DNA of 64,000 bases from Amphiscolops sp. MND2022 (Eukaryota): contig OZ076416.1 in assembly GCA_964187785.1 (NCBI GenBank), forward strand, positions 10,974,001 to 11,038,000, in the 5' to 3' direction. Within the stretch, counting starts at the first letter, position 1; each line of letters opens with the position of its first letter. This document shows, piece after piece, positions 1 through 64,000 of this stretch. The position numbers were made by a program, and so were the translations under genes. A model generated the notes under the pieces. It saw nothing but the letters and a program-made list of their open reading frames with translations, was not told where the DNA came from and did not search any database.

Positions 1-56
1 AAACAAAAACAAAAATCCCAAACACAGTCCCAAATAACACCCTGCAAGACAACCAA

Positions 57-215
57 TGTCGCTATTGCAAAGAAGAATGTCACATCGCAAAAGAGTGCCC
101 TAAACTTACAAAACGACAAAAATTGGACAATGATCCAGATGCACCACGATGCTCCCATTGTAAAACACCACAGATCACGAAGACCCCAATTGTTACTTTG
201 GAGCTAACATGGAAA
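57..215 (+). pseudogene. gag: gag zinc knuckles (two CCHC, second frameshifted)
   Basis: CRYCKEECHIAKEC at 57-98. A second knuckle, CSHCKTP/DHEDPNC, needs a 1-nt frameshift. Confidence 0.85.
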
Positions 216-829
216 TTTGCCCACCCAAGTGGACACTCACAGAAACCCAACAGAAACTCATTGATGAGTACAAAAAATCAAACAAACCCATCAACCCCCG
301 AAACTTGAAACCTTCAACATCGAAGGAATTAAACTAAAAAAGCCACGCCTTCAAACAACATCACCACAAAAACAACTCTGAAGAGATAACTGGCAGCATC
401 CGCCGATCCCAAAACCTATAAAAATCACAGTCTTCGATCAGAACTTGACCAACAAAAACGACTCACATACTACAAACACACAACCTACCACACCCGACTA
501 CCCCACTGAGGATCTAAATGAATTACTCATGGATGCCCCAGATAACTACATACTACACCAAACCTTCGAACCTGAAATTGAGCAAGAAACACAAAATCAA
601 CACCCCAACACTTCATACACTCAAGAAACACAAACCAAACACCCAAAAACACAATCCACATCAACAACTCAAACTGACGATGAAGCCATGTCAGGATTAA
701 CAAAAACTCTTTTTAACGCATCACCTGGAAAACAACTCCTCCTTGACAATGATGTTTTCAGTCATCTAACTACAGATGAAGTTAACAACATTTTTTTCTT
801 TAACCTCTCACCAAACCTAACCCTCAAGA

Positions 830-1203
830 AGAAACGTCATATGTATTATTTCCCCATGGATTTCGAGAAACTAACCCTGGATGGACTCATTGATACAGAC
901 GCCTTCACCAGTGCCATTTCTGAAGCAGATCTCAATAATATTAAACTACTATCAAATGAAGCAATCAAAGACACTGGTCCAGCACAAAACTTTCAAATCA
1001 TGGTGGCAAATAGCCAACTTGAACGTCCCATTGGAACTGTCCTATTTAAATTCGAAGTAGCAGACTTCCAATTTCAAGAAAATTTCATTATCATGAAAAC
1101 ACTACCCAATCCACTCATTGGATTGTGTTTCCTACAAAGACACAATGCTCTTTTTGACATTCGACAGGGGATAATTACATTTGTCAATGCGATTACGACC
1201 TGA
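830..1203 (+). pseudogene. pol: Retroviral-type aspartic protease, degenerate
   Basis: LDGLIDTDAFTSAIS (LIDTGA-like with G to D change) and a C-terminal LIGLCFLQ segment. Confidence 0.8.
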
Positions 1204-1828
1204 ACACACAACAAATACACGAGTGGCAACACCTTTGTTGACCGAAACTACCTACACCCTCCAAGCTGGAGAAATGCTTGCAATCTTCAGCAAAATGCCC
1301 CATTTGATAGACCACAATGCAACAGGAATTGTGACTCCGTCTTCACAAATGGAGGAACACGAAAGTATTTTCATTACCTACTCACTCAGTACGGTAAACA
1401 GCAATGCAGTTAGTTATCAAGTGATTAACTTCTCAGATATGCCTTACACTCTTCAACTGGTTACACAAATGGCAGACTTCCGAGTACTAACCCCAGAACA
1501 AATCAAACACATCAAACCAGTTGACCCAACAACTCCTACCTTCATGATGCACCATCACATGGAAAACACGGATCTATACCTCAACCAATTGATCAGAAAA
1601 AACCAATCATCATACGAACAAGAAGCGTACTGGTTCCCGACACCTGAACAACCCGGTGATCCGACCACATATAGGCCTATTCAACAACGAATTTCTGATG
1701 AACTCACATAACTTAAACAACTAAACCCAAGTGACAACGAAGAATCAAGAAAGAAATTCCTCGACCATTTCCACTGGACCGACACCACCCTCAGCCCATT
1801 CGAAAAACAACACATTGAAGACATCCTT

Positions 1829-2656
1829 GTGCAATATCACGATATCTTCGCCAGACATCGTTTTTATACTGGCACTAACAGAGAATTTAAGGTTAAATTG
1901 ACACCTAATGATGATAGACCAGCCTACAGCCAAAGTCTCCCTACGCCAATCAATCTCAAGGATGACATAACTGTTGAACTGGCCCTACTCCATCGTTATG
2001 GCATCATCACGACCTTACCTTTCTCTAAAAATGCAAGCCCCATTTTTGCTCAGCGAAAACCAAAAGGACTTTTCCGCCTTTTGGTGGACCTGCGCAAAAT
2101 TAACAATCTCATCACACAAGATTATGTTAACAACAACCACCCAGTCAGCACTTTGTCGGACGCAGCACAGCACATGGCCGGGAAGAAGCTCTTTTGCAAA
2201 CTCGACTGCTCCCAAGCATACAATAGTTTGCAGATGGCGGACTACCTGTCAATACAGATGCTGACATTCAATTTTGCAATCCGAACGTTTGCGTACCAAC
2301 GACTTGCCCAAGGCCTGAGCCGTTCTCTGTCTGCTTTCTCATTCTTTATGAGAAAATACCTGGACAGGGCTATAAAAGCTGACCAATGCGCCCAATACGT
2401 CGATGACATTGGCATTGCAGCAAATGATTCAACCGAACTGTGCAGCAACATTAAGACTGTCTTCGAATGCATTAAAGAAACAAGTCTCAAGCTTACGATG
2501 GCTAAATGCCATTTTGGAGTAACAAGTCGACTTCTTGGGATGATTAATCATCCCAGAAGGAGTCTCTCCGCAAAGCGAAGAAGTCAAACAATTCCTTCAG
2601 AAACTCAAGTTCCCGAAATCCAAAAAAGCCCTTCAAAGGTATATTGGGTTTCTTAA
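1829..2656 (+). pseudogene. pol: Reverse transcriptase, frameshifted near its end
   Basis: LLVDLRKIN, KLDCSQAY, LAQGL and YVDD motifs. Confidence 0.95.
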
Positions 2657-2843
2657 CTACTACAGAAACTACATTCCTCGGTTATCAGAAAAGCTTTCGC
2701 CTTTCTTCAAACTGCTCAAAGAAACTTCACAGTTCTGTATACCAAATACAGTCCTAGACACCTTCAACGAACTAAACCAACAACTGGGAAAATCATGCAG
2801 ACTTGCCCTCAAACAACCAATTAAAAACAAACAGCTGATTCTG

Positions 2844-3240
2844 ATGACTGATGTCAATTTTACAGCAGCCGGATACGCCATCATGATTGAGGATGATCCT
2901 AACCAGAAACTCCAATCCAGACAAAAAACCTATGCCCCAATTGCATTTGGGTCAAAAACGTTCAATCCAACTCAAATCAAAATGTCGATTTCCGCAAAAG
3001 AGTTTTTATTTGGCGTTTTCCGAATTTGGACACCTCGTGTAGGGAAGTGTTTTTCCGTTATCGTTTTCACAGGTAACCGTTCAGTAACACGCTTCTTCCA
3101 AAAGAAGATAATACCACCACCCCTCTGGAACGCCTGTGACGATGTACTACAGTACAATTTCGTCAAAGAGCACGTTGCAGGAGCCATGAACACAGCTGCT
3201 GATTTCCTTTCGAGAGCAGAAGTAAACCCGACTGAAAAAC
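2844..3240 (+). pseudogene. pol: RNase H, degenerate
   Basis: MTDVNFTAAGYAI... and HVAGAMNTAADFLSR motifs. Confidence 0.85.
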
Positions 3241-3739
3241 TCGAAATGAACATCCGAAATGATGTTACAACCAAAGCAATCGAAGTTAATATACAGTCCA
3301 CAGGAGTTACTGAAGAAGAACACCTCTACATACTTCCTCAAGACACCCCCACCGAACAGCAATTGTGGGAAGAAAAGGAAACACTACGGAGAATAGCAAA
3401 AGAAGAAACCGATAATGAACCAGAAAACGAAGTGTCCGAACTCCAAAAATTTCATAAAACCACAGCTGGAACATTTGACTATAGAGAGGGTCACTTCAAA
3501 GACAATGCAAAAAGACGTTTAGCACAAAACAACGATCCAGTTTTTTACGCAACCTTCGAGCAAAAATTGAAAGTGAAACATATGACGAAACTGCACTCAC
3601 ACAAGACTATAGATATTAACTCTACTTACAAAACATACCTCGTATCGAAATCCGACAAGACATCCTTACCAGAATATACTACAATGACACCGGTATGATC
3701 TCACATTACCAACTTCTCTTACCCCCAACAACTCTTAGA

Positions 3740-4808
3740 TGAAGTCTTACATGCTCTTCATGGGCATAATGCAAACCACCCGGGAATCGCAAAGATGATC
3801 CAAGAAGCACGACAAAAGTACTATTACCCATGCATTGCCAAATACATCCAAACTTGGGTCACGAAATGTCAAATGTGCATACACAACAAACGAATCAATA
3901 ATGACCTCCTCAGAACCAAATTACTCAATTGCCCTGAATGGGACTTAGGTCTTGAAGATATATTGCAAATGGATATTTTTCCGAACCTTCCCCAAAGTGG
4001 AGGTTATGACAATATCATCACAGCAATAGACATGTTTTCACGCTTTCCGTTCGCATATCCAGTCACAAGAATCACTGCCCCAACAGTAGCAAGTGTTATC
4101 ATGGACATTTTATGTAAGTACACATACCTACCCACAACAATTATCACAGATATGGGAACACAATTCAATTCTCAGGTTACAAAAGAAGTAGCCGCCGTTG
4201 TAAGTATAGAACTGAAACATGCCAAAACAAAACACGTCCAAACAATTGGACTGTTAGAATGCACCCATGCATCAGTCAAAGCACACCTTAAAGCCGCCAC
4301 TGGAGAATTTAGAAATAACTGGCACAAATTTTTACCATTGGCAGTCCTAAACCATAATACAACACACCATGCAACACTCGGATGCGAACCTGCACGGGTT
4401 TTCCATGGAAGAATTCCGCACAAAATACTAGATTTCAAACTTAGGTACAACCCAAATCCTCGCTTCCAACCCGAAACTGACGTAGCAGAAGAAGTCCAAA
4501 GACGAATTGCATTACTCCATGATCAAACGAAGAAAAACATAGTGCAATCTTACCTTAAATATGAAGCTTACTACGACAGAAAAGCAAAAGCAGCACCTCT
4601 TACATCGAGGGATTATTGCTTTATCTTAAATCCGAAAGCCGACACACAAGCGACCAAAATTCCCTCCAGAGAATTCCGTTTGGTTGGACCTTTTAAGGTC
4701 GAAAAAGTCTTACCGAACAATAACTATATCGTCCGTAGATTGGGCACAAAAAAACCCAACTACTTCATCGCATTCAATTACGAATATACATTCCTCAAGC
4801 GCCTTTAG
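3740..4808 (+). pseudogene. pol: Integrase (HHCC zinc finger, DDE core, GPF motif)
   Basis: LH...HPGIAKM...CQMC, QMDIF, ITDMGTQF, GLLECTH, VGPFKV. Confidence 0.92.
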
Positions 4809-5785
4809 CAAATAATTTCGTGAGAGAAACTGATTGGCAAAAAGAAGATACAGTCACTGCCCAAGATGATCTATTTGCACACACTTGGGACACTAATTTT
4901 GTATCGAGCCCCTTCGATTCAGAACACGAAACTAAAGATCAGCAAGAAGACATAGTGGAATATGAACCTACTCCTCAACCCGAAATATACCGCCCTCCCC
5001 CCCAAAAAACTCCGCAGAACATTGGGGAAATCCCAGCAGAACAACCTGCTGTGAATGTTGAAGAGCCCCAAATAATCGCAAAAGAATCTACAGAAAATGA
5101 AAATCATGAGCCCATACCAGAATTTTCAAGAAATCCAGAAATCTCACAAGAAACCCCAACACAAATTTCCCCAAAAACTCCCGAAACTAACCCGGAAATT
5201 GATGCACAAAAAAACACGAAAAACAGTTAACACGAGAGGTGAAAAGTACAATTTACGCCTAAACCTAAAACCTAACTACTCAGACTCATACAGATATTTA
5301 AAAAACAATTTACGAGACTCGAATTCACTTTAACTAGATAACAGTCTCACTCGTTCTTCACTTTCTCTCTCTTTGTTTACCTCCAACTGAAGATGAAGGC
5401 CTAATTCTCTTTATGAGAAGGACAAACAACTACAAACCAGACGTAATCAGCCTGATTTGGCAACAACAACAAAAGCAAACAAATAAAAACAATGGTACAC
5501 GTTATAAATTGATAAATCACAATGAAAAGTATTGAGAAATGTTAGCAAGTTCTTTTATCACCTTCTTTCTTAGCCTTCTTGCCCTTAATTACAAGCTTCT
5601 TAGCCCCGCTGGAGCTACTGTCAGAAAGAAAGGGGACATCTGCGACTACCCGGGGAACAGAAAGCGTCGGAGTCGAAAGTTTAGGACTAGAACTTTTGGG
5701 TTTACTACTCGATTCAGCTCCTCGAGCCCTGCCAGGGAAAGGAGTAGGTTGCACAAATTTACCACTTGAAAGGACAGGCCCAGGA

Positions 5786-6826
5786 TCAGATGTTTGGGGC
5801 TAACCACAACGGAAGTCCATAAAGTTTCTTCATCAGAGATGGTACATGTATAACGCGACTCCAGTTTGTTATGCAGTGGGCGCCGTCGAGAAGAACAGGA
5901 GGCAGTGAAATCCCAAACTGAAAACGTCGCATCAGATAGTAAAGCATTGCCTCTACCAAGCAACGAGAAAACAGGTGATGTTGTGCGCGGATTTGAAAAG
6001 AGCCCGACACATTAGGAATCCCAGATAAAGAGGACTGGATACTACGGACAGACGATCTAAATTCATCGGCATCAGAAGCTACTCGAGGAAGTGTCACGGT
6101 GAAATGAGGCGGGAGTGAGGAATGATTGGCAAAGCTAAGACAATATAACTTGAAAGCAAAGAACAGGTTCTCACGGCAGTGCATTTCGTAGTAACCAGAC
6201 AAGGAATCCACCCATTCGCCGTAATGTTCAACAACATTGGATCTAAACTGAGCGACAAAGGAACGATATTCGCTGTAAATTAAAAGTTTTGCTTTACTGT
6301 TGATCCATTTACTTTCTACAAAGAAATCACAAAGCATCTCACATTCACGAGAGTAGTCTTCCTCCTCGCCATGTCGCACGATAGCTTCATCGAAGACGGA
6401 AAATCCTCGAACCAATTCGGATTTACAGACTTTTTGGCTCAATAGCAACGCACAAATGTTTCTACAGAAACACGATACTTGCTCCACAAAAAGGGTCGGC
6501 GTCGGAATGTCACTCTCAGCTACCAGATTAGCAAAATCTCTATTACGGAGGAAATCTGCAGCAGTCTTTAAGGGAAGGCTAGTTGATGAGAGATCAATTG
6601 ACAGGAAATGATCCCAACCAGACACTTCTCCGAGAAACGAATCCGGAAGGATAACTTGCAACTGCGAGTAAGTAATGGTTGCGAAAGCGCTGTAAACGCG
6701 GAAGATGTCTGATGACGGCCCATGGACGTCTTTGAAGGCAGAATTATCTAAACAAAGACAAATTGAAAATGGGGTAAAAAACCCTATGACAATGGCAAAA
6801 AGGAAATTTACAATGCAAAAGATCAT
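5786..6826 (-). pseudogene. Antisense ORF, probable C-terminal part of the same hAT-like protein
   Basis: 346-aa ORF with globular composition (e.g. ELVRGFSVFDE, LFFAFKLYCL). Same strand as 8388-9719, with coding-like fragments in between. Family assignment by eye only. Confidence 0.45.
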
Positions 6827-7363
6827 TCCGAATCAGGAACAACTTCGCAGGATACGTCTTGTCCTTGTAGATAGTCTCATCAAGGTTTTTGGGCTGGAAA
6901 GAAACAAATAGATATGAAAGGTGAAGCGAATAAAAGAAGGAGAAAAGATAAATGAAACACTTCTTTCATGTGGTAGCGGAAGGCTTTGATCGTGTCTGCG
7001 AGCCGGAGGTGCAAAATAACGTGGGACCAGTTCCTGGATAGCTGACCAAGGATAGTAGGGATATCTTCGTGACGAAATTCAAAATTGTGAATGGCCTCAA
7101 ACAAACCACATAATGATTGTTACTAGATTCGCACTGACGGTAACTGAGAATTACGAAGCACTATGCCGAATTCTGAATACAGCGTATTCTGGAATACTGC
7201 ATACAGTATAGTATATGAAGATTATGCGGTAACCAGAACGAAATTGCATGACAATGAAAAGTCTTATGCAGAAAAGTGCAGAAAACAACATAAAACTATT
7301 GCACAACGTGCAGAGCAGTATAATGCAAAGTGGAATGAAGTTATGCTGTTCTGAAGAATAAAC

Positions 7364-7757
7364 TGCATATTGGAATGATTTTTTGCAGTTTTCAGAAGAA
7401 AACAGCATACCAAACGTGATTCTGCTGTTTTAAAGAAGAAACAACATATTGGAATTATTGGTATAATTTTATGCAGTTTTCACAAGAAAACAGCATACCA
7501 AACGTGATTATGCTGTTTTGAAGAAAAAACAGCATATTGGAATGATTTTATGCAGTTTTTAGAAGGAAACAGCATACCAAATGAAATTATGCTGTTTTGA
7601 AGAAAAAGCAGCACACTGGAAAGATTTTATACAGTTTTCAGAAGAAAACAGCGTACTGCACGAGGTTATGTTAGTTTGAAGAAGAAAAAGCACACCGGAA
7701 TGATTTTATGCAGTTGTTAGGAGAAAACACCACATTGAACGAAATTATGCTGTTTTG
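7364..7757. repeat. Array of ~10 hairpin units (~39-40 bp), alternating A/B types
   Basis: Each unit is AAAACAGCATA-(11-12 nt)-TATGC[T/A]GTTTT; 7487-7519 has a perfect 11-bp stem. Decayed units extend left to ~7150. Confidence 0.9.
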
Positions 7758-8387
7758 ACAATAAACAGTAAAGTGAAATTTTTGTATATTACCTTTCCTA
7801 ACTCAGGAAGGTTGCCCAACCAAGCTGAATCCAGTGCGGTGCGCAACTTCATGAGAAAGAAATGCAAAACGCTATGAAGATCATATCTGTCAAGAATCTT
7901 GATAGCCGGTCCTGCTAGAACTTTGTACAAGTCCTAATAGCTGAATGTCGGTACGGCACAAGGTGGTGGAACTTGGTGTAAATCAATTTGTAAGGTTTTG
8001 ACAGTCCGTGCATCGAAACCGAGCAAAGAATAGATGGTAATGGGGGTATTCGTTATAGCCAAGAAACAACCAGCACCTTCAAGGACCTTTTTAGCTTCCA
8101 TCAGACCAGGAATAATCTCCGCAAGTAGAAGGTGGCTGAGGACGTTCCCAGACCGAAACGACACAGACAATTTGGTACACTTGGGCGTAGTTTGAATTTG
8201 CAAAGAACAGGTTCCAGATCGATTGATGGCTTGGGCAGTGAATCACAGCAATTCTCGGAACATATAGACCAGCACTCCCTAAGAAAAGGAAAGAATGAGT
8301 TTAGATAACAAATGGCTGACAAAGACACGTTCAGGACACCGATTGAACTGGGGAACTTTTGAAGGCTCACGAATCTCTAATCCGAGA

Positions 8388-9719
8388 CTACTCCAAAGCA
8401 AACGCACGACATCTAGTCCTCCGCCATGTTGTAATCCAGTCATTAAAATGCGGATCTGCGGGCAAATGACTGCGGAGAATATCGACATCAAGAATATCAA
8501 CTGAGGGGAGTTCGTACTGCCCTGGTAGCAGATAACACTCTCCTAAAGTAGGAGCAATTGGGTAAGTCATTTCGGCCTTCTCTCGCGCTTCATCCAAAGA
8601 TGGACCGACTAGCTCTTGCTCATTTTTCCCGTACAAAGGAAGTCCGGGGGTTTCCATACGGAGCCGGTGTTCTCGGACTAAATGAGCTTCAGTCCGATAG
8701 TGAGATAGGATCTCCAGTGCGCCTTTCGTTTTTAACGACATTTCGATGCTGCATACTCTGCATCTCCACTTGTGGGGATTAGCTTCAGCGTCAATGGGCG
8801 CTGTGACAAAGAATTTGAAAACAAGATGTTTTCTGAACATGTGGACATTTAACTGTAATCGGGGCTTGGGGCGCCCAATTGTTCCAGTTTGTCCTTGAAA
8901 GTTGGTCTCTTTAACAGTCTCCATCCCGGTTGGTGCTGAAAGTCTTTCGCGACGTTGGATACGTCGGGTAGAAGGGTTGAGCTTCGTTTTCGCTACTGCA
9001 ACTCGCGATGAAGACGGTGATTCCGGAACCCTGTCATCAGGCAATCTGCTGGATGATGACTGTTGCTGTAATACCGGCCCCGTGGGAATGTGCCCTTGCA
9101 GTTGAGTACTGAGAGATGCAGTTGCTTCAGAGACTAAAACTTGAAAGCGTCGCTCTAGGGCCTCCAAATCAGAACTAGTCACGAAATTCATCGTAGGACC
9201 TGTGGCGGTCGCCGTGCGGGTAATTGACCTATCAACCTCTAGCTTTGTAGGGGTAGTACCAGCAGGGGTTTGCGCTATGTTCAAGAATGCTGTGAATGGG
9301 AAATGAAACTGTTGCTCTCCTCCGGGAGGGTTATAGATTGGCGACTCTGGAGTCGGAGCTATCTCAGTGGTCTCATTCCTGGGAGTCAAATGTTGGGCTT
9401 CGTCGCTATTCGAAGCATCTCCAGTGACGTCGACCATATCGCTATCCTGAGGCACCCGAAAGGCGGACAACCCAAAAGGAGGAAAAGTAGTTCGAGCGAA
9501 TGAAGCGGCACTCCTGTCGAAAGAATGTGCAATTCCGTCTGGGTCTCCTTGCCTGGAAGACTCTTGATTAGTTTGAGATTGCTCGGGAGTTGATTGGTGA
9601 GGAGGATTTGAGAACGCTTCAAGAGGAGCCAAATCTCTTGTTGGAGCACTTTGTTCAGCGGAAACGTGAAGCTCCAAGGAGACTGAAACACGAAATGAAA
9701 TGAAAATACAGGAAACCAA
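8388..9719 (-). pseudogene. Antisense ORF: disordered N-terminus plus C2H2/BED-like zinc finger; probable 5' part of a hAT-transposase-like gene
   Basis: 443-aa ORF containing KWRCRVCSIEMSLKTKGALEILSHYRTEAH (CxxC...H...H). Confidence 0.6.
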
Positions 9720-11256
9720 ACTCGACCAGAAACGGAATTTGTCTGATCAAAATTAGTGAGGACCGGATCAATCCTCACTTTAAACTAAGAGTACTCGAAA
9801 AAATCTGTTCACCACTCAAAACAGGAAATCTGAAAAAGGACCTAGTGTAGGTGGAGAAAAACAAAATTTGTGTTGTATTCTAGTCAGATAATCTACAAAA
9901 GACCCGAGTTCAAAACAACTTGGAAACTAGTGCAAAATATTTTTGTCAGTTATGTCAGAAATATTTGGAAATACAAACCTCGTGTTGGAGTTTCTTTCTC
10001 TCCGTTTTCTCTGGACATCGTTCCCTCCAAATGAATGAACGAATAAAAAGAGGCTCGCTCTGGATGCAATTAGACGAATGTCAAATACCTGCTGAGCTGA
10101 AGAAAAACTGCTATTTCGTCGGAATTTAACTAACAAACGAAGTAAACTGATAAAACTGAGTATATCCGGGAAAAAGTTGAAAATCTACTAACAAGAAGGA
10201 TAGACTGGCAAAGGAAGTGGAAACAAGAAGAACGATGAGTACTGTAATAACTATCACTCGAGACTGAAAACTTGAAAGCAAAAGCAAGAAACGATGAAGG
10301 CGTGGCGTATAAGATGAAGGCAATAAAACAAATAATCAACGTCAAAAGTATGACGTTCGCGGTTAAGCTCATTTCTGATTTGTCGAAAATGTGCTGAGCT
10401 TGGCCATATCTGCCAGTATGACTAAGCTGTGTGAGCGCATTTTAAATACGTGGAAATCAAACGAGACGTACAGCGTAAAGATTTCGTTATGCGGAACTGT
10501 CCGAGAAACAGCATAATCTACTTAAGCAGGAACTGGATGTGAACGATAGATAATCCACCTGGTCATGCTGTAAACTCAAAATAACAGCATAATGTTATTA
10601 TGCGGAAATGAATACAAAACAGTATAATGTATAAATATTGCTAGCGATGAGAATTGTGATGAGGTATGATGTTTTCTGTGAACAGCATGTGATGTAAATC
10701 ACTACTATTACTGCACTTCCAAAAATATTATACATTGGTTAATAAGTGAATGTGGATTCACACTTTGAAAGAAGTGACTCATAAAATAACGTGTGAAAAC
10801 TTTGTCATGATAAACCTGAATGAACTATTGGTGTAATTTATTTTGATTGTGAGTATTTAAAATTAGTCACCCTAAAATGGAAAGATAATAAACGAAACTC
10901 GAAAGAAGGTGGAAAGGGGATTCCCAAAACTGATGATTGTTTAATTGCAATTGAGAATTTCAGTGATGCTATTACCTGAATAAACCCTGACAAATTACCC
11001 GAGGAAACCGGGAAGAGGGATTTTTGAAACATGTTTTGAAGTAATTCATGTGAAACTCATAATCTTACAAAAATCTAGAAGATCCCACCATTCTGGTCTT
11101 AACCTTTGCGATATCAGTCGACTTGAAGTATTATAATTCTTCAATCCCGTTTAATTTTCAAACCCAGAATTTGTAAACTAGTTTAAACACCTGTGAAACA
11201 TACAGAAGTGAAATGTATGCAACCCGGTAATAAGGACTAACAGTACCGGAGTACGA

Positions 11257-12039
11257 ATGCAATCAAACACAGCCCTAGAACTGATAAACATATCTAGCAG
11301 TTCAGAAGAGGGATTCGTGGTGGAACCTTTGACTCTACCTGAAATGGAGGATAGGTTCAGGGTTGCCTCTTCATCCATTACGAGCATGCCTGTTGCCTTT
11401 TTGGGATCTACGGAAGCTTCTTTGTTCATAACCAACTTAGTGGAAACAGGATCACGAGGATGTATAGATACAAGGGGGACAACTATCGAATCTGAATTGG
11501 TGGACTTGTTGAGCGATATACCCAATAATTTGCCCATAACTTTCATCGACAGATCAGAAGAAGAGATGGACCCCTTCCAAGAAGCTAACTTTGCAAATGT
11601 GCAAAGAAATGCATACGGACGTCCCACACAAAGAGTGTCACCTGTCCCAAGACCCCAGATCACAAACACAGAACAACAACCAGAAGTAACACGTAACATC
11701 AATCCTCCAGCAATACCTAGTCAGGTGAGGGCATTCACAGCATACGTAGCCCCGGAACAAAGAACCGCTGACTTTAATGCACGACCAGTTCAACAGGCAG
11801 ACTACCTGCCGATGCCTGTACCCTTCTATCCCAATGGGTGGAACAATCAGGGATTTAGGCCGGTTAATAACAACGCACACCCAATGCCAGTAAACAAAAC
11901 TTCTGCCCATAACGGACCAATACTCCAGATGAACCCACCTGTTATGCCTGAAGTCGCTGGATACTGTTCCAGTTGCATGAAGACATATGATCATAATACA
12001 GTTGAAACCCTGACGAGTTACATTGCCTGGTCAGAATAA
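11257..12039 (+). CDS. Unknown 260-aa ORF ('ORF X') inside the LTR-like block; reading frame continues past one stop to ~12177
   Basis: Homologous to 46200-47120 (NISSxSEE, IESxLxDL, FID, NxYGRP, PxVAxYCxxCxK). Confidence 0.6.
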   Translation: MQSNTALELINISSSSEEGFVVEPLTLPEMEDRFRVASSSITSMPVAFLGSTEASLFITNLVETGSRGCIDTRGTTIESELVDLLSDIPNNLPITFIDRSEEEMDPFQEANFANVQRNAYGRPTQRVSPVPRPQITNTEQQPEVTRNINPPAIPSQVRAFTAYVAPEQRTADFNARPVQQADYLPMPVPFYPNGWNNQGFRPVNNNAHPMPVNKTSAHNGPILQMNPPVMPEVAGYCSSCMKTYDHNTVETLTSYIAWSE

Positions 12040-12522
12040 CCTGAGGAAACTATTCGGGATCGGAATGTAAGGTCGAGAGCTTTTGTGGACGGATTTGGAG
12101 CAGCGTTGATTTGTTTCAAAAATGCTGGACTCTCGCCCGGCTACCCTTGCGAGATGTCCGGAGTGCAGCACCGGTAAGCAGATCAACACTGTAACATGCT
12201 TCACAATGCCCGAAGATCCGACGCCAGCTTCATAGATTTTGGAAAACTTTCAAACTGACCCATAAACTGGGAAACTTGTTCCCAAATAATTGTCCTCTTT
12301 GCTATTTTTTATGTTTGTTTAAGTTAATCTGTTTATTGATGTTGATTCATATGGATTTAACGCCCTGATTAATTTATTTTGGACATCGGCTCGACCGTTG
12401 AAAAAATAAAAAAGAAAAAGTCAAAAAGCTCAATAAACTAGTCATTAGTGACGATATTACTAATTTGACCAGAAACAACCCCCTATTTTTGCCCTTATGC
12501 AGAAGTCACTGATTTAACTCAG

Positions 12523-12630
12523 AAACAGCATATGCGAAAGTTACCCAGAAACAGCATGATGATTTAGCTCAAAAACAGCATATGAAGGAAATTCAGGAAA
12601 ACAGCATGATGTTCACACTCGAAAACAGTA
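12523..12630 (+). repeat. Direct repeats of AAACAGCA with alternating 26/24-bp spacing
   Basis: Copies start at 12523, 12549, 12573, 12599 and 12623 (last is AAACAGTA). Confidence 0.85.
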
Positions 12631-13055
12631 TATTGAACGCCAACTGCACGACACAACTCAATCATACTGCATTTTGCGGTTTTCATAAAACTGCATATGA
12701 AGAATTATATCGGAAAACATCATAATTTGCATAATATTCCGCAATTATCCGCCCTTACATTGATGCTATATTTAGACCTTCTAGGGATATGATGTCATGA
12801 TTTATTCTTACCTTCAGACCCTAGAAAGATGACGTAATGATGATTTGTATAAAATTGCTGGTCATGCTACTAAAATTACCATCCAATGAAATCATTTCAG
12901 AAGAGATCCCGAAACCTCTTTTCCACAATCATTAAACTGAAATCACACACGGAATACAGTCTCTTAAAATCAGAGAAACACTTTTCATCACCCCCAAACC
13001 TTGCAGTTTCTTTCTTTGTAAAGATAACTCCGAGTTTTCATTTCCAACAATATCT

Positions 13056-13650
13056 TTGAATTTCAAAGAGTTCCTCAACCAAAAGTTGTTTTCAACATGG
13101 GAAATAGAAAGAAAAAACGTACGAGGAGAATTGAATCTCAATCTCCAAATAGAGACGGGGAATATGTCAGAAACAAGCCTTCTACAAAGTAATGCGACTT
13201 TAACTAATGTTTCTGAAAATGTTAATAACGTTTTTGACAGGAACTTAGGTAGCGAACTAACGGAACCATCACAAATCAGTAATGAGATAGAAATGTTTAC
13301 CCAAGGACTGTCTGAACAAAACAATAAAAAGATGACACAAATCGAGCATCAACTCAATAGCAAATTTGAAGAATTTCTTGAAAAAATCAGAACAAACAAA
13401 AACTACAACATAACAACTGACGAAGAGGATGTTGAGAGTAGACAGCCTGGTCCTTCTAACCTAAAAACTAAGGATCGCAGGGGTAAACACAAATCAAACA
13501 TGACAATAGAAAGAGATCGAGATGATCGGTATTACTCATCTGAAATGAGCGACTTAAGACAACCATATACTCCGATTGGAATTGCAAATGAGACTCTAGA
13601 AGAAACCTAAATAATAAACGAAAATAGACACGAGGAGGCCGATCATCACA
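13056..13650 (+). pseudogene. LTR-encoded gag-leader-like ORF, truncated at the LTR end
   Basis: EPSQISNEIE...LNSKFEE; homologous to 48040-48588 (DPSQISNEIQ...MENKLNA). Both end at the EExDxH/TCACA boundary. Confidence 0.6.
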
Positions 13651-13870
13651 GCATCATGACAGTTCATTCAGTCATTCGTGGCATCATGAAATTTCATACT
13701 GTGTCATTCATGGCATCATGGAGTTCCATTGATAATCAATGATGGCATCATGGCGTTTCATACATGATGCATCATGGCATCATGTCGTTTCAGCCATAAT
13801 CTTCAAAGGCATCATCGCAATTCTCACTTGATCTTCAAGGTGTCAAGGTATCATAGAGTTCCATGCAACC
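13651..13870. repeat. Degenerate GGCATCATG-rich array
   Basis: Repeated CATCATG/GGCATCATGG units. Confidence 0.7.
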
Positions 13871-13876
13871 TTCTAA

Positions 13877-14555
13877 CGTGACGTAGTAGTCACGAACGTA
13901 TTATGATTAGCTATGGTCGAGCAGCGGCGAGACGTGCTAGCCACCTCAGGTAGTAGCAGAATTCATTTCAGAATGCTCATTCGTGACGTCAAAAAATCAA
14001 TCTCTCCTTTCCCAGCGCTATAATATCGACCACCTAGCAATATTATTGGTTTGCCAAATAGGCGGTTTAGAATGCTAGCTTCACCAAGGGACGTGGCCAA
14101 TACGTTGTGATTGTTTGTTTAGATCATTCGCTAGTGGTCTCAGCTAATTCTGACAACCAATTCATTTTCACTGTACTGTTTTGGTAATTTGTTCTCTATT
14201 TCAGGTTGTTTGTGCTCCGTCATCATAGTGGAGTTGAATGTTTTTCTCTCTATGTTGTGTTTTCGTTTTGATACTTAGATCAGTATGGTTTGTTTCAAGA
14301 AACAGGAAGTGAAAAAGTGATCACGCACGTAAGCGTTGAACCGGAAGCGTTCTCAATTTTGTTTATTCATCCTTTCAGATTCTACGACAACACTACGTCA
14401 CTGATTACTGATGATTTCGTTTTGTATTTTGCTGTGCTGTAAGATTAATTAGTAAGAGTATTAGAAGTTCTTTTCATACCGGTGTCCGAATCCGCTTTTA
14501 CATTTTTGGATTCCCTCGTGACAGGTAAAATACCAACCGGGAGCGTATCGTAACA
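13877..14555 (+). mobile_element. Possible solo LTR (~680 bp)
   Basis: Starts (C)GTGACGTAG and ends ACCGGGAGCGTATCGTAACA. The same terminal motifs occur inverted at 50039-50710. No TSD found. Confidence 0.4.
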
Positions 14556-14596
14556 GCTACAAAATTCAGTTCTAATTGTGTTCTAATTCAACTAAT

Positions 14597-15577
14597 TGTG
14601 TTGAACCTCGTCTCGGGGCAACTCGTTTATCTCAACTGGCCTAGATACCAGACTTTCTGGGTTGATTTCGCTCACTTCCGGAATCACAGTATTAGGTACT
14701 TTGCCAGACAGCGAGTCTATTTTTGAGGAAAGGTTTTCGATCATTTTAAGGATTTCTCTCTGTCCCGTTTCAGTGTCTTTTATCCTTCTACAAACAGGTT
14801 TCTCAATTTTCTCAGAGTTCTGAGAGAAATCTTTGTCAGTGATACTCGGGACGTTCTCAGTTCTGAAACATGTAGCTTCGGGTTCGCCTTCCAAGCTTGT
14901 CAGAGAGTCTTTTCTAGTTTTCCTCTTAGATGTTCTTTCGGGCATTTTGAGTTCAAATTTCCAAAAGAGTCAAAAAAAATTTGGTCTATAAATTCCTACA
15001 AAGTAGTGAAGAAAATGAAGGTTTCAAAGTTTATTGATTATAAGGACAGACAGCAAAAAAATTCGCAAAAAATATCAATTGAAATTAATTTTAATCCACC
15101 AGGTATTTGTACCTTTTCGCTCACGAGAGCGGGAGAAAGTCCGCACTCCTTTCACGCCATGTTGAGCCCGGCGCTCTTCCAAGGCAGGGAAACCGGAAGC
15201 TCAGTTCAGCTTTGTCGAACTCAGTCTCTCAATTTGTTCATGCTTCCCAAGGAAAGCACGCGTCCACTTCCTGTCTGAGTTGCGACTCCGCTTCCCTTCG
15301 TTTTCAAATCCGGCCTTTTCAAGATGTCGAAGCTGAACTTGAAAGTGAAAGTTTGGGAGTGAATCATCAAATTACAGCTGATTAAGGAAATACAAATTGA
15401 GAGAAATAACACTCAAATTTACAAAGGACAAAATGATTCTTGATTTAATTTAGCAACTCTAAAAAGACTGCACAAGGTAAGGATTTGCTTGGAAACGCTG
15501 GGATTTTGGGGTATAAACGACAAAAATTAACAAGTGATTCAATACTGGTCCCAGGCCGAGGGCCAGGCCATTCCACA
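14597..15577 (-). mobile_element. Possible solo LTR (981 bp) carrying a 117-aa ORF that ends at the LTR boundary
   Basis: TGTG...CACA termini. ORF 14592-14945 (MPERTSKRK...EILKMIENLSSKIDSL...EVQHN) runs to the boundary. TSD not clean. Confidence 0.5.
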
Positions 15578-16627
15578 ATTAAACGTGGTTCACATGGAAA
15601 ATAGTTTTATAGATGACATGCAATCAACAATCATCATTTGTAGTCATGAGTTTTAAGCTTCAGATTCATTAAGGAAAGAAAGGTTATTAGTAGCATCAAC
15701 GTTTTCTCTTTCTACAATGAATGTTTAAATATTTCATCCCAGGCGGCGTTCTGGACAGCAGTATATGACCTTTCAAAATTCACCACAAACATTTAGATAT
15801 TTAAACAATTACATGTATACCATCGTTTCAATTGTATTTCTAAGGCCTTAACAGGTTTACATGTACCCAACTATAACGCGTTTGCTATTAGATAATAGAG
15901 CCCAACACATTTTATTCTGAGTCCGGCGTCTCGCTGCTCAATTTGAGGCCAGCTGCCAGGTCGCGGTTCTGCCATTTAATTTCTCAGGCAGCTTGCTAGG
16001 CCACGTGATTCGATTGTTAATAATTATATAGCACTGTATTAATACTATTAACTGCACAATACCTTCATATTGGTTAGTACACTATATGTTTGTATGTATA
16101 TAATTGTATATAATTATATAAATACTGGTATGTAATCCATTTTGATTATTATAATATTTTAGCGCCTTCATTTAAGATTATCCAACATAAATTGGTAACA
16201 TATATTACAAAACCTTTGCATGTTGATTGTTTTAATTGTATCTCTTCTTTATTTCTCATTTCGTTCTCCGTAGACTGGGTTCTTTGCGTTGCAACACTCA
16301 CAGCATAGCTGGGGCTGTGACAATAATTTTAGGAAACAACATTTTTCTGATGGTGTGTAGAGGTATTACTAACACCAAAATACTGATTCAATGGCCATTT
16401 GCGAACTTCTAATTCAATGTAAAAGACTTTCTAACGTAAGGTTGATTTCGCTTCATTTTATTCTTGATCATACATGAACTCGTGGCACTTCATCGATGAT
16501 CACAATGACCTCAGGGAGTGATTCTCGAGATAACGAACCCATGATTCGTGGATGGAAATCACTAACCTGTAAACATCTGTATTATTTGGTACTTTACCGT
16601 GCCAAACGCTTCTAAAGCTTAGAAATT

Positions 16628-16997
16628 TTAGAAGAAAATTGGAAGGGTTTCATGTTTTAGACATTTTTCTAAATCTTGTTTTGGGTAACCTAGTATTTGG
16701 CGTCGTAATGACCGTTCGCTACACTCGTAAACAAAACCAGCAGCTGCAATTGCTCCAATTCTGCATAATTCATCAGCTTTCGCATTCCATTTTTCCCAGT
16801 TGACTTCCTCATCTAAGGGCAAGGAAACATTCTCAAACCAAGAATGGGGAAGCGATTTGTTTGGTTGGTCAGATGGTTGAGTAGTGTATTGTCGCAAAAA
16901 TGATAAGTGGAAGTCGACCCGTAATTTTCGAAAACTTCCGTTAAAAACTAGTGGTTTGTAGTCGATATCGTTTGAGTTGTTGAGGCAAAAATTTCTG
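16628..16997 (-). pseudogene. Exon 3, 3' part, separated from the rest by a MITE
   Basis: Removing 17006-17262 plus one TSD copy restores the frame ...ASLICIRNFCLNNSND...LRQYTTQP...ETLPIFF*. Confidence 0.8.
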
Positions 16998-17005
16998 ATG
17001 CAAAT

Positions 17006-17262
17006 CAGAGATGACAGTTATTCCGTGCTGTTATTAGTCAATTTCACTACTCAAAAACTACAGAAACATTCAGAAATCGCAAAAATAACATCGAAAAAAG
17101 TTTTTCGCTCACGACGTTTCCAGAAAAAATACATGTGAAATTTAATTACGCATATAGTGCCGTAAGTTCGAGCTTTCTAGATTAAAGAGCGGAAATTTTA
17201 AGAGTGAAAAAATACTTAATTTTACTTTCAATAGTTAAATTGTTAAATTACTGTCATCCCTG
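17006..17262. mobile_element. 257-bp hAT-type MITE
   Basis: 12-bp TIRs CAGAGATGACAG / CTGTCATCCCTG (11/12 match); 8-bp TSD ATGCAAAT (16998-17005) / ATACAAAT (17263-17270). Confidence 0.85.
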
Positions 17263-18460
17263 ATACAAATTAATGATGCCATGTAAAAGAAATAATTCCA
17301 AGGGCAAGAGATATCTTTGTTTGCGATAATGCATTCACGGATCCCAAAATTGAGTAATTGATCTAAGTCAGTCTCTAGATAAAGGTCATCTACATGCAAA
17401 AATGAAGCACCGTTGTTTTTCCTGTAGAACTCCAAGCCTGGAATTCCAGGGTATAAGCAGTTTCCAGTCATGTCTGGATCGTTCGAAAATTCAAAACTGC
17501 TTGGTAATTCACCAATGAACAAAATACTGGGTTTTTTGTTATCTGTTTCTTGGATTTGATCAACAGTGCTGTTAAGTTCTTTTTGTTGATCCCTATAAAG
17601 TATTTTAGCCATGTATTGTTCATTCGGAATTCTGCAATCCTTGACAATTATAACTACTTTGAACGATGGTCTTGTAACTGCTGTTAAAATGGAACTCCCG
17701 TAAAGCGGAAACATAAAAGACTCGAAGTGTTCAGCATCTATAAACAGCAAAACTAGTGGGAATTCACAACCTTCTATTTCGTTTGACGAGCAAAAAAGTA
17801 ATCTCGGTTCAGAAGTGTCGCTATTCATGTCAGAATTATTTTCAGCTCTCGGTTTGAACAAAAGCGGTTTTATCTCGGAATAGCAGTTGTATTTCATACT
17901 TTGTAGTTTTTCGATGATAGTTCGAACTGCAACTTTATCCATGACAGGAATCACGGCAATTAAACCGAGGTCTTTATTTCTTTCAATATGAAGCCGAACA
18001 ACGCTGATGCATTTTGTGACGAAAGCTTCTTCGTTTTCTGTGCTTTGTTGAACAATTTCTACTTCAACCGGTTCGCCCTGAACATTTTCGTTTGGCAAAG
18101 CTGGTATTACGTGTCTCGGTCCGCTTTCGCTGTAGTCGTTGGCAAATTTTGATAACTGGTATGTTGATCGCAAATTGCAGCTCAATTTAAGAGTGGTGAA
18201 TTTTTTTCGTAACTCATCTCTTTTGTGAGATGCGAAAAACACAATAGATTGGGGGCCTTCCATCTGCTGTAAGAAGTAATTGCAAAATTGCGGAGATGTT
18301 TCATCACAAAACAAAATTTTGAGATCTTTTATTTGGCGTTCCAGAACTGATTCCTCATCTAAAACAAATCCAATCAAAAGCTGTTTCAATTTATTAGAAC
18401 TCTCTAGTTTGAGACAAAATTCTTTGCTAGTTTTCATGGTTTCGGTCAATATTGGGTCAC
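17263..18460 (-). CDS. Exon 3, 5' part: SF1 helicase motifs (copy 1)
   Basis: ILFCDE (Walker B), NLRSTYQL, IEGCEFPLVLL, TAVTRP. Acceptor AAAAG|GT at 18460 is phase-compatible but weak. Confidence 0.7.
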
Positions 18461-18698
18461 CTTTTGATCTTCATGAAGGACTTTTGTCGAGTGTTATAAC
18501 CAATTGCGCTCGAGATGTTCCGAGGTAAACAAAAAAAAATGTTCGACACTCTAGCTCGAATTACTCTAGCACATTGTCCTTTTTGAATGTGTATCCTTTT
18601 CGACCTTGAGCTGCCTCTTGGACTATGTTTCAAACTTTTTTCAAAATCTTTGATCAAAAAAACAATAACAGAAATTGAAAGAAACTAAAACCACAAAC

Positions 18699-19017
18699 CT
18701 GAAAGGTTGATAATAGTGACGTTTGTATTTGAAAACGTTTCTTGCAGAATCATTTGTAGCCCAATGGACTTGCCAGTTCCTTCGCAGACTCCTACTATGC
18801 TCTGTTTTTCCTCAGTTTCTTCACCTTCTTTGATCACAATGTCTGCAATTTTGGCAAGCGTTATGACGAGTTGGGTTTTTCCAGAACCCTTGCCACCCAA
18901 AACTAACAACCTCAGACCCCCGTTTGATGGGTTACTTTTCAGATGCTGACAAACTGCTGTGATTACCTCTATCTGTTCTGGAGACCAAAGAATGAACCTC
19001 TTTTTCTTCTTCCCGGG
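18699..19017 (-). CDS. Exon 2, Walker A P-loop (copy 1)
   Basis: AG|CCCGGG acceptor and TCAG|GTTTG donor conserved in copy 2, both exons 319 nt. ILWSPEQ...LLVLGGKGSGKT. Confidence 0.8.
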
Positions 19018-19371
19018 CTGTTTTAAAGGATCTTAGATTTTTATACTTATTTGTATGCGTATACTGATTCGTTGCAAAGGAGACTTATATCATCAAAACA
19101 TATTATAAAGGCCTGATAAAAATTGACAACTGTTCTCGCTTGTTTTAAAAAAATTCGAATATTCGAATTCAGAATCTGTTCTCAAAGAAAAAGAAAACAG
19201 CTACATCTATTGAGTCATATCAGGTAGTGCAACTCAATTGAAATGTATTTTTGGGTTAGAACCAAAAAACGATTCCACTTTCTTAAGACCATGATCTTCA
19301 TGAGATCAATTGTTTGTTATGACTCAAGTTATGAATAATATTCAAAGGCTTCACAGAAAACAGAAAAGAAC

Positions 19372-20304
19372 CTTTATCTGAGATATAGATTCCGAGCAAT
19401 CGACGATAACTTTCTGGAAATCTTTGTTTTGGATAGCCGATTCCAGATGGGGCTGTGCTCCCTCTTGTAATTTGCTATGAATCAAAGCCGTGGCCCCATT
19501 GATCAAAACTAAACCAGTGAGACGGGCTACAAATTCTTCCATTGATTCGTCCCATTGAACGTCCGAGATGTTCGCTTTATTCAGTTTCGATGCCCAAACT
19601 TCGCAAAACTCAGTGCAGTCTAATTCACTTTTGTTGAAAACTATGACCTTGTCTTTGACACATTCAGATAATTCCTCCAGTTTTGCAAACTTCGATTTGT
19701 CCTTCGACCCGAAATCACAAACAACTGTATGGATTGGAGCAGGTGACTGATCAGGTTTGATTTTGTAGTTGATCAACATTCGGATAAAATTCCTGTGTTT
19801 TTCGATGCTTTTCCACATTTTCTCCGGACTAGTTCGACCTTTCCTTTCGTTTTTCACATTGAAAATGAAGATCCCGATCTTTGAATGTACTAACATCATG
19901 TCAAGTTCTACTTTGGCGCATTCTGTTCTGAAAATGTGACTCCCGTCAACATTGGGAAGTAAAATCATTCCCCCTTCCTTGTTTAGACAAGACTCGACAA
20001 ACATTTGATACAATTTCGTTTCTGCTTCCTCCCCCTTGAATGTTGCTTTGGACTTGGCATGAAGACGTTGGTTCGCTTGTGAACTATGGGAGAAAACTTT
20101 GGGGATTCTAGCCACTGGAATAGAAGTTGTCTTTCCGGGATCTTTCCACTTTGGATATTGACTCTCGAAAGATTGCAGCAACCCTAGGCCATCAGAAAAG
20201 GGAATAATTTTGTTGCCCGGGAACTGGATTTGTAATTCATCAAGTTCCTCGTGGAATTCCGTTTCAGAACTTCTGTCTGTTGTGATGGAGATTGGTTCAT
20301 CCAT
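19372..20304 (-). CDS. Exon 1 of NERD-like nuclease / SF1 helicase gene (copy 1)
   Basis: 933 nt from ATG; GEEAETKLY, ELDMMLVHSKIGIFIFNVKN. Donor GT at 19371-19370 is also present in copy 2. Confidence 0.75.
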
Positions 20305-23300
20305 TTATCAACAAAATCTTCAGAGTTTGTAAGAATCGATTGTCACATCTGAAACTTGTCATCGTAAAGTTCATCAACTCTGTGTCTATCAAAAAGATTC
20401 CTTTGAGCAACCTTTCTAAAAGAAATTGTCTGAATTCGACATTGAAGTGCACTTTCGGTTGTCGCTTCTTGATAAAAACTATAAGACTCTTTCAGTGGCA
20501 ATACTCTTTCCAGCTAACACAGGTTTTGTAGGTTACATTAAAAAGTGAAACATGAAAGGGGGACCTTGGCCTTGTAGTTTTAGTAGTTTCTGTAAAAAGT
20601 GGACCATTCCCATTCAGTGTGAGGTCTGTAGTTTGGAGAAAAAAAGGTCACTGTAAGAGTCGGGCAATTTTTGCTTCACAAGAAGCGCCGACTAAAAACA
20701 CCATTTCCTCTTAGTGAGAGTCTGTAACGAACACTAATGATGAAAGACGCCCATCCCGGAAAAAGACCTCGTTTCAAAGTTAAGGCAGTGACACTCTCAA
20801 TCGAAGTATTTGAATCGACAGTTAGCGTTACACCCCGACAGTACATCGAGAACTTTTGACAAAAATTTGGCGAAAATTTTCAAAGCTTCTTTTCTCCACG
20901 AATAAATGTCGTGTTTTCTGTTCCTGAAAGCACTTTACCTGAACTTTCAAATGCACACTACTCAGGCTGGGACTTGGAGGCACTTGTTTTGGTGGGAGCG
21001 CCAACCCGATAGCGCAGGCTTGGCTACGACAGCCTTTTTAAATGACGATCGTTCTCATTAGTGAAGCTTTTTTGAAAAAAAATCCTTTTCCATTTTTCAA
21101 TGGTGGTCTACTGTGTTTCTAGAGTGGGACAGTAACTTAACAGAGTGGGTCAGTTATTGAGAAATAACAAAGTTTTTGAAATATATTTTGTAAGTTTTCT
21201 TTTTTTCGGTTACTATTTAGACAATGGCTCAGAAAAAAATATTGACACGAATAACTTGCAACGGCAAGCAGTGGAAAATCACTTAACGCGTTACGAGAGG
21301 TGGAGGAGCCTGCCGAAATGGGTGTATCGCTCGGGATAGGCGCCCATTGCCACGAGTCCAGTTTGCCTCCAGGTGTGAAATACTTCACGAAGCCGTGGAT
21401 GCTTCGACAAAATACTTACTAAACGGTCCTAGTCTTTGATTGCTAAAAGTAACAGACATCTTTCTGACTCTCCAAATACTACTGTTTAACAACCACATAA
21501 AAACAGTGTCTAGACCAAGGTAAAATTCCATTTCACGGTGACATTGGAATAACATCTAGAATTGCAAAAATTAGCTCTTGGGTTAGTGATTACCGCTAAA
21601 ACCAGCAAAAATTACATCATATAACACATCAAACTGGCAGACCACCACACATCTACAAACTAAGGCGCAGGGGCTCCAAGTACCAAACAAGGAAGATCGA
21701 GCACTCCCCGGATCTTAGGCACGACGTTCCTGCCATGTGTAGCAGCTGGCATCAAAAACATGGGGGCAACAATGAGGACTTGCTTCTTGCCATCTACGGA
21801 GCTCGCATCGAACTCGAACTATCAACAACAGAACTAGCCCTCAGAAAACAAGCCTAAGAGTGCACCTTGAAACCGATCAACCCATTTTTTCAAACATCAA
21901 CCTAAGAGTATCATGTTATTAGCATATGATATTGATGAGTCATCTGCATCAAATTTGATATTGATTTTGTTAGCAATGTGTTTTTGGAAGTTTGAAATTT
22001 TTTTCACGGAGCCCGGAAGATCCGCGGTGCGCGCGGGTTCCATCAAAATTTTTTTCAACGACAGTAAAGTTTCAGATTGCAGCGCGGTTAAAAGTTTTCT
22101 TAATTAAAACTTCTTTTCAGCGGAAAAACCACTGTTTAAAAGGAAGACAAGCTGTTTTCGGTACTTTGATTCACAGTTTGGCTCGGTCTAGGCAAGACGC
22201 ACTTATGAGCAGCTCCATAGCTGTAGAGAGATCAAAAACATTTGTTAAGGAGCGCATCAAAGGCGAACAACGAACTGCTCGTGAGCATTAGCACTGGAGT
22301 AATGTAGGCAAGGATAGACAAAATCCTGCCTTTCAAATATCCAGATCCACGGCGCTCGAAAAACTTGAGTAGGTCAATCCTGGAAACTTGCGGAAACATG
22401 AGCAAATCTTGAGTAAAAGAAATGCATCTTGTGGAAAGACGATACAAACATTTTTAGGGTACTTTTTGCTTTTATCGATGTATTCTGAAACAGACTTCTG
22501 AAGAGGCTGAGAAACAAATACATGCCGATGTTTACACGACTACACAAAAACTTAGATGTCCTGTTCGAGAATGGATGTTCATTACCAATCGAAATTATAT
22601 CCGCCGTTGTCGGATCTAATTGTCTGCGTTAACAATAATGTTTTGGAATTTCACTTTTTTTGCGAAAAGACACCGGTGGCTAAAACGCACGTTGTAAACG
22701 TAAGAATGGGCTCAAAATTGATCACACAATTCGACGACCGAGTAGACAGAACGTATTCTTGATTTGAGCTAAGAGACTCTGGTAGGGTTTTAGCACGGTG
22801 CACACGTCCCGTACCAAGGTGTCCTAGTTTATGTAATTTTGTTTTTCGTGTAACTCTAGTTCTTCTTTAGTACGGAGAGCTAGCAAGCTCGATTTTTCGG
22901 CAACGATACAAAAACCAGCCCAAGTTACAACGGTGGGCAGCAATGGATCCTCACTTTTTGATAAACATGTGTATGCTAAACCCTAAATTTTCGAACAAAT
23001 TGCCTCTTTGTGCACCTCTACTTCTCAGCGAGTATTGTATCATTTCTTACCAAACAAATATGGTAGTCACTGCCAGTGAGTACCCACTATGCTGTATCAA
23101 TAGTCCAATGGAAGCCAGAACGCATACTTGAGGTTCTGACCAGTTACAGATACTACTCCCGAAAAAAACGGATTTATAATCACTTTTTTCACGTGGGAGT
23201 GTCACCCCAAGGAACCTCACGGCAATCAGAACAGAGCCAAAACGATGCCTCACTAGCCGTAGCACTAGAATTAGCCTCAAATTAGCTGAGCAGGTTAGGT

Positions 23301-24579
23301 ATAAGGCACTGTCAGTCCTGCAGTCTATCAGCTCCTTTGCGCTTTTTGAGGTCAATTTTGGTGGGGAACACACTCTACAGGTTTTCTGGACAAACTTCTC
23401 CCTCCGTTGGAATTGCAAAAATGCAACCACGTTTTAGATAAGGCCAGGACATCTATGACCCAAATTTTAGGGCAGTCCGGATGGATGAAAATTTAGAGCC
23501 TTTTAGTGCGTTTTTCGACTTTTCTCAGCATTGAAAAAAAAACGTTCAGACGCGCTTTTCTAAACCACGTGTCGTTCCTACCACAAAAACGGAACATGGG
23601 AACCGTGCAGTTCCCAGATAACGAAAACATTGAATACCCTAGAACTTTTTATGATGTGCTGACACTCCTGAAACTGGAAACAAAATTAAAGTTCTTGAGT
23701 TGTTATCACTAAAATGACGTTACGAACTCGCTAATATTGTACTTTTGGTGTGTGCTCCAAACTAACAGCAGCATCGAAGAGGCGATTACATTACAATCAG
23801 GATTCTCCAAGTGACATTTCAGGGTGGGATTGATTCGTCCAATTTTGCCAAAAAGACTGGTTTTTGCGTCCAAAATGCCTCTGAAAAAGAAATCCAACAG
23901 CCTTTCTGGTACTCGCAACGTTATATATCACATTCCTAGATGTTGCTTTTCCTGTATCTGTTCAACTGCAGTGACTAATGCCTAGAGCGCTTGAGCTCAT
24001 ACCAAGACAAAACCATACTTGCTCTAACTTCCGGCCACATTTCTCTAGGACGTCTGCACGAGAAGTTGCAGGGGACAGTCGGAAACATACGTTTCAGCTC
24101 ACCTTTTGGTCGGAAGGAACATGGTGCTTCCATCATTTTCATCTCTCGTACATAAGCGCAAATAGCTGAAAACAGCTGGAATATTCTGTTAATCTCCAAA
24201 AGCAATATTAAACTGTCAGCAGCGCCTTTGAAAAGAGGACTGCTGATGGGAACCTTGCAATTTCTGACGATACCTGTAAACAAATACCTTCAACAGAATT
24301 TACCATAAGTAATAGTGAAAATGCACTGAGAAAACAGATAAATTCATCTAAATACCAGTGAAACATCTAGAAAACATCGAAAACCAATTGGTAAACGTTT
24401 TCCTTCCAGTTCCGAATCGTTCTTAGCCTCCAATATCAGGGGGTTGGAATATTCGAATTCTTGTAATAGGGCATTATTCGGATGTGATCACTCTGTTGTT
24501 GTCATAAACTTTGTTCTCAAGTAACGGCAATCACTGACAGGTGGAGGTGTAGTAATAGTTGGAGGTGGAAGCAACTGTT

Positions 24580-24965
24580 GAAATGGGTGTGTCGCTCGGA
24601 ACAGCTCGGAACAGGTGCTCATGGACACAGCTCCAGCTTGCCTCCAGGTGTGAAATGACTCCCGAGGCCGTGGGTACTTTGACAAAATACTTACCAACCA
24701 GTCCTAATCTTTGATTGCTAACGATTGCTATTAGTATGGGCATCTTGCTGACTCATTGAAATTTACTTTCTAACTAGTATTTGAAAACAATGCCAAGAAT
24801 AGGGTTAATTTCCATTTCCGGGGTGACACGGGAATAACGCCTAAAGTCGCACAAACTATCTCTCGACCAGGAAAATATGACCAAAACCAATGAAAATACA
24901 TCAAAGAAAATTGTAGACCACGGAGCTACAAGCTGGGGCGCAGGGGTTTCAACGACCAAACAAGG
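24580..24965 (+). repeat. Third copy of the ~390-bp segment also at ~21310-21700 and ~61690-62090
   Basis: Shared GAAATGGGTG...TTGCCTCCAGGTGTGAAAT...TTTGATTGCT...GGCGCAGG...ACCAAACAAGG landmarks. Confidence 0.7.
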
Positions 24966-26650
24966 AATTTTATGCAAAAAAAATCGTTCTTCCAGTTTTC
25001 ATCCCCTAAGGTAGCATAATAATGAAAATCAATAAAAACTGTCTTTCTCGAGGTTTTAACCGTCTGTTAGAGCTCTCAGGTAATTTTCGCATTGAAAATG
25101 GCGAGAACAGCGAAAAGAACAATCACATTATCAAAACCACGTCACACATCGGATTGAAATTTTCCAACAAAGTTCCGAACATGTCCAAATTCAAATATCG
25201 ACTGTTTTCCGTGTACCATAGCATGCCGTTACAACTCAGCACAGTTAGCACAATATTTTGTCGGAAAGGAAGAAAAGTTTTGTTTTCCTATAGGGTTTTT
25301 TGCGTTTTGTAATTGTTTATTGATTGCGAGGACGAAACCACTGTCAAGGTTAATGCAGAATGGGAATTTGTTTACAGATCCGCCAGTTGCGCAACGGCGG
25401 AAAAATTACTGCCAAATTGAACAGGAAGTCTTTGTTTTATGTGCCCAAAAGCGCGACTTCAACAAGGTTTTTGAGAATTTTTGATTACAAACAATTACAA
25501 AACAGCAAAGATTGCATCAGCGAAACTCACACGAAATGCCAACGATATAGTTACCTTTCGTTACGAGGTACAAAATTCGTTTTAGTCAAGTCATTTGTTG
25601 GTCACGCCAAACAATGGCAGGCACACAGATGAGGAGAGCAATACAGTGACGATAACTATTTATCCATAACTTTGGCATTTCGTGTAGTCCTACAGTCAAC
25701 TTTCAACCTGTCGGAGAGCCCACGGGCTCTCACACACGCCTATGAAGTCCTACGTTGCCCAACATGTCTGATCGCCCAATCTCAGAACAAGCGGTGATGA
25801 CTGTCATTCAGGCTGTGATAGCAAGTCCAAATTATTTTGATCAAATGCAGGCGATGATGCAACTTTAGCCGGGCTTACATACTCTAAATATTCTCAATAC
25901 CTCTAATTATTCCCAATACCGAAAACGGAACGACTGTTTCCATCGAAAGTTTCTACTGGCCGAGTCTTGCAACAAGTGAAGAACAGCCCTTCCAGCAAAC
26001 CACCCCGTGTCAAGATACCGATAAATCAAGCTTCCACCAGCCAACAATTTACCTCCAAAACAGCGCCCACAGCGCAAATAGCCAGTCAAACAAACTGAAA
26101 TTAGTGGTGTCGCAAGCAGCCGTGCTCCCGCCACCACCCTAGACACAATCACAACCAAAACTGGGCCATCAGGAACTTCCCAACACCAGAAGACCTTTGA
26201 AGAAGTCCTAAAAGATTACACTTACGATATTCAAATGAAGAATACTGGCTCAACCGTAACTCCTCTTCGCAAACAGGCCATCCAATATCCAGGAAAGTAA
26301 TTTTTTCACACAACCGCCCCATCTTCTCCACCAAAAGAGACCTAGGCTACGCCCTGGTCATTGTTTCAACTTTCGTGAAAAACGTGGCAGCGTGCCGTTG
26401 ACCAGAATACCCGAGATGGCAGAGGGAAAACAGGGAGAATCTTCTCTTCACCGATATACAATCAGCAATGTATTGGAACAACTCTCCTACGAAACCTCAT
26501 GACGCAACTGTCAGCCATGAAATTAAAAGAACCAACCCCACATAAAAGAGCTGGATGCAGCAACAAACATGGCCACAGCCATAAAAAAAGCGCAACGAAT
26601 TTTCCTAAACAAATTCCAGATCCCAATATTGTTTGTACTATAGCTGAATC

Positions 26651-26880
26651 GTGGAATCGACTGTACGTCAAAGTGGAATTGACTGCGCGCCAAAGTGGAA
26701 TTCACTGTAAGTCGAAGTGGAATCCACTGCAAATTTCAGCGAAATTTGCTGAAAGTTGAAATAAGCTTACGCGATTGGTTCAATTCAGTTAGCAGTGAAA
26801 AGCAGTGGATTTCAGTGCCCGCAATTTTGTACATTAGCTAGATATGTTAGTGGAATCCAAAACAGTCGGCAGCGGAATCC
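26651..26880. repeat. 22-bp tandem repeat with GTGGAAT(C/T)(C/G)ACTG core, followed by looser copies
   Basis: Units start at 26651, 26673, 26695 and 26717; related motifs at ~26805-26882. Confidence 0.8.
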
Positions 26881-27599
26881 ATTGGAACTCGGTGAAATAC
26901 ATGTTTAATAATACGTCAGTGGTTTTCGGTGACTTAATAGCACAGAAGTGTGCTAACCCATTTTTGGCAGTGTAATGTAACCCCGCACTGTTTTGAACAC
27001 TGGAACCCAGCATTGCAACGTTTCGTGTATTTAGTGACAGAAATATATCAATACCTGACCATCGCCCATCATAGTTATCTTACATGGAAAACTCAAAGAA
27101 TTTTGCAGTTTTAGGTATACTTACTTTGGTGATCAGCCCATTTATTGGTGAGCCTGGTTTTAGTTTTAGTTGTTTTTGAATCGAATGAACGAAAGGAAGC
27201 CGAATGCTTAGAAGGACGCAAAACAATGAAACTAACTAACGTTTCTTCTAATCTCAAGTCGATGTCAAGGACTAGCCTCGCGAGAGAGCACATTTTACTC
27301 AGCAACAACTATTCTGAGAGCAGATGCTTGATAAAGTTTCTTAACCCAAGCAGCGCCAAGCTCCAGAGCTTTGGAATAAGAAGTTAAACCATGTCATATT
27401 CTGACCATGGCCAAAGAAGCACTTCTTACCTGATCCCGGACACACAAAAACTCACAATTTACAGAGAAGAACTTTTAGTCTAGGCTGATATTGCTCACAA
27501 CAGGGGAATTTGAAACGGAATTAACAATTTTGCATAATAACTGTAACATAATTACCTTCATAGACCGCACGTGGTTCCCAGAACGTGGTTCCCAGAACC

Positions 27600-29990
27600 T
27601 TGAAAATAGATAACCAGACTGCAGGAAGAGACGCGATGATTCCAAATCAGTCACAAGGACTTGGTGCTCCCCCTCAGCAGTTCAACTCGACAAGGACATC
27701 AAGCATAGACCCCAGGGAGTATGTAACATTTACCTACCAGCTACTGGAACTTCTCTTGAGGAACTAGAAATTGTTATTTTCAATCAGTTGCCGCCCAGTT
27801 GTTCTTGAAAAGACCTGCCCGAAAAATTGCAAAGGGCCCAAACGTCACATCGTTACCGTACCTATACCCAGTAGGAAAGAGAATTGAGAAAATATACAGA
27901 ATGTACCCGTGAAGACTCAAGTAGCAAAACAATTAGCGCCAAGACGGACGGACTATCTTCAATTTGGCACCTTTCTTATTGAAATGCTACATGAAGTGAT
28001 AATTGCCTAAATGAGTCAGTTCGCTGAAGTAAGAATACAGAAATTGATTTCCCCTACTAATGTTTGCCGTATGATGTCAACCGTGCTGTAATTTATCGTT
28101 TTCTCGTTGTGTTACAACTGAATCTCTAGCTAACAACTGAATCTATACGAGTCAAATGCTGAGCAACACAGACTTCACAAGTGGCCCGAAGATTGCCTAC
28201 AAGAAAATATATTGTCGAATTTGCCTTCATCAAACGGGTATAAACACATCATAACAATGGTGGACGTTTTCGCCAGCTCGTCGCATACCCTACACAAGAC
28301 ATGACATTAGGAGCAGTCGGATGATGCATTATCGACGTAATTACCAGACACAGCAACTTATCAACAGTCATACTGACCAACGAGGGATCCCAATTCAGAT
28401 CAGAAGTGGTAAATAAATTGCATAGACAACCGACATACGGATGAGCTACGCATCGACAAAACACGCACAAACAATTGGAATCCAAGCCTCTTTGCAAAAC
28501 CTCCGTTGAAGTCACTTTGGGATATATGCGAACAATCAAAACGTTTCTGACGTTACCGTGAGAGAAGAAGATCACCTTCCGATAGTCAGTGACAACTTAG
28601 ATGTCAGTGACAATTCCTACATCAAGCCTTTGCCACCTATTGAAAGCACGACTCCAACACCCAAGCAATTTACCGCCTATAGTAGATCAAAGACCAAAGC
28701 TGATACTGACTTCAGAATGCTTGACTCAGTTACAACAGAAGACCTACGTCACATCAAATCCAAACATAACAAATTTCAAAAAAAATGCAGCTTTCAACAA
28801 ACAATGAGACACTAAGCACAGTTCATACTTTGTGATACACATCAGGAACATTTTCTCTCTTAGGGTTTTTTCTTTTGGCCACCGGACTCTTACTGTTTGA
28901 AATACTGTGTGTTTACCACCCTTCTCCACCCCAGCTTCCGATTTCTTCTTCTTTACAACACCACCCAATTCACTACTACTTCATGATACAGTTCCGGAGT
29001 TTTGCTCAACGCGAAACAGACGATTGGCCTTGTTGCTTTCGGAATAGTAGCTTTCATACGCTTGACTACACTCTGCCAAAAACCTACAGTACAGAGAAGA
29101 ATACAGATCAACGAATGCATTCATCCCACATTCGCAAAAAGCCCTCCGAAGATTGAAATCAGGCGCAACGAAGACGAAGCCGGCATAAGAAATAGCACCA
29201 CGCACAAGATTCAGGGTATGCCCAGTAAACAGTGATTGATGGGTATCACCAGCAATCAAAACAAATCTTTGTACAAGAAGCACACAACGCTGAAAGGACC
29301 TCTCATCCAAAGCACAGCCACTAGTCACTCAGATCAAACGTCATTGTAGGGTAAACTCGACTCGGATTGACTACGACAAGACAACATAAGTTGAAAACAC
29401 GGAATGCGTGATTTCGGGACTAAAATCCGAAATCAAGTTTGAACCGACTAACATCCGGGATGCCACTGGCTGACCGCTCCAAACGACTATGCTACCTGCG
29501 TTTCTCAACAATGTGTGTACTGTGCTCTTCCAAAGCGGCTGGAGACTCGTGACATGACAGCACCTTCCATGACTCCAGTTCTTCACACAACACTGCGAAC
29601 CACTCAAAGACAGTACTGTTATCGCGTTCGAGCATAAACTCAGGCCAAAAGCTACACAGTCCCCTCGCGTAGCACTGGCGCTCTTCAACAAGATGATGAT
29701 ATGCCGGTACACAAACTCTGTGCAACGATTCCGTAAATGCGGACCTTCACACATTTACCAGTAGCCAGATTTTTCCCAAATTCATTTTCCAGATTTCCAT
29801 AGGCACAACGGAGAACTCAGCATTTTTCAAACTGTCCATCAATTGCTCCCACTCGTGTATACCAGAGAGGCTTGCAATGTCACGGGTCATCTATAGGAAT
29901 CAGTACACAAAGTGACACAATTTGTCATATCCGTGAAAGACGTAGTCGTCACGGTCCTGCTGCAGCTTCACAAAATTGATATGAACAAAA
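27600..29990 (+). mobile_element. Highly decayed Gypsy fragments (integrase remnant plus antisense accessory ORF)
   Basis: GYKHIITMVDVF, QFRSEVV and KHAQTIG remnants near 28230-28490. 29330-29990 is homologous to 32630-33330. Confidence 0.55.
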
Positions 29991-30452
29991 CCAAAACGCG
30001 ATCCCAACATTGCACAATAAATATGAAAGAAAAAGTATGATATGAATCAACTAGGTTTCGTTGTTAATAAATTTGCGTTTTATGATACCTCGGACTTTTT
30101 AGGTGAGAAACAATTGATGCTAGTAAGGTATAAAGATGTTGTTTGGAAATTGTGCAACTAGTTATTCACTAACGTTGTGTAACTGTTGATTGCAAAAACA
30201 CTCCATTTCAAGAGTTCAAACTTTCCAAAGCTTCTTTCATTGTCTTAACAGCAATAACTACTCGTAGATTTTAGCTAAAACTCAAAAAAAAAGAATTCCT
30301 GAAATCAGTCGCGCCATCAATAAAGAAATCTGATCTCCAAAACATAGGAGACTCTGACTTTGAATCTGGAAACGTATTTCCAGCCCCAACTTCTACACCG
30401 ATATGATCTAAATCGACTGCTCAAAATAACACCCCAACCGCTAATCGTAATA

Positions 30453-30465
30453 TGGTAACATGAGT
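30453..30465 (+). promoter_or_regulatory. Primer-binding site (tRNA-Leu-like)
   Basis: TGGTAACATGAGT directly after the LTR-type end AATCGTAATA; resembles the TGGT(A/G)nCAGGAGT complement of tRNA-Leu 3' ends. Confidence 0.55.
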
Positions 30466-32548
30466 CCTCGACGATTCCACAAATCTCCGTACAAAGAAAC
30501 CGAAACAACAACGCTCACAGAGTCAACCAACAGAAGACCGATCAACAAGCTCCTGATAACTGTTCGCGCCTCAGCCGCAAACATTCCTGCCGAACACCAA
30601 GCTACCAATGCCAAAGGCACTCACAGCAACCCTCAAAGTAAGACAAATTTGAACTATTTGATAATTTGATTCGAAATAACTACAAAAATATACCCATATC
30701 TGTCAGAAATCCAAAAAAAAAAAACTACTTCCACAACAACCTTTTTTTCATGTGGACAAGACCGAAAAAATAAACTTGAGGAAAAATCAGTCTTCACCCA
30801 AGTTTCAGTCTTCACCCAAGGCAAGATGCGAATGAGACGCACTTAATGTTGACAAAACAAAACAAACTACACGAATGCCTCAACTCACTACAAAAAACTA
30901 CAAAAGAAGCCTTCAGACCAGAGGCACAACAATTTATTGGTAAGGCAATCTATGCAAAAATGAGAGATCATGTCAAAACAAAACTCAACAGGGCGTATCT
31001 AGAGGATAAACTATGCCTAGAGATGCGGCCTAGTGGACTAGGAGCAGCCGATGAACCTACCCTAGTACCTCTGAACAGCGTCGAAACAGTCCCGTTGGAA
31101 TGAAAACGAGAACAAAACCAAAAAGGTTACTTTTCCACTGTGGAAGATATGGCCACTAAAAAGGCCAATGCCACAAATTAAAAAGAGATCGCTACCTTGA
31201 AACCAAAGCCAAGAATTGAGACAAAAATACCGCGAACGCCCAAAATGCCAAATTTGACACCTTCTGGGAACACACAAAATCGAAAACTGTTGGGACGGAG
31301 CCAATGCGGCAATTGACCCGAGAAAGAAGAAACCAGAATTCGCCATCCCAACAAAATCAGCGAATACCTTCTCCCTACCGCTGAAACCGAGCCAAAAACC
31401 AAAACCGGTTCGCTTACGATTCGGGAAAAGGCAGACGAGAGGGCATATATGATTGAAGATCCCACAAATCGCTTTGAAAAGGACTTAAAAACCGAATGCA
31501 TTGAAGACCCTACACAAGACTGGCCAAAACGTCCGAATGTCGGAGCAGTTCTACGCATCATACGAAACACCAAGATACACCAAATCGCTCTTCCCGAGTT
31601 GATAAATGTATCCCCAGACAAGGACGCCACACTAAAACGCCCGCTGCTGGAATCCAAAACAGACTAAATCTATGTCTACCACGCGGAATACCAATGCGAT
31701 CTTTGGAACGGACAACAGATCTACGATAGCGACTCCCTCTCGTTCAAAAGTGATGTTCAGAGCAAACCGAAACCGGACGAGATAACAAAATTGCTGTTCA
31801 CGTTGTCATCAAGTTTGAAAAAGTCAAAAGTTTGAAGGACTACTTTAGAGTCAACTACTTTAAAGCGATCAACGTTAGCTTTGCGGAAGCCTGTGGACTC
31901 GCTCTGCGACAATCAATACATCCACTTGACTGATGAATGTTTTAGAGCATCACTATACGCACAAATGATAGAAGAAAACAATGACAGGCAGCTACTATCC
32001 AAACGGAAAACATACGCGTACTCTCAATGTGTCAGCTGAAAATATCAAAATACTGCAAAGAATTCTTGGCAAAGCACCACGCTTTCCGAGAATACAGGCA
32101 CAGCCTATGTGAGATTACCCTACCAACGCTAATTTTGACAGGAAACGGATGATCGGTAACAAGGTTTTTCCAAACAAACTCTCATCCGCCTACACTATGG
32201 AACGCCTGCAACTACCTCCTACAATGCAAATTCCGCATCATGCATGTAGCTGGCTTGCAAAACAGAGCAGCATATTTCCTATAACGGCTGGAAATAGAAC
32301 CCAAAGAAAAATTCCAAGTGAAGTTACGCAACGATATACTATCGTCACTTGTAGAAGTCAATCAACAATCAACAGACGTGACGGATGACGAACACCTTTT
32401 CTTCCTACCTGATCAAGAAGAGGAATACGAACAAGAAATATTCGCACGGAAGCAAATCAGCAAAGAGCGAGCCCTAGGCAAAATAAGGCCGCCAAAAAGT
32501 GTCCACAAAAGGCACAGACGTGATCAAAACACCTTTCAATGCCGCCGC

Positions 32549-35500
32549 CTACATGTTTGATGAAATCAAGGAAAACGCACGCATCAGAAATCGCATCAGG
32601 AAGCGCATAACCAAAGCACAACAACTCGGATCAACCGTCACTGTGGGGTAAACTTGACTCGGAATGACTACGACAAGACAGCATACGTTGAAAACACAGC
32701 ATGTATGATGTCGGGACTGAAACCCAAAATCATGCTCGAATCGTCTAACATCCGGAATCTCACTGGTTGACTGCTTCAAACGACTATGCTGCCTGCGTAT
32801 CTCAACAATGCATGTACTGTGCGCTTCCAAACCGGCTGCAGACTTGTCACAGGACAGCACCTTCCATGACTTCGGGATTTTACACAACACTGCGAACAAC
32901 TCAGAGACAGTACTGTTATCGCCTTCGAGCATCAACTCAGGCCAAAAGATTTACAAACTCCTCGCGATAATCGATGTAGCACTGGCGCTCTCCAACAAGA
33001 GGGTGATATGCCGGTCCACAAATTCTCTCCACCGACTCCGGTAGTGCCGACCATTAGTCAGACTTTTCCCAAATCCATAAGTCGCCAAAAAGACTCTCTT
33101 AGGCCCATTGGGGAATTCAGCTACTTTCGACTTTTCCATAAGTTCCTCCCACTCGTGCATACCAGAGAGGCTTGCAATGTCACGGGTCTTCAATTGGAGG
33201 CAGAACACAAAGTGACACAATTCATCATATCCGTGAAAGGCGTAGTCTTCCCGGTCCTGCCACAGCTTCACAAAATTGATATGAACAAAAACAAAAAAGC
33301 GATCCCAACGTTTCACAACAATCCTGTAAGCAAAGCTATAGTCCCCGATACGAGGCACCTAGGGGAAGTGCGGAGGGTTTTGCGGAGAGTTGAAAATTTC
33401 ACATTATAACCTACAACCCTCGCATTCTATATGAGGTAATAGAAAACGTTTTTTACGTACCACGCAACTGAACATAATACGGAATCGAGAAATACAAGAC
33501 AACCGTACAAATAGGAGTCCGGCATCAGTCGAAAAAATCCGAAGCGGTATGTGATCCTTTTGTCCGCGAACAAAATATTCCGTCCCCCTCAACCAATCAG
33601 CAAAACAAAACTCACAAACACTAAGCGGACAAAGAAAGAGGAGACAAGTGAGAAAACTGCAGATAAAAACCTAACAAAATCAGTCTTGTCCTTTGCGTGA
33701 GGTAACCCAGTGCAGCGAATATATGGCCGGATTGAAGGCCACAATTCGATCAGGTCAGTGGAGACATCCCGAAGGTCTTTAAAACTGACGAAGCCATGAC
33801 GGAAGCACTTCCTCAACAAGACCCTACCGTCTGTCCACTTCTCGTATTTGGCACTCGTTAATATACGGATGGTATATTCAACGAGAGTCATCACCTCTAC
33901 TATCCCAAAAACGTCTTGATGAGTCTGTCGCAAACACTGACAAAGTTTTTGTTGTCAAATCAGTGATACGCCAAAAAGACGCTACCGTTGTCACGTGGTC
34001 ATCCAGAGCACGGACCAGCGACGAACTTGCACCAGCGACGAACTTGCACCAGCGACGAACTTGCTATTGACAACACGGGAAAAATCAGTTCCGGCTTTGG
34101 GACAACTTGTTCCAGTGGCTCTTGCCCGACACAAATTTTCTTCAAATTGCCACCACCCCAGCCAAAAACAAAGCATCGTCCACGCACCGTATCTCTCTCA
34201 TACTGGAAACTGTACTTCTTGAACGAAGCAACTGCGCCCAGAACGAGCTGTAACACCCGAGGAGCAAGCACAGGACACAGCAACGACTAAAGCAAAAACA
34301 AAACAATAAAAGAACGAAGAGGACCACATCGAAATACCTAGATCACTGACGAACACACAAAAACAAAAGCACCAAACACTACGGCTACCACTGACAACTG
34401 AAATAATAACGTTTAACACGGTTTCTAATCTGCTCCAGCTCAAGCTAAAATCGGTCTCGCGCTTACCCAACGAGGAACAAAATTGCCTCCACTTACGTCG
34501 CAGCAGTGCAAAACTGCCCCCGCTGCGTAGCAAGTCACAGAGGCAAGAAACCAAAATCATGAACGAGACTTTCGATTCCACCCTGGAATGCTTTGGCAAC
34601 AAATCTTCTGGGAACGGATATCTCTCGGTCAATTCAACAAATGGACAATAACAATAGTCAGTCAGCTGATTTTCTGAAAGAACCATGGTCTCCATGAGGA
34701 TATTGTATACTGGAAAGCCCATATGCACGCGATAGCAGATCTCTTGTCCCCACTGACCATCTGATCTGAAGTGTCGCCCGAACTCTCCTGACCGTGGGAG
34801 GTCATTGCAACATCACGTTGTCAGACCAGACGATTGTTGCCTTGACGCACTTAGATCCACTGACGAAATAAGCAGAAATGGGATTCAGCCCCAGCATTCG
34901 CTTTTGAAGAAGATTATGGATGATATACTTCCGCACCTTACAACGCAGGCGCCCCTCCACTATTTCCGAAAGCTCGTTAAATGCAGCGAACAAAATGAAG
35001 ACAATGCCCAACAAACAAAACAAGAGAACAACAGAGGAAAAACAGAGGCAATGGACTAACTGCTCAAACCAAACCACCTTATATAATATTACGCAAAGTA
35101 GATGATGGGCAGTCCTTGTGACGGTTGGGCGGCGTCATAAATTTCACCGATGATCTTAGTAAGGGCAACACGTTTGAGCCTGCAAATGCAAACCGAATAT
35201 AGTAACGAACTGAAATCGAACAAGCCATAAAGAATCAAACAACCCGGCTCATGAACCTCCTCCATCACATCTGTCGGTCTCTTGACTGGCTACTCCAACT
35301 CCTTCAGCCTCATCTCAGGGATCAGCCTCATCTCCACTTTCCACAAGGCTCAGTACAAGATCCGGCTTTAGTCAAGCCCAACGTAACATCGCCAGCTGGA
35401 GAAGGACTTGAACCAGCTGAACAAAGAGGAACAGTTCCCAGGACAGAGTAGACGTACAGCTTGAGAACAGGAAGCAATCTGCGAGCTGGGGACGGAAACG

Positions 35501-35760
35501 TTTGAAGGAACAGCAAGTTGAGTTCCTGAAAATCAAGATCCGGATCAGACGCGTCAGTAACCGGGTTAACACTAAAGCTGATCACCTAAGAGTCTCCAAA
35601 AACCCATGAAAGTCGGAAAGATTTTACCCAGCTGGGACAGAACGTGATGATCAGTTCCAGCGAAGAAAGTTCCACTGACAAAAGCAGTAGTAGCTTCATC
35701 AAGCCAAGCCAAACAATTCGTCAAGGAAAGTGAACACAAAAGTCGGCGTACATGCAATGC
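32549..35760 (-). pseudogene. Antisense accessory ORF block of the Gypsy element
   Basis: Minus-strand ORFs 32549-32935, 32951-33358, 34198-34728, 34802-35077 and 35328-35585. A shared VFSTY[A/V]VLS* end occurs here (stop 32668-32670) and in 29371-29754. Confidence 0.5.
34014..34064 (+). repeat. 17-bp unit x3
   Basis: ACCAGCGACGAACTTGC, three exact copies. Confidence 0.95.
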
Positions 35761-37339
35761 AGAATTTTAGCAAGTGAAAATGTTAGCTACAAGCTCCCGT
35801 TTAGGATTTCGCGCATAGCTATTTTCCTTTCCAGTTTCATTTCCTGTGCGATTTCCAATCTAAATAGGAAAACAGAAACACAATTTCAAAAGAGAACATA
35901 TTCATTTCGTTCGCTAAACCAAAAAAAAGAAACACGATTAACCCGTTATTTCGATGGGCATTACGACCTGAATTTCTAAATCAAACAAGTATTTAAAGTG
36001 TTACAGCAAATTTGCTTTGAGGCTGTTGTCAAGTTTCACTAAGACTACAAATATGTAATCAAAACAAATATTCACAACGCATTGGAAACGTCTGACGGCA
36101 AAGTCAATTTCCAAAAAAGCTAGCACAAAGAACCATTAGCGTTGCAGCTACGGCAGTATATTTGCGCTCAAGTCTAAACATCTTAAAGATGCCTTCTGCA
36201 AGAAAATTGAACGATTTGTAACTTGCCGTAACCCCCGTCAACCTTTCGCCAGCTATAGCTAATCTTCATACACACTTTGACGCTACGTTGCAATTGTACC
36301 ATTGCCTCTATCAAGACGAGCATTTAAACACTAAATGAAAGGAATTTCTATTGGTGAAAGGAAGAATTGATGAAGTCCATAATATACGTAACAAGGATCG
36401 TGATTAATTTAAGAAGGCTGTGTTGTTTGATGTGAAACTACCACTGAATACTCGCGTTCATATATAGTGAATGATCCTTCCTATTTTTGCCAACAAAATT
36501 GCAATGCTATTCGAAACAACACTTTGAAAAAACGTCCCTTTTATGTATTTCTTGATCAAAATACAGAACTTTTATAGTTGAGCATAGTCTATCTCCAATT
36601 TGAATCTTGATATGTAAAATACGGCGTCGGGACCGTTAACATTGGAAAGATAACTATCAGAAGTGACTGTTTTTTTCCTCCAAACAAAAACAGTGTCAGT
36701 GTTCTCTTCTGAGAGTGAATACTACATGCTATTCAGCAAGTCAATTTACATGTGCAAATAATTGGTGTTTTGCTTTAAAGCAGTGTGTGAAGTTGTTGAC
36801 CATAAGGTCTGTGTTGCTTTAATTGTTGAATAATTTTTAGTTAGAGGATTTGATTTTTGATGCTGTGATATCCTTTTGAGAGTTAAAGTTTCATTAGTTC
36901 AGGTGTTCTTGTGTTGTTTAATACCCCATGTCAAAAATCACGAAACGATAATCTAACTACTTTTCATTCGCTGATAATACTTTGGTATTTCCCTTTCGAA
37001 CAGGTTTTCATCTGTTTCGGTTGCGTCGAATTTTTGTTTGTCATTCTTTTTTGATTTCTCAACTCTCTTAGTTGAAATTGAGTAATTGTTCTTCGTGCTT
37101 GACAAGCGTGCTTCAATTGTCAAGAATTTAGGTGGATTTTAATTTGCCGCCATTTTAACGCTCAAACAGCAAGTGCATTTGTCTGAACAAGATTTTCAAC
37201 GAAAGGTGACGAATAGATGACGCAACTAGTATTTTCCGCACTTGAATTTCAGACATGAGAGTGAAATGATATGAAGTAACTTTGTTTTTTTTTGTGAAAA
37301 AACCCGATTTTCATGTTACTAGGAAATTTATGTGAGGAA

Positions 37340-37859
37340 CAGTTATGATGCTAGTAAGGTATAAAGTTGTTGGTTGCAAAATGTAATATTTTTAAATCAC
37401 TATCCTTGAGTAACGTTGATTGCAAAATCACTTTTCTTTGAAGAGTTTACACTTTTCAAAGTTTTTTACATTGTCCCAACAAGATTGACTACTTGTTGCC
37501 AGAAAAGAAAAGCTGTAGAGTCCTTAATCTCAGCTGATTTAAAAACGTCAAGGATGAAGATCAATGTAGCAGATTATCTAGTTGCTAGTACTTTTAAATC
37601 CCCTAAACTGCAATCTGAAAAGGTAGACGAGATGAAAACGTCTCTTAGGCTGGTGGTCATGTCAGACTTGACTAAGATTTTAGCTGAAAACTATAACGAA
37701 ATCCTGCAATTGATCGCACCAACAACAAAGAAAGCATCTGATCTCCAAATCCTAAAAGATTCTGACTCTGAAATTGATAACGTATTCTCAGCCCCTACTT
37801 CTCCACCGATAAGATCTAACTTGACTGCTCAAAATAATCCCCGACAGCCAATCCTAACA
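37340..37859 (+). mobile_element. LTR 3' portion with internal ORF (37416-37874)
   Basis: Homologous to 30110-30452 (ATGCTAGTAAGGTATAAAG...TTGATTGCAAAA...GACTGCTCAAAATAA...TAACA); identity is modest by eye. Confidence 0.6.
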
Positions 37860-38160
37860 CTGTCTAAACGGTAGTTTCGAAGACAAAGCGTAATTCACGT
37901 TACTGAAGTGGAATCATCCTCTGACGTGGCAATTTTTACCTTAAGGAGGCAAAATTGACTCATGGCGATGGACGCCTGTCCCGGGCAAATATCCATGTCT
38001 TGGGTTCCTCCATCTCTAGTTGCGGAAACGCAACGATGACAGCTTTACCTTAATCTTTGAAAAAAGTTTCAATTTGGAAAGTTGTTCTTAAAAAACAAAC
38101 AAACTCATTGAATGAAGGCTCCAAACAACTTGTACATCGAACCCGCACAACGATTTTTTC

Positions 38161-38309
38161 ATTTTCCGACCCCAAATTTTATAAATGGGGGAGGAAACTT
38201 GTGATCTGTTATTTTCCGACCCAACATTTTATAAATGGGGGAGGAAAATCATGATCTGTTATTTTCCGACCCAACATTTTATAAATGGGGGAGGAAAATC
38301 ATGATCTGT
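38161..38309 (+). repeat. 50-bp tandem repeat x3
   Basis: ATTTTCCGACCCAACATTTTATAAATGGGGGAGGAAAATCATGATCTGTT starting at 38161, 38211 and 38261. Confidence 0.95.
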
Positions 38310-38444
38310 GACGCATTTTTCTTCCAAATTTTGCCAAATCTCCACAAACTCCACCTTTTGATTACTTGACTATTTTATATAGCTACTAGTAACTACAAAA
38401 GTCAAGTAAATAAAATACCATACAGCGGGATTAATATCTAAAGT

Positions 38445-38565
38445 CAAAAAAGGGAATAAGATCTAAAGGGAACAAGATCTAAAATTTCAGGGCGGGAATA
38501 AGATCTAAAAGGAATAAGATTTAAAATCACTAACTTTTAGATCTTATTCTTTAGATTCTATTCCC
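38445..38565. repeat. GGAATAAGATCTAAA motif array with inverted copies
   Basis: Four or five forward copies followed by TTTAGATCTTATTC and TTTAGATTCTATTCC. Confidence 0.7.
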
Positions 38566-39299
38566 CCCCCCCAAAAAAAAAGAATAGCTGTGGCTCAGTT
38601 GGTGAAGGCGAACAGGGCGGAAAATATCCCGGTTCCTAGCGGGCGTCTTGTCTTTATGAATACAGTTGAGCAAGAATTTGAAACATTCAAGTATTTTAAG
38701 AATGCAATTGGTGCCTTATTCGGGAACTCAATACAAGTTTCCTACGGATGAAAAAACGTTCATTGAGTGAAATACTTCGGAGCAACCTTTGTAAGTTTAC
38801 TTCAATGCTTCCAAGTTGTTGTAGGTAGGATAATAAAATTTCGGCAAGCGTAATATTAAAAGCGTATTCACCAATGTACCGTTTTTTTAAAATCTTTCTG
38901 TGTTAAGGTCTATGATTTGTTTTAAAGTCGCCGCAGAGACTGGCAGATGCTCGCAAAACATTGCATTTTGGTTGAACAATCACTTCGACCCTTAATATCT
39001 TAATATCATTTGAACAGCAGAAACCTGCCGTACGCCGTTTTATAGAACTATAGTACGTCGGTTCAAACTCATTTGAGTATGATCTGAAATCACTGGAAAA
39101 AAATCTGAATTTCATAGAAAAATCTTGATCTTGTGCCCTGTCGCTTTCTTATTCCAGTGGTTTAAGTGATTGTAAAGACTCTTTGATTCCAATGATATCA
39201 AAGATGAGTATCAAAGATCATCGTAATTTGATATTTTATAAAGTTGTTATAACTCTTAATTCATATCGTTTTGCATTCACCATGCACTTGGGGAGATTT

Positions 39300-39700
39300 T
39301 TTTGCCATCTGTGCTTTCTTGGTAAGAGTTATCTTGCGAACATGTCAGACTTCATAAGATCCTTCCATGGCGACATGTGTACCAAGGCAAGATCATAGCC
39401 AAAAATGTTCCAGGAACTTACCAAGATATCGATATCCGTGGAGTGTTAACCGGGATTCTTTTTCATGGCGCATTGTTTGATCCATGGCATAACAGGCCAA
39501 AATGCAAAGTGTCACCATGATGGCAACGATAATCCGATTGAATCCTGTTCGATCGTTTCAAGTGATAATTCCCGGAATCTACTTCTTGAGACTTCCATGA
39601 GCAACCATGACATACTTGCTTTCCATACGTTTCCATGATTGGGATCATATCATTTCATGCGATTCCGTGCATGAAATTGTATGTAATTCCATGTGGGGTT
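39300..39700. repeat. CCATG/CATGA-rich degenerate array
   Basis: Frequent CATG-centred motifs. Confidence 0.45.
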
Positions 39701-41198
39701 TGATTCGGGTTTTAGCATTAGTTTTAGTTGTGGTTTTGAATTGTTCAAAAAATTTTGGTAATGGTTAATTTTGTTGGACATTTCAGACAATTTCACTACT
39801 AACTGACAATGCAACTGGCGAACTGTCCCTTGTTGTAATAAATGGCTGTAAGTAGTTAAATATTTTCTACGCTACTCACCAACACAAAACAAGTGTGGTA
39901 ATGTGTATGCAGTAAAACAATGATCGTGTTCTAGCTAGCAAAAAAAAACAGGAACAAAAACGAAGAAAAAAGGAATATGTTCTGTGTAATGTTCAAAAAT
40001 GTGGCATATATTCATAATTGTATAGTTGCGTATGTAATGAATGATATTCTGTCGAAACCAACGTGTAGTGGTGAATAAGAAACACTTTCTAAAGGAAACG
40101 CTAGAAACTAATCGTGCTTATTCGCCGAGACACAGTCGGTCTATAGACAAAATTGGCGCTAGCTTCTCAAACGTACAAAGTCAATTTTTATGAGACCTTC
40201 GGTTTTCAACCAAATTCGATAGCAATGAATTCACCAACACATATTAATTTGCGCTGCGGCAGCGCACATGTCACACTGTCTGATATAATGAATTGAATAA
40301 CTTATTTTATTACTTATAGCTGTCTAATAAAATTTGAAATAACGAATAAATTAAAAGTAAATGTAAAACTTCTCGAAAGTCAAAAATTGTAAGACTCCCA
40401 TTGTAAGAAGCTCCCCTCCCTTTTATTTTTATTGCTCATTGTGATCTAGAACAACTCTCGAATGTGAACTCGGTGGATTCGTTTTTCCGTACCTAGAATG
40501 CAAAAACAATGCAAGTTTTGAGACGATCAACTGAGTCATCTCTTGTTGAATCTGCCGGAAAGTTCTAAGCAGTTTTTTAAATGCCTAAATCGTACCATGC
40601 ACTTTGAAAAAACTTCAATGTTGCAGTTTACAGAATTTCCTAAAAACTAAGGAAGCAACAAAACAAACGAACTCCGAACGAACTTCACCGAGCAGCGTCG
40701 AACAGCATAACAAACTTGCCTCGCAACCTTTAAAGGTTTGTAAAAGATTCGAGGGTGGCAACTATTGATAATACTTAAGTAATTAATTGTTAAGAGAATT
40801 AAGTCAATGAAAGTCAAACGGCGCCTCAAGAATTACGAGTAATATTCAAAAAAATCTCAAAAAAAGTTCTTCCATTGCAAGATTAGAAAATGGTTTAGCT
40901 TTCTATGTAAACATTCGTCTCAGACCTAGTCACCGGGCCTGGAAATCAGCATTAACCTCCAAGTCAAATAGAACCTGATTTCAGGTGAATGATTTGGGCG
41001 AAGAAGAAAAAAATTGAAGTGAAAAAAAATTTAGGAATGTTATAGCGGAAACTAGAGAGGAGAAGAGTAATAAAATCGTTTTGGAGTGATCCTGCTAAAA
41101 CTAAGAAGTTTTGCATCTTATGTCTCGTTTCATGTTTTGTGTTTTGCCAATTTCATGGGCCAGGCAACTTCCTCAAAATACCACAAAAGCGTGCTGTT

Positions 41199-41570
41199 TT
41201 TACTGACGAAAAGAAACTAACCCCAAACAAGCTGGATATTCGGAGAAAAATCTTGAGAAAACCTCAGAAATTGAGAAACCCTCAGAAATTCAGAAACATA
41301 AGACAAGCTGGATGCGGAAAAGTGATTTTTTGGTGCATGCTTCTTCCTAATGAATGCTTTTTGTGAAAATTGTTTCAAGCAAGGTGAATTCCATGAAATG
41401 CCAGTCAATTTTATCTTTACTCGCTGTGCCCTCAATAAGGGATATCATGGATAATAATTTTATTCTCCAAAAATTGTAGTTTTCTCAAACAAAATCGTGG
41501 AATTGATGACCTCAATTGGCCCAGTAGAAGATCTGATTTAAACATCGTGGCGAATGCCTGGGAGATGTTA
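41199..41570 (+). pseudogene. Tc1/mariner transposase relic (copy 1)
   Basis: FTDEKK and WPSRRSDLNIVANAW (canonical FSDEKKF and WPxxSPDLNPIENLW). Confidence 0.8.
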
Positions 41571-42738
41571 AACTTTTTGTGTGAGAACTAACCCGATACA
41601 GTTTACTGGTTGATTTCTTGTTTGCGATCGTTTGCAACCATGTGGTTTTGTAGATGAATGCACGGAAGCTTTATGTATCTTGTAGTATCATGTATTCTGA
41701 GTTTGATATTAAATATCACATATCAGACATACAGTCGTTTTTCTTTGATCTTTATGAGAACCCATTTCAACGTATAATTGAACACACCTTGAAAATTTAT
41801 CAAGTTATACGCAATTTAATGCATGTAAAGGGAAGCTTATTTGTTTGAACATTTAAATCCTAATAGTTTCTGTTCGAGAAAGTTCAATAGAAACAACTTT
41901 GAAGTTCTGATCGGCTACGACAGGTCGTCCAAAGTTTTCGACTTGTAAGAAGCTCCCCTCCCTTTTATTTTATTGCTCATTATGATCTAGAACAGCTCTC
42001 GAATGTGAACTCGGTGGATTCGTTTTTCCGTACCCAGAATGCAAAAACAATGCAAGTTTTGAGACGACCAACTGAGTCATCTCTTGTTGAATCTGCCGGA
42101 AAGTTCTAAGCAGTTTTTTAAATGCCTAAATCGTACCAGCACTTTGAAAAAACTTCAATGCTGCAGTTTAGAGAATTTCCTAAAAACTAAGGAAGCAACA
42201 AAACAAACGAACTCCGAACGAACTTCACCGAGCAGCTTCGAACAGCATAACAAACTTGCCTCGCAACCTTTAAAGGTTTGTGAGAGTTTCGAGGGTGGAA
42301 ACTATTAATGATACTTATGTAAGTAATTGTTAAGAGAATTAAGTCAATGAAAGTCAAACGGCGACTCAAGAATTACGAGTAATATTCAAAAAGTTCTCGA
42401 AAAAAGTATTTCCATTGCAAGATTAGAAAATGGTTTAGCTTTTTATGTAAACATTGGTCTCAGACCTAGTCACCGGGCCTGGAAATCAGCATTCACCTCC
42501 AAGTCAAATAGAACCTGATTTCAAGTGAATGATTTGGGCGAAGAAGAAAAAAATTGAAGTGAAAAAAATTTAGGAATGTTATAGCGAAAACTAGAGAGAA
42601 GAAGAGTAATAAAATCGTTTTGGAGTGATCCTGCTAAAACTAAGAAGTTTTGCATCTTATGTCTCGTTTCATGTTTTGTGTCTTGCCAATTTCATGGGCC
42701 AGGCAACTTCCTCAAAATACCAGAAAAGCGTGCTGTTT

Positions 42739-43130
42739 TTACTGACGAAAAGAAACTAACCCCAAACAAGCTGGATATTCATAGAAAAATCTTGAGAAAA
42801 CCTCAGAAATTGAGAAAACCTCAGAAATTCAGAAACATAAGACAAGCTGGATCCGGTAAATTGACTTTTTGGTGCATGCTTCTTCCTAATGAATGCTTTT
42901 TGTGAAAATTGTTACAAGCAAGGTGAATTCCATGAAAAGCCAGTCAATTTTATCTTTATTCGCTGTGCCCTCAATAAGGGATATCATGGATAATGATTTT
43001 ATTCTCCAACAATTGTAGTTTTCACATTGCCCAGTCGACAATGGATTACTTCCAAAATCGTGGAATTGATGACCTCAATTGGCCCAGTAGAAGATCTGAT
43101 TTAAACATCGTGGCGAATGCCTGGAAGATG
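42739..43130 (+). pseudogene. Tc1/mariner transposase relic (copy 2)
   Basis: Same motifs as copy 1. Confidence 0.8.
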
Positions 43131-43559
43131 TTAAACTTTTTGTGTGAGAACTAACCCGATACAATTTACTGGTTGATTTCTTGTTTGCGATCGTTTGCAA
43201 TCATGTGGTTTTGTAGAGGAATGCACGGAAGCTTTATGTATCTTGTAGTATCATGTATTCTAAGTTTGATATTAGATATCTCATATCAGACATACAGTCG
43301 TTTTTCTTTGATCTTTATCAGAACCCTTTTCAACGTATAATTGAACACACCTTGAAAATTTATCAAGTTATACGCAATTTAATGCATGTAAAGGGAAACT
43401 TATTTGTTTGAACATTTAAATCTTAATAGTTTCTGTTCGAGAAAGTTCAAAAGAAACAACTTTGAAGTTCTGATCGGCGACGACAGGTCGTCCAAAGTTT
43501 TCGACTTACTTGGCTACGAACTCGCACTTTGCCACGGTCACGCGTGGTGTCCAGCCTCA

Positions 43560-44030
43560 CGATTGCACTGAAAAACCTCTAGCAGGTTGATCTTCATTTC
43601 CGCGTGTATATTAGTGCTGATGGCAATGTCGTCGACATCATGGACTCCTCTACCGTTCTAAATCGATCGAGATATTCTCGAATACAACACGAGAGAGAAG
43701 AGAGTGATCTACTGAGCGCTTGCGCTATTCGTATAGAGCGAAACGTCCTACTGGCGATGTTGAATGATAAGAATTTGTGTGAACAGTTGTTTTCAAAATA
43801 AGTCCTTGTGCCAGACAGGTGCTGTGGATCGTCAGACAGAATGCTCACAAAGTGGTTGTTGCCAGTGTAATCATCCGCGATGAACCTGTTGATCTTTCGA
43901 AGATCCTTTGGCAGTCTGAGACGTGCGTTCGGTTTTCGTTGGGCTTATATGGGGCTGACATTATTGCTGGATGGCAGTGTGGCAATGATGCCATGATAAT
44001 GCATTAAGGTCAATTCAACTGTAAGGTCTT
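43560..44030 (-). pseudogene. pol: Gypsy RT fragment
   Basis: LRKINRFIADDYTGNNHFVSILSDDPQHLSG and RIAQALSRSLS, matching the RT at 1829-2656. Confidence 0.8.
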
Positions 44031-44702
44031 GAGATCTGAGATTTAGTGTGCATTGCAGATTATTGGGTTAAGGCGATTGCTCATTCTTTGGAATCACCTT
44101 TGTCAGATATACTAATGAAACTTCAACTTTAATAAAGAACTGTCGAATCTTTAAATGAGGTGTCAACTGTCATACTATTGGTCAGAGAAAACAAATAAAT
44201 TTGAAACTATGAATGAAGTTGGTGTTATTTTTCAAGTAAAGCATAGAGGAACCTTGACTTATGTACTGAATTCTACTAAATTCTTGGATAGCGACAAATT
44301 TGAACTAGCTACTCATTCTTAGTTTTCAATCCTTACTCCTTTAAAAAAACGGCATAAATATTACTTCGATTACTAAAATCACTAACAATTTAGTCTACGG
44401 AATGGTTAACGACGACGCGTTGACTCAGATAATAGCTGCTTTGAGGGCTGCCTTGGACGTCTACTCAGCTAAAGCAAGCACAATCGCGCTGGCTACTGAT
44501 ACGTTAATAGCTTAACCAACAGAAGCTGGTACTGCTTGGTTGATACGCTAAGGCAACACTCCAGTCAACTCACTGATTATCTTCAGCCAACGCGCTGGCT
44601 TTTTGACTGCAAATTGAATGCCTCACTCAACACAATTGTTATGTTTACATAATTACGTTAAAAAACTGCCTAATGTAATAACTATAAACTGCTTAGATAA
44701 AT

Positions 44703-46162
44703 ATGTAAAAAAACTCTTGTTATTGTTGTTTGTTTGTTTGTTTTTTCCCAGATCCAATGTTTGAGATCTCTTGGTCTTTTTTCCGCGACATTCCCATGTC
44801 GTCTTCATCTTCGCACCTCTGTGAGAGTTGTCACCACAATATTTTATTTGTATTCAGGAACTTCTCAAGTTTGCTATCGTTTTCGTGAATAATTTTGACG
44901 CTTCAAGAGCGTTATCGCAGATTTCTTTGCTGTAATTGTACTTACTTCATTAAAGCTTATGGTCCTGGAGAATGTTTTGATATGTGAAAGTTTCGTTATC
45001 TTCGTCAAACCATCTTAAGGTGTCTTCTCAAAACTTCTCAATCCTCAGTTATACATTTCCCCGTTTTTCTCAGTCTGTTCCATAATTTTGTTTACCGGAG
45101 GAATGCAAAAATTTTCCAATGATTAATTTTTCCAATGATTCTTGTTTTTTATTCAACTTGACTAATCATTTCTGACGCAAAACAACGGGTATCAAGGTTG
45201 GCTTCCAAGCTTTTGGACATAATGTTGGTTTCAAAGTATATGGATTTAATTGATTGTCCACGATAAGGAGTACCGATTTCATTGTTGTTAATAATTTTTC
45301 TGAATTTGACAGCGGGATTTTTTAATAGTGTTTTCCTCGACCATTTTTTTCATAACTTCTATAACTTCACAAGCTGTTCACGCGGATTTTTCACTGATAT
45401 GAGTGGTGGACTCCCGGTGTACGAGAGTTCCAGTCAGAAACCATCCGACGTTTTTTGATGTTTTTTTAACGCTGGCTCTCCTTGATTTGTAGCAGAAACC
45501 CAGTGTTCTGGGAGCGTGGAAGATCTTCAAAATTCTCTATAAATTGTTGTTCTTGAGCATTTCCTCTCGAGGAAAACGCTATTTCGAGCTCAAGGTTGAC
45601 ATCTTTTGTCACTTTTGAACCCGCCGGACTGATGGAAGGTTTCTCAAAAAATGTTAAGAAAACTCACTAAACTTTTGATTTTTTCACCTGGAGGAAAGTT
45701 CGATTTTTTTCAGGTTATAATACGCTTTTCTGAGTTTTTGTATGGCTCCATTGGACAGTTTCTGTTGTAACAGTATTCGAACAATATTACAGTGCCATTG
45801 TGTCTCTTGATAGGCGATCAACTCTTTGCGTATTTATTCGGAGCGTGTCATGCCAGCAAGATGAAATAGAGTTCTAATATTACAAAGTTTGTTCATTCCA
45901 TTTCCATTACACTTAACTATGGGCAAAATGCGCCATATAATGAGATAATTGTGCACAACTCTACACTACTATTCTAATCCCCTACCCTGAGTTGTTTATG
46001 TGTATTATAATTAATGAGGCTCATGAACCAATACTGTGCAGGTATGTTTGTAAATTGGGCGAAAGCAGAAAACAGTGACGTTAAAGAGGAAAGCCAGGAA
46101 GCTAAGGATGAAAACTGTATGACCTAGTTGAGACTCGCAACGAACTGCCGTTGTCACAGCCC
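44703..46162 (+). repeat. ~1.46-kb direct repeat, copy A1
   Basis: Colinear with 48591-50049, from ATGTAAAAAAA to TGTCA[C/T]AGCCC. Confidence 0.95.
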
Positions 46163-48588
46163 CTTAATTTAAAGCATAACACAGCCTCGATACAACTTCA
46201 AAAATGAGCAAACTCCAGTTTATTCTGATGAGGACTGCCTATACTCGCCCATATCTCCTGATGTGGTTAATATCTCCAGTGGATCAGAGGAGTCATCCTC
46301 AATTGCCCCCGGAGATGTATCACAACTGGAAGAGAAATTTAAAGTCAACCCCACAGGAAGTAATTTAATGTCAGCATTCGTGGGTTCATCATTGGCTACG
46401 CTGTTTCCTGATTCACTTGTGCCAATAGAACGGAACTAAACTACAAGCATATCGGGGACTCAAATAGAAAGTGACCTGATGGACCTGATAAACGACTCCC
46501 AAGAAAATCCTTCTGACACGCCAGCTTCGTTCATCGATAGTGAGTTCGAGCAGGGAAATCTGTTCCCTTGGACCGAAGATAGGAATACAGTACGTAATAC
46601 TAATCATTATGGTCGCCCATGTGCAAGGGTCTTGCCTTCCGTGAGAGAAAATCGTGATCAAGAAGGGATTCTACCAACATCAATGGTTACCCAAGTGCCT
46701 AACCACGAGTTAGGCCCTACAAGTGCCCAAAACACATACATAAACAAACCAATGGATCAAGGGGTGCATAGTAATGTGGTTCCATCACTGGAACTAACAC
46801 CAGGAAATACTCAAGGATTTAATTTGTCACCAATGTTATTTCCTATCCCGATGAGTGGAATGACCCAAGAAACTCGTCAAGCCCCGCTTCTAATGCAATC
46901 ATCCTTGCAGTTGGGGTTCCCATTCAACATAGTGCATAGCCCGAATGTTTTGCTAATACCTGCACAGGAAAGGCAGAGCATTAAACTGCTACCAAATGTG
47001 GCATGCTACTGTGATTTCTGCGGGAAATGTTTCGGTCAGATAGCCGTTGAAACCCTCGGAGAAGACCTGGTCGCCACCGAATATGACGTTGAAACGGACA
47101 AAGACAGGGCCATCAGGTAAAATGCGGGACAAAAATGCGGTACAAACAATTATTCCTAAACTCTAAAGGACCCATTTTAGACAATGTTTTCTGACGAAGT
47201 CATGAAATTATTTGTTAATTTTGTCTCTTAAATCTACTCGTGGGTTCAATTGTAGTCTTTACGGTGCTTCTTTGCTTACATAAAACCCATTCAATAATGT
47301 AGCACGTGCTAAATTCTTACATAGGGATGACCAATCTACCAACTTACTAATCATCGTGCAACATCATACTGTGTCTTGAACATCTAATATGCTGAAAGGA
47401 ACATTTTTACAATGTACAATATACGTCATCAAGCGTAAAAAGGTATTCAGCATATGCGGCAGTATGCGTTTTTAGATATGTCGTTTATGCGGTGATATAC
47501 GTTTTTTATCATTGTCACTATGCATCATCATGCGTTTTGAATAGAGGTGAATATACGTTATCATGCAGTATAAGGTAAGGTGTATATGCGGTACTATGCG
47601 GGTTTTGACCAAAATGAAAATATTTAGGTGTCATGCAGTTAAGGATCAGTCAAATAGTGTTTGTGACGTCTAATATAATGTTTTGCAGTGCTTCCGAGGG
47701 TCCCTAAGCTATGTAGTCATACTCGTGTGATTACAGAAGAGCTATAAATAGGATGAAGTAAGAGTCACGTTATCCTATTTTTACAATTCCTAGGACCCAA
47801 TGATGTTCTAAAAAGTGCTTGTCATCCTTTTATTTTGTTGAAATAGAAAATGTGATAAAGACAGAGTTGAAAAATAACCTTCACGACGAGCAGTTGCTTT
47901 AGTTCTACAGAACCCTTTAAACATTTCTTGATTTGTTCTAACATCCTTGGACTTGCTTTGCAATTTGAATTCTGAATTCAAATTCAAACAAACCAGATCA
48001 GCTTTTGATTGAGAAAGATGGGAAATAAAAGAAATAGAAGATCTAAAAGGCTTGAAACCCCATCCCCTGAGAGAGAGGAAAACAGGACTTGAGATGAATC
48101 CCCAGGAAAATGTAATTTAACCTTAACTAATACTACTTTAAATGTTGAAAGCAATTTAGGTGAATTTAACTCAGGAAATCGCCTTGTAGACCCAAGCCAA
48201 ATTAGTAATGAAATACAAGCTTGGACTGAGATTTTCGAACAGCGAAATAACGATAGAATATTGAAATTGAGAGAAGAGATGGAAAACAAACTGAACGCAA
48301 TTCTGAAAGAGATAAAATCAAACAAAAGTGTATCTACTGCCACGAATCCTAGATCTGATACAAATGAAACTGGGAATACTCAACCTTCAGGGTCCAAAAA
48401 TAAAAGGTCTATGGGAGTTAGCGCGCCTACTTTCATAAACTCAGATTCGGAAGATGAAGATTATCCTCCTAAGGCTTCAGATTTGAGAGACCTACAACGT
48501 CCTACTAAACCATTCTTTTAAAACGAAACGGGCTTGGATGCTACAGTATTTTCAAATGAAGATTCTGAGCCGTAGGAGGATTATCACA
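46163..48588 (+). mobile_element. 5'-truncated long-LTR block (ORF X relative, TATGCG-rich array, gag-leader ORF), ending TTATCACA
   Basis: Same order of parts as 11257-13650. Confidence 0.6.
46200..47120 (+). pseudogene. ORF X homolog with one internal stop (46438-46440)
   Basis: VNISSGSEE...LEEKFKV...AFVGS...QIESDLMDL...YGRP...PNVACYCDFCGK. Confidence 0.65.
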
Positions 48589-48590
48589 AG

Positions 48591-50049
48591 ATGTAAAAAA
48601 AACTCTTGTTCTTGTTGTTTGTTTTTTTTTTTCAGATCCAATGTTTGAGATCTCTTGGTCTTTTTTCCGCAACATTCCCATGTCGTCTTCATCTTCGCAC
48701 CTCTGTGAGAGTTGTCACCACAATATTTTATTTGTATTCAGGAACTTCTCAAGTTTGCTTTTGTTTTCGTGAATAAATTTGGCGCTTCAAGAGCGTTATC
48801 AAAAAGTACTTTGCTGTAATTGTACTTACTTCATTAAAGCTTGTGGTGCTGGAGAATGTTTTGATATGTAAAAGTTTTGTTCTCTTCGGCAAACCATCTT
48901 AAGGTGTCTTCCCAAAACTTCTCAATCCTCAGTTATACATTTCCCCCCGTTTTTCTCAGTCTTTTCCCTGGTTTTGTTTACCGGAGAAATGCAAAAATGT
49001 TCCAATGATTAACTTTTCCAATGATTCTTGTTTTTTATTCAACTTGACTAAACATTTCTGACGCAAAACAACGGGTATCAAGGTTGGCTTCCAAGCTTTT
49101 GGACATAATGTTGGTTTCAAAGTATATGGATTTAATTGATTGTCCACGATAAGGAGTACCGATTTCATTGTTGTTAATAATTTTTCTGAATTTGACAGCG
49201 GGATTTTTTAATAGTGTTTTCCTCGACCATTTTTTTCATAACTTCTATAACTTCACAAGCTGTTCACGCGGATTTTTCACTGATATGAGTGGTGGACTCC
49301 CGGTGTACGAGAGTTCCAGTCAGAAACCATCCGACGTTTTTTGATGTTTTTTTGAACGCAGGCTCTCCTTGATTTTTAGCAGGAACCCAGTGTTCTGGGA
49401 GCGTGGAAGATCTTCAAAATTCTCTATAAATTGTTGTTCTTGAGCATTTCCTCTCGAGGAAAACGCTATTTCGAGCTCAAGGTTGACATCTTTGGTCACT
49501 TTTGAACCCGCCGGACTGATGGAAGGTTTCTCAAAAAATGTTAAGAAAACTCACTAAACTTTTGATTTTTTCACCTGGAGGAAAGTTCGATTTTTTTCAG
49601 GTTATAATACGCTTTTCTGAGTTTTTGTATGGCTCCATTGGACAGTTTCTGTTGTAACAGTATTCGAACAATATTACAGTGCCATTGTGTCTCTTGATAG
49701 GCGATCAACTCTTTGCGTATTTATTCGGAGCGTGTCATGCCAGTAAGATAAAATAGAGTTCTAATATTACAAAGTTTGTTCATTCTATTTCCATTACACT
49801 TAACTATGGGCAAAATGCGCCATAAAATGAGATAATTGTGCACAACTCTACACTACTATTCTAATCCCCTACCCTGAGTTGTTTATGTGTATTATAATTA
49901 ATGAGCCTCATGAACCAATACTGTGCAGGTAAGTTTGTAAATTGGGCGAAAGCAGAAAATAGTGACGTTAAAGAGGAAAGCCAGGAAGCTAAGGATGAAA
50001 ACTGTATGACCTAGTTGAGACTCGCAACGAACTGTCGTTGTCATAGCCC
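48591..50049 (+). repeat. ~1.46-kb direct repeat, copy A2
   Basis: See copy A1. Confidence 0.95.
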
Positions 50050-50710
50050 GCTCCCGGTCTGGCGTCTGGTTGTCGACGACTGAGGATAGGAAGAGGGTAC
50101 GGATGTAACCTCAGCTTTCCAAGGTCGGTCTTACTTTAACTGGTAAACTTAAAATTAACTTAAAATAAACTGTGACTAAGAATGAAAAGATACGTCTACC
50201 CAAAACAAATTTCAAACGGAAGTGAAATCAAAGAAATATTTCAGCCAAAATGATTTCATACATTTCCGGCAATACGTTTTTATCACGTCAGATTGAGACA
50301 TTCGCCACCTGAAAACTGAACTAAAACAAATCTTGGAGAGAAATCATAAACTAATCTAAATAGAAATATAAGCACAAAATTACCTCTAAAAAGAGAGAAC
50401 ATCCAGATCTAAAATGAAAAACACTTTGAAATATTTGTTAAGGAATTACGCATCGCCAAAGTAAGGCTAGTTAATTGCTTTTTAACAGCTATTAAAAGGG
50501 TTTAGAACAACGATATTTCGCTAAAACAAACAAAGCCTGTCACGACTGTACTATACACGTAACGTCTTAACGACGTAAATGAATTTAAAAGGTCCGTCTG
50601 CTGACGTCACTGTGACGTACGCGCCGGTAAGAAAATCATTCCAATTATTCGCCGGTATTAGGCCAACACAAAAGAAATCATTCCAATTACCCGCCATGGC
50701 TACGTCACTA
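50039..50710 (-). mobile_element. Possible solo LTR (~670 bp)
   Basis: Minus strand reads TAGTGACGTAG...ACCGGGAGCGGGCTATGACA, resembling the termini of 13877-14555. No TSD. Confidence 0.4.
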
Positions 50711-51661
50711 ACTTAGGCAGTCTAGGCCTGACTAAAGATTTTACGTCCACGCTACGTCCGCTACTATAGTAGGCCTAGTGCAAAATAGAATTATAGAAAT
50801 ATTTCTTATTATGTCCACGTTACGTCCGAAATCCATCGAAAGAACTGTTCTAATCCACTTGTGATGCCAAATTACGAGATGACCGTAGTAGTTTAAATTT
50901 AGGATTGTACTCTTAACATTCATGACCTGAAAAAGAAATTATTAACACTTAGACAATCGACGTTAACATTTCCGTCGTAATGGCATCACTAGTCTAAAAG
51001 ATTGAACTCGATGCAAACTTATTCAGAATTTCCATAAAGTGAAAGTCACAGTTTATATCCTTATGCCAAACAGACTAATGTATTTTGCTATGCAGAATAT
51101 TTTTATACATCAACATGAACCTACTGTCTGTTATTATTTCGTACCTTGTTATGTTCAATTTGTAAACCTGTCGTGCTTGCCACGTCAAACTAGTACTGTT
51201 GCTAAATTTGTAAACTTGGCGCAATTGTCACGACAAGCCAAGATTAGTGCTGTTTTATTTCTACCTGTTAAGAGTTCATAAATGTTAATTTTATATCAAT
51301 CCTTTCGAATACCTTTCCTAGCATCGTTCAAGTAATCCTAGTTTAGAATTAGTCATAGCAATTTGATCAAGATGAAATTCAAAATCAGGTATTAGTTGTT
51401 CACGTCAGCGTCATCTCAGCGTCAATTTCCCGCGAACCAAAGCAGCAAAACAGGGAATCATTTCCGGCTTGACAGACTGAAGTAATATCTACTTCCTGCT
51501 GGGGAGGAAGCAAAAGGACGCCGGGATGAAATATTATATTCGTGAAGGATGACTAATAGAGGAAAACTATTGTCGTTTCTCAAAATTCGACGAAATGTCG
51601 ACGTAAATTTGGGACCTTGATGATTTTTTCACTGAAAAGACAGGAAATGACTAAATGTTCG

Positions 51662-51861
51662 NNNNNNNNNNNNNNNNNNNNNNNNNNNNNNNNNNNNNNN
51701 NNNNNNNNNNNNNNNNNNNNNNNNNNNNNNNNNNNNNNNNNNNNNNNNNNNNNNNNNNNNNNNNNNNNNNNNNNNNNNNNNNNNNNNNNNNNNNNNNNNN
51801 NNNNNNNNNNNNNNNNNNNNNNNNNNNNNNNNNNNNNNNNNNNNNNNNNNNNNNNNNNNNN
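51662..51861. other. Assembly gap, 200 N
   Basis: Run of exactly 200 N; a round size like this usually marks a scaffolding join of unknown length. Confidence 1.
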
Positions 51862-51944
51862 CGGATGGTTGTGGGCTGTTGCGAGTAAAGTGGATCACTT
51901 TTTTCTGCTGTTGTTGCTTTGGATCTGGAATTATTTTAAGTTTG

Positions 51945-54900
51945 TTAAAAGTATTCGATCCCGCCCATTTTTACGACCCTCTTAGCTGTTTTAATTCTAT
52001 TTGATCTACGTATCCCCCCATCTCCCTCTATGTTCTCTATATTTTCCCCCCTTTCTAAGCCAAAATCTACTAAACCTCTCTTGGCTGGGCTGTTTGTTTT
52101 GTTGGGAGATCCGGTGGGGGTACCGTCACGTCCTGCTGTTTTTCGTTTCGGGGCTCGTTCGGTGCTGCAACCGATCGGCGAAGAAATTACAGGGGTATCC
52201 GTGGCCTTTTGTTCCTCCGGCTGTCCGTTGGCATACCTTATGTCCGCGGTTACGGTCAGCTCGGGATCAATATTTGCCGTGGACGGTAACTCCTCGGTAT
52301 GGTCTGACTGGCTGTCGGTTGATATCGTGGTGATGTCTGGTATTATCTTTGGTCGTTCAGCCGGCATTGTTGGGAAAGTCATGGCCGATGTTGCCTTTTT
52401 CTGGTCATCTTGTTTGTGGTACAGCCGTTTGTGGGTGTCACATAGGTCTCCATTGCTGAAGCGGCCGCACCTTTTGCATCTCGTTGTTGGTTTCCGTGTT
52501 TCATCTGGCTTCTTTGATGGCTGAAATTTTAGAGGTTTAGATGCCAATTTCTTATGAATTAGTTTTCCCTCAGTTGTTGTTATGGTGTGTTTAGTTTCTT
52601 TGGCTGCGGTTAAAATTTTATCGGTTTTGAACCGGCATTTCATTGCATTTGGCTTGGTTTCTTTTTCAAAAAATTTATAGTTTTTAAAATCACCGCTTAC
52701 CGATCTACCCCTCTTCCTCGACTCGTTCAGGACCAGATAGTCGGCCAGTTCCCCATCTGAGTCTTGTATGGTGTAGACTTGTAATTCTGCAGGTTGGGCT
52801 AAAATGTAGTTAGTTAGTGTTTTCTTCCAGTCAGTTAATAGGCAGGTGGGCTGTCCAATTAGATTTGTTATTGGTGTGCGCGGTTTACGGCCGTAATGTA
52901 ATTGGAAAGGCGTCATTTTAAGTGTGCTATGCACGGTTTGTCTAATTGTTTTAATTGCTCTTGTGACGCTTTCTTCAAAAGTTAAGCCGTCTTCCAAGTT
53001 GGCTCTGGTCAGTGATTTGATTGCGCGTATGGTTCTTTCAACCAATCCGGTTCCTGTGTGTAAATTTGGAGTACTGCGTATCCTTTTTATATTTTCGCCT
53101 TTGCAGTAAATTTTAAACTCTTGGCTTTTGAAACAACTGCCGTTATCGGTACGTATTGTTTTCGGTGTTCCGTTGTCGGCACAATATTTTGTTAAAAACT
53201 TTATTACGGTCCGAGAGTCCGTTCTCTTACAAATTTGGGCCGTCGGCCATTTGCTAAAACGGTCGACCGCGACTAAAATGTAAACGTCTCCGCGTGATTT
53301 CGATTTTATCGGACCCGCAAAATCTAGTTGGATTTCCTGGCCCGGTTCGGTTAAAATTTCGAGTCTATTTACCTCCGTTTGCGGAATTTGTGTTTTTAGA
53401 TTCTTACCTGCTGTTCGGCAACTCGGGCAGGTCTCCGCCTTTTCTCTGATTTCACGGTGTAGTCCGGGCCACCAGAACGCCTCTGCTGATTTGTCCATCT
53501 TTGTGACGGATACGTGGCCGCTGTGTAGCATCGCTATGATTGTTGAGCGCATTGTCTCCGGAATAACGATTCGATCGTTGTAGAAGAGCAGCCCGAATCG
53601 TGTCCCTAAATGCTCTCGGTGGGGGCGGTAAGGATAGAATAGATCTTCCGCTCTGCCGGCCTCCAGTGCAATTATGGCGTCCAATATCTTCGTATCTTGT
53701 GCCGTCTCTTCGACCAGCAGTGGCAAATCTAATGCGAAGTCCTTTTCTGCTCTCCGAATTGTTTCGGCTGTCTTTTGGTTCCTGTCTTCGGGTAGTGTAT
53801 TTAATTTTGCGGTCTGTTTCAGCCGGATCAAGTTTACACTTTCGTGTCTTTTGAACTTTTTCAGGACACTGATTGGGCATTTCTCGGTTTTCAGATGGCT
53901 AACGTGGCTCTCGTTGTCTGAGGGGTTGCTGATCCAGGACTCGTGCACATTTTCGTTAAACTCCTTCAGTGGTGTTGTCCCGATGGTTTCACAGTAATTG
54001 AAAAATCGATTGTATATCAGGATATTTATCCTCTCGATTTCTTTTCTCTCTTGTTGCGTCGGGCGGTAGTCCTGGATTCGTTCGTTCTCGCTACCTTTGC
54101 CTACAATCCGGGTTTTATTTGGCTGCAACAATTTTAGCCTCTCCGTCCTCAGTCTGCCGGTTTCCGGGGAATGTCCGCGTTTTTTGAAGATGAATTGTAA
54201 ATCAATTCCATTAACTTTTTCCAATTTAGACATTTCAGTTAATTTGGATAAGTGTTTTGAATTGTCAATTAATTCGGTGTTGTCTGACGATGAGAAAGTT
54301 TGATCTGACCGTTCGCGGCTGTTCTGTTCACGTGTTCGCGCGCGGCATTGTGATTGGCCGGAATTCGTTGCCGAGTGTGGTCGTTTGATGTATTGCGTAA
54401 TACTGCCGTTCGTTCGGTTAAACTCAAATAAGCCGTATATCTGATTGATTACGAACTCCTCTTCGGCTTCTTTTTCTTCGTTTGCGTTAAGTTCTTCCGT
54501 TCCGAGTTCGTTGACAATTGGATGTCGGCTCAGATAATCCGTCAATGGGATGTTTTTACCGGCTGTATACTGCACATTCACATCGAAATGGCTTAGTCGG
54601 TCTAACCATCTAGTAAGTCTTGCGCTGTATTGTTTATGCGCTCTATTTCGTTTCAATAATGGTTGTAGTGCTTGGTGATCGGTCAAGAGGTTTATCCGTT
54701 TGCCGTATACGTAATATCGGAAGTACTCGAGGCCCCAGAGTACGCCTAGTAATTCTAGCTCATTTATGGCGTATTTTCTCTCACAGTCGGTGAGGAATCG
54801 ACTTGCGAACGCGACCGGTCTAAACGCCCCGTTTTCTTTTTGCCATAGGGTTGCCCCTAGTCCGGTGTTACAAGCGTCTGTTGTTATAAAATTGTCCTTC

Positions 54901-57233
54901 TTCGGATCAAAATGTGCTAGACACGGTGCTTCAGTTATTTCTTTCTTTAGCTGTTCGAAATCGTCATTTATCTCTTTTGTCCAATCCCATTTTACGTCTT
55001 TCTTGAGTAGTTTTCGCATTCGATCGGTCTTTTTCGACAAGTTATTTAAAAATTTTGACAGATGTTGTATTGAGCCAAGGAATGATTTCAATTCTTTTGT
55101 GTTCGTGGGAGCTTTTAACTTTGTGATCGCATCAGTTTTATCCTGGATTGGTTTTACTCCGTTCTGATTTATCAAGTATCCCAACCAGGTTAGCTCTTTT
55201 TTGAACAGTTCTGTTTTTCTTTCGCTCGCTCGGTAGCCGGCTTCTTGTAGTTTTGTTAACACTTCGCGCAATTCCCGTTCATGTTCTTCTATTGTTCCGT
55301 TTGTGACGCAAATGATGTCATCTAACCATACCGGTGTCTTAAACTCTAAGACCTTATCTATGTGTTCTTGAAACACCGTTGGAATGTCCGCGAGTCCATA
55401 AAAAACTTTCTTGAACCGGTAGTGTCCGGTGATTTCTCCACCAATGATGGAGAATACGCAGTGTCTCGACGCTTCGGCGGATAACTTGGCTTGTCCGTAC
55501 GCATAATCTAAATCGATTTTGGACATCCAAATTTCGCCGTCGCTTTGTGTGATTTTCGCGGAAATTTGACTGATTAATTCCTCCATGTTGGGCATGGTTG
55601 CTTTTCGTTTTATACACGATTCGTTCAATTTCCGGGAGTCTAACGCGATTTTCACTGATTTATCTTTTTTAATTGTTATAACCGCCGGTGAAACGAAACA
55701 ATTTTCAGTTGTCTTGTCTGCTTTTTCTAGGTGCCCCTTTTCGATGAGTTTATCCAGTTCATTTTTCACTATTTTTTGAAAATGTATTGGCACCGGTCTT
55801 CCCTTTTGTTGTATCGGTTTTGCGTCTTTTTTCAATTGAATTTCTATAGTTAGATCTTTTATCGTGTGATTTGTTTTGAAAAGCTTTCCGAAATCTTCAA
55901 AGATTCTCTCACCTTTACCGTTTGTGGATATGTTTCTGATGATATTTGTTTCTCGGCTCCCCTGTAACCCAATTTCCAGTTTGTCGAGCCAGTCCAATCC
56001 CAGTAAGGGTTGTGTATTCTTCTTCTCCGTAATTAGTATGGGCAATGTCACTTGTGTTTTCTCGGTCTTGACCTCAACCATCGCCTCGCCTCTAAATTTG
56101 ATGGGATTTTTATTTACGTCTACGAAGCATTTTGTGGTTTGTTTAATCCCTTCTGGATTAATAATCGGTGGAATTATCGTCACGGGTGAGCCGGTATCAA
56201 TGACAAATTCTATTGGCTGCCCCTCCACCAATAGGATTGCTTTGTAGAAATCTACGCGGTTTATTCCGTTCACGGATTGAATATGGTCGATTTCTGGCCA
56301 TGATTCCGTGCTGCCGTCCGTTTCTTCTTCGTGTACCAAATTCACGGTCTTTGATCGGCAAACCTTGGCAAAGTGTCCGGATTTCCTGCAGTTATTGCAT
56401 TTAGCTTTCCGTGCCGGGCAAATGTGCTCGGGTGTCCAGTTTGACTTTCCGCAAAAGTGACAATTTTGTTCTGAATTCTTCTTCTGACCGGTGAATGTGT
56501 TTTTTCGTTTCGCTGCCGGTTTGGTGTATCCGACTTGTTCGTCTTCGGATGTATTTTCTGAAGAATTCTTTCGTTGTCTCTTGGAATGTGATGGCTTGTC
56601 CCCGTATTTACGATTGTAGTTGTCTAGTTCGATCGTCTCCAATACCAGTTGCAGTTTCAGGGGGCCTTTGATGAATTTATCACGGGCTTTTTTGTCATTT
56701 ATGGATGCTGCAAATTTGTAGGTAATTATGTCTTCGGGTGTGATGTTACCGAATTCGCACTTTCTCTCTATGTCTACTAATTTCTTCCAGTACTCGTCCA
56801 GTGTTTCGCCCTCTTCTTGTTTAATGTTAAAGAATTGGGCCCGGCTATGAAATATGTTTCTTGCGGGTAGGAAGGTCTTTTTGAACAGTTTCAGCAGTTC
56901 TTGTAGACTGATGTCCTTGAGCTCTTTTCCCCATTGGCCCCTCATGATCTCGTGTTTTGCCTTCGGGCCCAGAGCCCATATGACATCGCCTTTGATGTGG
57001 TATGTTGTATGTGGATCGATGGAGTCGGTTCCGTTTTCTAGTAATTCTTCCAGTTTCTTTTGGTATGTTAGGTCTATGTATTCTGATATTTGTTCCCACC
57101 ACATCTTGGGGTTTGCTTTCGATAGATCGGTTTCTCTATCTGATAGGATTGGAATTTTGTATTTGTTTTTCTCAGTCCTCTCGACTGTCGTTTGATTGAC
57201 CGCTGTTGGGTCGGATCCACTGGTGTTTTCCAT
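51945..57233 (-). CDS. gag-pol: Intact Ty3/Gypsy Gag-Pol polyprotein, 1762 aa, single ORF
   Basis: CHFCGK..HIC and CNNCRKSGHFAKVC knuckles, VIDTGS protease, WLDDII RT, TDACNTGLGA RNase H, GHVS...CPSC, LDFAGP, TDNG and GLVER integrase. Confidence 0.97.
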   Translation of the reverse strand: MENTSGSDPTAVNQTTVERTEKNKYKIPILSDRETDLSKANPKMWWEQISEYIDLTYQKKLEELLENGTDSIDPHTTYHIKGDVIWALGPKAKHEIMRGQWGKELKDISLQELLKLFKKTFLPARNIFHSRAQFFNIKQEEGETLDEYWKKLVDIERKCEFGNITPEDIITYKFAASINDKKARDKFIKGPLKLQLVLETIELDNYNRKYGDKPSHSKRQRKNSSENTSEDEQVGYTKPAAKRKNTFTGQKKNSEQNCHFCGKSNWTPEHICPARKAKCNNCRKSGHFAKVCRSKTVNLVHEEETDGSTESWPEIDHIQSVNGINRVDFYKAILLVEGQPIEFVIDTGSPVTIIPPIINPEGIKQTTKCFVDVNKNPIKFRGEAMVEVKTEKTQVTLPILITEKKNTQPLLGLDWLDKLEIGLQGSRETNIIRNISTNGKGERIFEDFGKLFKTNHTIKDLTIEIQLKKDAKPIQQKGRPVPIHFQKIVKNELDKLIEKGHLEKADKTTENCFVSPAVITIKKDKSVKIALDSRKLNESCIKRKATMPNMEELISQISAKITQSDGEIWMSKIDLDYAYGQAKLSAEASRHCVFSIIGGEITGHYRFKKVFYGLADIPTVFQEHIDKVLEFKTPVWLDDIICVTNGTIEEHERELREVLTKLQEAGYRASERKTELFKKELTWLGYLINQNGVKPIQDKTDAITKLKAPTNTKELKSFLGSIQHLSKFLNNLSKKTDRMRKLLKKDVKWDWTKEINDDFEQLKKEITEAPCLAHFDPKKDNFITTDACNTGLGATLWQKENGAFRPVAFASRFLTDCERKYAINELELLGVLWGLEYFRYYVYGKRINLLTDHQALQPLLKRNRAHKQYSARLTRWLDRLSHFDVNVQYTAGKNIPLTDYLSRHPIVNELGTEELNANEEKEAEEEFVINQIYGLFEFNRTNGSITQYIKRPHSATNSGQSQCRARTREQNSRERSDQTFSSSDNTELIDNSKHLSKLTEMSKLEKVNGIDLQFIFKKRGHSPETGRLRTERLKLLQPNKTRIVGKGSENERIQDYRPTQQERKEIERINILIYNRFFNYCETIGTTPLKEFNENVHESWISNPSDNESHVSHLKTEKCPISVLKKFKRHESVNLIRLKQTAKLNTLPEDRNQKTAETIRRAEKDFALDLPLLVEETAQDTKILDAIIALEAGRAEDLFYPYRPHREHLGTRFGLLFYNDRIVIPETMRSTIIAMLHSGHVSVTKMDKSAEAFWWPGLHREIREKAETCPSCRTAGKNLKTQIPQTEVNRLEILTEPGQEIQLDFAGPIKSKSRGDVYILVAVDRFSKWPTAQICKRTDSRTVIKFLTKYCADNGTPKTIRTDNGSCFKSQEFKIYCKGENIKRIRSTPNLHTGTGLVERTIRAIKSLTRANLEDGLTFEESVTRAIKTIRQTVHSTLKMTPFQLHYGRKPRTPITNLIGQPTCLLTDWKKTLTNYILAQPAELQVYTIQDSDGELADYLVLNESRKRGRSVSGDFKNYKFFEKETKPNAMKCRFKTDKILTAAKETKHTITTTEGKLIHKKLASKPLKFQPSKKPDETRKPTTRCKRCGRFSNGDLCDTHKRLYHKQDDQKKATSAMTFPTMPAERPKIIPDITTISTDSQSDHTEELPSTANIDPELTVTADIRYANGQPEEQKATDTPVISSPIGCSTERAPKRKTAGRDGTPTGSPNKTNSPAKRGLVDFGLERGENIENIEGDGGIRRSNRIKTAKRVVKMGGIEYF

Positions 57234-57261
57234 TGATTCTTCTTCTGGTTCTTTCTTCTAT

Positions 57262-57271
57262 GACTGCGCCA
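57262..57271 (-). promoter_or_regulatory. Primer-binding site (tRNA-Ser-type)
   Basis: TGGCGCAGTC immediately after the LTR end ...TATAACA on the minus strand. Confidence 0.75.
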
Positions 57272-57484
57272 TGTTATAGACTCGATAAGAGATTAAGGTA
57301 GGATGCTCAAGTTAGGATTAAGAAGTAACGATACAATGTATAGATTAACTGTATTCGAACTAAAAGTTAGCATCGACTGAATAGTACAAACTAGTGTCCT
57401 TTAAAGTTCGTGACAGGTGTTTAGTAACACTGTCTAGACTGATCGGAGCACTCTCCTCTACAATATATATATATATATATCACA
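57272..57484 (-). mobile_element. 5' LTR of the intact Gypsy (~213 bp; outer end tentative)
   Basis: Minus strand TGTGATA...TATAACA, containing (AT)9 at 57463-57480. The 3' LTR is lost in the gap, so it cannot be confirmed by pairing. Confidence 0.6.
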
Positions 57485-57983
57485 GTTCAAGCTATACCTT
57501 CGTCATGTTTCCAATTGTTTTCTAACCATGATAATATTTGAAGTACTTTTTCATTGATGGTTAAAACATTGATTGACTTACATCAGTCGGGAAGTTGACT
57601 GGTCTGCTGCCTCAGCTTTCGTTGACTAAATTGCTGCCTGTCGGCATTACTGGTATTCACTCGTCGTTATTTGCTCAATTCTGATTTTAAAATTTTAATT
57701 GGTCAAAGACAGATTGACCTTGATTTTCGTTTCAGATCAAAATAACTGCGTCAAACGCTTTTCCAGTATTTTTCAAATTTGTAAAACTGTGTTTATTGTC
57801 TTCTCGTTTTCTCTTCGTTAATCTAGCGTTTCTAAGTACGTCAAAATCTGTACTTTTCAAAAACAAAAATATTCTAGCACCCAGCCTCAATCATGGGTTA
57901 TGTCTAAAACCTGTTTTAAAACACCTAGGCTGAAAACTAGCTACCGTGAAACATCAGAACATTGAAGAATCTAAAAAACAAAC

Positions 57984-58302
57984 CTGAAAGGTTGATAATA
58001 GTGACGTTTGTATTTGAAAAAGTGTCTTGCAGAATCATTTGTAGCCCAATGGACTTGCCAGTTCCTTCGCAAACTCCTACTATGCTCTGTTTTTCCTCAG
58101 TTTCTTCGCATTCTTTGATCACAATGTCTGCAATTTTGGCAAGAGTTACGAGGAGTTGTGTTTTTCCGGATCCCTTGCCACCCAAAATTAACAACCTCAG
58201 ACCTCTGTTTGATGGGCTACTTTTCAGATGCTGACAAACTGCTGTGACTACCTCTATCTGTTCCGGCGACCAAAGAAGTACTCTCTTTTTCTCCTTCCCG
58301 GG
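57984..58302 (-). CDS. Exon 2, Walker A (copy 2)
   Basis: 319 nt, GGKGSGKT, splice sites conserved with copy 1. Confidence 0.75.
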
Positions 58303-58690
58303 CTATTTTGAAGGATCTCCTCTGTTTTTATAATCTTTAGAGGTTCGTTGAAAAGAATATTTATATCATCAAAGGAGATTTTTAGTACCTAATAAACGTT
58401 TTCACCTCTTGCTTGTTTTCAAAATTTTCAAAAATTAGAATTCAGGATCTATTTTTGAAGAAACAAGTGAACACCTACAACTATTGAATCTTAACAAACA
58501 TTTAGTATCATCAAAATCATGGTCTTAAAAAAATGGAAAGGTGCTTTGGCTCTAACCCAAAAAAACTTTTCAATTGAGTTGCACTACCTGTACTTCAAGA
58601 AAAATAGAATTTACATTCTCTCACGACACTTGAAAAGCTTTTCAAGGTCATGCATAATATTCAAATGCGTCACAGAAAACAGAAAAGAAC

Positions 58691-59623
58691 CTTTATCTGA
58701 GATATAGATTCCGAGCAATCGACGATAACTTTCTGGAAATCTTTGTTTTGGATAGCCGATTCCAGATCAGGCTGTGCTCCCTCTTGTAATTTGCTATAAA
58801 TCAAAGCCGTGGCCCCATTGATCGAAACTAAAGCAGTAAGACGGGCTACAAAGTCTTCCATCGACTCGTCCCATTGAACGTCCGAGATGTTCGCGTTTTT
58901 CAGCTTCGATGCCCAAACTTCGCAAAAATCAGTGCAGTCCAATTCACTTTTGTTGAAAACTATGACCTTGTCTTTGACACATTCAGATAATTTCTCCAGT
59001 TTTGCAAATTTCGATTTGTCCTTCGACCCGAAATCACAAACAACTGTATGGATTGGAGCAGGTGACTGATCAGGTTTGATTTTGTAGTTGATCAACATTC
59101 GGATAAAATTCCTGTGTTTTTCGATGCTTTTCCACATTTTCTCCGGACTAGTTCGACCTTTGCCTTCGTTTTTTACATTGAAAATGAAGACCCCCATCTT
59201 TGAATGTACTAACATCATGTCAAGTTCTACTTTGGCGCATTCTGTTTTGAAAATGTGACTCCCGTCAACATTGGGAAGTACGATCATTCCCCCTTCCTTG
59301 TTTAGACAAGATTCCACAAACATTTGGTACAATTTAGTTTCAGCTTCCTCTCCCTTGAACGTTGCTTTGGACTTGTTACGAAGTTGTTTGTTCCTTTGCG
59401 AACTATGGGAAAAAACTTTAGGGATTCTAGCCACTGGAATAGAAATTGTCTTTCCGGGATCTTTCCACTTTGGAAATTGACTCTCGAAAGATTGCAACAA
59501 CCCTGTGCCATCAGAAAAGGGAATAAATTTGTTGCCCGGGAACTGGATCTGTAATTCATCAAGTTCCTCGTGGAATTCCGTTTCAGAACTTCTGTCTGTT
59601 GTGATGGAGATTGGTTCATCCAT
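58691..59623 (-). CDS. Exon 1 of NERD-like nuclease / helicase gene (copy 2)
   Basis: 933 nt, near-identical translation to 19372-20304. Confidence 0.75.
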
Positions 59624-61883
59624 TTATCAACAAAATCTTCAGAGTTTGTAAGATTCGATGGATAAAATGGATGAATAGTCATCTGAAACTTCTCATCTTG
59701 CAGTTGTTCAACTCTGTATCCATTAAAAAAAGATTCCCCTGAGAATCTTTTCTTCAAGAAATTGTCTGAATTTGACATTGAAGTGTACATTTAGTCGACG
59801 CTCTTTGATAAAACTACTCTTTCAGTGGCAATACTTTTTACAGCTTATACTAAAGTGGCTACCTTTTATTAACTTTTATGAAGTTAAGAAGACGTTCCCT
59901 AGTTGAAAGCATCGAGGGCCTAAGGTTCAAGTAACGTGCTTCGCGAAAACTACTTTAGGTTCGAAACTTGCGTAGGACTAAATTTTGTTGTCATGTTAGC
60001 TACAAGTGTTTTTGGTTTTTGGCCCTGTGTGACCTTTCTATTTTTTTTGTTTCAGCAAAATATCTCTGTATAATGTTTTTGATGTTGTCATGGCAAATAG
60101 TCTCTCACGAGCTTATCGGAACTTTTGGGTGTCTCCTCACTGCTCAAATGTTCTAGAACAATTTCAAAATTTTGGGTTTTTGATGCCGCGTTTGTGTTGT
60201 TTTCGACCATCACAGTCAGACTGATAAAATTTGTACATGCAAAATGACCCTGCAAATCACAACTGAACCGAAAGTTAGAACGTTAACGCTTTGGAAAGTA
60301 ACACCTGTCGTGTACTTTTCTCTTCAGTCTGCTTATCAAATGCATTCAAAACTACCGCCTGAGCAAGCACAAAATGATCCCTGTGATTTAAAGAAATTGT
60401 AGTTATAATTTATGTTCGTGGTTTACTAATTATATTTATTGATTTGTAAAAATGTTAAAAATATTATTCCATGGAAGTTGATATACATGGTAACCATAGT
60501 ACTTATTAGTTTTTTGTAATTTTCTCCGAACAAGTTTAATTAACTTTCTTTTTCGAGCTTGTTGATTGCAACATCACGAGAAAGCCAAATGATTGCCTTG
60601 AATTCTTTACAAAATCTCGAAACATTGAACAAGATTGGAACTTCTGAAGTCAGCGGTTAACCTAAGGCTCAAAAAGCGCAGTTTTCAATAAAAACTCCTG
60701 TTTTAGAAACTCCGCCTCCTCCTTAACAAAACGCAAAATAGTCCGGATATAGCGTCAATAGTTCGAAAATAGCGCTACACTGATTACGAGCGGGGACTTC
60801 AATAAAATTCAACTGTGGCCCTTTAGAGACAAAAAAATTTAAAAACTCTCACAGCGCCGACAAATATTGAAGGGGGACCCTTTAGTCTTGTCCGGTTTTG
60901 TAGGTCACGTTAAAAAAGTAAAAAAAAATGAATTTTTACACTAAGTTTTTGTTGCCCAGAGTGGCCTTAGAAGTTCTAGTAGTTTCTGTAAAATGTGGAC
61001 CTTTCAGTGTGATGTCTGAGGTCTGGAGAAAAAAAGGGTCACTGTAAGAGTGGGGCAATTTTTTTCACAAGAAGCGCCGACTAAAAACATTTCCTCTTGG
61101 TGGGCGTCTGTAACGAAACGCCCATCCTGGAAAAAGACCTCGCTTCAAAATTAAGGCAGTGACACTCTCAACTGAAGTATTTCAATAGACATTTAGTAGT
61201 GTCAAACCCCGCGAGTCACCGAAAAGTTGAACTTTTAACGAAAAGTTGGCAAAACTTTTTCAAAGTTTCTTTTCTCCACAGCTCAAATAGGTTTTCTGTT
61301 CCTGGAAGCGCTTTACCTAAACGTTCAAATGCATACTAGTCAGGCTGAAAGATGGCGCCACTTGTTGGATGAGAGCGCCACCCCGATAAATAGAACCAGG
61401 CTGTGACAGTCCTTTTCAAAGCCCATTGATCCCATTGTTTAAGCTTTTTCGAGATATTTTTTTGCCTTCTCAAGGGGTCCCTACTATGTTTCTGGAGTGC
61501 GACATTAACTTAGCAAACAGTTGCTCAAATATCTACAAAAAACAAAATTTTTGAAATGTAATTTGCAAGTTTTCTTTTTTCAATCACGTTTTCGACAGCG
61601 GAACAGAGAAAACTATATCGACAAAAAAAAACAACTAGTAACGGCAAGCAAAGAAATGTCACTTAACGCATTAGCAGAGCTGAAGGAACATGCCGAAATG
61701 GGTGCATATCGCTAGGGACAGACACCCATTTCCACAAGTCTATTTAGCTTCTAGTTGTGAATACGTCCCGAGGCCGTAGTTGCTTCGAGAACTTAATTAC
61801 CTACCGGTCGTAGTATTTGATTGCTCATTGTAACAGGCATCTTTCTAACTTTCTAAAGACCACTTTTAACAATCCCATAAACA

Positions 61884-63498
61884 CAATGTCAAGAAGAAGG
61901 TAAGTTTATATTTACAGGGTGACATGGGAATAACGTCTAAATTTTCAAAAAACTACCTCTTCATTTGATAAACACCGCTAAAGCTGGCAAATAGCATCAA
62001 AGAATTCATCAAACTGGCAGACCACACTTCTAAAAACAAAGTCGCAGGAGCTCCAAGTACAAAACAAGGTTGCCCAAGCACTCCCCGGAACTTAGGCATG
62101 ACGTTCCTGTCATGCCGAGCAGCTGGCATTGATTACATCCCCACATCTTCTTTGCATTGCACTGCGAGTTCACAACGATGATATTGCAAGGGTACAGTGG
62201 CACTGTCCTTGTTCGCTGACTGGGCAACGAAGAGGTCTTGCTTCTTGCCAGCTAAAGAGATTGCATCGTCTTCAAACTATCAACAACAGAGCATAGCCTT
62301 CGAGCTGGAAAAAAAGCTCACAAAAGCACCTATCGATCAAACTCATTGTTTCATACATCAATATAAGAGCATCAGTTTATTAGATTGAGTTGTCTGCACC
62401 ATATGTGATATTTCAACTGCAGTAAAGTTTCGGGTTGCAGAACTGGTAAAGGTTTTTTTCGGTAAAGCGGAAGAACCACAAGTCAAAAGGAAGACAGGCA
62501 CAGTTTTTTGAAACTGTGTTTCACAGTCCGTCTCGGTCTGGGCAACACACGCACTGATAAGCAGCGCCACTCCGGTAGAGAGCTCAAAAACATTAACTTA
62601 GGTAGACAGTTTGAGTATCTCCCGCTCAGTATCTATCTCTTCTACACACTTTTGTTTCGCCAATGAAATCTGCCAAGAATTTACTCAATGTCAAGAAGAA
62701 GGTAAGTTTATATTTACAGGGTGACATGGGAATAACGTCTAAATTTTCGAAAAACTACCTCTTCATTTGATAAACACCGCTAAAGCTGGCAAATAGCATC
62801 AAAGAATTCATCAAACTGGCAGACCACACTTCTAAAAACAAAGTCGCAGGAGCTCCAAGTACAAAACAAGGTTGCCCAAGCACTCCCCGGAACTTAGGCA
62901 TGACGTTCCTGTCATGCCGAGCAGCTGGCATTGATTACATCCCCACATCTCCTTTGCATTGCACTGCGAGTTCACAACGATGATATTGCAAGGGTACAGT
63001 GGCACTGTCCTTGTTCGCTGACTGGGCAACGAAGAGGTCTTGCTTCTTGCCAGCTAAAGAGATTGCATCGTCTTCAAACTATCAACAACAGAGCATAGCC
63101 TTCGAGCTGGAAAAAAGCTCACAAAAGCACCTATCGATCAAACTCATTGTTTCATACATCAATATAAGAGCATCAGTTTATTAGTTTGAGTTGTCTGCAC
63201 CATATGTGATATTTCAACTGCAGTAAAGTTTCGGGTTGCAGAACTGGTAAAGGTTTTTTTCGGTAAAGCGTCTTTTCAGCGGAAGAACCACAAGTCAAAA
63301 GGAAGACAGGCACAGTTTTTTGAAACTGTGTTTCACAGTCCGTCTCCGTCTGGGCAACACACGCACTGATAAGCAGCGCCACTCCGGTAGAGAGCTCAAA
63401 AACATTAACTTAGGTAGACAGTTTGAGTATCTCCCGCTCAGTATCTATCTCTTCTACACACTTTTGTTTCGCCAATGAAATCTGCCAAGAATTTACTC
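61884..63498 (+). repeat. Tandem duplication: 61884-62685 and 62686-63498
   Basis: Near-identical ~800-bp units, both starting CAATGTCAAGAAGAAGG; unit 2 has a 12-bp insertion near 63270. Confidence 0.95.
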
Positions 63499-64000
63499 AA
63501 CTTTGACATAATTCCACACTATCGAAAATGACAGAATCGGAACACTCATTACAGCGTGCGTGCAGTTCACTCACGACCTGGAATGATTTTGAGCTGCTCG
63601 CAAAAGTGCCGCCGGAGTTCCAACAGAACTTGGGCGGAACATTGCTGGTGACTTTACGAACAGAAAAAAAACGAACAAACTCACCTCAAGGTGTCAACAA
63701 AATTCCTTGCTTCACACGCGCCATCTTCCGAAATTCAACCTTCTACTGACGTGTTAGAGTACTAATAGAGCAACGACAGGGCCGGATTTGTGAATCCGCT
63801 ATATACAGCGAAGTATCTTTTGAAAACAACAGAGACCTCCGCATCCTGAAAGAAAATCGTCATCACAATGTAGAACGCTATGAAATTGCGCTTCCTTAGA
63901 ATTCATCTGCATTTTCCACAAAAACCGTCGTTTCCGCAATCAGTCAAACCTGTAGTCTTGAAAACCGACTGAGAGACCAACCGAAAGTCCTTGAGAAGTA

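Follow-up and report, generated by a model that had tools for sequence, protein, structure and literature searches.

Can a gene whose last coding exon took up a short element, leaving a gap without GT-AG intron ends, still specify its whole protein, and what would such a protein be? The locus that raises this question lies on the minus strand of a 64,000-nucleotide stretch of the Amphiscolops sp. MND2022 genome (contig OZ076416.1), the whole of which we call the window. The answer that we favour, with slightly better than even confidence, is that the locus is a coding gene of an acoel-restricted NERD-helicase family, that the insert is older than the duplication of the gene, and that it is most likely spliced out, a GG-AG pair of ends being the best candidate.

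Gene structure and family range

Four minus-strand pieces of 933, 319, 1198 and 370 nt (20304..19372, 19017..18699, 18460..17263 and 16997..16628) join into a single 2820-nt frame of 939 amino acids with one terminal stop. Rejoining them bore out the frame proposed by the first-pass annotation together with all the motifs it had quoted: GEEAE (aa 91), ELDMMLV (aa 133) and IFNVKN (aa 147) in the N-terminal part, and WSPEQ (aa 322), GGKGSGKT (aa 352), LFCDE (aa 467), NLRST (aa 513), EGCEFP (aa 647) and AVTRP (aa 678) in the helicase part. The features of the locus, and of the partial duplicate in the same window, are:

19372..20304, minus strand: exon 1, aa 1-311; small N-terminal domain, NERD-like PD-(D/E)xK domain and helical linker; open frame from the ATG at 20304, GT donor at 19371
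19720..20037, minus strand: NERD-like core, aa 90-195, with G91, E95, E133, D135 and N149-V-K151
19018..19371, minus strand: intron 1, 354 nt, GT-AG
18699..19017, minus strand: exon 2, aa 312-417; the helicase begins here, Walker A (GGKGSGKT) being at 18874-18897
18461..18698, minus strand: intron 2, 238 nt, GT-AG, at a position common to the paralogs
17263..18460, minus strand: exon 3, aa 418-816; Walker B LFCDE, NLRST, EGCEFP and AVTRP, then an unrecognised alpha/beta region
16998..17262, minus strand: hairpin-ended insert, 265 nt, made of a 257-nt element and one copy of its 8-bp flank repeat; no GT-AG intron ends
16628..16997, minus strand: exon 4, aa 817-939 and the stop
57982..59623, minus strand: exons 1 and 2 only of a duplicate, copy C, with 90-93% amino acid identity

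The frame is not a product of chance, since annotated RefSeq acoel proteins are collinear with aa 17-693 and paralogs elsewhere in the genome run contiguously across the insert site. Exon 4 is homologous to a contiguous C-terminal region of these paralogs. Their exons stop at the place homologous to intron 2, where the donors are essentially all canonical GT. Intron 1 is specific to a three-copy subfamily, exons 1 and 2 forming one continuous match in more distant paralogs. At the far end, conservation among the three copies stops near 16690, where a GT follows ...CTAG, and the frame also breaks down only after ...RRQILG; a paralog-like C-terminal tail further downstream was not found within the window.

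Among 81 phmmer matches (1.84 billion representative sequences searched) all named members are acoel proteins, from Convolutriloba and Symsagittifera, annotated as "uncharacterized", and no bacterial relative was found. A NERD-plus-helicase profile run against 5.8 billion proteins recovered family members only, among the 8000 candidates sharing most words. NCBIfam and PADLOC gave nothing usable, one relative matching AbiO at 1.7e-6, and a literature search found no paper describing NERD-helicase fusions in animals. In its own genome the family is large. At least 25 to 30 paralog loci (43 matches to exon 1, 21 to exon 2), 25-45% identical and arranged in tandem clusters, uphold the proposed expansion by duplication. 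Some of the relatives lack introns altogether, each being one ORF of about 1600 aa.

The gene under study, copy A, is one of three recent tandem or segmental duplicates within about 145 kb, and the only one in which all four pieces are open. Exon 3 of copies B and C is broken by stops or begins with a degraded start; part of the subfamily is thus decaying. Intron 1 of copy B is about 24 kb long. Intron 2 of copy C runs into a Gypsy-type element and an assembly gap (51662-51861), and its matching exons 3 and 4 lie on an unplaced contig, C922. The A-to-C duplication is segmental: no less than 2 kb of upstream flank, now diverged, was copied along with the gene, and the gene edges carry no terminal repeats. 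Tandem copies with a Gypsy-type element nearby also agree with the earlier description of a gene duplicated in a TE-rich region.

A NERD-type domain joined to an SF1 motor

In the protein, a NERD-type PD-(D/E)xK domain is followed by a compact SF1 helicase of UvrD/Rep type and then by a C-terminal region without a recognised match. Against Pfam PF08378 this copy scores 17.8 bits (E 0.0047; cut-off 22.1), with profile positions 1-108 of 111 aligned. Two orthologs exceed the cut-off (P0019, 25.6 bits; P0041, 24.6 bits), as do ten matches in the same genome (25.9-32 bits, the full-length ones about 31.5 bits), some of which are paralogs sharing 43-44% identity with this copy. Exons 1 and 3 were each folded singly with AF2. 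The exon 1 model is confident (pLDDT 83.6), and in structural comparison it lies nearest to Can2 (Z 9.2, rmsd 4.1 over 162 residues), Cdn1 (8.8) and VC1899 (7.9), followed by BspD6I, McrC, FokI and Cfr10I; nearly all matches at Z of 5 or more are PD-(D/E)xK nucleases. PDB sequence searches with exon 1, as a single sequence and then as a family profile, returned nothing meaningful. The model and the Pfam scores of orthologs and paralogs support the NERD-type fold that the first-pass annotation had assigned to the N-terminus.

The active site is a variant one. E95, D135 and K151 are present and nearly invariant in the family alignment, whereas in place of the acid of (D/E)-x-K this copy has N149 and nearly all members have N or S, so that the full NERD catalytic set of E, D and (D/E)-x-K is incomplete in this copy. 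The substitution already noticed in this gene thus proves to be family-wide. A comparable S-x-K variant is known in Cfr10I. The fold of aa 60-250 is best matched by Can2, Card1, Cdn1 and type II restriction endonucleases (Z 7-9.2, a moderate score), from which the acoel protein differs in having no CARF sensor domain and in the replacement of the metal-binding acid of (D/E)xK.

For the motor, Walker A and Walker B are both invariant across the family. The exon 3 model (pLDDT 75.3) matches Rep (Z 14.6), AdnB (14.2), UvrD1 (14.0), the C-terminal domain of HelD (Z 14.0, rmsd 2.9 over 139 residues) and AddA (13.6), and Foldseek gives a probability of 1.00 for HelD, RecB and UvrD, the Walker A strand lying outside the model. 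A feature search of the motor leads to UvrD_C_2 clusters. By sequence the signal is lower: UvrD_C scores 14.1 bits in this copy (Pfam cut-off 25.6), a PDB search with the helicase profile gave only weak matches to the C-terminal domain of HelD/helicase IV, and exon 3 as a single sequence retrieved nothing meaningful from the PDB. The assignment to SF1 nevertheless holds, with two RecA-like domains resembling solved SF1 helicases. With UvrD, Rep and HelD (SF1A), its best structural matches (Z 13-14.6), the protein has in common Walker A and B, the NYRS-like NLRST, G-x-EF and TR(A); it differs from them in an identity of 10-18%, scores all below Pfam cut-offs, the lack of a recognisable GDxxQ motif III and TRP as motif VI. 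The alignment supports that last reading: this copy and copy B have TRP, while copy C and the other family members read TRA. Given N or S for the E of ExK in almost all of the family and TRP in motif VI here, enzymatic activity is uncertain. Beyond the motor, no match was found for the exon 3 piece past residue 277, and a feature search of the C-terminal alpha/beta region was uninformative (best score 0.79).

How does this architecture relate to known proteins? Bacterial NERD-helicases (PF08378 with a UvrD-like SF1 motor) have the identical domain order, NERD-type PD-(D/E)xK first and motor after; the acoel family departs from them in N or S for the E of ExK, in its introns, in an extra N-terminal domain and in a novel C-terminal region. 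The bacterial proteins, for example the partner of Type I-G Tiamat, stand in a defence-linked setting (bioRxiv 10.64898/2026.09.30.754977). The first-pass annotation had also likened the helicase to that of animal Schlafens, a tie that finds no specific support. Neither a Slfn core or AlbA_2-type RNase domain nor PF09848 (DUF2075) has a Pfam match in this protein or seven relatives, and the SLFN11 helicase ranks only ninth among structural neighbours (Z 12.1), behind Rep, AdnB, UvrD1, HelD and AddA (Z 13-14.6). Group III Schlafens (SLFN11, SLFN14) are likewise animal proteins in which an N-terminal part that cuts or binds nucleic acid precedes an SF1 helicase at the C-terminus, and the NERD-like model aligns at Z 7.0-8.3 with their residues from about 380 to 562, directly before that helicase. 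No sequence similarity to them was detected, however, and the N-terminus here is NERD-like.

The insert, its probable removal and the alternatives

The element in the last coding exon has 13-bp inverted ends with one mismatch (CAGRGATGACAGT) and is flanked by an 8-bp target duplication, ATTTG[T/C]AT, perfect in copy B. Short-read contigs of the sample, from four runs that proved to be DNA and showed no exon joints, read through both introns and the insert, which rules out an assembly artefact as its source. All three copies carry it at the identical site with the same flank repeat. Its terminal stem has been kept in the sense RNA via two different G.U-preserving changes. A DNA search and an end-pattern search of the genome (very common words skipped) found the element at the three gene duplicates only. 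The earlier designation as a MITE is therefore partly right: the insert is short and non-coding, with inverted ends and a target duplication, but a multi-copy family is missing, the three loci being duplicates of one gene. Transposon-derived non-canonical introns, as in Fritillaria borealis and introner elements, are likewise short elements in coding exons with inverted ends and a target duplication; as there, the ends can pair and exact removal restores the frame without GT-AG. Here, in contrast, there is a single element and no multi-copy family, and its removal is deduced from selection. The ends described in Fritillaria are AG-AC or AG-AT (PMC11282704), and the candidate here is GG-AG.

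Selection was followed over the three copies. Pairwise dN/dS lies between 0.14 and 0.57 over all four pieces. In lineage A, 34 synonymous changes stand against 33 non-synonymous ones, an omega of about 0.25 (p 2e-7 to 1e-4 depending on kappa), and lineages B and C have omega of 0.35 and 0.39; each of the three is significantly below 1, and the changes postdate the shared insertion. Divergence amounts to 24% in the insert and 31% in intron 1, against 5-15% in the exons. These substitution patterns indicate that purifying selection has persisted since the copies split, including downstream of the insert. Because selection has acted on both sides since the insertion, the insert is most likely removed from the mRNA, and judging by the sequence its excision probably takes an unusual course.

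Which ends might be used? A candidate GG-AG intron, 17259..16995 on the minus strand (265 nt), yields a product identical to that of exact excision and restores the ancestral frame. Its donor, ...ATCAG/GGATGA, and its acceptor, ...GCATCAG/AAA, are both kept in the three copies. Seven in-frame canonical pairs surround the insert in copy A, none of them kept in B and C; they use an AG at 16948 that is absent from the other two copies. Donors that start with GG are rare in animals. The paralogs offer no independent support for them, since their intron 2 donors are canonical.

It is conceivable that no such splicing takes place, that the protein is truncated and that exon 4 is untranslated sequence. 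Retention of the insert would stop translation after 825 aa, ending in ...SLICIRDDSNLTI, and use of the canonical GT-AG pair 17266..16995, with its GT (GC in copy B) 7 nt before the GG donor and the same conserved AG, would put a TAA at the joint and end the protein at 815 aa. Both sites being present, unusual splicing would be unnecessary, and the NERD and helicase parts (aa 1-693) would still be whole. What makes truncation unlikely in our judgement is the behaviour of exon 4. None of the three copies interrupts its frame, and the indels there (15 and 6 nt) are multiples of 3 only; the pooled lineages show 15 synonymous and 18 non-synonymous changes (p 0.003-0.04, moderately significant alone); the exon is clearly more conserved than the insert or intron 1; and conservation and frame collapse only past ...RRQILG.

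A harsher reading, that the insert killed the ancestor and that three decaying pseudogenes remain, copy A being open by chance, could call on the exon 3 stops in copies B and C, the lack of a conserved canonical in-frame splice, the change of A to P in motif VI and the Gypsy-type element that breaks copy C. Omega values significantly below 1 after the shared insertion, and exons that diverged far less than insert and intron, argue against it, and we consider it more improbable still than truncation. Least credible of all, and very doubtful, is that the NERD-helicase belongs to a mobile element, as cargo or as an enzyme, and is not a host gene. The many genomic copies, the TE-rich neighbourhood and the intronless relatives would be expected of such an element, whereas the sequence identities among the paralogs and their tandem clusters are unlike young dispersed TE copies, the A-to-C duplication took in upstream flank with no terminal repeats at the gene edges, and Pfam finds no transposase, Rep or integrase domain in the protein.

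Possible mechanism and significance

On the favoured reading of a coding gene with a removable insert, the 257-nt element landed in the last coding exon before the duplications, and its CAG end together with the duplicated target would have created the GG-AG donor and acceptor sites. The SF1 motor, through ATP-driven translocation on nucleic acid, might bring the NERD domain to its substrate, where that domain could either cut, using its variant active site, or serve for binding. A family that expanded in tandem and diverged quickly would fit a role in conflict with viruses or transposons.

A bolder joint version can be held only tentatively. In it, the splicing machinery would remove a one-off transposon as a hairpin-closed GG-AG intron, so that the NERD-helicase was rescued and then duplicated three times, and the NERD and SF1 module may go back to one ancestral unit together with the linker domain and helicase of group III Schlafens. 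If true, an immune family found throughout animals would thereby be linked to bacterial NERD-helicases.

New here are the three-copy subfamily, the unique insert that it shares, the sustained purifying selection and the conserved GG-AG pair. The locus offers a clean natural test of how an exonic transposon insertion can be neutralised at the RNA level, as the three copies show the age of the insertion, the selection that followed it and GG-AG as the only conserved ends that restore the frame. It is in turn reasonable to regard an expanded, fast-diverging animal NERD-helicase family as a candidate new branch of genome defence or of immunity directed at nucleic acids.

The joined frame, its copies and its family

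Copy A, the gene under study, lies on the minus strand in four pieces:

20304..19372, minus strand: copy A piece 1, 933 nt
19017..18699, minus strand: copy A piece 2, 319 nt
18460..17263, minus strand: copy A piece 3, 1198 nt
16997..16628, minus strand: copy A piece 4, 370 nt

The four-exon join (MITE removed) claimed by the first-pass annotation is reproduced as one frame of 2820 nt, with 939 codons and a single terminal stop, and all the motifs named earlier are found in the protein (aa 91, 133, 147, 322, 352, 467, 513, 647 and 678). The observation of a joined nuclease-helicase frame is confirmed. Introns 1 and 2 both start with GT and end with AG. Four DNA runs of a single sample gave contigs that cover the introns and the insert between exons 3 and 4, so the insert is real genomic sequence. 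The joined protein is collinear with the proteins of acoel relatives across aa 17-693, and this homology confirms how exons 1, 2 and 3 are joined. Judged by its sequence, the frame is a gene and not a product of chance. Intron 1 (19018-19371) is confined to the three-copy subfamily, distant paralogs carrying exons 1 and 2 as a single exon, and in copy B it is enlarged to about 24 kb.

A tblastn search with the joined protein shows that exons 1 and 2 are present a second time in the window (57982..59623, 90-93% identical). The gene has three close copies, A, B and C; beside copy A we find:

C8:11107122..11136961 (contig C8 of the same genome), plus strand: copy B, with an intron 1 of 24 kb
57982-59623, minus strand: copy C exons 1 and 2; its exons 3 and 4 lie on the unplaced contig C922
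1829..4808: Gypsy-type pol gene in the window
51945..57233: Gypsy-type pol gene in the window

Three close copies and Gypsy-type pol genes bear out the claimed duplication in a TE-dense region. All four pieces are open in copy A only; copy C has a stop codon within a small insertion near the exon 3 start, and the exon 3 start of copy B is degraded. The A-to-C duplication takes in 2 kb or more of upstream flank, which has diverged, and stops inside copy C intron 2, where a Gypsy element and an assembly gap start. Given this extent, the event is a segmental duplication and not a transposition of the gene. Intron 2 of copy C leads into a Gypsy-type gag-pol ORF of 1762 aa that looks intact (51945-57233) and then into the gap, at 51662-51861. 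The corresponding exons 3 and 4 on C922 show 82% and 77% aa identity, and this contig may belong in the gap.

Searches of the full 1.07-Gb genome gave 43 matches for exon 1 and 40 for exon 3, amounting to roughly 25-30 loci, and many paralog loci are grouped in tandem clusters. A phmmer search with exon 1 against 1.84 billion representative proteins returned just 81 matches, the named ones all being uncharacterized acoel proteins (Convolutriloba macropyga XP_075261236.1, 1172 aa; Symsagittifera roscoffensis), and when the NERD-plus-helicase alignment served as a profile, nothing beyond family members came up among the 8000 candidates scored. Since these searches yield family or acoel members only, the family looks acoel-restricted, as far as sequence methods can see. 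In other assemblies some members consist of one unbroken ORF of 1550-1600 aa (protein P0041, at 3001-7797 of the stretch L079, and protein P0052); both carry a right-handed beta-helix and a zf-MYND finger C-terminal to the helicase. Such tails in some members indicate that the C-terminal module is swapped between family branches. After aa 693, copy A has no recognisable relative.

Nuclease-like domain, helicase motor and known systems

The Pfam NERD profile is covered in full by aa 90-195 of copy A, at 17.8 bits, below the cut-off of 22.1. Orthologs pass the cut-off (25.6 and 24.6 bits), as do matches elsewhere in this genome (up to 32 bits; full-length paralogs about 31.5). An AF2 model of exon 1, built from a 33-sequence alignment, has a pLDDT of 83.6. 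A structure search without Foldseek returned almost only PD-(D/E)xK nucleases, with Z up to 8.0 (Can2, Cdn1, VC1899, Card1, BspD6I, McrC, FokI and Cfr10I), and re-examination of Foldseek's top chains gave Z up to 9.2. These Z scores, obtained with a predicted model, are moderate; the matches, however, agree very well with one another, and by them the N-terminus does model as the PD-(D/E)xK fold that had been put forward. Near-invariant in the family alignment are G91, E95, P117, N118, E133, D135, H140, K143, G144, K151, H170, H192 and C196. The acid of (D/E)xK is missing, as first read: the residue is N149 in copy A, and N or S in almost the whole family. A putative nuclease activity via a displaced acid is possible.

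Walker A, Walker B, the NYRS-like NLRST, G-x-EF and TR(A) are the helicase motifs conserved in the family. Motif VI reads TRP in copy A, as annotated, and also in copy B; it is TRA in copy C and the rest of the family. The exon 3 AF2 model (pLDDT 75.3) best matches Rep (Z 14.6), then AdnB and UvrD1, the HelD C-terminal domain (Z 14.0, rmsd 2.9), AddA, and SLFN11 and Upf1 (Z 12.1 each). Foldseek agrees with a UvrD/Rep-type ranking, and a feature search returned UvrD_C_2 clusters, in line with the structure matches. Together these place the modelled motor in SF1, nearest the UvrD/Rep group. Thus, of the "Schlafen/UvrD-like" label the UvrD/Rep-like part holds, whereas the Schlafen part is not specifically supported (SLFN11 Z 12.1 vs Rep 14.6) and the Schlafen tie is weak; the structural reading of the first-pass annotation is otherwise largely right.

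Among known systems, the gene fits best with the NERD-plus-SF1 architecture, as an animal variant, and not with the Schlafens. Bacterial NERD-helicases share its NERD and helicase architecture and have a link to defence, one example being the partner of Type I-G Tiamat (bioRxiv 10.64898/2026.09.30.754977), and BREX PglW also carries a NERD nuclease. A possible immune role is proposed for copy A. No paper describing a NERD-helicase in an animal, acoels included, was found. Residues about 380-562 of SLFN11/SLFN14, directly before the helicase, align to the exon 1 model (19372-20304, minus strand) with Z 7.0-8.3 (PDB 7zel_A, 9jn9_A, 9jr9_B, 9nyy_B), the level of bona fide PD-(D/E)xK nucleases. 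A common origin of Schlafen linker-plus-helicase and NERD-plus-helicase is a lead suggested by these model comparisons; no paper on such an origin was found.

An insert in the coding exon and selection around it

The third gap of copy A consists of a 257-nt element and one copy of an 8-bp flank repeat, 265 nt in total. The element has 13-bp inverted ends, CAGGGATGACAGT ... ACTGTCATCTCTG, between flank repeats ATTTGTAT / ATTTGCAT. It is present in A (257 nt), C (346 nt) and B (719 nt, with a nested insertion) at one shared site with matching flanks, and its divergence between A and C (24%) is close to that of intron 1 (31%; exons 5-15%). The shared site and intron-like divergence indicate that the element predates the triplication. 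Distant paralogs are contiguous across the site, without a gap, so the element was inserted into what was ancestrally one exon. A DNA search and an end-pattern search of the whole genome located the element and its end sequence in the three copies only; the MITE label therefore fits the anatomy but not a multi-copy family. At the 3' end of the insert, the final 75 nt or so (17006-17080, minus strand) differ far less between copies than the middle does and contain a 28-nt identical block; within them a CTAAT/CTAAA motif lies about 35 nt upstream of the conserved AG, in what resembles a branch-site position.

How might the insert be removed? Without splicing, the copy A frame stops after 825 aa. 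Joining the canonical GT at 17266 to the conserved AG at 16995 creates a TAA at the joint (815 aa), and copy B has GC at the position of this GT. Other in-frame canonical pairs require an AG at 16948, absent from B and C. CAG stands at the element start and again after the second flank repeat, so a cut 17259..16995 takes out exactly 265 nt; the exon ends in ...ATCAG, the intron starts with GGATGA and ends in ...GCATCAG, and the product equals that of precise excision. Donor and acceptor strings of this cut are present in all three copies. We propose that the insert would be removed from RNA as a GG-AG intron, 17259..16995. A 12-13-bp terminal stem is preserved in the sense RNA of the element, and either change in the 3' repeat, CTCTG of A or CCTTG of B and C, preserves G.U pairing. 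Transposon-derived non-canonical introns have published precedent (review PMC11282704).

Pairwise dN/dS is 0.14-0.41 for exons 1 and 2, 0.41-0.51 for exon 3 and 0.49-0.57 for exon 4. With changes allotted to lineages by a two-against-one rule, lineage A shows 34 synonymous against 33 non-synonymous changes, for an omega of about 0.25 (p = 2e-7 to 1e-4 over kappa 1-4), lineage B 39 against 53, and lineage C 29 against 44. Pooling the lineages for exon 4 yields 15 synonymous against 18 non-synonymous changes (p 0.003-0.04); the exon 4 frame is open in all three copies, the two indels being 15 and 6 nt. Beyond ...RRQILG conservation falls and indels disrupt the frame. Right after this point, at 16683-16698 (minus strand), all three copies read CTAG followed by GT(T/G)ACC, which may be a further donor, the true C-terminus being encoded elsewhere; no paralog-like tail was found 3' of exon 4 within the window. 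What the locus adds is a coding exon that carries an old hairpin-ended insert, shared by the copies, with selection continuing on both sides of it.
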